Made by a program: the position numbers and the translations under genes. Under the pieces are notes generated by a model. That model saw only the letters and a program-made list of their open reading frames with translations, did not search any database and was not told the DNA's origin. Shown here piece by piece: positions 1 through 64,000 of a stretch of DNA of 64,000 bases. Numbering within the stretch: the stretch's first letter is position 1; each line of letters starts with the position of its first letter. Location: contig JBHLMQ010000003.1 of assembly GCA_048938005.1 (NCBI GenBank), positions 1-64,000 of the forward strand, given 5' to 3'. The stretch is from Promethearchaeota archaeon. Its GTDB lineage: Archaea; Asgardarchaeota; Lokiarchaeia; Sigyniarchaeales; SOKP01.

Positions 1-411
1 CACTCCTTTAAGAAAAGCTATATAAGCCTCTCTTTGCTTGTAGTCTGTTGGTAATTCTTGGGTTAAGGTTTTTAGCATTTCTTCTCCTTGTGTAATTATA
101 TCAGAAGCTTCATCTGTTCTATGAAGAAATGTTAAAGAATCAGCCATTATTAGTAAGATATCAACTGTAAGAAGGTTTTTTCCTAATCCCAAGCTCTCTT
201 TATATGTTTGTTCGGCAAGCTTGACAACATCATTATATAAACTTCTCCAAAATAAGAGCTCACACTTGAGGAGATTACATAAAACTATATCATGAAGAAC
301 GTGTCCTCCCTTTTCCTCGAAACTCTTAAGTATTTGGTCAGCTCCATTAAACTTACATTCATCAATAAGTTTTTTTGCTTGAGTTAGCTCCTCAGATTCT
401 AAGTGGGACAT
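1..411 (-). CDS. Helical/TPR-like protein, N-terminal part (runs off window start)
   Basis: Not in ORF track. ATG at 411-409, open to position 1: MSHLESEELTQAKKLIDECKFNGADQILKSFEEKGG...; amphipathic helical pattern like Lokiarchaeal TPR proteins. Confidence 0.65.
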   Translation of the reverse strand, partial: MSHLESEELTQAKKLIDECKFNGADQILKSFEEKGGHVLHDIVLCNLLKCELLFWRSLYNDVVKLAEQTYKESLGLGKNLLTVDILLIMADSLTFLHRTDEASDIITQGEEMLKTLTQELPTDYKQREAYIAFLKGV

Positions 412-493
412 TTAAAACCGTTTTTAGAAAAATTTGGATTATAATTTTTCAGATACAATTTGTATATAAAGAAAATTTCCATTTTAAATGTAA

Positions 494-815
494 TTAAATT
501 ATCGATAAAAACTTGAATCTACGCATTAAGAGGAACACTGTTATCAATAAAGATTTTTTTATCAATGGTTCAAGCGAATGGATATACTCTATTTGAATTT
601 CCTTATTCAGGCAGTAAGAATCCCTAAAAGTCTGCAAGGCATCTATATCTTTCTGTAATTCCTCAATGAAAAATCTAATCCTTTGCTGAGAAGAATAAGA
701 TTGCCCCTTGAATACATAACACATAACGAAAGGTTGCCAAGCTTCGTTCATAAAAGGGTATACTTCTGGTAGCCTCTCCTTTAATAAGATAGAAATTTCT
801 TTTAAAACTTTCTTT
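494..815 (-). pseudogene. Probable 5'-truncated gene remnant, function unknown
   Basis: 85-aa ORF whose frame stays open about 20 codons upstream of its ATG (KKVLKEISILLKERLPEVYPF-M) up to a TAA; no family motif recognised. Confidence 0.3.
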
Positions 816-1024
816 TAAATTCGAACTTCGTGAAAAGTTCATGTAATAGAACTATATAAATACTCAATGTACAACTTCTTATTGATCATCATTTCGATGG
901 TCCTAAAGAAATTTAACAAAAAGTGAAAAAAAATGAAAAAATCAATAAAAAATTTAATTGTACTAGCCACCGTAGGATGGGCAATATTATCATATTTTAA
1001 AAAAATAAAAGAGGTTAAACTAAA

Positions 1025-2125
1025 ATGAAATCAAATGCAAAAATAAAGATTGTAATTTTAATAGCTCTAGGACTTGTTTTCGCTTTATCAACTATATTTA
1101 CCAGCAATCTCAATTTTAATACAGCGAATAGTAATAAAATTACGGAATATAGCGATGATATTAACGCAATAAACGAAGATTTGAAAATCTCAAAAATATC
1201 TGGAAGAATTCATATTAAGAAGAATTGGACTGATGCTAAGGCTGCGGGAATATGTACGGGGGATGGCACTTATTCCGCTCCTTATATCATAGAAAATTTG
1301 GAAATAGATGGTGAAAAATCGGGACCTTGCATATGGATTGAAAATTCCATCGTCTATTTTATTATCAAAAATTGCACAGCTTACAATTCGGGAACTGGTT
1401 ATATGTATCAGTCGGGAATCAGATTGAATAATGTTACCAATGGACAATTAATCAATAATAATTGTTCCCTTGACGATCAAGGGATACTTTTATGGGACTG
1501 TAGTAATATTACCATCTCTGGAAATACTTTAAATAATAACTTAGTTAAGGGGATTTATCTTTATTTATCCAATAATAACATCATTTCAGGAAATACCGCA
1601 AATAATAATGATGTGGATGGGATACAAATATCTCTTTCATATAATAACATCATTTCGGGAAATACCGCAAATAACAACTATTTAAATGGGATTAATTTAT
1701 ATATAGATTCTTATAACAACACGGTTTCGGGAAATACCGCAAATAACAATAATGATCATGGGATACTCCTACTTCAAGTTTATAAGAACATCATTTCAGG
1801 AAATACCGCAAATAACAATGGTAAGAATGGTATGCATTTATATTGGAGTAATAATAACACGATTTCGGGAAACACCGCAAATTACAATCAATATGGTATT
1901 TATTTAGAAAGAAGTAATTACACTATGGTTTCGGGAAATCAATTTAGTGGGAATGATAAATGTTGGGTGGAACTTAATTGTAAAGATAATGTTTTCGAAG
2001 ATAACAATTGTGTTGCTGGGAACCCAGCAGTTCCTGGATATGGAATTTTCTTTCTAATTGGGATAATTAGCATAACATCAATAATTTTAATTTTACTTAA
2101 GAGACGTATACAATCCAAATCATAA
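1025..2125 (+). CDS. Surface parallel beta-helix (NosD/CASH-like) protein with C-terminal PGY-TM-basic sorting signal
   Basis: N-terminal signal/TM; GxGTxxxPYIIEN motif; repeated NNxISGNTANNN units; ends VPGYGIFFLIGIISITSIILILLKRR. Confidence 0.85.
   Translation: MKSNAKIKIVILIALGLVFALSTIFTSNLNFNTANSNKITEYSDDINAINEDLKISKISGRIHIKKNWTDAKAAGICTGDGTYSAPYIIENLEIDGEKSGPCIWIENSIVYFIIKNCTAYNSGTGYMYQSGIRLNNVTNGQLINNNCSLDDQGILLWDCSNITISGNTLNNNLVKGIYLYLSNNNIISGNTANNNDVDGIQISLSYNNIISGNTANNNYLNGINLYIDSYNNTVSGNTANNNNDHGILLLQVYKNIISGNTANNNGKNGMHLYWSNNNTISGNTANYNQYGIYLERSNYTMVSGNQFSGNDKCWVELNCKDNVFEDNNCVAGNPAVPGYGIFFLIGIISITSIILILLKRRIQSKS
1505..1940 (+). repeat. Intragenic coding repeats (about 66-69 bp period) encoding beta-helix turns
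   Basis: Recurring aacatcatttc(a/g)ggaaataccgcaaataa-like units in frame within the beta-helix gene. Confidence 0.8.
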
Positions 2126-2208
2126 AAGTTAAAATTTTGAAAATTTCCTATTTTTTTTTTTTATTTTTATAATTTGCTTAGAACTTCAAATTAATAAGAA
2201 TTATTTTC

Positions 2209-2391
2209 CTATAGTCTTATTTCTTTTTTGAGAAATGATTCTAATTTAGCATTACAAGCTATAAATGGAAATCTTACATCAATTGATAATGCTTGGTCAA
2301 TATCAGTTCCATCTAAAGAAAAAATTTTACCACCCGCTTCTTTTAAAATCAACATTCCTGCAGCAACATCTACTAATCGATTGCTTTTCAT
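2209..2391 (-). pseudogene. C-terminal fragment of inositol monophosphatase/FBPase-family gene
   Basis: RLVDVAAGMLILKEAGGKI matches the IMPase C-terminal DxAAGxxIxxEAGG motif; N-terminal catalytic region absent. Confidence 0.7.
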
Positions 2392-2521
2392 TTATGGAGT
2401 ATAAAAGATTAACTCCATGTATGACCTATATTAATGGTTTTTCTATAATATTTTTATTTTCTATAAAAAGTCATTAGCATGATATTTTAGTAAGGCAAAT
2501 TTTAAGCATTTAAAGAAGATC

Positions 2522-3412
2522 TCATTTTATAACATAAACTAGTTTTTGACCTTCTTCTTCTTCTAGATTCAACTCTCGTCTGATAGCATTTCTGATTAAA
2601 TATCCTCCAATATGAAGTATCGAATCTTTTAGTATCGAATCTTGATCCATCGAGGCATTACAGGGGTATGCATGATGAGCCTTACTTATTCTTTCGTTTA
2701 AAGAAAGGTCTCCACTTTTTCCATTCTTAAAATACTTTGATTTCAATTGTTGGCAAATATAATAACTACTTCCACATGGAGCACTTTGAAGGACACAAGT
2801 ATCCTCAATTGATTCCCCATCATTACTCAATAGAAATGAGACAATCGGTTCTCCAATTTTAAAGTAATCTATAAATTCATCAATAAAATCATGTTTTTCT
2901 GTTAAATGAAAGCCAACTTTGTTATATTCATTTAACTCTTTACTTAAGGAGCAGAAAGGTTTGGGAAAAGCTGCTTGAATACCATATTTTTCTAATTCTT
3001 CTAAAACTTGGACTTGAAGTCCAGCCGGCACCCATTTAGGATCCTCGACTGGTACAATTACAGCCTTAACTCCACTATCTTTTAGATAATAAGGAAGACC
3101 AGAGAGTAAATCTTGGTGAATTCCTACAACCATTAAAAAATCAACTGGAGGGAGATTTTTAGGAAGATATTCTTCTGGTTCTTCAATAAATTCAGGAACA
3201 TTTTCTCCTATTTTCTCATAATAATAAATTGAACTAGCAAAACTCTTGACATACTCACGACATTTATCACATTTTACATTCTGTTCCAATACTTCACATG
3301 CTTTACAGAATTCTTCATTATTAATGAGATTGCCAACGAATTTTTGAGTTAACATCTCTATTTCTGGTCCAATGCCATAGAGAATTCCTAATTTATATGA
3401 TTTCTCGTTCAA
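2522..3412 (-). CDS. DUF166-family archaeal protein
   Basis: FPKPFCSL, SAPCGSS, HHAYPCNASM and ILHIGGY motifs; TTG start. Confidence 0.7.
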   Translation of the reverse strand: MNEKSYKLGILYGIGPEIEMLTQKFVGNLINNEEFCKACEVLEQNVKCDKCREYVKSFASSIYYYEKIGENVPEFIEEPEEYLPKNLPPVDFLMVVGIHQDLLSGLPYYLKDSGVKAVIVPVEDPKWVPAGLQVQVLEELEKYGIQAAFPKPFCSLSKELNEYNKVGFHLTEKHDFIDEFIDYFKIGEPIVSFLLSNDGESIEDTCVLQSAPCGSSYYICQQLKSKYFKNGKSGDLSLNERISKAHHAYPCNASMDQDSILKDSILHIGGYLIRNAIRRELNLEEEEGQKLVYVIK

Positions 3413-3540
3413 CGTTAATATGAAATAATTTATAGGTTTTATTTGTATTTTTAATACTCTATAAAAAATATATTACTTTAGCTGAACATGTTCAATTTTG
3501 ATTAACTCTAGGTTAAAATCAAATTTACAAAGATTTTAAC

Positions 3541-3996
3541 TTATTCCTCAAAGACAGCCATAGTACTTTTACTTTCTCCCACTCTTACTAAAATCTTTTT
3601 ATCTTTATACATTTCTTTTAATTTATTGTGAATATATTTTGCTAATAGTTCGCTTGTAGTAGCTGGTAATGGTATAAAGAAAACATCTTCTCTAGGGAAC
3701 ACATACCGTTTGTTAGATGCAATAACTTCTATGGAATCTTTCTCCTCTCTTATTTCGAGTTCATCTGATTTTGTCGGGATTAGAACATAATGATCCATAG
3801 GTTTAATTATAGACATTAATTTATTCTTTAAGTCAGTAAAATCTACAACAAAATGGTTATTATCAAGATCATTACTTACTTCAACAGAAACGTAATAATT
3901 GTGGCCATGTAGCCTTGTACATTGAAGAGGCTTTTTTAGGAAGTGACTTGCACTAAATTTAGCATCTGTTGATTGTACGCTTACTTTAAATCCCAT
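3541..3996 (-). CDS. queD: 6-carboxytetrahydropterin synthase / PTPS family
   Basis: FSASHF, CxRLHGHNY, VVDF..K, MDH, TSELLA, VGES motifs. Confidence 0.85.
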   Translation of the reverse strand: MGFKVSVQSTDAKFSASHFLKKPLQCTRLHGHNYYVSVEVSNDLDNNHFVVDFTDLKNKLMSIIKPMDHYVLIPTKSDELEIREEKDSIEVIASNKRYVFPREDVFFIPLPATTSELLAKYIHNKLKEMYKDKKILVRVGESKSTMAVFEE

Positions 3997-4175
3997 AATT
4001 AGATTGCCCTTTTTATCAAAGTTTTGCGTTCACTATTTTTGTATAGTAGAAGCTCTTTGAGATTTTTATATTTTATGTTTAAAAACAATAAATATGAAAG
4101 TACTTTTCTTTAGAATAAAACATACTAAATCAATAGGATAATTAAATAATAAATATTCAATATTTTAAAATAGAT

Positions 4176-5786
4176 ATGAGTTTTACCTTTTACAATAAAT
4201 TTAAAGATGCTCATATGATGGAATACAAGAAATTAGCTATTACGGGAGCCAATGGATATTTAGGAAAACATACAATAACGGCAGCGATTCAAAAAGGATG
4301 GCAAGTGGTTGGTATAGTACGACGAGAGGATGCTGCTGAAGAGGTGGAATCTCTTGGTATAAAAGTTGTAATTATTAAAGATTTCACTCTCGATTCTTTA
4401 AAAAAGTCTTTTGCTGGTTGTAAAGCGGTTTTACATTTCAGAGGAGTTGTATGTGGCTCTGAAGAACTTTTCGAAAAGATTAATGTTGATGGAATGCGAG
4501 TTTTAGTTGAAGCTGCTTTTGATGCTAAAGTATCTCGAATAATCTTTCCTTCAGGTTTAGGAGTTGATAGGTACGGAATAGAAGAATGGGCTAATGATGC
4601 ATATTTCTATTCAAAGAATAGAGCTGAACAAATACTAAAAAATGGAAAAGTCCCTTATATAATATTTAGACCCTCTTATATTTTAGGTCCGAATGATGAA
4701 TTAATCCCAGAAATGATAAACCAAATTGGAAATGGGAATGTTCAAGTTATTGGAAATGGTAAAATTCCTATGCAACCTATTTATGTTAAGGATGCAGTGG
4801 AAGCTTTTTTAGCTGCTGCTGATGGTGTAGGAAAAATTAATCAAATTTATGATCTCGTCGGTCCAAAAATTACAAATATGCTTGAATTAATTGAAATGGT
4901 TGTTCAGAATATGATTAATTTAGGCTTTAATATCCCTTATCCTCGAATCAATAATATAAGATTTGAAGATGCTCCAAAACAATTTGAGATATGCAAAGAA
5001 ATGGTTGATGTATTGAGATGTGATATTACTTCAAATGGTAATATTGCTGCTGGAGCATTAGGTTATAAATTATCAGATGTGAATGAAGCCATAAAAGCAG
5101 CAATAATAGCAAAAATGTTTCCCAAAACAAAAGAAAGAGGAGAAAGTGCTATTGTTTTATTATCTGGTGGGATTGACTCTGCTGTTGCTCTCTATTGGGC
5201 AAATAACAAGGGGTATAATATAATCGCTATTTCATTTAATTATGAATTCCGACCAGAAAATGAGAAAAAAGCAGCTGTAAAACTAGCTGAAAGCCTAGAT
5301 ATTAATATAATTGAAATTGATATCCCTTTTATAAAAGAATCAATAGATTTACGCATTGAAGGACTTCCTATGCCAAGTGCAGTTCATGCTCCTGAAGGAT
5401 TTATACCATCACGTAACCTTATTTTCTATTCTATTGCTTCATATTTTGCTGAAGTTTATGGTTGTAATGTTATAATAGGTGGACATATAGCCGCTGATCC
5501 TAAAAAATTTCCGGATGCTGCTCCAAGCTTTCTCAAATCATTAGAAAAATTGATCAATAAAGGGAAGCACAGTAATGATAAAACAACAATAAAACTTGTA
5601 CTACCACTAGCAAAGATGACAAAATTAGATGTAATAAAATTAGCTAACAAATTAAATGTTCCTTTAAAATGGACATGGAGTTGTTATAGTGATGGAGAAC
5701 AACCATGTGGAAAATGTACTTCCTGTCGTAAAAGAAAACAAGCTTTTCTAGATTTAAATTATCCGGATCAAAAATTTTCCTTATAA
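4176..5786 (+). CDS. queC: Fusion of NAD(P)-dependent atypical SDR/epimerase domain and 7-cyano-7-deazaguanine synthase
   Basis: N-part ITGANGYLG, YFYSK, RPSYILG, QPIYVKD; C-part LLSGGIDS, FIPSRNLIF, TWSCY-x5-PCGKCTSC; true start may be ATG at about 4215. Confidence 0.85.
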   Translation: MSFTFYNKFKDAHMMEYKKLAITGANGYLGKHTITAAIQKGWQVVGIVRREDAAEEVESLGIKVVIIKDFTLDSLKKSFAGCKAVLHFRGVVCGSEELFEKINVDGMRVLVEAAFDAKVSRIIFPSGLGVDRYGIEEWANDAYFYSKNRAEQILKNGKVPYIIFRPSYILGPNDELIPEMINQIGNGNVQVIGNGKIPMQPIYVKDAVEAFLAAADGVGKINQIYDLVGPKITNMLELIEMVVQNMINLGFNIPYPRINNIRFEDAPKQFEICKEMVDVLRCDITSNGNIAAGALGYKLSDVNEAIKAAIIAKMFPKTKERGESAIVLLSGGIDSAVALYWANNKGYNIIAISFNYEFRPENEKKAAVKLAESLDINIIEIDIPFIKESIDLRIEGLPMPSAVHAPEGFIPSRNLIFYSIASYFAEVYGCNVIIGGHIAADPKKFPDAAPSFLKSLEKLINKGKHSNDKTTIKLVLPLAKMTKLDVIKLANKLNVPLKWTWSCYSDGEQPCGKCTSCRKRKQAFLDLNYPDQKFSL

Positions 5787-5928
5787 TAAGTATAATTTAA
5801 AATGTTTTATTTAAAATATTCCTAATGATCAATTGTTCTATAACTTTAAAATGAAGGAAAGTTATTAAAACCAGAATAAATATCATATAAATATAAATCT
5901 TAAAAAAATTGAAAAATAATAGAATCAT

Positions 5929-6585
5929 ATGATTAACACTAAGGATTTACCTGTCGAGGAAACTTACCAAGACATCACGGTAATATGTCCAAGTTGTAAA
6001 ACTAGAAAAGCTTTGAAAATTCCGGTAAAGATAATCAATCAGGCTAAGCAATTAACAACTGTATCTGTTCCCTCGGGAGCAGTATGTGATCACGGTTTTC
6101 AGGCTTTTGTAGACAAAGATTTTAAAGTTCGTGGATACCAAAGGGTTGATTTTGAATTCTCTCACATGGAATTTTATGAAAGTAGTAGTGCTGAAATGGC
6201 TGAACCAGATAATCAAACAGCCAGCCTCAGTTCACAACCATTATTCCAAGATATTATCAATCTATTACGAAGTTATGTTGATGATAAAGAAATCCTCGGA
6301 AGTGGGATGTTTTCTGAGGACGGACATGTAATTTACTCCTCTCTCCCTAATCTCACATTGTTTTCTATAATAAAGGAATTCGAAGTGAGACGTGAGAAGA
6401 GATTAAATCGCCTAAAGAAAATGTACCTCGAACTAGACAATAATCAAAAAATATGCTCTAATTATATTGAAATTCAAGGCTTGAGATTTGCCTTAGTCTT
6501 ATTCTTCTCCAAACTAGTCAAATTGGGCATGAGTAATCTCTATTTGAATGATTTAGTAAAGAAGATAAGGAAATTGGAAAGTTAG
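5929..6585 (+). CDS. Zn-binding (CPxC...CxH) domain plus roadblock/longin-like domain protein
   Basis: CPSC...VCDHGFQAFVDKDFKVRGYQ; C-part ILGSGMFSEDGHVIYSSLP resembles roadblock/profilin-like fold. Confidence 0.55.
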   Translation: MINTKDLPVEETYQDITVICPSCKTRKALKIPVKIINQAKQLTTVSVPSGAVCDHGFQAFVDKDFKVRGYQRVDFEFSHMEFYESSSAEMAEPDNQTASLSSQPLFQDIINLLRSYVDDKEILGSGMFSEDGHVIYSSLPNLTLFSIIKEFEVRREKRLNRLKKMYLELDNNQKICSNYIEIQGLRFALVLFFSKLVKLGMSNLYLNDLVKKIRKLES

Positions 6586-6736
6586 ATTATTTAGATATTG
6601 ATTTTTTTCTAATTTTCTCAACTTTATTCGTTCGAAAATTCTATGTTCCTTTAGATAACTATTTATAAATAGTTATAAATATGGCTATAATTATGTGCTT
6701 TATAAGAGCATAAATTTAAACATTTAATACTAAAAA

Positions 6737-7573
6737 ATGGATCTTCAGAAAATAAAAAGTAGGATGGTCAGAGATTTAAAAGAACAAGTTCCTGAACTCA
6801 GCCAAGACAATTTAATAATGATTGATTTACCAAGTAAGAAAAATTCTATAATTAATATAGTGTTTGATAAAAAGCCCACTAAATTACCAAAAGAAATAAT
6901 AGTTAAAATTTTTCGAACAAAAAATATTGCTAATGAGATAAATATCCTCACCAGATTGAAAAATCAAAAATTTCATGTTCCAAGTGTTTTATTTTTTCGA
7001 AAACCTTATTTAATCTTGGAAAAAGTTAATGGTACTAATTTGTGTGATTATATTAATGAAAAATTGAAAGGAACACAAAATTTAGATGATTTGGATTCTA
7101 ATGTAAGAGGGCAAATTATTAATAGCATGGAGAAACTTGCTGAATTTCTTGCTCAAATACATGAAAAAAACTTTGTTAGAAAGAGATATAAAATAAAAAA
7201 GAAATATGTGCTCTGTAAAGGGGATACAAGATTAAGAGATTTCATTTATAATGATGCGAATGACATTTTATATGCAGTAGATTTTGAAGATGCTTATGAA
7301 GGGAATCATATGGACGATTTGGCATGGATCTGTACGTCTCTTCTTGATACGGATCCAGGGCTCTTTGAAATGGAGGAACCGAAACATAAAACGGAACTAA
7401 TAAATGTTTTCCTAAGAAAATATTATCAAACTAACCCAAAATTTCCATTTAATTTTAATTATTTGGCAGAAAAAATAATAGAGTATTTAAATATTGTCAT
7501 AGAAAGAAGAAACCTTCCATATGGTACTGTTAGTAAAGATAAATTTATTGAAGATATTTCCAAAGAAATTTAA
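6737..7573 (+). CDS. Protein-kinase-like phosphotransferase (APH/Kdo/Bud32-like fold)
   Basis: IVKIF (beta3 Lys), NE (helix C), LILEKV, KGDTRLRDF catalytic loop, VDFE, DDLA. Confidence 0.7.
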   Translation: MDLQKIKSRMVRDLKEQVPELSQDNLIMIDLPSKKNSIINIVFDKKPTKLPKEIIVKIFRTKNIANEINILTRLKNQKFHVPSVLFFRKPYLILEKVNGTNLCDYINEKLKGTQNLDDLDSNVRGQIINSMEKLAEFLAQIHEKNFVRKRYKIKKKYVLCKGDTRLRDFIYNDANDILYAVDFEDAYEGNHMDDLAWICTSLLDTDPGLFEMEEPKHKTELINVFLRKYYQTNPKFPFNFNYLAEKIIEYLNIVIERRNLPYGTVSKDKFIEDISKEI

Positions 7574-7667
7574 TCTTTTTCTAACTTTCTAAAAATCAAA
7601 ATTTAATAATACTAACACTATTATATTATAAAAATTAAATAAAACTTTTTTTAAAGGAGAATTTAAA

Positions 7668-8414
7668 ATGAGTCTTACTGATACAAAATCATCTTTAAAA
7701 AAAATTCTCTCAATTATAGAAGAGCTTAATGGATTAAATTTAGATTCAATTCCTAAATTACAGGTTCAACCAAATAATCTACTCGAACAGATTGAAAAAT
7801 TTGAACAATCTAAAACCAATGATTTAAGAACTATCGAAGCTAACGATGATGAAATTAATTCATTAAAAAATAAGATTTCTCAAAATCAACGAGATATTAC
7901 CTCATTAGAAGAGAATAATACTGAACTAAATAATCAACGCCAAACTCTGATTGACAAAATCCAAGATGCCCAAAATGAACTAAATGAAACTGAAGCAAAA
8001 ATCACTGCAAGAAGAGAAGAACTCGCAACTCGTAGTAATCGATTACAAGAATTAGAAAATAAGCTTATAGAATTAAAAGAGATTCAAGAGGAATTTGATA
8101 ACAAAATGAAAGAAATGGAAACTCAATTTCAAGAAGAATATCATAAAAAAGAGAATTTTAGTAATTCATACGTTATGCGAACTGCTGCTATGAAGTCTTT
8201 GATTAAAGCTGGTTATATACAGTCTGCTCACTTAAAACTTATACAAGCATTACAACCTAATACTACTCTTGAACTAAAGGCCATTGCCCAAGCTATGGGT
8301 TTAAGAGAAGATGTAGCAAAAAATATACTAACAAAAATGGTTCAGAAAAAGGGACCGATAGATTATGATGAGGCAGCAGGAACAGTAACATTAAAAGGGG
8401 AGGTTGATTTCTAA
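7668..8414 (+). CDS. Coiled-coil protein with C-terminal winged helix (A)
   Basis: Long heptad-rich E/Q/K/L/N stretch; C-terminus LKAIAQAMGLREDVAKNILTKMVQKKGPIDYDEAAGTVTL. Confidence 0.7.
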   Translation: MSLTDTKSSLKKILSIIEELNGLNLDSIPKLQVQPNNLLEQIEKFEQSKTNDLRTIEANDDEINSLKNKISQNQRDITSLEENNTELNNQRQTLIDKIQDAQNELNETEAKITARREELATRSNRLQELENKLIELKEIQEEFDNKMKEMETQFQEEYHKKENFSNSYVMRTAAMKSLIKAGYIQSAHLKLIQALQPNTTLELKAIAQAMGLREDVAKNILTKMVQKKGPIDYDEAAGTVTLKGEVDF

Positions 8415-9142
8415 TGGGTTCACAAGAAATTTTAGCTTTAATTGAGCAATTTGAAACAGCTTATGACACTTACTGGCAAGTTTTACAAAAACATAATGAA
8501 GAAGTTCTCTCTCAATTAAGAGAAGCATGGCGTTTTATGCAAGTTGAACAAAAAGAAGAAGAAACAATTAAAGACAAACTAACTGCTCAAAATTCAGAAT
8601 TAACAGAATTAAGGACAAAATCTGAAGAATTAGATAGAACTATCGAAGGATTAAAGGCTAAAAAAGATGAATTAACTTCTAAAATTTCAGAATTAATGAA
8701 CAATTTAGAAACCAGCGTCAATGATTTAAAGAAACCAGCTTTTGAACTTACACAGCTTGAGGAAAAGCTCACATCAGTTAATGAAAAAATTACTTCTAAA
8801 GAAAAAGAAAAGACCCTTTTTGATCAAAAAACAGTTGAAAATGAAAATCGAGAAGTAGAGTTAAAAAATACCTACCAGAAAAAGATGGATGAGTTAGAGT
8901 CTAAAATTAATCAAATGAGACAACATAATTTCTTTACATCATTTTTAATCGAAGATTCTTCAGAGGAAATAATAGAAGTGGACATCCTAGCAGTAATTAT
9001 GGATAAGGGAGAAGCAAAGCTAGATGATTTAAAGAAACTGCTTGATGTTCCCCCAATAATGGCAGTTAGAACCATCAAACAGCTCGCTGTTAAGGGAATT
9101 CTTAAACTTGACGAAAATAGTGGAAGAGTAACTCTACCTTAA
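8414..9142 (+). CDS. Coiled-coil protein with C-terminal winged helix (B)
   Basis: TAATG stop/start overlap with A; C-terminus LDDLKKLLDVPPIMAVRTIKQLAVKGILKLDENSGRVTL. Confidence 0.7.
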   Translation: MGSQEILALIEQFETAYDTYWQVLQKHNEEVLSQLREAWRFMQVEQKEEETIKDKLTAQNSELTELRTKSEELDRTIEGLKAKKDELTSKISELMNNLETSVNDLKKPAFELTQLEEKLTSVNEKITSKEKEKTLFDQKTVENENREVELKNTYQKKMDELESKINQMRQHNFFTSFLIEDSSEEIIEVDILAVIMDKGEAKLDDLKKLLDVPPIMAVRTIKQLAVKGILKLDENSGRVTLP

Positions 9143-9227
9143 TGCTTTTTTTATTTTTATTTTTATTTTTCTAATTTTATCATAAAAACTTCAGAGATGA
9201 GTGCTCTAGATATCTTTTATTGTTACA

Positions 9228-9318
9228 TGACCATGAGTCACTTTGTGACCAAAAGTTTAAATATGATCATAATTTATTTATTATTAATGACCCTTGGTCA
9301 CTAAATGAACATAAGTCA
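9228..9318. promoter_or_regulatory. Two tandem pairs of TGAC-N5-GTCA operators around a TATA-like box, upstream of tetR
   Basis: TGACcatgaGTCA 9228, TGACcaaaaGTtt 9246, TGACccttgGTCA 9288, TGAacataaGTCA 9306; 18-bp spacing within pairs, 60 bp between pairs; tttaaata at 9256. Confidence 0.7.
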
Positions 9319-9341
9319 ATAAATTAATATAAGGTAAAATT

Positions 9342-10028
9342 ATGAACTCATCAAAACAAGAAGAATTAAGCCCCTCTAAACTAAGAAGGGAAAGAGAAAA
9401 AGAACAAAGACGAAATGTTATTATCGATGCAGCAGAAAAACTGTTTCTCTTTAAAGGATTTGAAAATACAACAATGAAACAAATAGCTAATGAAGCAGAA
9501 TTAGGTAAGGGGACATTATACAATTATTACAATTCAAAAGATGAATTATATATTGCTATTGGCATAAATGCTTATTCATTACTAATTAACTATACTCAGA
9601 AATTCATAGAGAAAGAAGAACCTGGTATAAAACAACTTATGGCAGTAGGATTTGCTTATTACGAATTTTCCAAAGATTATCCGAATTATGCTTCAATTTT
9701 TCACGATATTGCAAAAAAACTTCCTGATATCGTATCCAAGCTAAAGAATGAACTCTCCAATACTGAAAGAGAATATCTTGATTTAAGTAATAAATATCGT
9801 GATATTTTTGTGAATGTGTTAACAGATGCCGTAAAAACTAAGGCAATCCGGGCGGATAAACCTCCTTCTATGATCGGCTATGTTCTATCGACTATTACAA
9901 GGGGAATTGTTGAAGATCTAATGCACTCAAAAGATAGAGTAAAAAAAATCTTTAATTTAGAGCCAGATGATGTTATCAATTTTACTTTTGAATTAATTGC
10001 AGACGGATTAAAGCCAAGGGAATCATAA
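9342..10028 (+). CDS. TetR/AcrR-family transcriptional regulator
   Basis: IIDAAEKLF..KGFENTTMKQIANEAELGKGTLYNYYNSKDEL. Confidence 0.95.
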   Translation: MNSSKQEELSPSKLRREREKEQRRNVIIDAAEKLFLFKGFENTTMKQIANEAELGKGTLYNYYNSKDELYIAIGINAYSLLINYTQKFIEKEEPGIKQLMAVGFAYYEFSKDYPNYASIFHDIAKKLPDIVSKLKNELSNTEREYLDLSNKYRDIFVNVLTDAVKTKAIRADKPPSMIGYVLSTITRGIVEDLMHSKDRVKKIFNLEPDDVINFTFELIADGLKPRES

Positions 10029-10048
10029 AAAAAGAGGTGTAAGAAAAA

Positions 10049-10543
10049 ATGGTAAAAATTCTTGTCATCTACTACTCTCTCACAGGAAATACTAAGTTTA
10101 TTGCAGAAACAATCGCAAAATCAGTAGATGCTGATATTCTCGAGTTAAAACCTGTGAAAGAACTTAAAGCTGAAGGAGGAATGAAATACTTTTGGGGTGG
10201 ATTTCAAGCTACTATGAAAAAGAAGCCTAAATTACAACCATTCGACATCATGCTAAATGATTATGATTTATTCTTTATAGGATCACCTGTATGGGCATGG
10301 AGGCAATCTCCTCCAATTAATTCTTTCTTAAAAAAATTTGATCTTTCTGGAAGGAATGTCGCTCTTTGGATGTGTGCTGGAGGAGATGGAGTAAAATCAA
10401 TGATTCGATTTAAAGAAACCCTAAAAAATGCCAACATTTTGGGTGATATAAGTTTTCAAGAACCATTACAAGGAGAACCTGAACTAGTAAAAGAAAAAAC
10501 TGTAGCATGGGCAAAAGAAAATCTTCAAAAAGTTGTAATTTAA
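10049..10543 (+). CDS. Flavodoxin-like protein
   Basis: YYSLTGNTKFIA, YDLFFIGSPVW. Confidence 0.9.
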   Translation: MVKILVIYYSLTGNTKFIAETIAKSVDADILELKPVKELKAEGGMKYFWGGFQATMKKKPKLQPFDIMLNDYDLFFIGSPVWAWRQSPPINSFLKKFDLSGRNVALWMCAGGDGVKSMIRFKETLKNANILGDISFQEPLQGEPELVKEKTVAWAKENLQKVVI

Positions 10544-10593
10544 TCAGAATAAGAAAAAAATTGAAAATTCAACAAAATTAAAAGTGAATAGTA

Positions 10594-11388
10594 ATGACAA
10601 AACTTATAAAAAAATATCCTCTGATTAGCTATTCCATAATTGCTTATTTAGCTACATGGTTATTAGTAATGCCATTAGTATTAACTGGCTTAGGCATTTT
10701 ACATGTGAATATAATTTGGCATTTTTTAGGTCCACTAGGTCCAACAATATCTGCTATTATAGTAATATACATAACAAATAAAAAAGAAGGACTTATAAAG
10801 CTAAAAGAATCAATATTCAAATGGAGAATTGGCGTTTTTTGGATTCTTTTTTCTTCACTAATTATGCCAATTTTCTTAATGTTGACAATTTTCTTAAATT
10901 TAGCTTTTACAGGGAATTTTATTGATCTAGGTGCTTATCTTATTAATGAAGGAATTACTAACCCTATATCATTTTTAATTTGGATATGGATTGGAGCTAT
11001 ATCATATGGTATATTCGAAGAGATTGGATGGAGAGGATATGCTTTGCCTAAATTACAGGAAAAATATAGTCCATTAATATCAACAATTATCTTGGCAACT
11101 ATTTGGGCATTTTGGCATACGCCAATGTTCTTTTATAGATTAAGTATCAATATGGTATTTGGATGGTTTTTTGGATTAGTTCTTGGAGCAATAATCTTAA
11201 CCTTCATCTATAACAGCACTGGGGGAAGCACATTCGCAGCAATTCTTTTCCATACATCAAATAATATTTGCTGGTTATTTAATATCGCTGAGATTCAAAT
11301 ATATTTAACTATAATGTTAACTATTCTTGTTTTAATCATCTTGATTGTCTGGAAAAAGAGATTATCCACCAAAGAATTAACAGATTAA
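10594..11388 (+). CDS. CPBP/Abi (CAAX type II) intramembrane protease
   Basis: EEIGWRG, WAFWH, AILFHTSNN; multiple TM segments. Confidence 0.9.
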   Translation: MTKLIKKYPLISYSIIAYLATWLLVMPLVLTGLGILHVNIIWHFLGPLGPTISAIIVIYITNKKEGLIKLKESIFKWRIGVFWILFSSLIMPIFLMLTIFLNLAFTGNFIDLGAYLINEGITNPISFLIWIWIGAISYGIFEEIGWRGYALPKLQEKYSPLISTIILATIWAFWHTPMFFYRLSINMVFGWFFGLVLGAIILTFIYNSTGGSTFAAILFHTSNNICWLFNIAEIQIYLTIMLTILVLIILIVWKKRLSTKELTD

Positions 11389-11466
11389 AAAGGAATTAAT
11401 TATTTTATTTTTTTTTAAAATTTCGTTTTTAAAAGATAAATATTTAGTTTTTCCTTGAAAATAGAG

Positions 11467-11490
11467 CGTTATGTCTCACTGGTAATAACG
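11467..11490. promoter_or_regulatory. ModE-type operator upstream of tupA
   Basis: CGTTAT-gtctcactggta-ATAACG (perfect CGNTAT-N12-ATANCG), directly followed by tttaaat. Confidence 0.7.
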
Positions 11491-11549
11491 TTTAAATTTG
11501 AAGAATATTTTGAATTAATATTAAATCTACCTATAAAAATGCAAATAGT

Positions 11550-12584
11550 ATGTCAACAAGAAAAACATTAAAAACAATATTAAGTGAGCATAAAACAGCT
11601 ATTATTTTAGCTATGGTAATTATCGCGGGGGGTTCAGTTGGAGCATATTTTGCAATAGACTATTTAAATGCTCAAAATCCAGAAAAAATAACATTAGCAA
11701 CAACAACATCTACATATGATTCAGGATTATTAGACTATTTACTTCCAAAATTTACTGAACAAACTGGTATTCAAATTAAGGTGCTATCGGTTGGCACTGG
11801 AACCGCAATAACATATGGGAAGGATGGAAATGCCGATGTTATTCTCGTTCATTCAAGACCTAGAGAAGATGATTTTGTCAATGCAAGTCTTGGTGTTGAT
11901 GGGATTTCATTTGGAATTCATCGAGCTTGTGTAATGTTTAATGATTTTATAATCGTTGGACATTATTCAAATCCCGCTAATCTACTTCCTGGTGATAACA
12001 TAACCATTGTTATGACAAAATTAAGAGATGCAATAGATGCAGGGAACATGACTTTTTACTCTAGAGGCGATACATCCGGGACTTATTCAAAAGAACAAGA
12101 ATTATGGGCTAAAATAGGTGTTGATCCAGCAACAAAATGGAGTGGCCAACAAGATTATTACGCAGAAACTGGACAAGGCATGGCATCAACTTTATTAATT
12201 ACTTATGAAGATATCAATCCTGCCCATGAAGGATATACTCTTGTAGATAGGGGTACATGGTTATCTTTCAATGATACTTATACATCATTAAATATTTTAG
12301 CAGAATCCGTTGGTGATGAAAATATTTTGTTCAATCCATATGGTGTAATACCTGTTAATCCAGTTTTACATCCTCATGTAAAATATCTATCTGTATGTAG
12401 ATTTGTTGGTTTTCTAACATCGCCTTATGGTCAAGCACTCATTAATGCATATAAAAAAAATAATGCAATCCTATTTCATGCTAATTTCGGAATATGTAAT
12501 ATTAATAGCAATTGTACTACTACCGATGATGAAATCGCGATATGGACTCCCTTTCAAGCAGAATTTGCAGGTTTAACAGTATAA
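11550..12584 (+). CDS. tupA: Tungstate ABC transporter substrate-binding protein
   Basis: LATTTSTYDSGLL, VGTG.A, DVILVH, SRGDTSGT, GQGM, YTLVDRGTW; N-terminal TM anchor. Confidence 0.9.
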   Translation: MSTRKTLKTILSEHKTAIILAMVIIAGGSVGAYFAIDYLNAQNPEKITLATTTSTYDSGLLDYLLPKFTEQTGIQIKVLSVGTGTAITYGKDGNADVILVHSRPREDDFVNASLGVDGISFGIHRACVMFNDFIIVGHYSNPANLLPGDNITIVMTKLRDAIDAGNMTFYSRGDTSGTYSKEQELWAKIGVDPATKWSGQQDYYAETGQGMASTLLITYEDINPAHEGYTLVDRGTWLSFNDTYTSLNILAESVGDENILFNPYGVIPVNPVLHPHVKYLSVCRFVGFLTSPYGQALINAYKKNNAILFHANFGICNINSNCTTTDDEIAIWTPFQAEFAGLTV

Positions 12585-12656
12585 GAATTATTAATAATTT
12601 TTTTTTATTATATTTCTTATTTTTAATTAAATGAGAAAGAAATCTAAGGCGAAAAT

Positions 12657-13352
12657 ATGGCGAATGAAATTATAGAGGGAATATTAGAAGCAATACGTTT
12701 GATATTTACATTTGATCCAGAAGTTTGGGGAATTATTGCCGTTTCTTTTCGAGTGTCATTAACATCAACATTTCTAGCAGCTTTAGTGGCACTACCAATA
12801 GGTTCATTCATAGGCTTGAGGGAATTTAGAGGGAAAAAAACGTTAACAAATTTAATTAATACATTTATGGGATTTCCTCCAGTAGTTATGGGTTTAATAG
12901 TGTATTTATTACTCTCAAGAAATGGTCCATTTGGTGCTTTAGGGCTACTCTACTCAACAACTGCTATGATAATAGCTCAATTTCTTTTAGCAGTCCCAAT
13001 AATTATGGGTACAGCAAAAGCCGCTATTGAAAGTGTTGATCCTGCCTTAAAAGAAACAGTTCTTTCTCTAGGGGCAAATGAGCGTCAATTATGGTGGGAA
13101 TTAATAAAACAGTCAAAAAAATCTATTATTGCTGGATATCTAGTCGCTTTTGGCCAAGCAATTTCAGAGGTGGGAGCAGTCATGATTGTAGGAGGTAATA
13201 TTAGATGGGAAACAAGGACATTTACAACATCTATAGTACTTCAAACACGTATGGGAGAATTTGGAATGGCAATAGCTTTGGGTGTAATTCTTATTTTAAT
13301 AGCTTTTATTGTAAATTATGGAATGACTCGTTTGCAATCTAGAGGTGATTAG
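12657..13352 (+). CDS. tupB: Tungstate ABC transporter permease
   Basis: PPVVMGL, ISEVGAVMIVGGNI, TRT.TT.I. Confidence 0.9.
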   Translation: MANEIIEGILEAIRLIFTFDPEVWGIIAVSFRVSLTSTFLAALVALPIGSFIGLREFRGKKTLTNLINTFMGFPPVVMGLIVYLLLSRNGPFGALGLLYSTTAMIIAQFLLAVPIIMGTAKAAIESVDPALKETVLSLGANERQLWWELIKQSKKSIIAGYLVAFGQAISEVGAVMIVGGNIRWETRTFTTSIVLQTRMGEFGMAIALGVILILIAFIVNYGMTRLQSRGD

Positions 13353-14445
13353 CATGAAATTACTCGAAGTTAAAAACCTTAGTAAAGAATTTTATAAAGG
13401 AGATAAATCCGTAATAGAAGTTCTTTCCGATATCAATTTTATGGTTAAAAAAGGGGAATCATTTGTAATCATTGGCCCAAATGGGAGTGGTAAAACAACC
13501 TTATTAAGATTAATAGGTTTATTAGATTCACCAACGCAAGGGCAAATATTTTATAATGGAAGAAATTTAAGTAAAATTTCAAGGAAAGAACAAGTTAAAT
13601 ACCGAAGAAAATTCTCATTTGTTAGACAAAAACCTGTAGTACGAAATACAACAGTATTCAATAATATTGCATATGGTCTAAAGGCACGTGGTATTAAATA
13701 TGATGAATATAAGGAATCTGTGGATGAGATTATTGAATTCATAGGATTAAAAGGTATGGAGAAAAAAAATGCAAGATCGTTATCTGGTGGAGAAATGCAA
13801 CGTGTTGCGATTGCAATGAATTTTATTATTAATCCCGAGATTTATCTTTTAGATGAAGTTTCAGCTAATCTTGATTCAATGAATGTTAAATTATTAGATG
13901 ATTTTATCATGAAAATAAAGCAAGATAAAGAAAAAACTATTATTATGAGTACTCATGATCCCATTGAAGCAATAAAATATGCAGATCGTATCGCAGTACT
14001 CAAAAATGGACAAATAACTCAAATTGGAACCCCGAATGAAATATTTACAGCACCAAAGGATGAATTTACAGCACTTTTTGTTGGATATGAAAATATATTA
14101 TATGGAATAGCAGAATTAGATGAACCTACCGGCTTATCTCAGATTAAAGTAAATGATTTAATTATTACTGCATCAAGTCAGCAAGAGGGAGAAGTAAAAG
14201 TATGTATTCGACCAGAAAGTATTGGAATCGTTAAGGAACCTGCTAAGAACACGAGTTATAGAAATACATTCAAAGGTGTAATTGAAAATATCCGTGAATT
14301 AGGAAATATTTGTCATTTAATTGTTAGATGTAAATCTGAGAAGTTTTTAATAACAATAACTGAACTTTCGAAGAAAAATTTAGAATTAAAAATAGGATCT
14401 GAAGTATTTATCAATTTTAAAGCAACTGATGTCAAAATTTTGTAA
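13345..14445 (+). CDS. tupC: Tungstate ABC transporter ATPase with C-terminal TOBE region
   Basis: GPNGSGKT, LSGGE, LLDE, STHD; C-terminal IRPE and FKAT TOBE-like segments; alternative ATG at 13354. Confidence 0.85.
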   Translation: MISMKLLEVKNLSKEFYKGDKSVIEVLSDINFMVKKGESFVIIGPNGSGKTTLLRLIGLLDSPTQGQIFYNGRNLSKISRKEQVKYRRKFSFVRQKPVVRNTTVFNNIAYGLKARGIKYDEYKESVDEIIEFIGLKGMEKKNARSLSGGEMQRVAIAMNFIINPEIYLLDEVSANLDSMNVKLLDDFIMKIKQDKEKTIIMSTHDPIEAIKYADRIAVLKNGQITQIGTPNEIFTAPKDEFTALFVGYENILYGIAELDEPTGLSQIKVNDLIITASSQQEGEVKVCIRPESIGIVKEPAKNTSYRNTFKGVIENIRELGNICHLIVRCKSEKFLITITELSKKNLELKIGSEVFINFKATDVKIL

Positions 14446-14506
14446 AAATTTCAATGTTTCTATAGCCCTAATTTGGTTAAACAACAAATATGCTGTTTTA
14501 AATCAA

Positions 14507-15211
14507 CTAAATTCCTAAATATACTTTTCTTATTCGAGGTTCTTTTTCTAATTGTTCACTTGTTCCTCGTATTCTAATTCTTCCTTCTTCAAGTACATGA
14601 ATAGTATCTGCAACTTCCATTACTAAACGGATATCCTGTGCAGCTAATAAAGTGGTCATTCCTTCTTGCTTTATTCTTTGAATTGCACGAAATATATCTT
14701 TCTTTACTCTTGGAGCTAAAGCTAGTGAAGGTTCATCCAACAAGAGTAGTTTTGGATTTGCCATTAAAGCGCGAGCTATTGCAAGCATTTGTTGTTCACC
14801 ACCACTTAACGTTATTGCTCTTTGTTTTCTTCTCTCTTTTAATACAGGAAATATTTTATAGACTAAATCTATCAATTCCCTATATTTTTGCTTATCTTTT
14901 AATATATATGCCCCCATTCTGATGTTATCCGCAACATTCATGTTGTAAAATAATCTACGACGATCTGGACTCTGAGCTATTCCCTTTTTAGCTATTTTAT
15001 AAGGTTTTAGGCCATCTATTCTTTCACCAAGGTATATTATTTTTCCTCTGTCAGGTTTTTCTAAACCAGATATTAATCTAAGTACTGTTGATTTTCCAAC
15101 TCCGTTTGGACCAATAATGGCATTAAGAGTATTTTTTTCGATTTTTAAATTGAGTTCTTCAAGTACTTTTGCCTTTCCATAATAATGATATATTCTTTTT
15201 AATTCAAGCAT
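14507..15211 (-). CDS. LivF-like branched-chain amino acid ABC ATPase (orphan)
   Basis: GPNGVGKS, LSGGEQQMLAIARALM, LLDEPSLALAP, ends YLG; no partner genes adjacent. Confidence 0.85.
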   Translation of the reverse strand: MLELKRIYHYYGKAKVLEELNLKIEKNTLNAIIGPNGVGKSTVLRLISGLEKPDRGKIIYLGERIDGLKPYKIAKKGIAQSPDRRRLFYNMNVADNIRMGAYILKDKQKYRELIDLVYKIFPVLKERRKQRAITLSGGEQQMLAIARALMANPKLLLLDEPSLALAPRVKKDIFRAIQRIKQEGMTTLLAAQDIRLVMEVADTIHVLEEGRIRIRGTSEQLEKEPRIRKVYLGI

Positions 15212-15385
15212 TTTAATTACCTATATTTCTTCTGGAAGTTTCAGCATCGCTATTTTTTCTCTTGAAATAATGAAGAGTAACTATACTTCACTCTTTAACA
15301 TAGAAAAAATTTTATCATATGTTAAATTTTTCAAACAATTTTTTTTAAAAAGATATAGTTAAACTTATAAATTTTTAAGAATTTT

Positions 15386-15409
15386 CGATGTGTAAGGAGA
15401 GACATATCG
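15386..15409. promoter_or_regulatory. Second ModE-type operator upstream of moaC
   Basis: CGATGT-gtaaggagagac-ATATCG; its reverse complement CGATATGTCTC... matches the tupA site CGTTATGTCTC... at 10 of 11 positions; TATA-like ttataaat at 15365. Confidence 0.65.
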
Positions 15410-15421
15410 TATCTCATCAAA

Positions 15422-15859
15422 ATGATCGACATTTCTAAAAAAGATAAAATTCCGAGGATCGCAACGGCATCTGGAAGAATCAAACTTAAGAAGGAGACCA
15501 TTGAAAGAATTAAAAATAATCAAATTAAGAAAGGAGACGTTATTACTATAGCAAAAATTGCGGCAATAAATTCTGTTAAAAAAGTGCCTGATTTGATTCC
15601 TTTATGTCATCCGATTCCTATCAATAATATTGACATAGATGTTAAAATTGAAAACGACACAACTATAAAAGTTTCATGCAAAGTTAAAAGTATAGCCCAA
15701 ACAGGAGTTGAGATGGAGGCTTTAACTGGCGTTGGAGTTGCTCTCTTAAACATTTGGGATGTAGTGAAGATGTATGAGAAGGATGATAAAGGGCAATATC
15801 CTTCTACACAAATCTATGATATAAAAGTTGAGGAGAAAATCAAAGAACAGAGAGATTAA
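15422..15859 (+). CDS. moaC: Cyclic pyranopterin monophosphate synthase
   Basis: LIPLCHP, TGVEMEAL, WDVVK. Confidence 0.95.
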   Translation: MIDISKKDKIPRIATASGRIKLKKETIERIKNNQIKKGDVITIAKIAAINSVKKVPDLIPLCHPIPINNIDIDVKIENDTTIKVSCKVKSIAQTGVEMEALTGVGVALLNIWDVVKMYEKDDKGQYPSTQIYDIKVEEKIKEQRD

Positions 15860-15862
15860 AAT

Positions 15863-16783
15863 ATGAAAGATAAATCCAATAGAGAAATTAAGCACATTAG
15901 ATTTTCTATTACTTCCAAGTGTAATTATAATTGTATTTATTGCGATCAAGAGGGCTTTATACCTAAGACTTCAGAATTAACTGTAGATGAAATAACTAAA
16001 TTATGTAAAATTTTAGCTGAAATACTGAACGTAACTAGGATTAAATTCACAGGGGGAGAGCCCTTGTGCCGAGAAGAAATTATACAAATAATAAAGAATG
16101 TGTCTGATTTACATCTATATAAAGATATTTCTATGACTACCAATGGATTCCTCTTGTATGAAAAAGCGGAAGAGTTATATAAAGCTGGTTTAAAAAGGAT
16201 AAACATTTCTTTAGGATCTCTTAAACCAGACATATATAAAAAAATATACGATTCGGATTCTTTAGAAAAAATATTAAAAGGTTTACAAAAAGCAAAGGAA
16301 GTTGGATTTAATCCAATAAAACTAAATTTTGTTATAATGAAAGGGATTAATGATGATGAATTAGACACAATGATTGAATTTTGCGGAAAAAATGGATACA
16401 TCCTCCAGTTAATTGAATTACATGAGGTTTCAGATGCAGTGGGAGGGAATGGTGAATTTTATAAAAAACACCATTTAGATGTTAAACCAATTATAGAAGA
16501 GCTTGAATCGAGAGCTGAAAAAATATTAGTAAGAGGTTCTATGCAAAATCGTAAAGTATTCACATTGCCTAATTCAGCGATTGTTGAAACAATAGCTCCT
16601 GGCCATGAGTTTTGTATGGGCTGCACAAAATTGCGAGTGGGCTGTGATGGAGACCTATTTGGCTGTCTTTTTCGTTCTGATTTGGGTAAAAACCTAAAAG
16701 TAGCTCTCCATAATCATTATTCAATATCGAAATATGAACAAATTGTTAAACAAGTTGTAGATTCTCGAGAGCCATATTATTAA
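15863..16783 (+). CDS. moaA: GTP 3',8-cyclase (radical SAM)
   Basis: CNYNCIYC, TGGEP, TTNG, C-terminal FCMGC...GCL; archaeal-type REPYY end. Confidence 0.9.
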   Translation: MKDKSNREIKHIRFSITSKCNYNCIYCDQEGFIPKTSELTVDEITKLCKILAEILNVTRIKFTGGEPLCREEIIQIIKNVSDLHLYKDISMTTNGFLLYEKAEELYKAGLKRINISLGSLKPDIYKKIYDSDSLEKILKGLQKAKEVGFNPIKLNFVIMKGINDDELDTMIEFCGKNGYILQLIELHEVSDAVGGNGEFYKKHHLDVKPIIEELESRAEKILVRGSMQNRKVFTLPNSAIVETIAPGHEFCMGCTKLRVGCDGDLFGCLFRSDLGKNLKVALHNHYSISKYEQIVKQVVDSREPYY

Positions 16784-16805
16784 ATTTTACCAAAAATACA
16801 AAAAA

Positions 16806-17084
16806 ATGATAGTACAAGTTCTTTATTTTGCCGAATTTAAGGATATTACCTCCAAGGAAAAAGAGAATTTTGAAATAAATGGTAATTTGGGAGATTTATT
16901 AAATCAATTATTAAAAAAGTATGAACCTCTTCAACATTTAATATGGGATGAGAAGACTCAAAAAATTCACAATTTAATTTCAATAATAATTAATAATCAA
17001 GCTATTCATGAAAAGGATCCGTTAAAAATTAATTTGAAGGATGGAGATACATTAGCCTTCTTATTACCTGTCTCAGGAGGATAA
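16806..17084 (+). CDS. moaD: Molybdopterin synthase sulfur carrier
   Basis: VLYFA...LKDGD..AFLLPVSGG with C-terminal GG. Confidence 0.9.
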   Translation: MIVQVLYFAEFKDITSKEKENFEINGNLGDLLNQLLKKYEPLQHLIWDEKTQKIHNLISIIINNQAIHEKDPLKINLKDGDTLAFLLPVSGG

Positions 17085-17090
17085 AAGGAA

Positions 17091-17537
17091 ATGTATCCTA
17101 ATGAAGATATTGTTAAATCTGGCATTTATAATAAAGGAGAAATTGAATTAGAGAGCATTATTAGATCAATGAAGGCAAATCCTAAAATAAAGAAGGCAGG
17201 ATCTATTCACACATTTACTGGGATTGTGAGAGATAGTTCTATTAATGGCAAACCAGTAATTAAAATGAAAATTGATGCTTATGATGAATTAGCAAATAAA
17301 AGCATAATAAACATATGTGAAACACTGAAACGAGAAAAAGGAATTATTGATATTAAAATTATACACTTAAAAGGAGATTTTAATATATCTGAAGATCTTG
17401 TTTATGTTGTTGTAGCATCAGCACATAGAAAAGAAGGATTCGAAGTAATCAGTAAAGCAGTTGAAATGTATAAAAAAGAAATAACAGTATGGAAGAGAGA
17501 AGATTTTAATGATGGAACCTCAGAATGGATTCATTAA
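17091..17537 (+). CDS. moaE: Molybdopterin synthase catalytic subunit
   Basis: GSIHTFTGIVR, SAHRKEGF, VWKRE. Confidence 0.9.
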   Translation: MYPNEDIVKSGIYNKGEIELESIIRSMKANPKIKKAGSIHTFTGIVRDSSINGKPVIKMKIDAYDELANKSIINICETLKREKGIIDIKIIHLKGDFNISEDLVYVVVASAHRKEGFEVISKAVEMYKKEITVWKREDFNDGTSEWIH

Positions 17538-17605
17538 AAAAGGTCTATTGAAGATGAAATAATAATTTTTGAATATTTCAAATATAAATAAAAATAGATT
17601 TATCA

Positions 17606-18832
17606 ATGAAATTTCTAAAAACTATTAGTGTAGAAGAATTCAGGAATATATTAAATTCAATACAGAAGATAATAACAGATGAAGAACTTGTCACTTTAGA
17701 AGATTCTTTCAATAGAATTATTTCTAGGGATATCACTAGCAATATTAATGTACCACATTTTAGAAAATCAAGAATGGATGGATATGCTGTAATTGCGGAG
17801 GATACCTTTAGCGCCGAAGAAGATAATTTAGTTGAACTTGAATTAATAGAAACAATTCAAGCTGGAGATATTCCTCAAAAAAAGTTAAATAATAATCAAT
17901 GTTCTTATGTAGCGACAGGAGCTGCTGTTCCTGAAAACTCAAATGGTGTAGTAATGGTTGAATTCACAGAAATTGATGACATTAAAGTTCTAATTTCTAA
18001 AGCAGTAGCTCCGGGAACTAATATTATTGAGATTGGACATGATGTGAAAAAAGGCGAAATTATTGTTAAAAAAGATGTCTTAATTGATTTAGCAACAATC
18101 GGTATCCTTGCATCCTGTGGGATTAAGGAAGTTTGGGTATATAAGCAACCAATAGTTTCTCTTATGAGTACTGGTAATGAGATAATTAGCCAAGATTTAA
18201 AAGAACTAGAAGTTGGCAAAATATATGATGTAAATTCAATAGTACTTAAAAAAGCAATAGAAAATACTGGTGTTATTGTAAATTTTTTAGGAGTTATAAA
18301 AGATAATTATAATGATTTGAAGAAAGCTATGGATAACGCTTTAGAAAATAGTGATATTGTAATTCTATCCGGTGGGACATCTAAAGGTGAAGGTGATCTA
18401 GGGCCAAGAGTTTTGAATGAATACAATGATATTGAAATTCTAATCCACGGAGTTAAAATCAAACCAGGAAAACCAATTATTTTTGCGAAATTTAAGAAAA
18501 AGCTATTGTTTATCTTACCAGGGTATCCAACATCTGCATTAAGTTGCTTTTATGTATTTATTGATAACTTTCTAAGAAAAATATCAGGATTTCCTTTAAG
18601 AGACAAGTTTTCAAAAATAATAATAGTTGGTGAAAGAATATATAGCACAGTTGGTCGTCATGAGTTTAAAACAGTTAAAATTCAAGAAGAAGGTGGAGAA
18701 CTAAAAATTTTTCCTATTAAGACCGGTTCAGAAGCGATAAGTACGATGTTCTATGCTGATGGATATATAGAAATTGATGAACTTGAATCAATTATAGAAA
18801 AAGGAGATAAAAGAAAAGTCTATTTTTTCTAA
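17606..18832 (+). CDS. moeA: Molybdopterin molybdo/tungstotransferase, paralog 1
   Basis: SRMDGYAV, STGNE, SGGTSKG, IKPGKP, LPGYP. Confidence 0.9.
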   Translation: MKFLKTISVEEFRNILNSIQKIITDEELVTLEDSFNRIISRDITSNINVPHFRKSRMDGYAVIAEDTFSAEEDNLVELELIETIQAGDIPQKKLNNNQCSYVATGAAVPENSNGVVMVEFTEIDDIKVLISKAVAPGTNIIEIGHDVKKGEIIVKKDVLIDLATIGILASCGIKEVWVYKQPIVSLMSTGNEIISQDLKELEVGKIYDVNSIVLKKAIENTGVIVNFLGVIKDNYNDLKKAMDNALENSDIVILSGGTSKGEGDLGPRVLNEYNDIEILIHGVKIKPGKPIIFAKFKKKLLFILPGYPTSALSCFYVFIDNFLRKISGFPLRDKFSKIIIVGERIYSTVGRHEFKTVKIQEEGGELKIFPIKTGSEAISTMFYADGYIEIDELESIIEKGDKRKVYFF

Positions 18833-18868
18833 AAAAAAAAGTGTTAAATTAAAAAATATTTGAGATAA

Positions 18869-19429
18869 ATGAAAGAAAAACTAGAAGTTCATGAGCAACA
18901 TAAAAAGGAAGCTCCTACGGAAATAAATTTAGCGCTAGTCATAGTAAGTACAAGTCGATTTAATGAAATGAAATCTGGAAAAAGAAGTTCAGATAAAACA
19001 ATTCCTAAGGTGGAAAGATTACTGAAGAATAACCAATCAATTTCATTAGGTTTTACCAAAATTATACCAGATTCAGAAGAACAGATAAATAATGTATTAA
19101 TCGAAGTAATGAAAGATGATGTAATTGATTCTATCATCTTTAGCGGCGGTACCGGATTATCTCATAAAGATATAACATATGAAATTCTAGAACCTCGTTT
19201 AGAAAAAAAACTCAGTGGTTTTGGAGAACTCTTTAGAACTTTATCATACAATGAAATTGGCACTTCTGCCATATTATCAAGAGCTACCGCAGGGATTTTA
19301 AGGGGTAAAAAGAGAAATAAAGTTGTCTTTTTACTTCCAGGTTCTCCAAATGCCGTGAAGTTAGCTTTACAGCAAATAATAATTCCCGAATTGGGGCATA
19401 TTTTATATATAATCAATAAAGAAGAATGA
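18869..19429 (+). CDS. moaB: Molybdopterin adenylyltransferase (MoaB/MogA family)
   Basis: SGGTG...DITYE, GFGELFR, LSRA.AG, LPGSPNA. Confidence 0.9.
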   Translation: MKEKLEVHEQHKKEAPTEINLALVIVSTSRFNEMKSGKRSSDKTIPKVERLLKNNQSISLGFTKIIPDSEEQINNVLIEVMKDDVIDSIIFSGGTGLSHKDITYEILEPRLEKKLSGFGELFRTLSYNEIGTSAILSRATAGILRGKKRNKVVFLLPGSPNAVKLALQQIIIPELGHILYIINKEE

Positions 19430-19435
19430 AATCTT

Positions 19436-20680
19436 ATGGAAAAACTTCGAAAAATTGGATTTTCAAAGTTAACTCCTTTAGAAAAGGCTATAAAAACACT
19501 ATTTTCACAAATTCAATTGAATCCAATTGAAGAAGTTGAAATTAAAGATGCATTAAATCGTATCTTAGCTGAGGATATAATTAGTGAAATGAACATTCCT
19601 CCTTTTGATCGCTCAGCCATGGATGGATATGCTGTTAAAGCTGAAGATTCATTTGGCGCATCTCCTAAAAATCCGAAAAAGATTAGACTTGTTGGAACAA
19701 TTGAAATTGGGGAATTTTCAAGTCTTAAAATTGAAAAAAGTGAAGGAATCAAGATTTCCACAGGAGCACCATTACCAGAAGGATCAGATGCAGTTATAAA
19801 AATAGAAGACACTGAAATTGAAAACGATTTAATTAGTCTTTATACTTCTCTTGTCCCTGGAAAAAATATAGCAAGAAAAGGGGAAGATATCAAGAAAGGA
19901 ACTCATGTGCTAAATAGTGGTATAGACTTAAAGGCTGAACACATTGCTCTTTTAACGTCTTTAGGATTTCAGAAAATAAAAGTACGAATAAAGCCTAAAG
20001 TAAGTATTTTCTCTTCCGGAGATGAATTAGTTGAACCAGGAGAACCTTTAAAACCTGGTAAAATCTATAATTCGAATACTTCAATGATAGCTGCTTTAAC
20101 GAATCAATATGGGGGAGTGGTTTTAAAAGGTGAAACTGTGGAAGATGATAAAGATGCTATTAAAAAAAAATTGTTTGAAGCAGCTGAAGATTCTCAAATT
20201 ATAGTCTTTACTGGAGGTACTTCTGTTGGTACTAAAGATTATTTACCTGAGATTATTAACGAATCAGGTATGGTTTTAACACATGGTATAGCTATGAGAC
20301 CAGGAGCACCAGCCTTAATTGGTCATTTAAATAACACCTTAATCTTTTGTTTACCCGGTACTCCTGTTGCAGCATATGTATCTTTCTTAAGAATTGTAGG
20401 GCCCACGCTTCGGAAAATATTAGGATGCTCTATTATTGACCCCAGAATTGAGATAATTGCGGCCATTAATAAAGATGTTCCTGTTTCTGGTCTTGGATAT
20501 CTCCATTATTTAAGAGTGAAGGTGGAAAAAAAAAATGATAATTTTGTGGCTATTCCAGTCAAATTAAAGGGATCTGGTGTAATAAGTTCCCTTACTGAAT
20601 CCAACGGAATAGTTGAGATTCCACCACATCAAGAAGGATTAAAAAAGGGAGAAAAGGTCATTGTAAAACTCTTTCCATAA
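19436..20680 (+). CDS. moeA: Molybdopterin molybdo/tungstotransferase, paralog 2
   Basis: PPFDRSAMDGYAV, SSGDEL, TGGTSVG, MRPGAP, LPGTP. Confidence 0.9.
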   Translation: MEKLRKIGFSKLTPLEKAIKTLFSQIQLNPIEEVEIKDALNRILAEDIISEMNIPPFDRSAMDGYAVKAEDSFGASPKNPKKIRLVGTIEIGEFSSLKIEKSEGIKISTGAPLPEGSDAVIKIEDTEIENDLISLYTSLVPGKNIARKGEDIKKGTHVLNSGIDLKAEHIALLTSLGFQKIKVRIKPKVSIFSSGDELVEPGEPLKPGKIYNSNTSMIAALTNQYGGVVLKGETVEDDKDAIKKKLFEAAEDSQIIVFTGGTSVGTKDYLPEIINESGMVLTHGIAMRPGAPALIGHLNNTLIFCLPGTPVAAYVSFLRIVGPTLRKILGCSIIDPRIEIIAAINKDVPVSGLGYLHYLRVKVEKKNDNFVAIPVKLKGSGVISSLTESNGIVEIPPHQEGLKKGEKVIVKLFP

Positions 20681-20797
20681 AAAATTTTGTTTCAATACTT
20701 ATTATTATTGTTAAAAAGTTAAGATATATTTAAATATGCCTCAATAATTGAAGGTATTAGTATTTAAAGCTACAATTTTAAAGAAAAATCTCACTTA

Positions 20798-20811
20798 TTA
20801 GGTATAACTAA
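20798..20811. promoter_or_regulatory. Possible DtxR/MntR-type metal-regulator site upstream of FTR1
   Basis: TTAGGTATAACTAA near-palindrome (TTAG-N6-CTAA) before an iron permease; short and in AT-rich context. Confidence 0.35.
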
Positions 20812-20901
20812 AAGAAATATTTTTTTTCTAAAACATAATTAAAAAGACTAAATTTGATAATTTGCTTTACTCTTATAGATAAGCTATTTAAAGTGTTAAC
20901 A

Positions 20902-21819
20902 ATGGCAACATTTATTGATTTAATAACACCAATCTTTTTAGCATTTAGAGAAGGTTTAGAAGCAACCTTAGTGGTTGTTATAATTCTGGTATACCTAAAA
21001 AAGACAAACCAAAGAAAATATAATAGATATGTATATATTGGCGCAATTTTAGCAATACTTTCTAGCATATTTTTTGCATTAATTTTCTCTATAACACTGG
21101 GAGGTTTTACCGGTATTTTAGAAGAACTGTTTGAAGGAATTACCTTTATAATCTCTGGGATTTTTATCGTAACTTTAGTGCTATGGGTAAGCAAAGAAGG
21201 TCCAAAAATGAGGGCTCATCTGGAAAAAAAGGTAGAACAATCAATTGAAACACAGAAGAGTTTTTCTATTTCAATTTTAACATTTGTAATTATTATCCGT
21301 GAGGGAATAGAATTAGTTCTTTTATTAACAGGCACATCATCAATAGGCTCAATTACTCAAGCATCTAGTATATTAGGGGCTACATTAGGCTTAGGATTAG
21401 CATTTCTTATCGGAATCTTAACTTTTTATGGAATTAAAACGATTGACTTAACAAAATTTTTTAAGATTACAAATGTAATGCTAATCTTATTCACAGCTGG
21501 ACTAATTACTTATGGAATTCATGAATTAATTGAAGCAGGTGTCGTTAATCCTATAATAAGTGAAGTGTGGAATATCAAACATATACTTCCTGAAAGTTTT
21601 CCTGATGGAAATCCAGCTACACCAGAATGGCTTGAAATTATTGGATCATTGTTAAAAGCTTTATTTGGCTATAATGCGAATCCATCCTTATTAGAAGTTA
21701 TAATATATCCAAGTCTTCTGATTTCTATTGGTTTGATTTCATTGAAATTATGGAAGCGGACTAATAATATTGTTTTAATGAAAATGGATAAAAAAAAACT
21801 AGAAATTCCATTAGATTAA
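20902..21819 (+). CDS. FTR1-family iron permease
   Basis: Two REGxE motifs (REGLE, REGIE), about 7 TM; ATG at 20902 preferred over TTG at 20854. Confidence 0.9.
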   Translation: MATFIDLITPIFLAFREGLEATLVVVIILVYLKKTNQRKYNRYVYIGAILAILSSIFFALIFSITLGGFTGILEELFEGITFIISGIFIVTLVLWVSKEGPKMRAHLEKKVEQSIETQKSFSISILTFVIIIREGIELVLLLTGTSSIGSITQASSILGATLGLGLAFLIGILTFYGIKTIDLTKFFKITNVMLILFTAGLITYGIHELIEAGVVNPIISEVWNIKHILPESFPDGNPATPEWLEIIGSLLKALFGYNANPSLLEVIIYPSLLISIGLISLKLWKRTNNIVLMKMDKKKLEIPLD

Positions 21820-21939
21820 ATTTCTTTTTTATACATTATAGCAGCATTAATTCTTTCATCAATTTAAATTAAATCATATAAATTGGATATTTAGTTTTCT
21901 AATGTAAAATTATTTTAGAAATGGTTAATTCTTGCAAAT

Positions 21940-22812
21940 ATGGTTGACATAACCAGAGCAGTTAAAGAAATACAAGAGAAATATAAAGTAATTGGCAGAA
22001 CCGAAGAATTAAGACAAATTGTTTTAGCACGTTCAGTAGGAAAGAATATATTAATCGAAGGTGAAGTTGGCGTCGGAAAAACGACTTTAGCTAGAGCTAT
22101 AGCTTCTTTTTTTGATGCTGATTTCTATCGTGTTGATTGTAGCGAGGAGTTATTACCTCATAATCTTGTTGGTTACTTTGATCCTCCTCTCGTAATTTCA
22201 CAAGGTTATACAGAAGATTCCTATAAATATGGGCCATTAGCTTTAGCTATGCTGAATGGTGGATGTCTATTCATCAATGAAATAAATAGGATGCCAGAAA
22301 GTACTCAAAACTCATTATTAACATCATTAGATGAGGGGATACTTGAAATACCTAAATTAAAAACAATAAAAGCTCATAAAGATTTTTTTGTTGTGGCTAC
22401 TCAAAATCCTAAAGCCCATGTTGGAGTTACTGTTTTAGGAGAAGCTTTAATAGATAGATTCATATGGATTTTTCTTAATTATCAAAGTCCTGAAGAAGAA
22501 ATTTCAATTATTAAGCAAGAAGCAAATTTAAATGGCGGAATTGGTGATAAGATAGCAAAAATTTCACAAAATATCATTCAAGTTACTAGAGAAAGTACTT
22601 CTATCCGAAGAGGAAGTTCAATAAGAGGAGCTATAGATTTAGCTACGTTAATCAATCAATACGATAACAACAGTAGTACTAAAAACTGGGTTGAAGCCGC
22701 TGTAATGGCATTATATAACAAAATTGAACTTGAGGATGGATTAACTCAATCTAAAAAAGAAATAATCACTAACATCGTATTAGCTGTATTAAATAAATCG
22801 GATTTTCAATAG
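21940..22812 (+). CDS. MoxR-family AAA+ ATPase
   Basis: GEVGVGKT, INEINR, ATQNP, EALIDRF, SIRG; ends SDFQ*. Confidence 0.9.
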   Translation: MVDITRAVKEIQEKYKVIGRTEELRQIVLARSVGKNILIEGEVGVGKTTLARAIASFFDADFYRVDCSEELLPHNLVGYFDPPLVISQGYTEDSYKYGPLALAMLNGGCLFINEINRMPESTQNSLLTSLDEGILEIPKLKTIKAHKDFFVVATQNPKAHVGVTVLGEALIDRFIWIFLNYQSPEEEISIIKQEANLNGGIGDKIAKISQNIIQVTRESTSIRRGSSIRGAIDLATLINQYDNNSSTKNWVEAAVMALYNKIELEDGLTQSKKEIITNIVLAVLNKSDFQ

Positions 22813-23921
22813 TCGATGATTTCTCTGAGGAAGAATCCGAAGAGATTGAGAAAAGGCTGCATGTTAGACTTACTGAAAGTCGCCCAGATAAAGAAATATT
22901 AGAGTATGAAATTATCAGAAAAAAGAGGAAAAAACCAGATTATTATAAACATTTAGCTAATACCCTCGATTATAAACAAATTAAAGAACTTACGTATTTG
23001 GCGATCCAATATAAAAACCTTGAAGCTCTAATGGGATTGCTGAAAGCAAATGTATATGCTGCTACAGATGCTTTAGATACTGAAGAAGGAGTAAAGTTTT
23101 TCTCAGAAAAAGCCAAAGAATCTGGCGAATTTATGCCAGAAATCTATTTCTTTATAAGACGTCCTATTTCTGAAAAATATAAATCAATTTTTAGGCGTTT
23201 AGCACGCCAAAGTATTTTAAAATTATCTTTAAAAATAACAAGCAGGGGTATTAGAGGCCAATTCAAAAAAACTGTTCCCTATTATCAAATGGGTATGCCT
23301 GAATTTAGTATGGATGAGACAATCCAACATAATCCTCTAAAAATTTATAATAAAAGTTTAAGTTACAAAGATATTTTTGGAATTGAAAGAAAGCGGCAGA
23401 AAAGAAAAGTGGTTTTAATATTAGATACTAGTGGAAGTATGTATGGACGTTTACTACTGAATGCTGCTCTTACAACATCAGTTTTAGCTTATAATATGGA
23501 AAAAGAAGATTTTGCTATTGTATTATTTAATTCGACTGCAATGGTTATGAAAAAAATAGATCAGAAAAAGCCAATTATATCTATTATCGATGATATTCTA
23601 GATTCTGAAGCTGTGGGATTTACAAATATATTTATTGGATTAGAAAAAGGATTAAAAGAATTAAATAAGACTAAAGAAAACAGAAAAAGTCGGTTTGGGA
23701 TTCTTATCTCAGATGGCAATTACAATAGAGGTGAAGATCCGGTTGTTTTAGCAAAAAAATATCCAAAATTGCATGTTATAGGAATGCCTGCCGAAAATGA
23801 TGCAGATCAAGGCATTCATACTTGTCGAGAAATTGCAAAAGTAGGTGGAGGGAAATTCTATGCTGTAAATGATTATAAAGAAATACCAAGAGCCCTAATA
23901 GAATTATTATCACAAACTTAA
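22797..23921 (+). CDS. vWA-domain protein; frame open from 22797 with no ATG/GTG/TTG until 22998
   Basis: DTSGSM MIDAS, GFTNI, ISDG; 67 open codons upstream of the TTG overlap the MoxR 3' end in the -1 frame. Confidence 0.85.
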   Translation: MGFSIVDDFSEEESEEIEKRLHVRLTESRPDKEILEYEIIRKKRKKPDYYKHLANTLDYKQIKELTYLAIQYKNLEALMGLLKANVYAATDALDTEEGVKFFSEKAKESGEFMPEIYFFIRRPISEKYKSIFRRLARQSILKLSLKITSRGIRGQFKKTVPYYQMGMPEFSMDETIQHNPLKIYNKSLSYKDIFGIERKRQKRKVVLILDTSGSMYGRLLLNAALTTSVLAYNMEKEDFAIVLFNSTAMVMKKIDQKKPIISIIDDILDSEAVGFTNIFIGLEKGLKELNKTKENRKSRFGILISDGNYNRGEDPVVLAKKYPKLHVIGMPAENDADQGIHTCREIAKVGGGKFYAVNDYKEIPRALIELLSQT

Positions 23922-24051
23922 TTTTAAAATTTTATATCGATTTTAAAATTTATAAAAAAAGAATTTATTTTTATTGATCAAATACAATTATAAAATCAAT
24001 ACAGATAAAAGAATAAAAATATTTTAAATATCTAATAAGGGTGGGTATCTT

Positions 24052-24633
24052 ATATCTGAAGAAGAGATCAAGACAAGATATATATTCAAAATTTGCCTTA
24101 TTGGCAGCGGGGGTGTAGGGAAAACATGTATTGCTCGAAGATTATGCTTAAATACTTTTGATGCAAATACTCAATTGACTGTTGGAATAGATTTTTATAC
24201 TTATGACATCCCTATCATAGCTAAAGGAGAAGAGGCATCTGTTAGACTCTCAATATGGGATTTTGGAGGGCAAGAGCAATTTAAGACTTTATTCAAATAT
24301 TATATTGGTGGGGCGAATGGAATTTTCTTAGTTTTTGATTTATTAAATATGGAATCGTTAATAAAATTAGATTTTTGGTATAGTAAATTAATAGAATTCG
24401 GACTTGAAGATCATCCAAAAATTCTTGTTGGAACTAAACTTGACTTAGTAAAATTGGAGGATAAACAATATAGAGTTGATAAGCTAATTATTCAGCAGTT
24501 CCTTCAAAAGCATAATGAAAAAGATTATGTGAAAACATCATCTAAAGACAATACTAATATCCTCCATAGTTTTAAAGAGATGGTGAAAAAAATAATGGAT
24601 TATCACGAACTTGAGTATAACGCAATACTGTGA
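24052..24633 (+). CDS. Rab/Roc-like small GTPase (probable ATA start)
   Basis: In-frame FKICLIGSGGVGKT lies upstream of the ORF-track start 24175; WDFGGQ, GTKLD, TSSK; AGGGTGGG SD-like motif 6 nt before ATA 24052. Confidence 0.85.
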   Translation: MSEEEIKTRYIFKICLIGSGGVGKTCIARRLCLNTFDANTQLTVGIDFYTYDIPIIAKGEEASVRLSIWDFGGQEQFKTLFKYYIGGANGIFLVFDLLNMESLIKLDFWYSKLIEFGLEDHPKILVGTKLDLVKLEDKQYRVDKLIIQQFLQKHNEKDYVKTSSKDNTNILHSFKEMVKKIMDYHELEYNAIL

Positions 24634-24667
24634 TTCCAACTTTTTAAACTCCCATTTGAAAACAAAT

Positions 24668-25213
24668 CTATTCAATGATCAGGTATTCTTCTGGGACTTT
24701 TTGACTATAACCTGCTTTTTTAAATTTTTGACCATTTTCAACATAAAGATTAGAACTCACTTCATTTAATTTTTTACTTAGATTTTCTTTCTTTTTAGTT
24801 GCTGGAACTCCGGCATAGAGGCAAAAATCTTCTGCTTCATCTCGTAATACGGAACCTGCGGCCAAAGTGCAGCCAATTCCAAGTTTAGCGCCTTGTAGAA
24901 TAGTGGCATGTATTCCAACTAATGAATAATCCCCTACAGTACAAGGTCCATGACACATTGACAAATGACCTAACCTTACATCTTTTCCGATTTTACAAAC
25001 ATCTTTGGGCCAGGAATGTAGCACGACATTCTCTTGAATACTCGTATTTTCCCCCACTACAATTTTCCCCCAATCTCCACGAATTTTCGCGCCATGCCAT
25101 ATATTTGTATAAGCACCTATTTCCACCTCTCCAATTATTACAACATCTGGAGCGATAAAAGAAGTAGGATGAATTCTGGGAGTGGTTCCATTAAAGGGAC
25201 TTTTAATTATCAC
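24668..25213 (-). CDS. Gamma-carbonic anhydrase-like hexapeptide-repeat protein
   Basis: IRGD, SIQENVVLH, GHLSMCHG, YAGVPA. Confidence 0.9.
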   Translation of the reverse strand: MIIKSPFNGTTPRIHPTSFIAPDVVIIGEVEIGAYTNIWHGAKIRGDWGKIVVGENTSIQENVVLHSWPKDVCKIGKDVRLGHLSMCHGPCTVGDYSLVGIHATILQGAKLGIGCTLAAGSVLRDEAEDFCLYAGVPATKKKENLSKKLNEVSSNLYVENGQKFKKAGYSQKVPEEYLIIE

Positions 25214-25343
25214 TATTTTATCTCATTTCGTTTTTTATGTTACTTTTTTAATATAAATATTAAAAATTTAAACTCTTTATCCTTTTTTATAATAGAAGAA
25301 ATTAATTTTTATTTTGGAATATTAATTTTAAAGAGCGAATAGA

Positions 25344-26675
25344 TTGGTTAGACCTCCAACAGAAAAGAATATTTGTCTACGTTGCAAAGGCGCTAGGCTA
25401 TTATGTGGAAAGAAAACATGCCCAATATTATTAAAAAAATCAGTCTTAAAATCTATGGTTCCTTATGAAATTGACAAAACACAGAGAAACGTGGAAATTT
25501 TTGGTGCGAGCCCTCCTGGATTTTTTGTGGGGCACTTTAGTTATCCAAACGTATACCTAGGACCTTTAATACCTTATCAAGAATTTGAAGTAGGACTTGA
25601 TATATCCGATTACCATATTCTTGATGCTCCAGAGTTATGGTTTGGGAAAAGAATGGAAGATGTGATACGTTATAGAAGTAGTTTAGTTAGGAGTAACTTC
25701 AAAACAAATGTGTTTATTGGTCGGAAAAGCCGAAAGCACACACTTCCAATAAAAACCAAAAAACTCTTAGAAACATCTCAGGAGTTATCTATGGCAGCAA
25801 GACCTGTTGATACAGAAACAAAATTAGAAAAAATGAGCTTACGCATGATGATGGATAACCATGCATTACCTATGGGACCCTCTGGAATGACTGAGAAAAT
25901 TACTATAACCGAAAATACAAAAGTACATCCTCAAGTTGATTATTGTGTTTCTGATACAGATTTAAAAGCAACTGAAGCAGTATCAGAGCATCTTTATTTC
26001 AAAGGCCACGTGCCTGAATCTACTATTAAAAGAGTTTTTTCGGCAGGATTATTAGGTGAAGAGAAAAGACGTAGAATTGTACCAACTCGTTGGACAATAA
26101 CAGCTGTGGATGATATAATTTCGAAAGCCTTAATTAAAGAAATTAAGAAATTTCCAGAAATAGATGATTATCGTATTTTTGAGGCTACTTATCTTGATAA
26201 CCATTTTAAGATTCTCTTGTTCCCAGGTAAGTTCATTTATGAAATGAATGAAGTGTGGGCTCCAAATACGCTATGGAATATATCTCTTAATGGAAATACC
26301 CGCAATCTAAAACCTCAGATTATGACTGATTTTGAATTTTATCGTGGAAGGAAATCTTATGCGAGTAATATCACGGGTGCTTATTATGCAGCTAGAAAAT
26401 CTGTATGTGAATATCTTTATAAAATCAAAAGACAAGCAAGAGTTCTAATATTCAGAGAAGTTTCTGGTGGATATGTCGTACCTCTAGGAGTGTGGGTAAT
26501 AAGAGAAACGGTCAATAATGCTATGTGGACTAGCCAACCAACCATTCTAGACAATTTTAAGGATGCAGTGAAAACCATGGCAGAACACTTCATGGTTGAT
26601 TATAAATATTGGAAGCAGAGTAGTAAATTAATAAATTTCATTAAAACTCAAAAGACATTAGACACTTTTTTATAG
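25344..26675 (+). CDS. nreA: Archaeal DNA repair protein Nre
   Basis: CLRCKG..LCGKKTCP, VPTRWTITAVD, GAYYAAR, PLGVWVIRE, C-terminal PIP box QKTLDTFL. Confidence 0.9.
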   Translation: MVRPPTEKNICLRCKGARLLCGKKTCPILLKKSVLKSMVPYEIDKTQRNVEIFGASPPGFFVGHFSYPNVYLGPLIPYQEFEVGLDISDYHILDAPELWFGKRMEDVIRYRSSLVRSNFKTNVFIGRKSRKHTLPIKTKKLLETSQELSMAARPVDTETKLEKMSLRMMMDNHALPMGPSGMTEKITITENTKVHPQVDYCVSDTDLKATEAVSEHLYFKGHVPESTIKRVFSAGLLGEEKRRRIVPTRWTITAVDDIISKALIKEIKKFPEIDDYRIFEATYLDNHFKILLFPGKFIYEMNEVWAPNTLWNISLNGNTRNLKPQIMTDFEFYRGRKSYASNITGAYYAARKSVCEYLYKIKRQARVLIFREVSGGYVVPLGVWVIRETVNNAMWTSQPTILDNFKDAVKTMAEHFMVDYKYWKQSSKLINFIKTQKTLDTFL

Positions 26676-26750
26676 TTAGAGTATCAAGTTTAAAAAATTC
26701 TTTTTAGATTAATTAAAGCCTTAAGAAATTAATGAATAGATTGTAATAGA

Positions 26751-26987
26751 ATGAATTGGAACACTTGAATAACTAAATTAACACGAACTAGATATCCTCT
26801 CATCGTGGCTGCATTTGTGAGATTAGGAATAATTGAATTTGTAGCAGCTTTTTCTAATGCTGGCGATCTTGGAATCATAACTGCCTTGAATTATGAACTG
26901 AGTAATTTTAAGAAAAGATTACAAAAAATGCAAGAACTAACTGATAAACCTTTCGGAGTGATTTTAATTAGTATAGAATTTTACTAA
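26751..26987 (+). pseudogene. Nitronate monooxygenase/FabK-family N-terminal remnant
   Basis: MNWNT*ITKL...YPLI...AAFSNAGDLGII...LTDKPFGV; in-frame TGA at 26766 and truncation after about 78 codons. Confidence 0.75.
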
Positions 26988-27002
26988 AATATAACATCTT
27001 TA

Positions 27003-28229
27003 ATGAAAGTAAGTGAACAAATTGTGGAAAATAAATCGATAGTATATTGGGCGTCTCCAACCGAAGCGCCCACAATGTTGATAAATAATGTGGAAACTAT
27101 GGTAACGAATAATTTAGTAAAGACTCGAATTATTTTAGATAAAATTTTGGATCATATCCATCCTGATGATAAAGTAGGAGTAAAAGTTCATGTTGGAGAA
27201 TCATATAATACAAGATATTTACGTCATGATTATGTGCGAGAAGTTGTAAAAGCTATAAAATTTAAGGGTGGTATTCCCATACTTATAGAAACTAATGGAA
27301 TTGGAGAGAATATTCAACATTTAAAGATTAATGAAAATTATTCGATAGATCTTGGACATCGAAAAAAGACAACAGATCATCAGAAGATTGCTCATCTTCA
27401 CGGATATACCGAATCTATTACTGGAGCTCCCCTACAATTTATCGATGGGGATGATGGTATCGAAAGAAAAGTTATCAAAGTAGATGGGATTCATTTTAAT
27501 CAAGTTTCTGTTGCCGCAGGACTTTTTAAGTTTGATAAACTTGTTATAATTTCTCATTTTAAAGGACATCATCAAGCAGGCTTCGGTGGGGCTTTAAAAA
27601 ATCTAGGAATTGGCTGTGTTAGCAAACATAATAAATTTTTAGCTCATTTTGAAAGTACTTTTAATATAAATTCTAAGAGATGCGATATTTCGAAATGTGA
27701 GCAAGAATGTATAAAATCTTGTCCTGTGAATTCAATCAAAATTGAAAGTGAAACGGCTGTAATTGATGCTTCAACCTGCTATGGCTGTTTTAAATGCGCT
27801 TTTAAATGTCCCATAAAAAATGTAATAAAAAGTCCTAGACTGAGACCCCTTAAAGATTTTGTCGAATGCTTTATAGATAATGCTACTGCTGTGTTGAGTT
27901 TTGGACATGACAAAGTTCGATATATAAATTTTGCTTTAGATATTCCTTTAAGATGTGAGTGCACCTCTAATTCGAGTATGCCAGTTGTTCCTGATTTGGG
28001 TATATTTGGTTCCTCTGATCCTCTTGCAATCGATAAAGCGTGTGTTGATGCGGAGATTAAAGCTCCAGGACTTCCATTTCTTGATAAGGATAAACAATGG
28101 ACAAAACCGATTGAACCAGGTATTGAGAAGTTTAAAGCATTAAATGCTTTAATAGATATAAAATGGCAGATTGAAGCTGCTATTAGAAATAAACTTGGAT
28201 CTATCGATTATGAATTGGTAGAAATCTAA
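27003..28229 (+). CDS. DUF362 protein with inserted 4Fe-4S ferredoxin domain (copy 1)
   Basis: KVHVGE, SHFKGH, GFGGALKNLGIGC, CYGCFKC..KCP, CEC, SSDPLAIDKAC. Confidence 0.85.
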   Translation: MKVSEQIVENKSIVYWASPTEAPTMLINNVETMVTNNLVKTRIILDKILDHIHPDDKVGVKVHVGESYNTRYLRHDYVREVVKAIKFKGGIPILIETNGIGENIQHLKINENYSIDLGHRKKTTDHQKIAHLHGYTESITGAPLQFIDGDDGIERKVIKVDGIHFNQVSVAAGLFKFDKLVIISHFKGHHQAGFGGALKNLGIGCVSKHNKFLAHFESTFNINSKRCDISKCEQECIKSCPVNSIKIESETAVIDASTCYGCFKCAFKCPIKNVIKSPRLRPLKDFVECFIDNATAVLSFGHDKVRYINFALDIPLRCECTSNSSMPVVPDLGIFGSSDPLAIDKACVDAEIKAPGLPFLDKDKQWTKPIEPGIEKFKALNALIDIKWQIEAAIRNKLGSIDYELVEI

Positions 28230-28363
28230 AAAGCTTAATTTTTTTTTAATATAGAATATACAATTATTTTCCTACACTTTTTACCATGCTGTAAAATCAA
28301 TTCGTTTTTAACGTATTCAATATTAGTTTGAATAATATTTTCACAGATAAAGTGATTAACAAA

Positions 28364-29566
28364 ATGGCTAATAAATCCATAGTGTATTGGGCGTCCCCAA
28401 TCGAGATTGCAGCTCTACCAAATACAGCCAAAAATATGGTTACAAATAATTTAGTAAAAACTCGGTTTGTTTTAGACAAAATTTTAGATCATATTATACC
28501 TGGAGACAAGGTAGGAGTAAAGGTTCATGTTGGAGAAGCACAAAATACACGATATCTACGTCCAGATTATGTGAGAGAAGTAGTTATGGCTATCAAATCT
28601 AAAGGAGGTATTCCTACACTTATAGAGACTCAAGGGAGAGGAAACAATATAGAAAAAATCGATATAAATGAAGAATATTCTATCTGTGTTGGGCATCGGA
28701 AAAAAGCCACAGATCATATAAAAATTGCGCAACTTCATGGATATACTGAATCTATAACCGGTGTTCCACTACATTTTATTGATGGAAATCAAGGTATTGA
28801 CAGAAAGATCGTAAAAATCGATGGAATTCATTTTAAAGAAGTTTCTGTAGCATCAGGACTCTTTAGTTTTGATAAACTTGTTGTAATCTCTCATTTTAAA
28901 GGTCATCCGCTTGCTGGATTTGGGGGAGCATTAAAACAGCTAGGGATGGGATGTGTTACTAAACATAATAAAGTTAAAGCTCATTTTGATGGAAATTTTG
29001 TTATTAATGTTAAGAAATGCGATTCTACCATGTGTAAACAAGAATGTATAGCATCTTGTCCAGTAAGAGCAATTACAATAGAAAATGGATTTGCAGTAAT
29101 TAATCATTCAATATGTCATGGCTGTTTTCGTTGTGCTCTGAAATGTCCTGTAGAAAGAGCGATAAGAATGCCTTTAAGACGAAATAATGATAAATTTGTT
29201 GAATGCTTCATTGATAACGCTAAAGCAGTTTTATCCTTTGGTGCAGAAAAGATTAGATATATTAATTTTGCTTTTGAGATACCGTTGATGTGCGATTGTG
29301 TATCTAATGCTAGTGTGCCCATTGTTCCCGACCTGGGGATATATGGTTCTTCTGATCCTGTGGCAATTGATAAAGCATGTGTCGATGCAGAAACTAATGC
29401 TCCAGGACTTCCTTTTTTAAATAAAGATGGAGAATGGACCAAATCAATTGAACGTGGAATTGAAAAATTTAAAAATTTAAACCCGATGGTCGATACCACA
29501 TGGCAGATCGAAGCTGCTATTAAAAATAAACTTGGTTCGAAAGAATATGAATTAATAAAAATATAA
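28364..29566 (+). CDS. DUF362 protein with inserted 4Fe-4S ferredoxin domain (copy 2)
   Basis: Same motifs as copy 1 (CHGCFRC..KCP, CDC); colinear tandem paralog; ATG 28364 preferred. Confidence 0.85.
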   Translation: MANKSIVYWASPIEIAALPNTAKNMVTNNLVKTRFVLDKILDHIIPGDKVGVKVHVGEAQNTRYLRPDYVREVVMAIKSKGGIPTLIETQGRGNNIEKIDINEEYSICVGHRKKATDHIKIAQLHGYTESITGVPLHFIDGNQGIDRKIVKIDGIHFKEVSVASGLFSFDKLVVISHFKGHPLAGFGGALKQLGMGCVTKHNKVKAHFDGNFVINVKKCDSTMCKQECIASCPVRAITIENGFAVINHSICHGCFRCALKCPVERAIRMPLRRNNDKFVECFIDNAKAVLSFGAEKIRYINFAFEIPLMCDCVSNASVPIVPDLGIYGSSDPVAIDKACVDAETNAPGLPFLNKDGEWTKSIERGIEKFKNLNPMVDTTWQIEAAIKNKLGSKEYELIKI

Positions 29567-29740
29567 CTATAATAAAAGAATTATTCTTGAATTTAACATT
29601 AATTCTGTTATTGATTTCATTAATTATCATCAATAGATTTTAATTAAATTTTTAAAACTTTAAATTGAATCAAGTTAAATATATGATTTATATATGAATT
29701 GAATATTATAAAAGAAATAAATATAAATAAAGCTATATAG

Positions 29741-31303
29741 GTGAATTCCATAATGTTTAAACTTGGAGAGTTTTCAATATCAAAAGAGTTCTCATGGATT
29801 GGGGACTGGGCAGGACGTCGTGCGATCTTAACCCCAGATCGACAGGCCATTTTTGATAATTTAGAAAAAAAAACTTACACTTACAAAGAGCTTGATGTTC
29901 GAGCGAATCAACTAGCTCGCGTTTTATTAAATAACGAGATCTCTAATGGAGATCGTGTGGCTATGTTCTCAACTAATAGGATTGAATGCATAGACTTATT
30001 CTTAGCGACAGGAAAAATCGGAGCAATTTTAGTACCTTTTAACATAAGATTATCTATTCAAGAATTAGAATATTTAATAAAAAAAACAGGACCTTCAATA
30101 TTTTTTTATGAACCAAGATTAGAATCTCCAGTAGTAGACATAAAGGATAAAAATCTCATAGCAAAAAATATAGTAATGGGAGAAAAATCAATACAAAATG
30201 ATCCAACAACTCGGCAATTAATGAACAAAGTCTCAAAATCAGAAATTGAAAAGCCAATCATTAATTTTGAAGATCCTCATCTTATTTTATTTACAGGTGG
30301 AACAACAGGTTTACCAAAGGGTGCAATACTTTCTCATAGACTTATTTTTTGGAATTCTGTTAATACAATACTTTCATGGAGCTTAAATTCAAATGATATA
30401 CAACCACTTCTCTTTCCATTATTTCATACAGGAGGATGGAATGTATTATTAGTACCCTTTTATCACCTTGGTGCAAAAACAGTATTAATGGGAGATTTTA
30501 ATCCAGAAGAAACTCTGAGAGTTATTGATGAACAAAAATGCACAATTGTAATTGGTGTTCCAACAATGTTTCATATGATGGCAAATAGTCCTCAATTTAG
30601 TTCTGTTAATCTTGATTCGGTTAGAATATTCATATCCGGTGGAGCACCATGCCCCGTTGCTATTATGGAGAATTATTGGGCAAAGAATAAAGAGTTTAAA
30701 ATGGGATATGGTTTAACAGAAGTTGGACCTAATAACTTTTATTTGCCCGAGAAAAATATCAAGCAAAAACCAACATCTGTTGGATTACCTGTATTTCATT
30801 GTGATATGAAAATTATCAATATTAAAACAAATGAAATTGTTAATCAAGGGGAAGTAGGAGAACTTCTATTAAAGGGACCTCATATATTTTCAGGGTACTG
30901 GGATGAACCTGAAGAAACTAAAAAAACGATTGAATCGGATGGATGGGTACATACTGGAGATTTAGCTATGCAAGATGATGAGGGTTTTTACTATATTGTA
31001 GGTCGTAGGAAAGAAATGTATATCAGTGGCGGAGAAAATGTATATCCCGTTGAGATTGAAGAACTTCTTTTTAAGCATCCGGCAATTGATTTAGCGGCAG
31101 TAATTGGTGTACCTGATGAAAAATGGGGTGAAGTAGGTAAAGCTTTTATGACTTTAAAACCTGGAAAAACAATATCTAAAGAGGAGATCCGAATATATTT
31201 AACTGAAAGATTAGCTAAATATAAAGTTCCTAAATATTTTGAAATAAGAGACGATTTACCGACAAGTGCTGCTGGAAAAATTTTGAAACGAGAATTAGAA
31301 TAA
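29741..31303 (+). CDS. Acyl-CoA synthetase (AMP-forming, FadD/MenE-like)
   Basis: FTGGTTGLPKG, GYGLTE, HTGD, GGENVYP.EIE, AKYKVP, GKILK. Confidence 0.9.
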   Translation: MNSIMFKLGEFSISKEFSWIGDWAGRRAILTPDRQAIFDNLEKKTYTYKELDVRANQLARVLLNNEISNGDRVAMFSTNRIECIDLFLATGKIGAILVPFNIRLSIQELEYLIKKTGPSIFFYEPRLESPVVDIKDKNLIAKNIVMGEKSIQNDPTTRQLMNKVSKSEIEKPIINFEDPHLILFTGGTTGLPKGAILSHRLIFWNSVNTILSWSLNSNDIQPLLFPLFHTGGWNVLLVPFYHLGAKTVLMGDFNPEETLRVIDEQKCTIVIGVPTMFHMMANSPQFSSVNLDSVRIFISGGAPCPVAIMENYWAKNKEFKMGYGLTEVGPNNFYLPEKNIKQKPTSVGLPVFHCDMKIINIKTNEIVNQGEVGELLLKGPHIFSGYWDEPEETKKTIESDGWVHTGDLAMQDDEGFYYIVGRRKEMYISGGENVYPVEIEELLFKHPAIDLAAVIGVPDEKWGEVGKAFMTLKPGKTISKEEIRIYLTERLAKYKVPKYFEIRDDLPTSAAGKILKRELE

Positions 31304-31314
31304 GGGGATTCTTA

Positions 31315-32343
31315 ATGAAATATCGTCCTGTTGGATTAGAAGCTTGGGGAGTGTACCTCCCTAAAGAAAGACATACAAGTGAACACATTTCCCAAGAAAC
31401 CGGCATTGCTAAAAATATAATTGAAGAAAAATTTGGACTTCTAGGAAAAACTGTACCCGGACCTGAAGATCATACTGTTCAAATGGGAGCAAATGCCAGT
31501 CTTCAAGCTCTTAAAAGAGCAAATCTTACTCCTGAGGATTTAGATGTAATTATTTGGGCAGGAGAAGTTTACGCTGAAAGGCCAATGATGACATATGGAA
31601 TTAAACTCCAAAATCTAATAGGTAATCCTACTCGACCATGGGCTTTTGATATAAATCAAAGGTGTGGGACTTTCTTGGTTGGTATGTTATTAGCAAAAAG
31701 TCTATTTCAAATAAATAAAGATATTGAAAGAATTTTAATAGCGAGTGGTTATAGAAATGCTGATTTAATAAACTACAAAAATCCAAGATCTCGGTTTATG
31801 ATAAGCTTAGCAGCAAGTGGAGTTGCAGCTATAATTAGAGGGGATTCCCAAGTTAATGAAATTTTAGGTATTTCAGCAATTTCAGATGGTAGGTTTGCCG
31901 ACGATGTTTATGTACCTGCTGGGGGGACTGTTCATCCGATTTCAGCCGATGCTATTAAAAAAGATTTAATTTATTTGGATGTTCCTGATCCCGATGGATT
32001 AAAAGACCGTTTAGACAAATTTTCAATGGATTCATTTGTACGAGTTATTGATGACGCTTTAAAACAATCTGGCTACACACGTGAAGATATTAATTATTTG
32101 GCATTACTACATATGAAGAGAAGTGCATTTGAATATGTTGCCAAAGCAGTTGGAGTTGATCCATATTCACAATCAACCTATCTCGAAAATATTGGTCATA
32201 ATGGGCAGAATGATGGTATAATTTCAATTGAATATGGAGTTCGCGATGGAAAAATTAAAAATGGTGATATTGTTGTTATTGCCTCTGCAGGAATTGGGTG
32301 GGCGTGGAATGCTGGAGTAATAAAATGGGGTACTCCTGATTAA
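31315..32343 (+). CDS. KAS III (FabH-like) thiolase-fold condensing enzyme
   Basis: AFDINQRCG (Cys), LLHMKRS (His), GHNGQND, SAGIGWAW. Confidence 0.8.
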   Translation: MKYRPVGLEAWGVYLPKERHTSEHISQETGIAKNIIEEKFGLLGKTVPGPEDHTVQMGANASLQALKRANLTPEDLDVIIWAGEVYAERPMMTYGIKLQNLIGNPTRPWAFDINQRCGTFLVGMLLAKSLFQINKDIERILIASGYRNADLINYKNPRSRFMISLAASGVAAIIRGDSQVNEILGISAISDGRFADDVYVPAGGTVHPISADAIKKDLIYLDVPDPDGLKDRLDKFSMDSFVRVIDDALKQSGYTREDINYLALLHMKRSAFEYVAKAVGVDPYSQSTYLENIGHNGQNDGIISIEYGVRDGKIKNGDIVVIASAGIGWAWNAGVIKWGTPD

Positions 32344-32453
32344 ATTTAAGATTTTATAATAAAATAGATTGGTTTTACACAATATGTTATCTAATTAATA
32401 TACCAATTACATTTTAAAACCTAATAGTTTAATAATAAGAATGATGGGAAATT

Positions 32454-33692
32454 ATGGAAGAAAGAACTAAATGGTTTAATGAAAAATGGTGGATATCACC
32501 ATTAAATTACATCGATGAAGTAAGAGAATCTTTTCATCTTCCCAATAGAGTTTATGTGAGGGATTCAACTATTCGAGAGGGGGAAGAAACTCCCGGGGTC
32601 TATTATACCTTAGATCAAAAGATTAAAATTGTTGAAAAGTTAGAAGAATTAGGTGTTGAGCATATAGATTGTGGTTATATTGGTCAGGTTCAAGACCAAT
32701 GGGATTTAGCTAATCAAATTAAGGAATTAGGAATGAAATTAAAAACTTATTCCCATTTAAGCTCAAATCCTTCACGCTGGACAAATGAAATTAAAAAATC
32801 ATTAGAAGCCAAACTTGATTATATAGGGTTTGGTATAGTCTTAACAAAATGGCAACTCCGATTATTCACTGGTGATGAAAATATAACGCCCGATGTTATG
32901 ATTAGCTTAATTCCTGCTGTTTTAAAAAGAATTAGAAGGCTGGGTGGTGTAGCAATCTTAGATTGCGTAGATGCTACTCGTTCAGAATTTCATATTTTGA
33001 AAAAGGCAATTGAAATAGGTATAAAACATGGTGTAAAAATGATAATGCTTTACGATACAGTAGGAGCGTGTAATATATCAGCTATCTCTTATTTAATAAG
33101 GCAATTAAGACCGATTGTTAAAAATATCCCAATTGGAATCCACATTCATGACGATTTTGGTCTAGGCACAGCTTCAACAATCGCCGCTGTTGAGCAAGGT
33201 GCAACGTTTATGGATCTCGTTATTAATAAATTAGGTGATCGTGCAGGTAATACATCTTTCGAAGAAGTTATTGTAGCTTTAGAAATGCTATATGGTGTAG
33301 ATACAGGAATTGATCTTACCAAGCTATATAAGATGAGTAAGTTTGTTGAAAAAGTATCAGGCGTACCATTACCATATAATAAGCCTGTTGTAGGCAGAAA
33401 TACATTCTTACATGAGAGTGAACTCCATGTTATGAGTGCCTTAGAAAAAGAGAAATTTTGGATGTGTTTTACACCATATAGACCAGAAGTAGTAGGCCAA
33501 GAAGAACAGGTTATTTTTGGTCCCACAACCCTGCATGGGGACGCTATAAAAATGAAATGCGAGCAAATGGGAATTAAAAATTATATTGATCATATAGATG
33601 AGATTATAACAAAAGTTCATTCTATTATTACTGAGAAGAAATTCATTACAGAGACAGAATTAGAAAAAACAATTAAAAAAATAGTTTACTAG
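32454..33692 (+). CDS. DRE-TIM acyl-CoA condensing synthase (homocitrate/isopropylmalate synthase-like, no regulatory domain)
   Basis: DSTIREGEE, DTVG, HIHDDFG, GDRAGN, PVVG.N.F.HES. Confidence 0.8.
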   Translation: MEERTKWFNEKWWISPLNYIDEVRESFHLPNRVYVRDSTIREGEETPGVYYTLDQKIKIVEKLEELGVEHIDCGYIGQVQDQWDLANQIKELGMKLKTYSHLSSNPSRWTNEIKKSLEAKLDYIGFGIVLTKWQLRLFTGDENITPDVMISLIPAVLKRIRRLGGVAILDCVDATRSEFHILKKAIEIGIKHGVKMIMLYDTVGACNISAISYLIRQLRPIVKNIPIGIHIHDDFGLGTASTIAAVEQGATFMDLVINKLGDRAGNTSFEEVIVALEMLYGVDTGIDLTKLYKMSKFVEKVSGVPLPYNKPVVGRNTFLHESELHVMSALEKEKFWMCFTPYRPEVVGQEEQVIFGPTTLHGDAIKMKCEQMGIKNYIDHIDEIITKVHSIITEKKFITETELEKTIKKIVY

Positions 33693-33832
33693 TTATTCTC
33701 TTTTTCAGAATTAAGTATACTCTCAATTTAAATTATACTTTCTGTGGGATTAGAAAGACTAATTTTAAAAGTAAATTCTTTCATTTGTTACGTAAATATT
33801 TTTTTTAAAATTCAAATATAAAATAAAGGAGT

Positions 33833-36800
33833 ATGCTTTATATGAAAATCTTTAAAAGTAGATCCATCATCACAATTTTCATTATATTTTGCTTTAGTCT
33901 ACCTGTTTACAACAACTTTTATAATATTTCTGATAATGCTAATCCAACACAAGAATCATATACTATTATTCCTCAAGCTATTAACCGAACAGGAAAAAAC
34001 TTTTTGAATATAACAATAAATAATAAAGATTGCTATGTCAATCGTGAATTCCCTGGTTTAAACAATCAACCTAAATTAAACATCCTAGGCTATAATATCT
34101 CATATGCTAGAATGAATTTTGAGAATATTACAGCGATAAATTATACTAGAAATATTGAAGAGGATTTCTCAGAATTTATTTTAAGTTCTGTTAATGGTCC
34201 TACATATGTTTATCAAAAATTTGCTATAGAAATAAACCAATATGTTAATAATGTGAGTATTCTTATCCAAGATATTAATGATCCTACGAATTTTACAGAT
34301 GAAAATTCATGGGAAGTTGCCATTGTCAATTGTTTGAATGATACATATGGAACACCTAATCCCAATGAAAATGAAATATTAGGTTCGTTACAAAAACCTC
34401 ATCCTACAGTTTTTGCAGCTCATTGGGAAATTTTCGATTTTAAAAATTCTGAAACAGGATCATTATATTTAGACATAACAAAAACAAATATGACATATGA
34501 AAATGGGATGGAAAAATATTGGTTTGCAATTAGAATAAAAATTCCTAAAGATGATACTAGATTTGGTGGTGGGCCAAAATTCCTCTACTTTAACCCTGAT
34601 GGCGGATCCCCTGAATATATTGGAGAAGGAGAGACATTTGCTAAATCACCAGACTTTATTGTTAATAATTCCACACTTAATAACGTAAAAGATTCTATAG
34701 TTCAAAATGGAACATTATTAAGTGGCAATCTTAATTCATTTAAAGATATTGATGAAGATAGATATCTTGTAACTGATACTGAGAATGTAACCTTAGACAT
34801 TAAGTTTGAGTTAGAAGAATTAAAACATTCTCGTTTTACTTTTTGGCAATTATATCTGTGGGCTCTTAAAAATCCACTTGATTGGTTTCTTAATCACTAT
34901 AAATATCTTTTTAGCATTGATATCTCTCTCGTAGCAAATGTGTCTGACATCCTGCTTTTAAAATCTGCAAATTTATCTATCCGTAACTATAAAACAGGTG
35001 ATCCATGGTATAATACAGGTCTCGATTTAAGACAAACGAATGAGTCTTTAATATATTATTCTGTGAGAGACCCTGAGACTAAATTCGGGCTCCTTCATCT
35101 AATGGGTAATGCTCCTATGCCTTTAACTAATAATACTCTTGAGTTTAAATTTGAATATCTTGGTACTGGTGGAGGCGATTTTAATATATCTATTAATCAG
35201 TTTAAAGTTGAGATCGGTGAATTAGAAAATCTTAAAACAATTCAACAGTATGATCCTTTAATACAAGATTTATATACTCCAAATGATTTAAGCATTCTTA
35301 ATGGAACTACTTTGCCATTTGGTAATCAGTCAATTGAATCATTAGAACAAACTGATTATGAAACTTTTAAAGCTCAAGCATTAACCAGTAATATTTCATT
35401 AGAATTTCATTTAAATGTACTTAATGATATTGATAGTTCTTTATGGAATATTGATTATTATGATTGGATTGCTTCTTATCCAAATCCAATAATTCCCATC
35501 TCAGAAATAAGAATCACTTCAAATGTTAGTAGACCTGAAAACCTTACTCAAGCAGTCTTAGAACTTTATAAGGGAAATAAAACATTTGATCTTCTTGATA
35601 AGGAGCAAAATAAAGCAACTTGGCTTCAGATAAGTGATATTAGACAATTTGCTAATAAGAGCGAAGTTACAACAGTACTCCCTTACGAAGCAGGATTTAC
35701 TTGGATTTTTTTGCAATTATTAAACGAATCTGAAAATAACCTAGTAAAATTACGATTAAGATATAATTCTAGTAGTATCTTTGATTATGGATTTAATGTC
35801 TCCATCAATGAATTCAGCGCAAATTTCTATATACAAAATGCAATTTCTTCAGATATATCATCAAAAATAGGATTAGGTATAAATAGTAATATGTTAACTC
35901 CTTCTGATATAAAAATGCAAAATTTTGGAGTTGATATAATTGATACTGGAATTGGTGAGGGTAATTGGACTGCAGAAATAGATGATGCCTTTATTTCTGA
36001 AGGGATTTTTGAATTCAATATATCTTCACAATGGCATTCAATTAGATTCGACGTGAATGGAACTTATGAAATATTTAAAATTATTCCAGAATTAGAATTC
36101 ATTGAAATTCCAGCTCACCAATATATGATTGGAACGAATTCTTTTTCTGTAAGAATAACTAAAGCAGGAGGAATGCCAATAGTAAATGTTAAAATTATCT
36201 TTGAGGTAATAAATCCTAATAATATCAGTATTTATGATACTACTGCCATATCTAATGAAGAAGGAATCGCAACTACTACATTGAATTTTGAAAGCACTGG
36301 TAGAGGATATAACGTAAGAATTAGATTTATTGAAGCGGGGATGTACACTAGCGCTGAATTGATATCACAAGATATCAGAGTGGTAGATGAATTTATTCTG
36401 TTCATGGATAATTTCTTTCGGTTCTTACCATATATTATTATCGGTATTGTTGCTATTGCAGCTTTCGTCACAATACGACAGGTTAGACATACTAGGTTAA
36501 AAAGATTTTGGGCTGGAGAAGCTAAGATTTTGGATGACTTAGTAAAAATCTCATATATCATGATAATACATAAAGATGTGGGAGTTTCAATATATAGTAA
36601 ACAAATATCTTTAGAAGGTATTGATTCAGATCTTATCTCTGGTTTTCTGCAAGCAATATCGCAATTTAGAAGTGAAATTAAAAAAGGATCGATTGATGAA
36701 AAGGGGAAAGGATTTGAAATGGATTATGGCGATTTTAAAATTGTAATTACAGATGGAAATTACGTTAGAGTTGCTTTAATACTAGATGATATTCCCTCCG

Positions 36801-37168
36801 AAAAACTAAAAGAAAACCAATGGTTATTCACAGAAGATTTTGAGAGGAGATATGGTTCGTTATTAACAGATTTTACTGGCGATATCACTCCTTTTAGAGA
36901 AGCAGATAGTCTGGTTGAAAGACATTTCAATGTCTCACTAATCTATCCATTACAATTAGGAAAACATTATGGAGTCATTAAATTAAAGGGCCTTGAAAAG
37001 ACTCTTATAGAAGTTGCTGAGCAAATTCAGAAAGAGCGGAAGTTATTCTTCATATCGAGTCTTCTAAATTTCGCATTAGCAGGCACGAAAGCATCTAGAG
37101 ATGAAATAATAAGTACAATTATTGATTTAAAGACAAAGGGGCTTATAATTCCAGCAGAAATTGAATAA
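33833..37168 (+). CDS. Large single-pass membrane protein: N-x-S/T-rich ectodomain plus cytoplasmic longin-like domain
   Basis: Signal peptide, about 850-aa beta-rich region, TM (PYIIIGIVAIAAFVTI), then GVSIYSKQ...DSDLISGFLQAISQF. Confidence 0.7.
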   Translation: MLYMKIFKSRSIITIFIIFCFSLPVYNNFYNISDNANPTQESYTIIPQAINRTGKNFLNITINNKDCYVNREFPGLNNQPKLNILGYNISYARMNFENITAINYTRNIEEDFSEFILSSVNGPTYVYQKFAIEINQYVNNVSILIQDINDPTNFTDENSWEVAIVNCLNDTYGTPNPNENEILGSLQKPHPTVFAAHWEIFDFKNSETGSLYLDITKTNMTYENGMEKYWFAIRIKIPKDDTRFGGGPKFLYFNPDGGSPEYIGEGETFAKSPDFIVNNSTLNNVKDSIVQNGTLLSGNLNSFKDIDEDRYLVTDTENVTLDIKFELEELKHSRFTFWQLYLWALKNPLDWFLNHYKYLFSIDISLVANVSDILLLKSANLSIRNYKTGDPWYNTGLDLRQTNESLIYYSVRDPETKFGLLHLMGNAPMPLTNNTLEFKFEYLGTGGGDFNISINQFKVEIGELENLKTIQQYDPLIQDLYTPNDLSILNGTTLPFGNQSIESLEQTDYETFKAQALTSNISLEFHLNVLNDIDSSLWNIDYYDWIASYPNPIIPISEIRITSNVSRPENLTQAVLELYKGNKTFDLLDKEQNKATWLQISDIRQFANKSEVTTVLPYEAGFTWIFLQLLNESENNLVKLRLRYNSSSIFDYGFNVSINEFSANFYIQNAISSDISSKIGLGINSNMLTPSDIKMQNFGVDIIDTGIGEGNWTAEIDDAFISEGIFEFNISSQWHSIRFDVNGTYEIFKIIPELEFIEIPAHQYMIGTNSFSVRITKAGGMPIVNVKIIFEVINPNNISIYDTTAISNEEGIATTTLNFESTGRGYNVRIRFIEAGMYTSAELISQDIRVVDEFILFMDNFFRFLPYIIIGIVAIAAFVTIRQVRHTRLKRFWAGEAKILDDLVKISYIMIIHKDVGVSIYSKQISLEGIDSDLISGFLQAISQFRSEIKKGSIDEKGKGFEMDYGDFKIVITDGNYVRVALILDDIPSEKLKENQWLFTEDFERRYGSLLTDFTGDITPFREADSLVERHFNVSLIYPLQLGKHYGVIKLKGLEKTLIEVAEQIQKERKLFFISSLLNFALAGTKASRDEIISTIIDLKTKGLIIPAEIE

Positions 37169-37377
37169 TAATTAAATAAAATCTTTTTTTTCTCTTTTAA
37201 AATAAAATATTTTATTACAGCTTATTCAATATATCAAATTTTAGATTTAATAACATATTTAGAACATCTAGATTGATAACAACGTCTTAATTGGAACAGA
37301 AAGGTATTCCTTTCCATTCATCGTACTCAATGATTTTTCATAGGAAAATTCAAAAAAAAGGGATAATTACACTCATT

Positions 37378-38190
37378 ATGGCACAAAGAAAATTTTGGAC
37401 AGTAGGTCAGGTTGATGCCACTGGTGTGCGAGGCCCTCATGAGAAAGAGCTTGAAGATATTAGTAAAGCCAAATATCCTCTTTTTATAAACTTGAATATG
37501 GATGCATTGAAAGATATAGTTAACAATGAATTAGGTGGCAAAATCGAAAATATTGGTTTCAGTGAAGATTGGACAATTTCAATCGAAATGTTCCCTGAAG
37601 TAAATATTCATATGGCATATTCCTATTTTGGAGATGAATTTGGCGATGGGATTGAAGCCGAGTTTAAGTTTTACTTTTCAGGTAAACGAGTCTTTTGGGT
37701 TCCAGGAGAAGATATTGCAACATTTATTGATATTATTATGGATTTCATTGAAAGGAAAATAAAAAAACAAGAACCCTTTGAGCAAAATTACAATAGAAAA
37801 ACCGAATTAATGAAGAATGTATTAAAACAAAGAAGCGAACCATTTTTTCTTCTCAAAGAACAAGAAAAAGAGAATTTAGCTGATTTTCTTGGTGCTAAAG
37901 TTTGGAAAGCAACTAATGGATGGCGTTTAAAAAAAGAATTTTTCCCAAAAATTTTCATTGAAATTATTTGGAATGAAAAAGATGGTTTGGATATAAAATT
38001 CTCAGGGGATAATCTATCTAAAAATATCGATAATTATCATATAGAATTTGTTGGGATCTTCTTAATCAACCATATTCTACGATTTATTACAGTAAATAAT
38101 ATAGATAAAAATTTGCCTGATATCTGTTATATAATGTTCTCGCGGTATTATACAAAAAATATTGGACACTGGGATCATAGAGTAAGATAA
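37378..38190 (+). CDS. Hypothetical protein with internal two-fold repeat (DUF3786-like)
   Basis: LGG...W...MFPEVNI and LGA...W...FFPKIFI repeats; ATG 37378 preferred to TTG 37291. Confidence 0.45.
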   Translation: MAQRKFWTVGQVDATGVRGPHEKELEDISKAKYPLFINLNMDALKDIVNNELGGKIENIGFSEDWTISIEMFPEVNIHMAYSYFGDEFGDGIEAEFKFYFSGKRVFWVPGEDIATFIDIIMDFIERKIKKQEPFEQNYNRKTELMKNVLKQRSEPFFLLKEQEKENLADFLGAKVWKATNGWRLKKEFFPKIFIEIIWNEKDGLDIKFSGDNLSKNIDNYHIEFVGIFLINHILRFITVNNIDKNLPDICYIMFSRYYTKNIGHWDHRVR

Positions 38191-38223
38191 AGCTAAAAAG
38201 GATTAAAAATAATAAAATTTGGT

Positions 38224-38784
38224 TTAAATCGCTGTCCAAAGTATAGATCTTCCTTTTTTTTCAGCACGCTTAATTTTCTTTGAAGTTTCTAAATCTGACA
38301 TAATTTTCCAGATCTGGGAATTACTTAATTTAAAGTATCTTCGCAATTCGGGAGTTGTCATCTTAGTACCACTCAATAAATTCGGGATTAACCTTTTTAT
38401 TTCGTCTACAGTATTCTCGTCAGACTCTTGAGTGCCTTTATCATCCACTTCTCCTTTTTCCATTTCTGTAATTATTCTGGAAGCAACTTTATTTAATGCT
38501 TTAATATTGTTATCTACTACATTTTTAGGCTTCATAAAAAGGCAACAAAGTTCTAAATCTCTTGGAAACGCGACAATATAGAATTTGTCGTATAATATTG
38601 CTCTAGGCTTTTTAACGGATTCATTTCCACCGCGAAAAGCTAAGTAAAAATTCATAGCAAAATCATCTAGACTTATACCTTTCTTTATATTCGAATATTC
38701 CTTTTTCCACTTAAGAAATGGGCCATCAATCATATCAAATCCAATTAAAGCTGCTCCAAACATTTCATTTTCAGTAAAATTCAT
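38224..38784 (-). CDS. uDENN/longin-like domain plus C-terminal winged helix
   Basis: LIGFDMIDGP (FD-x3-GP) N-terminus; MTTPELRRYFKLSNSQIWKIMSDLE..KKI wHTH; ATGA overlap with GTPase. Confidence 0.55.
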   Translation of the reverse strand: MNFTENEMFGAALIGFDMIDGPFLKWKKEYSNIKKGISLDDFAMNFYLAFRGGNESVKKPRAILYDKFYIVAFPRDLELCCLFMKPKNVVDNNIKALNKVASRIITEMEKGEVDDKGTQESDENTVDEIKRLIPNLLSGTKMTTPELRRYFKLSNSQIWKIMSDLETSKKIKRAEKKGRSILWTAI

Positions 38785-39308
38785 TCTTTTCTTCTCCTCC
38801 TAACTGATATTTTATCTAATTCTTTCTTAATAATATTTATAACTCTTAAACGTTCTGAAGGATTTATAGCTGTTAATCCATATGTTTTGACATGAAGTAT
38901 ATCCTCAACCCTTTTATAATCCATTCGACCATCTTTTTTTATTAAATCTTGCTTATTCGCAATAGCTATAATTGGACACTCTTTCCCTACAAAATGACAA
39001 ACATAATTAATTAATTCTCTTGAATTTAGTACATTTTTAGGTGTTGAGTCGGTAATAATGAATACAATATCAGAACCTAAAAGATAATCACTTGAATAAG
39101 TCTTTAGGTATGATTTTTGCCCCCCAAGATCCCATATTCTTAAAAAGTAATCGTCAAACTTAACTGTTTTTAAATCTAAACCATGAGTAGGAAAGTATAA
39201 TCGTTCTATTTCATTTTGAGCTAAGAGTTTTGCTAATGTAGTTTTTCCCGTGGCAGGATATCCAATTAATGTCAACTTTGCCAATTTGTCTATTTCAGAA
39301 CTTAACAT
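38781..39308 (-). CDS. Arf-like small GTPase
   Basis: GYPATGKT, PTHG, WDLGGQ, ANKQD, TAI. Confidence 0.9.
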   Translation of the reverse strand: MLSSEIDKLAKLTLIGYPATGKTTLAKLLAQNEIERLYFPTHGLDLKTVKFDDYFLRIWDLGGQKSYLKTYSSDYLLGSDIVFIITDSTPKNVLNSRELINYVCHFVGKECPIIAIANKQDLIKKDGRMDYKRVEDILHVKTYGLTAINPSERLRVINIIKKELDKISVRRRRKE

Positions 39309-39419
39309 TTCATTTCACTAAATTAAGTGATTTCATAAGAAAGTATGAAATGAAATTGAATATCAATTTGGATAATATCTAAGTAATACGAAATAAATGT
39401 GAGATTTAGAGAAATTAAA

Positions 39420-40145
39420 TTATTTACTCTTCAAAAGGAGTTTTTTCATCCATTTAGGTAGTAAGAATCCTCCATACCACAAAATAGCACTAATTATCAA
39501 AATTAATCTAGTAATAACTATTGTAATTTCATTTAAAGGTATAGATGAGTCTAAGACAGCACCTACAGCAAAGAATATATATGCCATAATAAGCAATTTT
39601 CCTTTTAATTTTACTTCAAGATCATCAGATTTAAGAGAAAGGCGAGCAAAAAGAATGCCGCTAAAAATGACTATTATTAAAAAAGAGATGAGATATACTA
39701 AGATAAAAGATTCATATCTTACATCCACTGGAGGCGTTAACATTCCTATTTGAGACGGATCTATAAAGAGCAAAATAAAGAAGACAATTTCAAAAATTAG
39801 TCCATATATACTAAATATCAATAGAATTAATTTTCTTTTCTCTGTGTATAGAAATTCTGTAAAAGCTATTAACCAAAGAATAATGGCAAAAGGAGTAAAA
39901 ACGTTCCCAATTAAGAAATAAAGCCACTCAGGGATTCCGGATCCATTTATCAACGCTACTATAAATGATACACTCGAGCTCCACCAACTACTAGAAATAA
40001 ACAACCATGTTGTTCCAACATAGAAATACACTTTTTCTCTGTATCTAAAATATCTTGATAAGATTATAAGACCAACCATTATGGAAATAGCAACAAAAAC
40101 AAGACTAAACGTTCCATTTACAATATCTAAAGGGTATAATGTCAT
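39420..40145 (-). CDS. 7-TM membrane protein
   Basis: Seven hydrophobic segments, C-terminal GFLLPKW; no soluble domain. Confidence 0.7.
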   Translation of the reverse strand: MTLYPLDIVNGTFSLVFVAISIMVGLIILSRYFRYREKVYFYVGTTWLFISSSWWSSSVSFIVALINGSGIPEWLYFLIGNVFTPFAIILWLIAFTEFLYTEKRKLILLIFSIYGLIFEIVFFILLFIDPSQIGMLTPPVDVRYESFILVYLISFLIIVIFSGILFARLSLKSDDLEVKLKGKLLIMAYIFFAVGAVLDSSIPLNEITIVITRLILIISAILWYGGFLLPKWMKKLLLKSK

Positions 40146-40244
40146 TTCTGATATTCATTTTATTTTTATTGGTATAAATAAAGATTAAGAGATTGGATTA
40201 TATAAATATTGAAACTTTTTTCAGATAAATTATTATTTAAGAAT

Positions 40245-42134
40245 TTAAATATTATATAGGAATATTAGCAATATTAATGAAAAAAATGTTGGAGCAATTA
40301 AACTTATTGTTAACAAACTTTGAGAAACTCTAATGCATTCCTTAAGTGTATCGATTATAACATTAAAATATTGCGGATCTCCCCAAACTTTAACGTTTTC
40401 ATAAGAATCCTTATAATAAAATTCAACTGGCTCTAAATCTTCTTCTGCTTTTTCGATTAATGTTTCTAACTTTTCAAGAATAAGATCTGTTTTTATTTTA
40501 TCACCAATTGGTGAATATCCTCTATTTGAAAATTGGCGAGCAACTGTATGTGAATCTGATGTGGTAATTTCTCCTTTTTCTATACCCCGATTTTGTAAAA
40601 AATTTAGGATATTAGACCGAACTTCTACATAGGCATTATTTCCATCAAAGTGAATTAAGACACTTTTCTGATCTGTGTGTTTATTCTTAAACAAATGAAC
40701 AACCATTCCCCCAGCTCCAATCCCTTCATTTTCGGAATATTCTTCTATTTGATCTTTCGCAACTCCATATAACATAGGAACTTTTTGAAGTTTTTTAACA
40801 CTTTCACTCTCCATATATTTTTTAGTAACATCAATTATATCTTTTGCTTCTATTGTATCTTTTTTAATTAAAACCTCATCCCCAATTATAGCATTATGAG
40901 AATCTATGATGATTATTTCTTTATAACCATTAGAAATAGCAATGTTTCTTATATCTTCTCCGACTTCTGATTCAATATCGTCAGAAGGAAGTGGATGTCT
41001 TGTTACAAACACAATTGGGACTTTATCTATTTCTGTACCAATGAGCTTAGCTGAATTAGAAATTTTTCTAGTAAAATCCTTAATTTCTCCTATCCATTTA
41101 ACTTCATTACTATTAATTATTTCAGTGATATCTTGTTTAATTCTCTCAATAATTACCTCAACATAACCTTGGGTCGTTAAATTTTGAGTATGATCATTTG
41201 TTGTATGATAAACTGTAATTCCTGGAATATCACAAAATTCTTTATATATATGTTCTGGTAAATCAGACGACCCACAAGTCTTAAAAGGTCCAAAATGAAC
41301 ATTTGGTATTACTAGTAATCCTTTTATCTTTTTTGTTTTTATACTTCGGATTAGTAAATATTGAATTTTCACATTTGATTCTAGACCAACTGCATCAAAA
41401 TAACTTTCAATGAGATCGTCATTACCATCAGTCATCATTGAAAGAACAAAAGCTCTAATAAACGAATATCCTCGCATTCCAGTTGCTTCTTGATAGATAT
41501 TACTTACTCGAAATAATCCTCTTCTATATGGAATCGCGAACAATAAGGCACATCCAACGAAAAAAACCATAGCTTTAATAAAAAAGAAAATATCAAATTG
41601 TTGACCAGTATATACACTATAAAGAACTATTGCTGTAATGGGTTGAATTAATGATAAAATTAAATTACCACGACGACCTGCAGTTGTAAATGAAAAATAA
41701 ATAACAAAAGCAATGATGTATGAAATTATAACTCCTAAAATAAGAAATATTTCTTGTTGTCTGATATCATTCAAAAGGATAGCCACAATCTGGCCAAAAA
41801 TGATTGTGACTTCAATAATAGCGCTAAAAAATGCATTTATTTGAACTGACCATCCAATTGGAGGTGCTTTTAAGATTGGGGCCTTCTTTGAATAAAATAA
41901 AATTGAAAATAATGTACCACATCCTGAAGTAATTAGGAAAAAAAATGAGAAACGCAAAAAGTGAAATAGATCAAAATATATCCCTGTTAAGAAATAATTT
42001 AATAGTGATGATAGTAAACCAAAAATAATTGGAATCCCAAAAAATATAAAATAGGCTAACTTTTTGGATGAAAATAATTCCATATACGAAATAATACCTG
42101 GTATTTGACGGGTAGGTTTTTTTTTTATAATCAT
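40245..42134 (-). CDS. DUF2070-family membrane protein
   Basis: N-terminal TMs; HFGPF..GSS.LP, IDSHN, DGNN, TSDSH. Confidence 0.8.
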   Translation of the reverse strand: MIIKKKPTRQIPGIISYMELFSSKKLAYFIFFGIPIIFGLLSSLLNYFLTGIYFDLFHFLRFSFFFLITSGCGTLFSILFYSKKAPILKAPPIGWSVQINAFFSAIIEVTIIFGQIVAILLNDIRQQEIFLILGVIISYIIAFVIYFSFTTAGRRGNLILSLIQPITAIVLYSVYTGQQFDIFFFIKAMVFFVGCALLFAIPYRRGLFRVSNIYQEATGMRGYSFIRAFVLSMMTDGNDDLIESYFDAVGLESNVKIQYLLIRSIKTKKIKGLLVIPNVHFGPFKTCGSSDLPEHIYKEFCDIPGITVYHTTNDHTQNLTTQGYVEVIIERIKQDITEIINSNEVKWIGEIKDFTRKISNSAKLIGTEIDKVPIVFVTRHPLPSDDIESEVGEDIRNIAISNGYKEIIIIDSHNAIIGDEVLIKKDTIEAKDIIDVTKKYMESESVKKLQKVPMLYGVAKDQIEEYSENEGIGAGGMVVHLFKNKHTDQKSVLIHFDGNNAYVEVRSNILNFLQNRGIEKGEITTSDSHTVARQFSNRGYSPIGDKIKTDLILEKLETLIEKAEEDLEPVEFYYKDSYENVKVWGDPQYFNVIIDTLKECIRVSQSLLTISLIAPTFFSLILLIFLYNI

Positions 42135-42276
42135 AAACGTTTAAATTGAATGAATTGTAATTAGTAATACTTAATTGAAAAAAAACCTTCTTTTGTATTG
42201 AATAATTCATAAAATTTTATCTTTAATATAAATAATTATAGATAGTATAAAATCAAAAAATTATTTTTAAAAGAAT

Positions 42277-43374
42277 ATGGAGCCTAATTTACCAAGATTG
42301 CGAAGTTTAGCGAATAAGACATTTACTGAAATTCTTACAGATGGATTTAAATTGTTTATTCAAAGTTATAAAACAATAATTTTACCATTAGCTCTTTTCC
42401 AAGTAATATTAATTATACTAGATATATTTTTATTGACCGATATTAGGTGGCAAATTGATTCTTTTGGTATAAATTTTGCTTCCTTAATGGAAAGATTTGT
42501 TGAAGGAACATCACTTACCGAAAATGAATGGAACACTTTAACCTACTTTCTTTTACTGAATATAACTTTATTATACCTTCAAAATTTAATAGGCGCAATA
42601 CTAATTACAATTGCTATGTGTTCAGTTAGCAATTATGTTTTTAAAAAATATATGAATGAGGATGTCAGGTTTATAGAATCATTTAAATCAGCATTTAATA
42701 AAAAAATGTTCTTAGTTATTCTATTAATTGGAATATGTTTACCATTCAGTTCTCTATTATTATTCTTTCCTGTTATTATTATATTTGGTTTTTACATCTT
42801 TTTAGTATTCACTTATAATATAAATGATAATAATGCTAATCCCATTACAGAAGCTCGTGCTATTGCTAAGGGTGGTTTCTGGAAAATAATAGGAGTTTTT
42901 GTTATCAATGTAATTTTTATTTTTGTAATAAGTTTCATGTTTAATTCCCTATTAGATTTCATTTTAAACACAACTTCAACATCATTTAATGCTAGTGTAG
43001 CTAGTTGGTATAATCCAACAACAAGAAATTATGGAATGTTAATTCTATATCAAATACTCTTCAGCATTGTTGAGATCATTTTTGCACCATTATTTATTTG
43101 TTTATTGACCGTTTTATTTTCATCTTTAAAAGCTAGAAAAGATTTAAAATATCAATTTCAACAAGGATATTCTCCTGTAAGGGATTATTATCAAGAATCA
43201 TATCAATACCCTAAAGAAGAATCCTATGAAGTTATTGAAACAGAGAAAAGTACATCCCTACCAGAGATAAAGATTGATGGTAGATTCTATTGCCCATTTT
43301 GTGGAACATTTATTCAAATACCAAAGAAATTTTGCCCGAAATGTGGTGAGCATTTAAATTTTATAAATAAATAA
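42277..43374 (+). CDS. Polytopic membrane protein with Tyr-rich linker and C-terminal zinc ribbon
   Basis: About 6 TM; tail YYQESYQYP...FYCPFCGTFIQIPKKFCPKCGEHL. Confidence 0.75.
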   Translation: MEPNLPRLRSLANKTFTEILTDGFKLFIQSYKTIILPLALFQVILIILDIFLLTDIRWQIDSFGINFASLMERFVEGTSLTENEWNTLTYFLLLNITLLYLQNLIGAILITIAMCSVSNYVFKKYMNEDVRFIESFKSAFNKKMFLVILLIGICLPFSSLLLFFPVIIIFGFYIFLVFTYNINDNNANPITEARAIAKGGFWKIIGVFVINVIFIFVISFMFNSLLDFILNTTSTSFNASVASWYNPTTRNYGMLILYQILFSIVEIIFAPLFICLLTVLFSSLKARKDLKYQFQQGYSPVRDYYQESYQYPKEESYEVIETEKSTSLPEIKIDGRFYCPFCGTFIQIPKKFCPKCGEHLNFINK

Positions 43375-43385
43375 TTAAAAATTAA

Positions 43386-44186
43386 TTGAGAATAATGTAT
43401 ATAAATATTGAAAGAAAATTTGATTTAGAAAAAAAGAATCTTAAGAATCCGGTTGTGTTAATTGGATGGCCGGGTATTGCATTAGTAGCAAAATTAGCAA
43501 TTACATCTATAAAAGAATCTATAAATGCAGAAGAATTTATGAGCATTCAATGCTTTGATTTCCCTCCCAAATCAATCGTAGAAAAAGGCTCCTTAGAAAT
43601 ACCAACAGCAAAGTTATATTATAAACCAACAGATAAAGAAGATGGAAATGATTTTTTCATTTTGACGGCAAGTTATCAACCACAGAATCCTGAGGGTGTA
43701 TTTGAATTTTCTAAAATTTTTTGTGAAGAAATGAATAAGATAACTGGGGGGAATATAAAAATGTATGTGAGCACGGGTGCTATGATTTCTGATATTTTAC
43801 ATGATACACCTGTAGTGTATGTCTGTGGAACCGATCAAAATTTAGTTAAAACCTTCTTAGATTTTGAGCATACTAAATTATATGAAGGAGGATATATCTC
43901 TGGAGCAAATGGTATTTTACCAGCATGGGCAGGAGCAAATGGCTATGCTCCAGGAATATGTTTACTCGCAGAAACTCTTCCTTTACCTATGATGACTTTA
44001 GATCCTCGCAGTTCTAAGGCTCTTGTCACTTTATTGAAAGAATATTTCTCAATAGATATGGATTTTAGTAAACTTAATGAAAAAATTAAAGAAATGGAAA
44101 ACATTTTTGAATCATTTAAGAAACAAGCTGATCAATTCATGAAGCCACCACGTGAAGATAAAGGGGTAGATTCGTATTTTCGTTAA
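43386..44186 (+). CDS. PAC2-family proteasome assembly chaperone
   Basis: GWPGIALVAKL, ISGANG, CLLAET, DPRSS; ends SYFR. Confidence 0.85.
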   Translation: MRIMYINIERKFDLEKKNLKNPVVLIGWPGIALVAKLAITSIKESINAEEFMSIQCFDFPPKSIVEKGSLEIPTAKLYYKPTDKEDGNDFFILTASYQPQNPEGVFEFSKIFCEEMNKITGGNIKMYVSTGAMISDILHDTPVVYVCGTDQNLVKTFLDFEHTKLYEGGYISGANGILPAWAGANGYAPGICLLAETLPLPMMTLDPRSSKALVTLLKEYFSIDMDFSKLNEKIKEMENIFESFKKQADQFMKPPREDKGVDSYFR

Positions 44187-44335
44187 AGATATTTTATTTT
44201 TTTAATAAAACAAATTTTTAATAGAATAGACTTTTAATAATATTATTTAACATAAAAATCAAATTTACTCTTTTAATTAATTTTTATAAAAAAAAGATCT
44301 TTGAATAATTAATACCAAATTTGCTTTATTGAGTT

Positions 44336-45334
44336 ATGGTGCTAAAAACAAGTATCATTGAGAGCAATAGGAAAATCAAGGAGAGGATTTCAACCAAACT
44401 AAGTGGAATAAATGAAAAATCCAGTAACTATATTAAAGATATTATTACTTTGATTAATAAAGAAATAGGAGTTAATAAAGTCTTATCAATTTTGTTATTT
44501 GGGAGCCAGAGAGCAAAAAATAAGGAAGAAGCCTCTAAAATTTCTGATTGTGATTTACTGATTATCTTTAAGGATAGAGTCTCAAATCATCATATTAAAG
44601 AAATTGAAAAATATTTTATCGCATTAGAAATCAAACATAATTTTAGAGAATTTAATAAACACATTTCTAAAAGGATTTTAGGTGTAATCAATCAAACAAC
44701 AGGCATATTTGTAAGTCACTTCTTAACTAAAAAGAAATATTGGGAAGAAGTTGTCTTTCATAAAATATTTCGAGTAAATAAAGTTTTTTCATCTGTTTTT
44801 GCACCTCGAAATATTGTATTAGGTAATGTATTATTAAATAGTTCAGTTTTATACGGGGATGATTTAAGAGAAAGAATTCGACCAAAAATTCAAATTACTA
44901 CAGGAGAAATGTTTAGAAGTACTGTTATGAATCTCATGATTTCCCTTTTCTCTCTAGCGATATCATTTCTAAAAAATTTAAAGCCAACAAAATATCAGTT
45001 AGAAGCGATAAAATGGGCTTTAAAATCATCGAATTATTACTGTTTTCGAGATTCGGAAGGTCTTACTAGAGTTTCTGAACGATTTATCTCTTTTGAAAGA
45101 AAAAAAGCACAGAAAAAGGCGAGAAGATTTTTTTCTGAATTCCTCCAATTAAGAAAATTACCTCGTAATAATATGAATTTTATGATACGATGTCCTTTAC
45201 GAATAATTAAAATTCATATAAGAGCCCTTTTATACAAGAAATTGATAAAAAGAAAAGAAAATTTAAGAATTTCTTCTGAGCGAATTAAATCTAGGCCAAT
45301 TATCCCGAATCATACGTTTCCCTTAAAAATTTAA
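44336..45334 (+). CDS. Pol-beta-superfamily nucleotidyltransferase-domain protein
   Basis: ILLFGS...SDCDLLII; VLYGDDL; basic helical C-terminus. Confidence 0.65.
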   Translation: MVLKTSIIESNRKIKERISTKLSGINEKSSNYIKDIITLINKEIGVNKVLSILLFGSQRAKNKEEASKISDCDLLIIFKDRVSNHHIKEIEKYFIALEIKHNFREFNKHISKRILGVINQTTGIFVSHFLTKKKYWEEVVFHKIFRVNKVFSSVFAPRNIVLGNVLLNSSVLYGDDLRERIRPKIQITTGEMFRSTVMNLMISLFSLAISFLKNLKPTKYQLEAIKWALKSSNYYCFRDSEGLTRVSERFISFERKKAQKKARRFFSEFLQLRKLPRNNMNFMIRCPLRIIKIHIRALLYKKLIKRKENLRISSERIKSRPIIPNHTFPLKI

Positions 45335-45491
45335 GCTTCTAATATCAAATTTGGAAAATCGAAATGCATTTCTTGAAATTCTAAATATAAAAATATAAAT
45401 ACTTTTTAATTTATTTAAAATTGTATTATAATCAGATTTTTTTTATAACAATCCTATAAATTAGTAAGAATATAAAAAATAGGTCTAAAAT

Positions 45492-46040
45492 ATGGTAGAA
45501 GAAATCGATATTCGGGAACTATTTTTCGACATATTAGATATTGTCAAATTTGAACTTAAATTTTATAGGTATAAAGAGTCTCCTATGTTTGAACGCATTG
45601 TAAAGACTCGTGTTTTCCAACAAAAATTACAAAAATTAAAGGATTTTATCAATACATATTTTGATATTATGTATAAAGATGAGGAGAGCCCAATTAATCA
45701 AGCTGCCCTTCAGACACAACTCGACAATATCGCCCGATTAACAAATTATTATGATGATTTATCAGATTTCTATACAGATCACACAAAATTAATGATCACT
45801 AAGGAAAAGCTACAAGCCTTAATTGATTATTCGCACGTCGAGGTCCTGTTCCTAGTGTTTACAAATATATTAGATTGGGAGCATTACAAGGCAAGCTTAC
45901 TATTCCCCACTGATAAGGCTAAAGAAAAATTACTAAAGGAGTTCCTCGCCAAACTTGCAAGCTCCGAAATTAAAGGTGTAGAAGACATTGTTGATTTAGA
46001 ACAATCTATAGAAAGTTTCGTTCAGAGCATTGAAATTTAA
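45492..46040 (+). CDS. Hypothetical helical protein
   Basis: 182-aa ORF with ATG and aggt SD-like motif; no motif recognised. Confidence 0.6.
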   Translation: MVEEIDIRELFFDILDIVKFELKFYRYKESPMFERIVKTRVFQQKLQKLKDFINTYFDIMYKDEESPINQAALQTQLDNIARLTNYYDDLSDFYTDHTKLMITKEKLQALIDYSHVEVLFLVFTNILDWEHYKASLLFPTDKAKEKLLKEFLAKLASSEIKGVEDIVDLEQSIESFVQSIEI

Positions 46041-46178
46041 TTTTCAATTTAAGCTTTATTGTTATTCATTAATACGTATTTTTAATCTATAAAAAGAAAA
46101 TTTATATTAAGGCTAGATTGTTCTTTTCATAGAAATTATATATCGCTAAAATTGACTCAAGATTCTTGGTAATAATAT

Positions 46179-46673
46179 ATGGTAATAAATATTAAATTAT
46201 ATGGAGATTTAAGAGAAAAATCACCACGATTAAATAGTGATAATGGAGCTCCAAGTACATTACATATTAAAACAGATGGGATTAAAACAGTATATGATAT
46301 ATTAAATAAATTTGGAATAAGACTAGACGAAATCAGTCACATCTTTATAAATAGTAAATATTCCGGACCGGGAAAAGAAGTTAAAAACGGTGATCGAATT
46401 GGAATATTTCCTAAGAGAATGGGATTAATGTTTGTTGAAATACCTTACTCTAATTCTATAATAATCACAATAAAGTTATTTGCTAATTTAAGAAAATATG
46501 GTCCATCTGAAGCTAACTTAGCAATGTCTGAAGGTAGCACGATCAATTCGATAATAAAGCGTTATAAATTTCCCAAAAACTTAGAAAAATTAAAATTTTT
46601 AATCAATGGGAAACAAACTCATAACAAGAATTATGTATTAAAAAATAGAGATACGATTTCTATTCTTCCATAG
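46179..46673 (+). CDS. Tandem MoaD/ThiS-like (beta-grasp) two-domain protein lacking C-terminal GG
   Basis: IKLYGDLR...VKNGDRIGIFP and IKLFANLR...LKNRDTISILP*. Confidence 0.75.
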   Translation: MVINIKLYGDLREKSPRLNSDNGAPSTLHIKTDGIKTVYDILNKFGIRLDEISHIFINSKYSGPGKEVKNGDRIGIFPKRMGLMFVEIPYSNSIIITIKLFANLRKYGPSEANLAMSEGSTINSIIKRYKFPKNLEKLKFLINGKQTHNKNYVLKNRDTISILP

Positions 46674-46838
46674 AATGATTGATGAGAGAATTTTCATATA
46701 TTAAAATAAGGAAAAGACCTTTTTTCATATGAGAAAAGAGACAATAGAATAATATAAATATACGATTTATTATGTATTTGCTTAAGCAATGTAGAGATCG
46801 TAAATAATTTAATATAATTTCGAAATTATTTTTTTAAA

Positions 46839-47105
46839 ATGGCCGATTGTTTCGACAAAATACTGGATATTTATACCAATAGTGAGGTAAAGAGATATAA
46901 AGCTCTAATTAAATTAATGAAGGATCTCGAAAAAGATATATCAAACGCAATACGAGTCAGAAATTGTTTAATTTTATTACTTAATTTATGCTTTAATCCA
47001 AACGCTCCTGATTATGCTTTTAATAAAGGTAAATCGCCACAAGAGCTTTCTGAACAAGAAAAGATCGAAATGCAAGATCTATTACGATGTGAATTTAATA
47101 ACTAA
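46839..47105 (+). CDS. Small hypothetical protein
   Basis: 88-aa ORF with ATG filling an intergenic gap. Confidence 0.5.
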   Translation: MADCFDKILDIYTNSEVKRYKALIKLMKDLEKDISNAIRVRNCLILLLNLCFNPNAPDYAFNKGKSPQELSEQEKIEMQDLLRCEFNN

Positions 47106-47112
47106 TTTTATT

Positions 47113-49395
47113 TTAAAAAACTTTAAGATCAATTTCTTTCCATTCATCATATTGATTAAAAATGTCATCAATTTTTCCTAAAGTTTCAATGAGAGCATTT
47201 CTTGTTTTTTTATCTTGTCTAAATGTATCCACAATTACAGCGTATAGATCCACATCATATTCTTGAGAAAGATCAGAAATTTTCTGTAAATCCTCTCTTT
47301 GAATTCCTTTTTCTTTTAATTGGTTGAAAAGAAGAAATTCAATTTCTTCTTTTAATTTGATGGTTGCACCTAGTGATTTAGTGCATTTATCATATAAATC
47401 TTGTTCCTTGTCTCTTACAATCGATTCCTCCTCTGTTAAATCAGATTTTTCTTCTACAATTTCAAGTCGTTCGCTTAATAAGTACTTTACACGTTCATAA
47501 GTTTTAATTGCTTCAGATATACTTCTTAAACCATTAAACAAATGCTGTTTTCGATTTAATCTGGCTTCAATGATTTTTAAATATGCATCTTCATAATAAG
47601 TTTGAATTTTTTGGAAGGTACTTTTCTCCCATTCACTTATTTGAACATAAATATATCGTAAATCTTTTATTAATTGTTTTTTATCTTCTCCTGTTAGATC
47701 TGGCTGATTAAGTTTAATATATATATTATTTGTCTCATGTTTAATTAAAAGAACTCTTAAATACATAATATGTGCTTTTTTTTCAATATTTGTGATACTT
47801 CTTGATACGCCTTCACGTTCACAGAATTTATAGATTGTTAATGCATCATCGAGTAATTTATTATATTTATTTTGGTCATCTAAAATATAGTATTTTGAAT
47901 CTTGAACTTTTTGAATTGCTCTGTCCATTTGGATTTCTATTTCAAATATATAATCAATTAAGCTCAATTGTTTTCTTTCTGATAAAATTCTTGATTTAGT
48001 ATTCATGTCTTTTTCTACGTTCTTACTAGCTAATAACCAGAAAAAAGCTGCTGGAAACCAGAAAAATATGCTAAAAAACATCATATTAAAGATCCCACCA
48101 AATATAGATATTAGCGTATATGAAATTAATAATGTTATTCCTTTACTTATTTGTTCTGAGAGTTTAAAAAATGAAGCCGCAGTCCCCTTGTGTTCAGGCA
48201 TATTAACATCTATCATAACTGCACTTCTGTTAGCAACAGGACCTGCTCCTAACATTGAAGCTATTAAAGCAAAAATAAAGAATATAATATAAGTTGGATA
48301 TGCAACAAAAATCGCACCAATTGTCCGAAAGATGTAGGAAAATAGCTCTTCAGTTGGAATTGTAGGAGGATATTCAATCATAATCTTTAAATCATCAGGA
48401 TCAATTGGACGTAAAGAGAGAAGTAAAACAAGAGCAAAAGGGATTGAAAGAATCAAACATATGGTAGCTAACCTTGCTCTATTTTTTTTATTGCGACGAA
48501 ATAATACATCACCTAAACGAGCAAAAAGACTATTGCCAAGAATATATCCAATTCCAATCATACCGGCAAAAATTGTCGCTGTTTGAAGCTGGATCTCAGG
48601 AGGAATTTGATCAAAATAATGAAGTACCAACATTGAAGTTGTGAAATATACTAATACAGTGCCAGGAATAATTGAGAAAAAACCCTGAATTATTAAATAA
48701 CGATTAGACTTTTTTTTTACGATGGTTTTTAAATCCTCTTTTGAAATTCGATAACTATATTCTAAGTCCAATTCAACTAACTCTAATAATTCATCTTCGC
48801 TTGCTCCACGCTGAGGAATTTTAACAAAAAAAAGGATAAATATGACTATCACACTTATTCCAGAAAGCAAAATGAATGGAAATCTCCATGTAAGAATTGG
48901 TCCCAAAAAAGAAGATAATCCTTGTCCTGCTCCATTTGAGATGGAACTTAAGATTGCTAAGGTTCCAAACCAACCTGATCTTTCCTCTGGTGGAATTGCA
49001 TCTGAAATTATTGAATACCCCACTGGTAGTACACATCCCAATCCCGCTCCACTTGCCATTCTTGAAATCACTAATGTAAGATAAGAATTGGCAGAAGCAG
49101 TTACAATCATTCCAATAGTCCAAGAAAAGGCCCCCGCCATAATCACTTTCTTTCTGTTAATTTTATCAGTATAATAACCCCAAAGTAAAGCAAAAAAAGC
49201 GCTGATTAACACAAAAAAAGCATCAGGAATTGCAATTAATGCCCTATCAATATCAAACTCATCTTGTATCTTCGTATAACTCGGAATAAGCATATTAGCA
49301 CATGCTGTTGAAATAAAAAGTAACAGCATTACTAATATAATTGGGGCGAAATCTTTGAATTTCACTTTCGTTAATTTAAAGCGTCCAATAAGCAA
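47113..49395 (-). CDS. MFS transporter with long soluble helical C-terminal extension
   Basis: WGYYTDKINRK motif A, ISD..PPEERS, about 12 TM, then about 300 aa charged helical tail. Confidence 0.85.
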   Translation of the reverse strand: MLIGRFKLTKVKFKDFAPIILVMLLLFISTACANMLIPSYTKIQDEFDIDRALIAIPDAFFVLISAFFALLWGYYTDKINRKKVIMAGAFSWTIGMIVTASANSYLTLVISRMASGAGLGCVLPVGYSIISDAIPPEERSGWFGTLAILSSISNGAGQGLSSFLGPILTWRFPFILLSGISVIVIFILFFVKIPQRGASEDELLELVELDLEYSYRISKEDLKTIVKKKSNRYLIIQGFFSIIPGTVLVYFTTSMLVLHYFDQIPPEIQLQTATIFAGMIGIGYILGNSLFARLGDVLFRRNKKNRARLATICLILSIPFALVLLLSLRPIDPDDLKIMIEYPPTIPTEELFSYIFRTIGAIFVAYPTYIIFFIFALIASMLGAGPVANRSAVMIDVNMPEHKGTAASFFKLSEQISKGITLLISYTLISIFGGIFNMMFFSIFFWFPAAFFWLLASKNVEKDMNTKSRILSERKQLSLIDYIFEIEIQMDRAIQKVQDSKYYILDDQNKYNKLLDDALTIYKFCEREGVSRSITNIEKKAHIMYLRVLLIKHETNNIYIKLNQPDLTGEDKKQLIKDLRYIYVQISEWEKSTFQKIQTYYEDAYLKIIEARLNRKQHLFNGLRSISEAIKTYERVKYLLSERLEIVEEKSDLTEEESIVRDKEQDLYDKCTKSLGATIKLKEEIEFLLFNQLKEKGIQREDLQKISDLSQEYDVDLYAVIVDTFRQDKKTRNALIETLGKIDDIFNQYDEWKEIDLKVF

Positions 49396-49446
49396 TTACC
49401 ACTCGACTATAATTATGATAAATAGCATTTGAGCCTTAAAAAAACT

Positions 49447-50160
49447 TTATAACGCCAAAAAATAATCAAGAGTTGCTTTTACATGAACTTCTAATGTATC
49501 AAGCAGAGTTTTGTTTATATCCTTTTGAGTTAATATTAACGGTAATTCGGTGCATCCTAAAATTACACCATCTACATTAGCGTAATTATTAATTATCTGG
49601 AGCAAGACCTTTTTACTTTCTTGTTTGAAGAAGCCAATTACTAATTCATCAAAAATTATTTTATCTATAACATCTTGCTCTTCATTGGAAGGTGTAATTA
49701 CTTCAATGCCTAATTTTCTACAATAATCTTGATAAAAAGTTGATTGCATTGTAAATTTTATACCAAGTAATAATAGTTTCTTCATGTTTTCTTGTCTTGC
49801 TTTTTCAGCAGTGGCTTTTACAATGCTCAAAATTGGAACTTTTGATAATTTTGCCAAATCTTCATATACTGCATGGGGAGAATTTGCCGCCATTACAATG
49901 AAACTAACTCCACCTTTTTCTAATGCGTTAATCCCTTCCATTAAATATTCTATATAATATGATTTATCATCTTCATGTTCTAAATTAATTACTTTCTGAA
50001 AATTTAGGCTAAAAATTAATACTTCAGGATAATTATAATCATTATACTTCTCATAATACTTTTCAAGAAGTAAATCATAATATTTAATCGTAGATTCATA
50101 AGACATACCACCCAAAATACCAATTCTATTCACTTTTTTTAAACCTCCTTTCCCATTCAC
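49447..50160 (-). CDS. Aspartate/glutamate racemase-family protein (YgeA/RacX-like)
   Basis: IGILGGMS.EST..YY, AANSPH, LGCTELP; likely start is the GTG near 50133. Confidence 0.85.
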   Translation of the reverse strand: MNGKGGLKKVNRIGILGGMSYESTIKYYDLLLEKYYEKYNDYNYPEVLIFSLNFQKVINLEHEDDKSYYIEYLMEGINALEKGGVSFIVMAANSPHAVYEDLAKLSKVPILSIVKATAEKARQENMKKLLLLGIKFTMQSTFYQDYCRKLGIEVITPSNEEQDVIDKIIFDELVIGFFKQESKKVLLQIINNYANVDGVILGCTELPLILTQKDINKTLLDTLEVHVKATLDYFLAL

Positions 50161-50641
50161 TTCTCATTATTATTTTTTTTACATCTTTTAAATGATCTGT
50201 TGCTAAAATACCATTAAGATGGTCAATTTCATGCTGAACTAATTCTGAAAGATCATCAGAAAAATCCTCAAAAACTAAATTTCCATTCTCATCTTGATAT
50301 TCACATTTTATAGTTTTGTATCTTTGAATCTCTACAAAGAAAGCGATATCAAAACTATAACAACTATCCCAAATATTGATGGTTTCTTCGCTTTTCCAAG
50401 TAATTTTTGGATTCACCATATAGAAAGATTTATCTGGTAATTGGTAAAATATCAACCTTTTCATAATACCTATTTGCGGTGCTGCGATTGCTCTGCCAAG
50501 TTTTTTAGTTTCCTGGAGATTAGTTAGTGTATCCTTAAGATCTTGAAGGTGTTGTACAAAATCTAAATTAAAATCTTCAATAAGATATGATCTTTCTCTT
50601 AATTTTGGATTACCCAGCATTACAACTTCTTTAATTGCCAT
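50126..50641 (-). CDS. def: Peptide deformylase-family protein
   Basis: GNPKLR, AIAAPQIG, MVNP, DSCYS, QHEIDHLNGIL. Confidence 0.85.
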   Translation of the reverse strand: MAIKEVVMLGNPKLRERSYLIEDFNLDFVQHLQDLKDTLTNLQETKKLGRAIAAPQIGIMKRLIFYQLPDKSFYMVNPKITWKSEETINIWDSCYSFDIAFFVEIQRYKTIKCEYQDENGNLVFEDFSDDLSELVQHEIDHLNGILATDHLKDVKKIIMRSEWERRFKKSE

Positions 50642-50704
50642 AAAGGTTCACAATGAAAATTATTTTAATTATATCTTTTAATTATAAAGGAGTTAATTAT
50701 CTGA

Positions 50705-51262
50705 TTAATAATGAATTCTATCGGTAATAACTTTTCCCTTATCTGTAAACTCTATTCCTTCTAACTCTAACAACGCACGTTTCATATTGATACCACCTTG
50801 GTATCCTCCGAGTTCACCATTTGATTTAATCGCTCGATGACAAGGAATAATGATAGGAAATGGATTGTGGGCTAGTGCGTTTCCAACGACTCTGGCTCCC
50901 TTAGGAATGCCAATATGATTCGCAATTCGCTTATAAGTACTAATCCACCCTCTTGGAATCCCATAATCTGCTATAAGTACTCTCTTTTGAACTTCCGAAC
51001 ATTTTGTAAAATCAAGCAGCGCTAAGTCAAATTCTACATCTTTACCTCTAAGAAACCGTTGTACTTTCTCACCAAGTGACGCAATTAATGAAGATGATTG
51101 TGGTTTAACTTGGTTGAAAGATTCCTGAGCTTTCACTTCGGATTTGAGTTGAGGATCACTAAGAAATATACGTTGGATTAGTAAATTAGAGCCAGTTTCT
51201 TTCCATACAATAGTAAAAGTATCAAATGGAGAAGAAAATATAGTATAAAAACGATACTCCAT
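50705..51262 (-). CDS. ogt: Methylated-DNA--protein-cysteine methyltransferase
   Basis: IPRG...TY..IA, ARVVGNAL..NP, IPCHR, GGY.GG..K..LL..EG. Confidence 0.95.
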   Translation of the reverse strand: MEYRFYTIFSSPFDTFTIVWKETGSNLLIQRIFLSDPQLKSEVKAQESFNQVKPQSSSLIASLGEKVQRFLRGKDVEFDLALLDFTKCSEVQKRVLIADYGIPRGWISTYKRIANHIGIPKGARVVGNALAHNPFPIIIPCHRAIKSNGELGGYQGGINMKRALLELEGIEFTDKGKVITDRIHY

Positions 51263-51311
51263 ATTTTGTCAATATAATCATTAAAATATAAAGTTTTTTT
51301 ATGAATTTTAT

Positions 51312-51342
51312 TCGTGAAATCATCGTTTCACGATAAATTTTC
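51312..51342. repeat. Palindromic element, copy 1 of a direct repeat
   Basis: TCGTGAAA-tcatcg-TTTCACGA hairpin; tcatcgtttcacgat-aaattttc recurs at 54642. Confidence 0.7.
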
Positions 51343-51347
51343 AAAAT

Positions 51348-52619
51348 TTAGGTTCTCATCAATACACTTGGATCCTTCTTCTTTTTTATCGTGGTATCTC
51401 CAAATATTATTTCTCTAAAATCATTGAGATGACAAACCCAGCAAAAATTGTTATTTAGTGAATTTATATTACCACAATTAGAACAAACCTTAAAATCTTT
51501 TGGATGTGAGAAAATATGTTTTGCTTTGTAATATCCTTTTGTTTCCCACTCCAAATTTCTTAACTCTTTTAAATAATTTACAAAGAAATCAAATAATTTA
51601 AGTTTTTGTAAAGTCCTTCCAGTTTTCTTAAAATTTTCACCACATAAAATACTCGATAAATGAATTATCGCGTTGATTGAAGGTGTGGACACATTTAAAA
51701 ACTTGGCTAATGAAGCAACTGGTACAAGCCCCGTTGGTACATCTTCTGTAAAGTATCTTGTTATCAATTTATCAGGAGCATTTATATTTTTGTATGCTTT
51801 GACATTTTGAATAGATTCATAAATATTATCTGTATTAATACCATATGACTTTTTTACCCATTTATGAAATTTTAATTGTTTTAATCCTAACTTTAAAAAA
51901 ATTTCATTTAGCTCAAGTTCTATATTCTCAAGAACTTCACATATTCGTGGAGTAGCTCCTTCTTTATAAAACTTGAATTTTTTGCCAAAATCCATCATAC
52001 CCGCATTTAATAAAGATATTGTAGGATGCAATAACATTCCTATATTATTTAAAGTCACTTCAAGGTAATTTTCAACAGGATTAAATTGAGGAAATATTTC
52101 TTTTATCACATCATATACTAAAAATGTAAATTCACCAGGAAAAGTTGAAAAATTAACTGTATCTTTAATTGTAATTATATTAACTTCATTTCCAGCTAAT
52201 TCTCTTGAAGTAAAAAGGAGCGTTTGAGTCTCACCAACTTTAATGAAATTCTTCCTTTTTATCCCATCAATAATTCCTTTAACTTCTACAGAACCAAAGG
52301 TTCTTCCTGGATTTAATATTATGATTTGATTAGTAGATAATAGAGGAGCCAATTTTTTTGCTATGCTATTATGGGCTGAAGCAGGAATGACAACCATTAT
52401 TACATCTGCGTCTCTTATAGCCAATTTTAAGTTTTGTGTAATTAATTCAAGAGGAAAAAATCCTTCTAGTGCACCTTTTGCTTTAATTCCTCCTTTTTGT
52501 TTAATAGCACTTATTCTTGAATAAGAGCGATTATAAAGTGAGACGGGGAATCCTTTTGAAGAAATATAGGCAGCAAACGCTCTACCACCTGAACCCGCAC
52601 CAATCACGCAAAATTTCAC
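51348..52619 (-). CDS. NAD(P)-dependent opine (octopine/nopaline-type) dehydrogenase with C-terminal zinc finger
   Basis: IGAGSGG, LNPGRTFG, ETQT, LHP, FY.EG, RYFTEDVPTGLVP, GRTL; tail CSNCGNINSLNNNFCWVC. Confidence 0.85.
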   Translation of the reverse strand: MKFCVIGAGSGGRAFAAYISSKGFPVSLYNRSYSRISAIKQKGGIKAKGALEGFFPLELITQNLKLAIRDADVIMVVIPASAHNSIAKKLAPLLSTNQIIILNPGRTFGSVEVKGIIDGIKRKNFIKVGETQTLLFTSRELAGNEVNIITIKDTVNFSTFPGEFTFLVYDVIKEIFPQFNPVENYLEVTLNNIGMLLHPTISLLNAGMMDFGKKFKFYKEGATPRICEVLENIELELNEIFLKLGLKQLKFHKWVKKSYGINTDNIYESIQNVKAYKNINAPDKLITRYFTEDVPTGLVPVASLAKFLNVSTPSINAIIHLSSILCGENFKKTGRTLQKLKLFDFFVNYLKELRNLEWETKGYYKAKHIFSHPKDFKVCSNCGNINSLNNNFCWVCHLNDFREIIFGDTTIKKKKDPSVLMRT

Positions 52620-54361
52620 TCATTCATCACCTTACCATAAAAAAATTCTTTTTGGAATTTATCTTCTGACCTTAATAGATTAGGATACTTTTCGATAATT
52701 TTTTTAATCCTATCTCTTTCATCAATTATCTTTTGGTGTTTAATGTCCCAAGAATAACATGCGCCATTAATAATTTTCGTTTTAATTTGTCCTAATGCAA
52801 ATTGATTATTTTGTAACTGAGGTGCATCGAAAATTCCATATTCTATGAGCCGATTTAGAACTTTATGGTTTATCCACGGATTTTTTTGTTCTTCAGATGT
52901 TTTCGCTAACCGAGGAATCAAATTGATAATCCATTGGGCTTCTCTTATTAATTCTTCTTTCCTTTTCCTAATTTTCTTATCAATAAAATTTAATTTACTA
53001 GCAAATGAATTATTAATTACCTGATCCACAATTTTACAACTTTCAATAATATCATCTGGTTGAGCAGCATGACTCGCTTCAGAATAACTAACAACATGAA
53101 CAATATCAGGTTTTATTGCTAATTGTATTAATGTAGCTGCGGCTAACTGCCCTTTAGCCTTATCTAAATCTATTGGAAAACTTGCCAATCCTGTTCTAAC
53201 TTGTTTAATTAATGAAAATGAATTGTCTACTAAGGTTAGAAGAAGTTCATCTTTAGCTAAAATTTTAGCGAGATCCATGTCAAGCGAACTTGAAGGAGGA
53301 GTATTAAACATATATTGTGCTATAAAATATTTAACACCTAGTTTCTTTGCTATAATTCCTGATAAATACATATCCGCAACAGCGATTGCATCTGGTGCAT
53401 CTCTTAGACTCCAATGGTGAGGATCGTTTATCTCTACAGGCACATCATTTTCAGCATACCATTTAATTGTATTTAAGTGTTTTTTTATAGATTTTTTTAA
53501 ATTAAGAGGTCCTCTCCCATCCATCTGATTAAACCAGAAAATAGGAATAGCTGCCCAAGCATTTTTTATTGTTCGGTGGAATAATTCAGCAAGCTTTATG
53601 AAATCTCTTGTTCCGGCATAAATTCTTAGCAAAGGATGATTTCCCGTTAATCTTGCTTTATGTAGTTTAAGAAAATCCTCTTCGGTTCTTAATGGAACAC
53701 CTCCAGCCCCAGATAACTCTTGAATTTGCCCTTCGGGATGAAAATAATTAGCCTGCGTGTTTTGATCAGGGGCAATGGAAATCACATCCAAAACCTCTGC
53801 TTTAGCTATTATTTGTATTCCTCTTACCGTTTCTTCAAAATCAGATAAACCAAAATGGGCTCTAATTATCGGATATGGTTTTTTCCATTCTATTCTTGAT
53901 ATTAAATCCATTGGAATTTCTAATCTACTTTTAAGATTTTGTTTTTCATCTTTTAAAATTGAGATTATTCTATGTTTTGATTCGCCCCCTATGAAGTATT
54001 CATCAAACTCATTAAACTCTTTTACAACATTAATAACTTCTGAAGTTCCTGCGAAGTATAGCTTACTTGGCTTGTTTTCTATTTTTTTAAAATTTTTTAA
54101 AAAATTCTTAAGTAATGGTTTTACGGTTGATGGGGTAAGACGATAACTTAATCCAACAATTTTAGGGTTATAGTTTTGAATTTGATTCATCAATTTCCAA
54201 ATTGGGGTTGCTGGACCTAAAAATTTACATTCATAACCAAGCTGGGTTGCAATGCTCATAAAATTATAAGCCCCCGCAACATGTACACATTGACCTATGC
54301 AGGCAATCAATATCCTTTTATTTTTATTACTTTTTGAATTTTTTAGTGTAATTTTTTGCAA
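52616..54361 (-). CDS. Cobalamin-binding domain fused to TIM-barrel (B12 mutase-like) protein
   Basis: QCVHVAG (DxHxxG-like), GLSYRL; barrel IRAHFG, SIAPDQNTQ, GAGGVP; GGGGTGA SD before TTG; overlaps ODH start. Confidence 0.7.
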   Translation of the reverse strand: MQKITLKNSKSNKNKRILIACIGQCVHVAGAYNFMSIATQLGYECKFLGPATPIWKLMNQIQNYNPKIVGLSYRLTPSTVKPLLKNFLKNFKKIENKPSKLYFAGTSEVINVVKEFNEFDEYFIGGESKHRIISILKDEKQNLKSRLEIPMDLISRIEWKKPYPIIRAHFGLSDFEETVRGIQIIAKAEVLDVISIAPDQNTQANYFHPEGQIQELSGAGGVPLRTEEDFLKLHKARLTGNHPLLRIYAGTRDFIKLAELFHRTIKNAWAAIPIFWFNQMDGRGPLNLKKSIKKHLNTIKWYAENDVPVEINDPHHWSLRDAPDAIAVADMYLSGIIAKKLGVKYFIAQYMFNTPPSSSLDMDLAKILAKDELLLTLVDNSFSLIKQVRTGLASFPIDLDKAKGQLAAATLIQLAIKPDIVHVVSYSEASHAAQPDDIIESCKIVDQVINNSFASKLNFIDKKIRKRKEELIREAQWIINLIPRLAKTSEEQKNPWINHKVLNRLIEYGIFDAPQLQNNQFALGQIKTKIINGACYSWDIKHQKIIDERDRIKKIIEKYPNLLRSEDKFQKEFFYGKVMNE

Positions 54362-54641
54362 AATATCACCCCTATTTTTTTAGGAGAAATAAAAGAGAAG
54401 AATTTCATACATTATTCATAAAATCGATTTGTGCTAATTACACAATTCGATCTTTTTACATTAAGAATAAACAATTTTCTCACTTTAAGCTGATTTTTAA
54501 CAAGTTTCAAGATTCAGCCTATATATCTAGGAAAAAGTTTGATATTTAAGTATTTCGATTATTTATATATGAAAAAATGTAAAAAAATTCCAATTTAACT
54601 AAATTTTGAGTCATATATTTGATATGAATATTTAAGAATGT

Positions 54642-54665
54642 TCATCGTTTCACGATCAAATTTTC
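54642..54665. repeat. Copy 2 of direct repeat
   Basis: tcatcgtttcacgatcaaattttc versus tcatcgtttcacgataaattttc at 51320-51342. Confidence 0.7.
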
Positions 54666-54757
54666 TAATCTTCAATAAACACCATAAATCAATGTTTATA
54701 ATCTTAAAATGAAAAAAGTTAAAATAAAATAGTAAAAAAAATTTGAAGATTAACTTT

Positions 54758-55777
54758 TTAAATGCTAGTTCCATTAACTTCAATACTTCCAGTGCCAGTA
54801 TCTAAATCTAAATCATAATTATATGTTGTTAGGTAATCAATAGAATCGAATGGATTAGAAGATATCGATATGAATCCTCCAGAATTTATACGTGTGAAAC
54901 TGCCTGTTCCTATTGAACCGAAGAAACTAGCACCCACATTAGGGCTTGTGTCTTTATACATAACATCAATACTTCCCGTACCCGATGATACTAAACCTGA
55001 AACATTGGCGCCCATACCCGAATGTTGATTAATAACGATGTCTATACTGCCAGTTCCTGTATTTATAGTCCATACACTATCTTGAGTATATTCCATATTA
55101 AAGCTATTAAAATCTATACTTCCAGTTCCGGTATCTAGATCAACGTTTCCTCCCATAACATTATTTGTAAAATTAGCTAAAATACTTCCGGTACCTGCGT
55201 GTATTGTTAATCCACGGGTAAGATTAGCATTTTTACTATATAAAGCAACAGAACCTGTTCCAGAGTCTAATGTAAGATTATTTAGGATTGCATTATCTGG
55301 AATATTCATGTTTATAGAACCTGTACCAGTATGGGCATCAACATCATACACTACATCAGTCCTTAGCGTGATTGTCACTAAAACATCATAAGATTTAAAC
55401 CAATGCACTGGATTAAACCATACACCTGGTCTAATTTTTAGATCAAATATGGTAGGTATGCTTGAATTTTGCCACCATTCTGTGTAAGGTGTATAAAATT
55501 CTGTGTATTGTGCACCAGCCATAAATAGCCCAGATATTGCCATTGATACCTCAACTTTCGCTATATAAGGTGTTGATGTAGTATTATATTTGATATCTAA
55601 CCTTCCTATATCTGCATTTAAACTTAATTCCTCTATTGGTAAAGGTGATCCTTGATAATAAAAGGTAAACGACTCTTGGATCTTACCAGCTGTCGCAAAA
55701 CCAATAATAAAAAAAATCGAACCTCCACCAACAACTATAGCAGCAATAATAATTGAAATTATATTCCGTCTTCTCAA
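54758..55777 (-). CDS. Membrane-anchored DUF4097/adhesin-like beta-solenoid protein
   Basis: N-terminal TM; about 8 (T/S/A)GTGS(I/V/F) repeats. Confidence 0.7.
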   Translation of the reverse strand: MRRRNIISIIIAAIVVGGGSIFFIIGFATAGKIQESFTFYYQGSPLPIEELSLNADIGRLDIKYNTTSTPYIAKVEVSMAISGLFMAGAQYTEFYTPYTEWWQNSSIPTIFDLKIRPGVWFNPVHWFKSYDVLVTITLRTDVVYDVDAHTGTGSINMNIPDNAILNNLTLDSGTGSVALYSKNANLTRGLTIHAGTGSILANFTNNVMGGNVDLDTGTGSIDFNSFNMEYTQDSVWTINTGTGSIDIVINQHSGMGANVSGLVSSGTGSIDVMYKDTSPNVGASFFGSIGTGSFTRINSGGFISISSNPFDSIDYLTTYNYDLDLDTGTGSIEVNGTSI

Positions 55778-56004
55778 ATTTCTTCACATTATTTTATTTT
55801 AATTTAGATTAAAGTAAATTATTGAAAAATGATATATAAATGAATTTGAGGCTAATTTTTTCCAAAAAAAAAAATCTTATAATTATTATTAAAAATAATA
55901 ATTTCTTATTCAAATCTAGAAATCTTTTAAATATCAAAAAATCAAAATAAGGAAATTCAAAAATAGAATTAAAATTATTATTCAAAAAATTATGGTTTTT
56001 AAAT

Positions 56005-56421
56005 ATGGCATTAAAAGATAAAGCATGGCAAGTAGCATTAGTTGGTGGAATTCTTACATTAATTGGCTGGATCACACCATTCCGTTGGGCATCTATAGGT
56101 GTATATACTAGTATGACCTGGTCATGGGGATTAGCATATGATACATACATTGGAATAATTTTTGCAGCGCAAATATCAGTTGCGGGAATCCTTATTATTA
56201 TAAGTGCAATTATAACATTAATTACAAGTTATTTATCAAAAAAACGCGAAAATTTAAAATTAATGGCTATTTTATGGCTTGTAAGTGGGATTTTAGCAAT
56301 TATAGGGATATTTGTCCTAATAGGAATGGGCGCAATGACATACCTAAGTTTTGGTTTTTATTTACCATTATTTGGTGGAATTATTGTTACTGTTGCAGGA
56401 GCAATGGGTCTTTCTAGATAG
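56005..56421 (+). CDS. Small 4-TM membrane protein
   Basis: Four hydrophobic segments; TP.W and GFYLP motifs. Confidence 0.7.
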   Translation: MALKDKAWQVALVGGILTLIGWITPFRWASIGVYTSMTWSWGLAYDTYIGIIFAAQISVAGILIIISAIITLITSYLSKKRENLKLMAILWLVSGILAIIGIFVLIGMGAMTYLSFGFYLPLFGGIIVTVAGAMGLSR

Positions 56422-56574
56422 TAAATTTTACTGGATATTACTATAGAAAATTATTGTAAATTTTTGAGTGCAAAATTTTTCTAATATCTTAAATATCTTA
56501 AGAGAAACACTTATCTATAATCTCAAAATAATAAAACTTAATTATTTGAGAGCCTTTTTTTAATATGTAATATT

Positions 56575-56646
56575 GGGCCTATGGATTAGTGGAAGATCGT
56601 TCGCTTGGCATGCGAAAGGCCGCGGGTTCAATTCCCGCTAGGTCCA
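56575..56646 (+). tRNA. tRNA-Ala(GGC), intronless, CCA not encoded
   Basis: Acceptor GGGCCTA/TAGGTCC with G3:U70; D stem GATT/GATC; anticodon arm TTCGC-TTGGCAT-GCGAA; T arm GCGGG-TTCAATT-CCCGC; discriminator A. Confidence 0.95.
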
Positions 56647-56774
56647 TTATTGATTCTTATTATGGGAAAAATCCTTATAAACAAATTAATGAATCTTGTA
56701 TTTTAATTAAAATTTAATGAAAATAGCTACAATTTAATAAGTTAGCTTATATTAGGGTAAAAAGAAAAAAAGAG

Positions 56775-56842
56775 ACTTACTTTGTTTTTCTACTTACTTA
56801 GTTTTTCTACTTACTTAGTTTTTCTACTTACTTAGTTTTTCT
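56775..56842. repeat. Tandem repeat, 4 x 17 bp (ACTTACTTAGTTTTTCT)
   Basis: Units at 56775 (1 mismatch), 56792, 56809 and 56826; no spacers. Confidence 0.9.
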
Positions 56843-56991
56843 TCTATTCAAAGGGATATTAAGTATTGCTGGACCCATGACCTTGATTAAAATTGGGAGA
56901 GCTTTTATATACTAATTTGACAATAATATGATTATAATATTTTTTTTTCTTCAGTTGGGATATAAGATTTGAGTAGATAATATGGGCTTTA

Positions 56992-58227
56992 ATGAGTGTG
57001 TTATTTATGCAAACAAGATCTAAGATTGGTTTAGTTGTTTTAATTAATTTTCTTCTTCCTTTACATGTTTTGTTATATTTTGGAGCCTTCAATATGTATT
57101 TCGATTACGCTATGAATTTATGCTACTTATCTTTTTTGGTCTTGGGAAGTAAAGATTTAGAGACAGATAAAAGGGAATTCAAACTATTAGCACTTCTGAA
57201 GATTTTCCCTGTTATTCTCTATTTTTATTATATTATAACTCAAGTAGGATATACTTTTATTAATATGATATTAGGGGGTAGTCTAGATTTTTTCTTTTTC
57301 AATTTCATACTAGCTAACGCCCCAAACTTATATTGGGTAATACGAGCCATCTCCTATAGTGTCACATTTCTTTTAATTTTTGGTTTAACATTGTTTGGAT
57401 TCAATAACAGAAAATACTATGGAAATTACGTGATCGCGTTCGCAGTTTTGTATTTAGTAGATAGATTATTTAGTTTAATTAACGCCATTACTTTATCATA
57501 TAACGCTACATTTTATCTCCTCTTTCTTTATGCCACTTTTGTTTTGGTGTCAATTTCTGCTAGTTATTTGATATTTTTTGGACAAAGAATAAGAATTATA
57601 TATTTTACTTTAAGCGGAATTACGTTTTTTGGATCTGTTTTTATTAGATGGATATTCACTTTCATTTTTTTTATCTTGGCCCAAATAGAGATTTATTCTG
57701 TAATAGCACTTATAACTTCTTTAATTGGAGTAGTGGTTGCAAGCCGATTTATAGAATTAGGGACAACGTTCAAGCGAGGGATTCGCGTCTTTATTACTCA
57801 TGCAGTTGATGACTATCGTAGATACAGAATTAATGAAATTGCCCAATTTTTAGAAAACCAAAAAGGAATACGCTATGTATATTATTGTGAAGCTGATTTA
57901 ACAGGAAATATTGATGCTTGGATGCAAAAAACGGTGCCACGCTGTCAATTACTACTTTTCGTTTCGACTGAAAAATCATTGAATTCGGTTGATTGCGCTA
58001 CTGAATTAAGTATTGCTCGAGATAATAGGTTGACAATCATTCCCATATTGGGAGTTGGGCTAAATTGGGATGATTTGAAAAAGCTAGATGTTCATAGAGA
58101 AGTTGGTGCTAGTTTTGATCCCATGGAATTTGAAGATTTTTGTAATAAATTGTACCAACAATTCCAAATATATAAAAAATCACTCAATCAAATATCTGAC
58201 GATAACCAATCCCAGAAAAAGAAGTAG
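56992..58227 (+). CDS. Multi-TM membrane protein with C-terminal TIR domain
   Basis: About 8 hydrophobic segments, then RVFITHA.DD...GNIDAWM...LLLFVST..SLNSVDCATEL..A...IIPI. Confidence 0.8.
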   Translation: MSVLFMQTRSKIGLVVLINFLLPLHVLLYFGAFNMYFDYAMNLCYLSFLVLGSKDLETDKREFKLLALLKIFPVILYFYYIITQVGYTFINMILGGSLDFFFFNFILANAPNLYWVIRAISYSVTFLLIFGLTLFGFNNRKYYGNYVIAFAVLYLVDRLFSLINAITLSYNATFYLLFLYATFVLVSISASYLIFFGQRIRIIYFTLSGITFFGSVFIRWIFTFIFFILAQIEIYSVIALITSLIGVVVASRFIELGTTFKRGIRVFITHAVDDYRRYRINEIAQFLENQKGIRYVYYCEADLTGNIDAWMQKTVPRCQLLLFVSTEKSLNSVDCATELSIARDNRLTIIPILGVGLNWDDLKKLDVHREVGASFDPMEFEDFCNKLYQQFQIYKKSLNQISDDNQSQKKK

Positions 58228-58518
58228 TAAATGTACGTTATTAAAATACCAAAGATTTCACACTCTATCAATATATTCTTGATGAATTTTTTAGTGGGTT
58301 TTTCATTGAAATCAGACTCTGAATTTACCATTTCATTCCAGTTTCAAAGGAAATTGAGAGTGTATCAGATATCATTGAAACAATTATAAATAATGAGGAA
58401 AAAGCATTAAAAAAAGCAATCACACTTGTGTAATAGGTCTATATTCTCTTTCTATTATTTATTTTTAGGTTAAAATCTTTAGGTTTAAATAAGTTTTCTT
58501 ATTTGATATAATCAATCT

Positions 58519-61500
58519 ATGACAAAATTAAAAAAAAAATCAAATTTATTAATTCTTACAATCCTTTTTGTCGCTTATTTTTTTATTCCAATGGTTGGAG
58601 TACAGTTAATAAATTATAGTTATTATGATAAAAATCTTAAAAGTACAATTGATTTAGATTCTTTACCTTCTTCATTATCATCACAAACTGATTCAAATAA
58701 TTTTAATTCTGAAGTTTATAATGGAATTGAAGGTTCAAAATATGATGATTTACTTAAGGAATTTTTATTAAATCAAACTTTGGATCAAAATAATAATCTA
58801 GTAGATACAAAAATTATTGTTCTTTTCGAAGACTACATTAGTAAGGATAATAGAATTACCATTATAGATTCAATTTTTGAAGATTATAAAATATTAAGCA
58901 ATTACGATATAATTCCTGGAGTTTACTTAAAAATAGATTACAACCAACTAATTAAAAATGAAGATGAAATTCAAGGGATTACAGCTATAAAAAAAATTTA
59001 TAAATCAAAAATATATCAATTGCCTTATAATACCGATGATAATCTTCAATTGAGCGCTTTAAATAAAGATGATTATTCTAACTGGTGGCTTACGGCTATT
59101 GGAGCAGAAAATCTAACATATGATGGAACCGGTGTGCGTGTAGCCATCATTGATACGGGGATTTATAATCATCCTGATTTGACTATTATAAATAGTAGTA
59201 ATTTTGTTTCTGATGAATTTACTGAAGATGATGTAATGGGCCATGGCACACATGTTGCTGGAATTGTTGGAAGTGATGGGGGCGGATCTTTAGGAGAATA
59301 TCGAGGTGTAGCTCCAGGAGTACAATTAATTAATGCGAGAGCATTAAACTCTAGTGGAGCAGCCGAAGAAGGTGATATTGTAAGTGCTATCCAATGGAGT
59401 TCTAAGCCAACTAGATTGGAAGGAGCTGGTGCTGATATAGTTTCTATGAGTTTTGGTTTTGTTGGTGGTTATCCATATATTTCTGATTCTATAACACAAG
59501 CGATTACAAATGCGAAAAATAACTTTGGTGTTATCTTTGTATCCTCTTCAGGTAATTCGGGACCTGAATATTTCACTGGCTCTACACCTGCTTCTGGTAT
59601 TGATGTAATTTCTGTAGGAGCAACTAATGAAAGTGATAATCTAGCTTCTTTTAGTAGTTGGGGTCCTACATTCAGATATCTAGGGTATCCTGATGTTGTA
59701 GCTCCTGGGGTAAATATTATTTCCACAGAAGCATTAGATTCCATTATTTCAAAAGAAGAACATTACAGAGGAGATTTCTTTGATTTTTCTGGTGATGCAG
59801 ATTACTTTCCTGCAAGTGGAACAAGTATGTCCTGTCCTATGGTTGCGGGAGCATTAGCAATTTTATTGGACGCTTATCCCTATCTTACACCAGAAACCGC
59901 TAGGATTGCTTTATTAGAAGGAGCAAGAAAACTCCCAAATGAAAACGATGATGATTTACTTAAATCTGGAGCAGGGATAATAAATGTTACTGCTTCTTTA
60001 AATTATTTAAATAGTTTAGGTTCGGATTATAATGATACGGCAAAACTCTATCCAGACGAACTTCCCGTTAAACCCTATGATTTATTACATTTTCCAGGAG
60101 ATCATCAAAAGTTTAATTTAACAGTACTCTCTGGTAAAAATAATACATATAATTTTAAGATTTCAGGCGATATGCAAGGAATTACGATTTCACTTAATAA
60201 GGTAAATTTAAATTTTTCAGATTCTGGAATAGGTTTTCTTGAAATGGAGTTAGAAATTGATAAAGATGCAACTCCTGGAATAAGAAATTTTCAGCTTAAT
60301 CTAACAAATGGAGGACAAGTTTATGATGCAGTAAATATCACTTTAGACATCCGTTTACCAGAGTATCGTATACTGATGGAATCGTATCATGGATTAAACG
60401 ATTGGTTTCCTGAAATTTCATTTTATCAGATGGGTTTTTATGATGCCATGGTAGATCTTGCTGATTTTAATATTTCAATTGACTATGATATGGAATACTG
60501 GACTCCTGATTATAATAAAGATTTGAATAATTCAATATTAACTGAAGAAAGACTAGCTCAATATGATATAGTTTTTCTACAAAACCCAATATTACCATAT
60601 AGTCCAATGGAAATAGATAATCTAAAAAAATATTTTGAAAGTGGAGGTAATTTATTATTTTTAGGAACTCGATACCAAGATATGGTTGTAGACAATATCA
60701 ATTATTTATTCTCAAGCTTAAATGTAAGTATTCAAGTAAATGAGGAAAATGTTATGAATGATAATTGGCTAGGAATAGGGGCAACCGTAAGTTCTCAAAG
60801 TGTAAATAATTTTAGCAATTCAAAAATTTTTAAAGATGTATCTCAATTCATATGGTATTATGGTAATAGTTTTACTGTTTCTAATGATGCTGAGTCTATT
60901 GCAACAATAAATAGTAAAACTGTAACAGCTCTTTATGATGGATCATCTCAAGATAAAGGACGATTTTTAGCTTTTGGTGATTTACATTGGATTTTTAACC
61001 AATATAAATCAAATACTTATACTCAAGACCATTTTAACCTCTTAAAAAATATAATGGAATTTTTCCTACCTCCAGAGGAAGTCTCCATTAATATTGGTTT
61101 AGGAAAGGATCGCATTTCAAATTCTAATATTGATATAACTGTCTATTTAAAAAATCAAACATCAGAATCTCCAATAACATCGATGGATTCTTTGAATATG
61201 ATCATTAAAAATGAAACTGAATCTTATTCAACTTTAATCACGTTAAACACCACACTTTCAGATAAAGGAATCTATTTTAATGACTCATTTAATATACCTC
61301 ATCCAAGTTATTCGCCATATTCTATTGAACTTAATTTAACAATTGGATCAAATACTTATAGTAAAAATACAAAAATCCTTTATTTTGACCAGATGGAAGT
61401 TCCGAAAATTATTGATTTATCTACTGATGATGATACACCTATAACAAGAGCTCCATCAGGTATCGGAAATTCAATTAATTTAATTGCTGAACTCGATAAT

Positions 61501-62532
61501 CCTTCATACGGGGATATAACTGGATATCTATCAATTTATTCTTATTCCTTCTACAATTCTAAAAAATCGGTTAATAAGACTTTAACATTCAATCCTAGTG
61601 TATTCAATACATACATCGAAAATTTTGATCCTGATATCACTGATCCCTCTGGATACGCTATTTTTTATATTATTCCTTTAAATTCTAACTATTTTAATCC
61701 AAATTCACCTAGATATCCATTTCAGATTATAAATAATCCCCCTGAAATATTGAAGCCAACCTCTGTTTTTAATTTTGATGGTAATTCTAATATTACTTTT
61801 GAGGATACACAAACTGACGGATATTCTTACTTTTATCGAGTTTCTCAAGGTAGTCGCTTTAATTTTTATGTAGACGTACAAGATTCTGTTAATTATGAAG
61901 ATGATAAATCTGATATGAGGGTATTCATAAATTTATTCATATTTTTCATAACAGATCTTGGATTCGGCATTTTTATTTTTCCAAGCTCTATTGAGGTTGA
62001 TGAATTATTTTATCAATTTTCTACAGATAAATATGAAGGTGTATTTGTTATTCCAGATTCAATGGAGTATAATACTATTACGGGGACTAAATCTATATCA
62101 ACAGTGTCTAAATATGATTCACTTACGGGCACGGGATTCATAGGAATCCTTTACATCACTGTATACGATAGTGAAGGAGAATCTGAATATTTTATTATTG
62201 GATTATTGATTTCTGAGCGCCCTATAAATTTATCTATGATTATTATTATTGTAATAGCCTTAATTGCTCTCATTGGAATTATAAGTATGTCAATTTATTA
62301 TACTAGAAGGAAAAAATATCCGAGAGTTTCACCATTTCAACAAGAATATCAGGAATATTACTACCCTCCATCTTATGAAGAACCAGAGGAAGAATCTTAT
62401 ATAACACCAGAACCTTTAGCCCCGCCAGGCGTTTCATTTTATTGCCCCTTCTGTGGAGAATTTATTAGAACTCCAAAGAAATTCTGTCCTCATTGTGGGG
62501 AATCTCTCCCTTTTAATCAACAAAATGAATAG
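58519..62532 (+). CDS. Membrane-anchored S8 subtilase with Site-1-protease-like C-terminal domains and zinc-ribbon tail
   Basis: IIDTG, GHGTHVAG, SSGNSG, SGTSMSCP; GATase-like/GIFT segment; TM near C-terminus; tail FYCPFCG...FCPHCG. Confidence 0.85.
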   Translation: MTKLKKKSNLLILTILFVAYFFIPMVGVQLINYSYYDKNLKSTIDLDSLPSSLSSQTDSNNFNSEVYNGIEGSKYDDLLKEFLLNQTLDQNNNLVDTKIIVLFEDYISKDNRITIIDSIFEDYKILSNYDIIPGVYLKIDYNQLIKNEDEIQGITAIKKIYKSKIYQLPYNTDDNLQLSALNKDDYSNWWLTAIGAENLTYDGTGVRVAIIDTGIYNHPDLTIINSSNFVSDEFTEDDVMGHGTHVAGIVGSDGGGSLGEYRGVAPGVQLINARALNSSGAAEEGDIVSAIQWSSKPTRLEGAGADIVSMSFGFVGGYPYISDSITQAITNAKNNFGVIFVSSSGNSGPEYFTGSTPASGIDVISVGATNESDNLASFSSWGPTFRYLGYPDVVAPGVNIISTEALDSIISKEEHYRGDFFDFSGDADYFPASGTSMSCPMVAGALAILLDAYPYLTPETARIALLEGARKLPNENDDDLLKSGAGIINVTASLNYLNSLGSDYNDTAKLYPDELPVKPYDLLHFPGDHQKFNLTVLSGKNNTYNFKISGDMQGITISLNKVNLNFSDSGIGFLEMELEIDKDATPGIRNFQLNLTNGGQVYDAVNITLDIRLPEYRILMESYHGLNDWFPEISFYQMGFYDAMVDLADFNISIDYDMEYWTPDYNKDLNNSILTEERLAQYDIVFLQNPILPYSPMEIDNLKKYFESGGNLLFLGTRYQDMVVDNINYLFSSLNVSIQVNEENVMNDNWLGIGATVSSQSVNNFSNSKIFKDVSQFIWYYGNSFTVSNDAESIATINSKTVTALYDGSSQDKGRFLAFGDLHWIFNQYKSNTYTQDHFNLLKNIMEFFLPPEEVSINIGLGKDRISNSNIDITVYLKNQTSESPITSMDSLNMIIKNETESYSTLITLNTTLSDKGIYFNDSFNIPHPSYSPYSIELNLTIGSNTYSKNTKILYFDQMEVPKIIDLSTDDDTPITRAPSGIGNSINLIAELDNPSYGDITGYLSIYSYSFYNSKKSVNKTLTFNPSVFNTYIENFDPDITDPSGYAIFYIIPLNSNYFNPNSPRYPFQIINNPPEILKPTSVFNFDGNSNITFEDTQTDGYSYFYRVSQGSRFNFYVDVQDSVNYEDDKSDMRVFINLFIFFITDLGFGIFIFPSSIEVDELFYQFSTDKYEGVFVIPDSMEYNTITGTKSISTVSKYDSLTGTGFIGILYITVYDSEGESEYFIIGLLISERPINLSMIIIIVIALIALIGIISMSIYYTRRKKYPRVSPFQQEYQEYYYPPSYEEPEEESYITPEPLAPPGVSFYCPFCGEFIRTPKKFCPHCGESLPFNQQNE

Positions 62533-62560
62533 GTGATTTTTTCCCCTAATACTGAGATAT

Positions 62561-63289
62561 TTATTTCTTTTTAAAGATAGTTAGCACGTTTCCATCTTCT
62601 AATCCAATATAAGCTTTAGAAGCCATTCCAATAAATAAGCCTGTATCAACAATCCCAGGAATAGGCAATATCTTTTTGTTTAGTTTGTTAGGATTATCTA
62701 TTTCACCAAAATCTACATCTATAATGAAGTTCCCGTTATCTGTAATTAAAGGACCACTCTTTGACTGAGCCATCCGAAGAACTGGATTTCCCCCTAAATT
62801 TTTAAATTTTTTAATTATTGGAAAATAAGCCATGGGAATTACTTCGATAGGAATTCCATTTTTCCAATTCATACCCAATTTTTCCGAATTTTTTCTGAAA
62901 TCTACAATAATAATAATTTCTTTTGAGTTAGAAGCAAGAATTTTCTCTTGAACTAAGCAACCACCCCCACCTTTAATTAAATTAAGTTCTTTGTCTATCT
63001 CATCGGCACCATCAAAATCTAAATCAATTTCTGGGTGTTGCTCTAAAGATACTAACTCTAATCCATTCTCAATAATTAGTTGAGATGCTTGAAATGAGCT
63101 TGGAATGCATTTTAAATTTAAAGATTTTTCTTTATTTAATTCTCCTAATCTTTTTACAGCATATACTACAGTTGATCCACTGCCAATTCCAATGATCATA
63201 TTCTTTTTAACATTTTCTTCCACGGCTTTTTTAGCAGCATTCTTTTTTCCTAATTCAATTAAATTTTCAGTCAATTTTTTTCCCTCCAA
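62561..63289 (-). CDS. rpiA: Ribose-5-phosphate isomerase A
   Basis: GIGSGST, DGADE, KGGGG..QEK, TDNGN. Confidence 0.95.
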   Translation of the reverse strand: MEGKKLTENLIELGKKNAAKKAVEENVKKNMIIGIGSGSTVVYAVKRLGELNKEKSLNLKCIPSSFQASQLIIENGLELVSLEQHPEIDLDFDGADEIDKELNLIKGGGGCLVQEKILASNSKEIIIIVDFRKNSEKLGMNWKNGIPIEVIPMAYFPIIKKFKNLGGNPVLRMAQSKSGPLITDNGNFIIDVDFGEIDNPNKLNKKILPIPGIVDTGLFIGMASKAYIGLEDGNVLTIFKKK

Positions 63290-63290
63290 T

Positions 63291-63698
63291 TTATTTATTT
63301 AATAAATTAAGGATTCGGATTGCTAAATAGGCAGCATTTTCTCCACGATCTACACCAACACATGCAACAGGTACGCCAGGTGGCATTTGTACAATCGATA
63401 ACAAAGCATCTATTCCACCTAGTTTTGCACTAACCGGAACGCCAATTACGGGTTTATCTGTTTTTGATGCAATAACACCAGGTAAAGCAGCAGATAATCC
63501 TGCAACAGCTATATAAACTAATGAATGACAATTCTTAATATAATTATCTAATTCTTCTGGATCTCTGTGCGCTGAGATAATTTTTAACTCATATGAAATT
63601 TTATTTTCTTTTAGAACTCTCTCTGTTTTCTCATATACTTCTTTATCAGAAGTACTACCCGCGACAATTGAAACTAAAGTTTTATTAGGACTAGACAT
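63291..63698 (-). CDS. purE: PurE-family AIR carboxylase/N5-CAIR mutase
   Basis: [33 protein letters not shown]. Confidence 0.95.
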
Positions 63699-63874
63699 AA
63701 TTAATCTAACTTATTGAAAAATAAAAAGTATTTTAATAGGTTCTTAATATCAATAATAAATTTTCTGAAAAGGAATGTTTAATTATCAAAAATTTTAATA
63801 AATTTTTTTAATTCCATAAGTTAATATTTAAAAATTGAATATTATTTTAAAAAAAGTTAAGAGTGATATCTAAA

Positions 63875-64000
63875 ATGGAATTGAAAGAAGTTTGGTTGAT
63901 AGATTATGCTAGGACTGCTTTCTCTCGATCGAGACCACGTCAACCCGAAAGAGATGTATTTAGTGAAATTAGAGGAGATGAGCTTCTTGCTACGCTATTA
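63875..64000 (+). CDS. Thiolase (acetyl-CoA acyltransferase), N-terminal part (runs off window end)
   Basis: Not in ORF track. MELKEVWLIDYARTAFSRSRP...DVFSEIRGDELLA, typical thiolase N-terminus; GAGTGA SD. Confidence 0.75.
   Translation, partial: MELKEVWLIDYARTAFSRSRPRQPERDVFSEIRGDELLATLL

Follow-up and report, generated by a model that had tools for sequence, protein, structure and literature searches.

How is a protein made from a reading frame that offers no start codon where it should begin? This question is raised by a locus on the forward strand of the window (the whole 64,000-nucleotide stretch of Asgard archaeal DNA analysed here), where the gene of a MoxR-type AAA+ ATPase runs into a vWA-protein frame. 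The ATPase ORF (0 frame, 21940-22812) encodes 290 amino acids, carries a Walker A motif (residues G41-T48, 22060-22083), scores above the Pfam cut-offs for a MoxR-class AAA+ domain (AAA_3, 77.7 bits, cut-off 27; AAA_5, 71.1 bits, cut-off 22) and ends with TCG GAT TTT CAA TAG. The vWA frame lies at -1 relative to it and extends from stop to stop over 374 codons (22797-23921, terminator at 23919-23921). It opens right after a TAA (22794-22796), which is the 5' limit for any shift, and its first canonical start codon is a TTG at codon 68 (22998-23000). This anatomy, including the lack of any ATG, GTG or TTG before 22998, had been described in an earlier note on this DNA and is present in every detail. 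The Pfam VWA domain was found at residues 205-364 of the frame (40.6 bits, cut-off 23.8); its MIDAS is complete, with the DxSxS motif (D210, S212 and S214; 23424-23438), T276 and D306 invariant among 17 aligned homologues. The same genome encodes two paralogous vWA proteins (829 amino acids and an 879-codon frame), neither of which is an ATPase fusion. In part of the genus the pair is flanked by genes for an FTR1 permease (17 of 134 loci) or a Ras-like GTPase (31 of 134); a neighbourhood survey of these 134 genus loci revealed no third conserved partner.

The two frames meet at a candidate slippery heptamer, G_GAU_UUU (GGATTTT, 22800-22806), which the earlier note had placed here and which we confirmed to be in the correct phase. 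After a -1 slip the A-site codon UUU re-pairs perfectly with UUU; re-pairing from GAU to GGA in the P site is imperfect, and the heptamer is therefore not a perfect X_XXY_YYZ site. The 0-frame stop TAG (22810-22812) follows 3 nt after the heptamer. By itself the T_TTT motif is cheap, since it occurs in phase at 1.9% of codons in the window's long ORFs; the genome has a GC content of 30%, and GAT (89.5%) and TTT (77.4%) are the preferred codons. Furthermore, the ATPase C-terminus keeps a Phe or Phe-Phe, which also occurs where the two genes are separate and where they are fused in frame (NNFFRE, SDFFRS). The U-run is thus explicable at the protein level, which counts against a frameshift reading.

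We examined conservation of the junction in 82 orthologous loci, of which the window's class contributed 53 and the other 29 stand for 20 families across the phylum. The vWA frame is at -1 in 76 of the 82; each of these has an NNN-YYY-N heptamer in phase, separated from the ATPase stop by 3 nt in 56 loci, 0 nt in 19 and 6 nt in one, and the same arrangement was found in 68 species-level genomes of the window's family. Orthologs thus keep the class of heptamer and the -1 phase and lack the start codon, as the earlier note had anticipated. Perfect sites were seen in other lineages (A_AAU_UUU, G_GGU_UUU, C_CCU_UUU and U_UUU_UUN). Outside the window's family X1 equals X2 in 36 of 42 loci, and four of the six exceptions have U_UUU_UUN. 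Of 68 family members, 53 carry G at X1, across eight different codons, versus 10.5% G at third positions in the window's genes. In six other lineages a -1-frame TGA stands immediately before the heptamer. Judged by this comparison, an in-phase heptamer beside a stop and a start-less -1 frame, kept at 76 of 82 loci, is beyond chance, and by analogy the TAG at 22810-22812 is probably part of the shift signal.

In-frame fusions of the two proteins, which the earlier note had proposed to look for, were identified in relatives: L083 (715 amino acids), L084 (580) and P0030 (711). P0030 aligns with the ATPase through SDF (residue 289) and continues in frame afterward. A fusion in the window would use the vWA frame from S4 onward, giving 289 + 371 = 660 amino acids with a predicted junction NKSDF|SIVDDFSEEE, and the tryptic junction peptide would be SDFSIVDDFSEEESEEIEK. 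Taken together, these comparisons support the core of the earlier note, which proposed a -1 frameshift yielding a 290-aa MoxR and a roughly 660-aa MoxR-acidic linker-vWA fusion: we estimate a probability of about 0.78 that the MoxR and vWA "genes" are one gene recoded by programmed -1 ribosomal frameshifting at G_GAU_UUU. Most ribosomes would translate the ATPase and halt at the TAG at 22810, releasing the 290-aa product. A fraction would slip back one base on the heptamer, tRNA-Phe meeting UUU again and tRNA-Asp moving from GAU to GGA, and would go on to read the acidic linker, the helical domain and the MIDAS-bearing vWA domain into the 660-aa fusion. In pea enation mosaic virus a nearby stop aids the shift at an identical heptamer, and the 0-frame stop one codon past the window's site probably acts in the same way. 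A hairpin lying 10 nt past the heptamer probably aids it as well in most lineages outside the window's family, which lacks that element. Both products would assemble as an AAA+ ring in which some subunits bear a vWA adaptor; the earlier note also proposed a fixed ratio of the two and a role in chaperone assembly. What we infer from the arrangement is that slippage occurs, how efficient it is and that a mixed ring forms.

Two stems downstream of the heptamer, spotted by eye, had been suggested in the earlier note. Their complementary words exist, TTTCTC (22820-25) with GAGAAA (22848-53) and TAGTC (22810-14) with GGCTG (22855-59), but covariation for either pairing was absent among 68 family members; the first of the two stems is conserved. 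RNAfold gave -12.7 kcal/mol for 22810-22859, a value equalled by 1.1% of 178 same-length windows in the same two genes. It also proposed a candidate hairpin, weakly supported, at 22822-22845 (UCUCU-GA-GGA-AGAA-UCC-GA-AGAGA); in the 68 sequences its pairs are mostly conserved and compensatory changes are few, and the RNAalifold consensus reached merely -2.47 kcal/mol. This hairpin starts 15 nt past the heptamer, a long gap for a stimulator. By pair counts, RNAalifold and shuffles we found no supported structure in the window's family. A kink-turn-like fold (outer helix UAGUC/GAUUG, inner helix GAUUU/GAAUC) found no support: 85.8% of its cells pair, with no both-side changes and no improvement over shuffles. 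We also discarded a box C/D-like reading of GAUGA-UUUC-UCUGA (22815-22828), whose CUGA is unconserved (TCT AAG, TCT GCG and TCA GAG variants occur), and a genus-level RNAalifold pairing of the slip site with ATTGAGAA, which is lost in genera carrying GAGGAGGAG. Rfam searches of four loci with E up to 1 returned nothing at the cassette; weak tRNA or tmRNA-like matches lay away from the junction.

Outside the window's family we found a covarying hairpin that lies 10 nt past the heptamer, between GA and GAUGA in a kink-turn-like manner, and this hairpin-type cassette is also present in Hadarchaeota and Bathyarchaeota. In a 13-sequence alignment 93.6% of cells pair, five of six pairs vary on both sides and none of 500 shuffles matched this, figures to be read with the selection bias that alignment seeds were picked for showing the hairpin and that alignment A5 was fitted to the model. 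At 18 of 41 loci the hairpin ranked with the top 5% of control positions from the same genes. Model matches in 335 kb numbered 41, all at the junction, and each of five whole genomes gave a single match. A pattern of GA, stem, NNN and GA was present at 23 of 41 loci outside the family vs 409 of 5412 control windows, with a bulge that is mostly GAU or AAU, and pairing between the hairpin flanks reached 77 of 135 positions in register vs 39-55 of 135 when shifted. The letters of this motif double as codons for a conserved Glu and Asp-Asp/Glu. Nearly all lineages keep the GAUGA motif itself (22815-22819 in the window), placed after the hairpin in the others and directly after the stop here. When covariance model R1 was aligned to 22800-22825, the match to the cassette (15 bits, E 0.91) left out the hairpin, and we read this comparison as a loss, in the window's family, of the hairpin seen in other families.

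In PMC5061560, a kink-turn is described as a C helix, a three-nucleotide bulge and then 3' G.A/A.G pairs leading into the NC helix. It is conceivable, if rather doubtful, that the cassette represents an ancient archaeal recoding signal common to Promethearchaeota, Hadarchaeota and Bathyarchaeota, in which a hairpin-type kink-turn (GA, C-helix hairpin, GAU bulge, GA) would be bound by L7Ae, an abundant k-turn protein of archaea, as a roadblock and the slip rate would set the supply of tailed subunits. If true, this would be a natural trans-factor-dependent -1 frameshift in cells, and the slip rate would set the number of ring subunits with an acidic tether and a MIDAS domain.

The foremost alternative, which we consider unlikely, is that the vWA protein is made separately by re-initiation near the ATPase stop on a non-canonical -1-frame codon: in the window the AUA at 22809-22811, overlapping the stop as AUAG, and in other lineages a UUG or AUG over a UGA stop. 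The AUAG overlap pointed out in the earlier note does exist, by inspection all 68 family sequences have an ATA or ATC as one of the two codons that coincide with the stop or follow it, and at 8 of 42 loci outside the family a TTGA or ATGA overlap supplies a start codon. A precedent may lie nearby, since a small-GTPase gene 250 nt downstream encodes its P-loop upstream of any ATG, GTG or TTG, with an ATA 6 nt past a Shine-Dalgarno-like word (GGTGGG) and, in several genus orthologs, an ATT at that position; this apparent AUA/AUU start implies that non-canonical starts may be used in the genus. Against re-initiation, no start-like codon is kept across lineages, the codon over the ATPase stop being ATA, TTA, CTA or GTA, and an inspection for ATG, GTG and TTG revealed no conserved vWA start among the orthologous loci; many lineages have 20-60 codons without ATN or NTG. 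The absence of a Shine-Dalgarno-like word upstream of 22809 also counts against it. Moreover, re-initiation does not explain why X1 matches X2, why X1 is G although the genome is AT-rich, why heptamer and hairpin keep a fixed distance or why in-frame fusions resume exactly after DF.

Slippage of RNA polymerase on the T-run is improbable to a further degree. Here a base would be added or deleted in some transcripts and a normally reading ribosome would make the fusion; the site is indeed a homopolymer, and some lineages have 6 to 8 T. However, the window and most lineages have merely four T, a run shorter than those known to give appreciable transcriptional slippage, and hairpin spacing, codon phase and the X1=X2 rule all point to the ribosome. 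In favour of such slippage, the shift in chelatase genes is partly ascribed in PMC3711429 to long runs of A, with efficiency correlating with run length.

Slightly less credible again is that the vWA protein begins at an internal canonical codon, with the frame upstream of it untranslated. The TTG at 22998 is present and gene callers do pick such starts (P0003 and P0005, for example, begin within the frame), but the upstream segment does not behave as untranslated DNA. This start-less segment (22813-22997), corresponding to the acidic linker and the first helices of a helical domain, shows 37, 24 and 54 variable columns at the three codon positions and 590 synonymous vs 195 non-synonymous codon differences among 33 genus relatives, none of which has a stop codon in it. 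By these counts the segment evolves as coding sequence. In the AlphaFold model helices 31-41, 47-54 and 59-71 lie inside a confident bundle (31-151), and the segment is accordingly modelled as encoding part of a confident helical domain. Orthologs of the vWA frame in the genus align starting at residue 1-2, the protein is conserved phylum-wide from about residue 10-30, and an in-frame fusion protein can be aligned to residues 40-67. Within one genus the first ATG, GTG or TTG wanders, falling at codon 20, 28, 34, 64, 67, 72, 78, 85, 86 or 112 in 30 loci. Because this position shifts and helix 59-71 would be cut, the TTG at 22998 is probably not the vWA start. An indel error of assembly or sequencing in the T-run, homopolymers being prone to error, or a decaying pseudogene has a negligible chance of being correct, since contigs from four runs of four studies span 22600-23100 with zero inserted or missing letters (the check on reads suggested earlier), the arrangement recurs in 68 species-level family genomes and at 76 of 82 loci, and codon comparisons indicate that both frames are under purifying selection.

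Frameshifting at G_GAU_UUU, if it takes place, would have several consequences. Annotation would be corrected in hundreds of genomes, where the vWA protein is now called from arbitrary internal starts, and AAA+/vWA machines other than chelatases would be seen to recode so as to obtain tail-less and tailed subunits from one message. The cassette would also offer a natural test of a kink-turn-like hairpin and of a stop beside the shift site as stimulators on archaeal ribosomes.

The closest known parallel is the chlD chelatase gene, for which production of an AAA-vWA fusion by -1 frameshifting has been shown (Antonov et al. 2013, PMC3711429; also Kuznetsov et al. 2022, PMC9227772; reviewed in PMC5009743). 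Like chlD, the window's pair would have one locus giving an AAA+ subunit and, through a -1 shift late in the AAA+ frame, an AAA+-linker-vWA subunit; the two systems share a two-gene annotation, in-frame fused homologues and an occurrence that takes in archaea and bacteria. The families differ: the window's pair scores 23.6 bits against the NCBIfam BchD-ChlD model (TIGR02031, cut-off 499.55) and 27.9 and 18.4 bits against the cobaltochelatase model (TIGR02442, cut-off 779.45), and with scores so far below the cut-offs we rejected assignment to the ChlI/ChlD (BchD, CobT-like) family. The sites differ as well, chlD using A-runs of 7-11 (PMC3711429; PMC5009743), described as A_AAA_AAR or poly-A, whereas the window's cassette is U-rich (N_NNU_UUU). 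So do the signals, the cassette having a stop 0-3 nt past the site and, in most lineages, the GA...GAUGA hairpin. Our literature search found no paper on the MoxR-vWA cassette; a relative may figure in the cluster tables of PMC3711429.

In architecture, the pair resembles NorQ-NorD (9qh6, 9qhd) and BatB-type systems, in which a MoxR-class AAA+ protein adjoins a MIDAS-bearing vWA partner. A fold search with the vWA model returned BatB (3ibs, E 5.5e-08) and the vWA domain of NorD with NorQ (9qh6, E 1.4e-06, TM 0.42). In contrast to the fusion proposed here, each vWA partner in those systems is made as a protein of its own from its own start codon, and the window's ATPase has low similarity to NorQ or CbbQ (E about 1e-8); its best solved relative is the uncharacterised MoxR 2r44 (74.2 bits). 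Midasin (Rea1/Mdn1) was rejected as a specific relative, since its best single AAA module scores 41.9 bits, below 2r44, and its total of 137 bits is the sum across several AAA modules. The likeness to this eukaryotic protein would be one of architecture, an AAA ring with a D/E-rich linker and one MIDAS tail, and it enters the candidate L7Ae-roadblock interpretation.

With respect to the signal, RNA 2 of pea enation mosaic virus, an umbravirus, has the site G_GAU_UUU_UGG_UAG, which, according to PMC5009743, works and needs the nearby stop for efficient shifting. The heptamer is identical to the window's, and the 0-frame stop likewise lies 3 nt downstream. That system belongs to a plant RNA virus, eukaryotic ribosomes and a long-distance RNA interaction, whereas the window's site lies in a cellular archaeal gene; in addition, the first three heptamer bases of the archaeal cassette vary by lineage (A_AAU, G_GGU, C_CCU, U_UUU). 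Among cellular archaeal genes, PMC8211752 presents fucA1 of Sulfolobus solfataricus as the only -1 frameshift with experimental support. Going by that account, fucA1 shares with the MoxR-vWA cassette a gene split between the 0 and -1 frames, a heptamer and a putative stem-loop; it differs in its A_AAA_AAU site, its restriction to a few strains and its full-length relatives. The MoxR-vWA cassette, unlike fucA1, is conserved over at least three archaeal phyla. Occurring in most sampled Asgard families as well as in Hadarchaeota and Bathyarchaeota, it would be far older and wider than the fucA1 shift, and the comparison of sequences makes it most likely an archaeal case of cellular frameshifting, rare in kind and conserved very broadly.

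Every coordinate in the earlier note held when checked on the sequence. The MoxR-class AAA+ ORF occupies 21940-22812 (+), encodes 290 aa (Pfam AAA_3, 77.7 bits; AAA_5, 71.1 bits) and ends in TCG GAT TTT CAA TAG. The vWA frame, -1 relative to the ATPase, is open at 22797-23921 (+) for 374 codons, and its earliest ATG, GTG or TTG is the TTG at 22998. The Pfam vWA domain spans residues 205-364, and its MIDAS motif is complete, with D210, S212, S214, T276 and D306 invariant among 17 homologues. Walker B of the ATPase reads hhhhNE (LFINEINR; N113-E114, 22276-22281 (+)) where DE is usual; NE also occurs in the in-frame fused database homologues P0030 and P0035, and EE in the homologues P0034 and P0043. 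The window (30% GC) additionally encodes a Ras-family GTPase and an archaeal Nre protein. Elsewhere in the genome are two paralogous large vWA proteins (829 aa at L002, G000:C97, and an 879-codon open frame at L003, G000:C43), whose open frames, 828-885 aa long, are conserved throughout the genus; each has a long charged N-terminal region, has a conserved ~490-aa ORF behind it, and is not an ATPase fusion.

The sequencing error that the earlier note had weighed was not seen: environmental contigs of four runs, belonging to four studies, span 22600-23100 with zero insertions or deletions, and they differ at the site solely by a G>A change at position 22812, converting TAG to TAA, the state in most relatives. 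The missing vWA start codon is shared by relatives, as no canonical start is fixed across 30 genus loci, where the first one falls at codon 20, 28, 34, 64, 67, 72, 78, 85, 86 or 112. By sequence comparison, the start-less segment 22813-22997 does evolve like coding sequence: its 62 codons have 37, 24 and 54 variable columns at the three codon positions, and 33 relatives show 590 synonymous versus 195 non-synonymous codon differences relative to the window and no stops. Phylum-wide vWA orthologs align starting at approximately residue 2-30. In the AlphaFold model of the vWA protein (mean pLDDT 83), acidic residues 1-30 are of low confidence and a helical bundle at 31-151 is confident. Its helices 31-41, 47-54 and 59-71 fall within the start-less part or extend across it, and translation from 22998 would cut the predicted helical domain. 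Both an internal canonical start and an artefact are excluded by the shifting first starts, the lack of an indel, the coding-type evolution and this modelled domain.

We compared 82 orthologous loci with both genes: the genus supplied 30, a further 23 came from the genus, order and class, and 29 stand for 20 phylum families; one additional locus, whose sequence stopped short of the ATPase gene, was left out. The -1 phase and the class of heptamer proposed in the earlier note are both conserved. Of the 82 loci, 76 have the vWA in the -1 frame, four have it in the +1 frame behind a start codon of its own (ATG, GTG or TTG), and two have it fused in frame with the ATPase (open frames of 715 and 580 aa). 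All 76 of the -1 loci carry an in-phase heptamer before the ATPase stop, with the last four to six bases permitting A-site tRNA re-pairing: G_GAU_UUU, A_GAU_UUU, A_AAU_UUU, A_AAU_UUC, G_GGU_UUU, C_CCU_UUU, C_CAU_UUU, C_CUU_UUU, U_UUU_UUN and, once, A_AAC_CCU. The stop follows the heptamer after 3 nt in 56 loci, 0 nt in 19 and 6 nt in one. When the nearby stop of the pea enation mosaic virus site, likewise G_GAU_UUU, is mutated to a sense codon, frameshifting is strongly reduced (PMC5009743), and the stop 0-3 nt past the heptamer in 75/76 loci would fit a similar role by analogy. In six lineages a -1-frame TGA immediately abuts the heptamer on its 5' side, so that the shift window there is about ten bases and upstream initiation is impossible. 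Beyond Asgard, the same candidate frameshift cassette occurs in Hadarchaeota (two MAGs) and in Bathyarchaeota (one MAG). The latter (L153, 1474-1540) has the same heptamer and GA-hairpin-GAUGA with the 0-frame stop 15 codons further 3', so its short product would bear a 17-residue tail; this locus is a natural variant for probing the role of the nearby stop.

In-frame fused orthologs, which the earlier note had anticipated, exist outside these loci as well. Searching 1.84 billion representatives for homologues yielded 754 matches with an E value of 0.001 or lower, and among the 150 matches listed are proteins of 580-711 aa with a C-terminal vWA match; the five such proteins that we scanned all combine AAA_5/AAA_3 with VWA. 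The 711-aa P0030 is 49% identical to ATPase residues 3-289, its ...SNSDF facing ...NKSDF at the end before continuing in frame; further on, residues 384-706 of P0030 match residues 40-371 of the vWA protein.

Within the window's family, a 26-base core around GATTTTCAATAATCGATGATTTCTC is nearly unchanged in 68 species-level genomes of at least ten genera, and the linker behind it varies freely. Synonymous sites at 22799-22825 (+) are almost invariant in these 68 species despite loss of the ancestral downstream hairpin, and no structure or other constraint accounting for this was found in the 68 family sequences. A covariance model of the hairpin found elsewhere recognises 22800-22825 as a cassette from which the hairpin has been deleted (15 bits, E 0.91), and the family peptide reads FSI-VDDF versus FS-x(8-15)-S/P-D-D/E in other lineages. 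No substitute structure was supported in the family: RNAalifold on the 68 sequences gave -2.47 kcal/mol, a hairpin at 22822-22845, beginning 15 nt past the heptamer, shows mostly conservation and little compensatory change, and a k-turn-like candidate showed no covariation.

Outside the family, the 50 nt starting 3 nt past the heptamer fold better than control windows taken from the same genes (43 loci, mean z -1.23; z < -1.5 in 14). In 18 of the 41 loci the best simple hairpin ranks in the top 5% of control positions, and in 23 it ranks in the top 10%; two loci have no hairpin, and in 14 the stem begins exactly 10 nt past N_NNU_UUU. Its arms differ wholly among lineages (for example GGAGGU/ACCUCC, GGGAAUUC/GAAUUCCC, AGGAAUU/AAUUCCU, GGAGAU/AUCUCC). 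In a MAFFT alignment of 13 sequences picked for showing the hairpin, 93.6% of cells pair versus 70.3 ± 3.3% after shuffling (reached by 0/500) and 36-69% in slid controls, with both-side changes in five of six pairs. The covariance model built from these 13 gave 41 matches at E up to 1 across 76 sources (335 kb, both strands), all at the junction, and one match in each of five whole genomes, all seed contributors; in the model-fitted alignment of the 41, which is biased toward structure, 92.8% of cells pair and both-side changes affect 6/6 pairs.

A standard k-turn comprises a C helix, a three-nucleotide bulge, 3' G.A and A.G pairs and then an NC helix (PMC5061560). The arrangement GA, stem, NNN, GA occurs 3-15 nt past the heptamer in 23/41 loci versus 409/5412 control windows, its bulge mostly GAU or AAU. 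In the model-fitted alignment, 27 rows have letters at the closing pair of the stem, which is G-C in 20 of them. The flanks, including the stop codon, pair in register at 77/135 positions versus 39-55/135 when shifted. However, the motif letters double as codons for Glu and Asp-Asp/Glu residues that are conserved, and many lineages have a weak NC helix. A k-turn is put forward as a hypothesis for the downstream element; binding of mRNAs by L7Ae in archaea is reported (PMC5539422).

The serious alternative is re-initiation at a non-canonical codon, yielding a separate vWA protein. TTGA or ATGA overlaps are seen in 8/42 loci outside the family, every family member keeps an ATA or ATC at the stop or behind it, and the neighbouring GTPase gene seems to begin at AUA or AUU. 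In this gene (24025-24633 (+)), the P-loop GSGGVGKT lies upstream of the first ATG, GTG or TTG (TTG 24175); the frame opens past TAA 24025-24027, and ATA 24052-24054 sits 6 nt 3' of a Shine-Dalgarno-like GGTGGG (24040-24045). At the corresponding position behind GGTGA, orthologs in the genus carry ATG, GTG or TTG, and several carry only ATT, which suggests that AUA/AUU start codons are in use in the genus. A Ras-like GTPase gene adjoins the ATPase-vWA pair in 28 genus loci and in L057, L146 and L147; the adjacency is seen in part of the window's genus and also, at 32% identity, in Borrarchaeum/Sifarchaeum-type MAGs, and it may be chance or a functional link. However, no start-like codon is conserved among lineages, and re-initiation accounts neither for the in-frame fusions, nor for the hairpin distance, nor for the matching of the heptamer's first base to the first base of the P-site codon. 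This match, a signature of tandem slippage, is present in 36 of the 42 loci examined outside the family, and four of the six exceptions have U_UUU_UUN instead. Within the family the first base is G in 53/68, A in 13 and T in two, the G being spread over TCG, ACG, GCG, TTG, CTG, ATG and GTG before GAT, with one TCG before AAT; by contrast, the long ORFs of the window have G at 10.5% of third codon positions and use TCG for 5.8% of Ser codons. GAT and TTT are preferred codons in these ORFs, and the U-run is partly a consequence of the ATPase's conserved C-terminal Phe or Phe-Phe, which is also kept in in-frame fusions and +1 lineages. RNA polymerase slippage is unlikely on a T-run of four. Taken together, the observation in the earlier note is confirmed, its frameshift reading is supported on comparative grounds, and we regard the locus as a real, deeply conserved -1 frameshift candidate.

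Our literature search found no description of the cassette, and passages of a review of archaeal recoding (PMC8211752) name fucA1, haloviruses and the chelatase case and no others. The best solved relative of the ATPase is the uncharacterised MoxR 2r44 (74 bits); NorQ and CbbQ are distant. A special affinity to midasin was rejected, since the large total (137 bits) sums over repeated AAA modules, the best of which scores 41.9 bits, and by sequence the relationship of the window's ATPase (P0002) to the midasin PDB chains is generic AAA_5. The predicted fusion order of AAA ring, acidic linker and MIDAS tail mirrors midasin as a parallel only. The modelled vWA protein is similar to BatB and to the NorD vWA of the NorQD complex. 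The closest published system is the frameshifted chlD chelatase (PMC3711429; PMC9227772; PMC5009743), which shares logic and domain order with the candidate frameshift cassette but differs in protein family, shift site (poly-A in chlD) and accessory signals.
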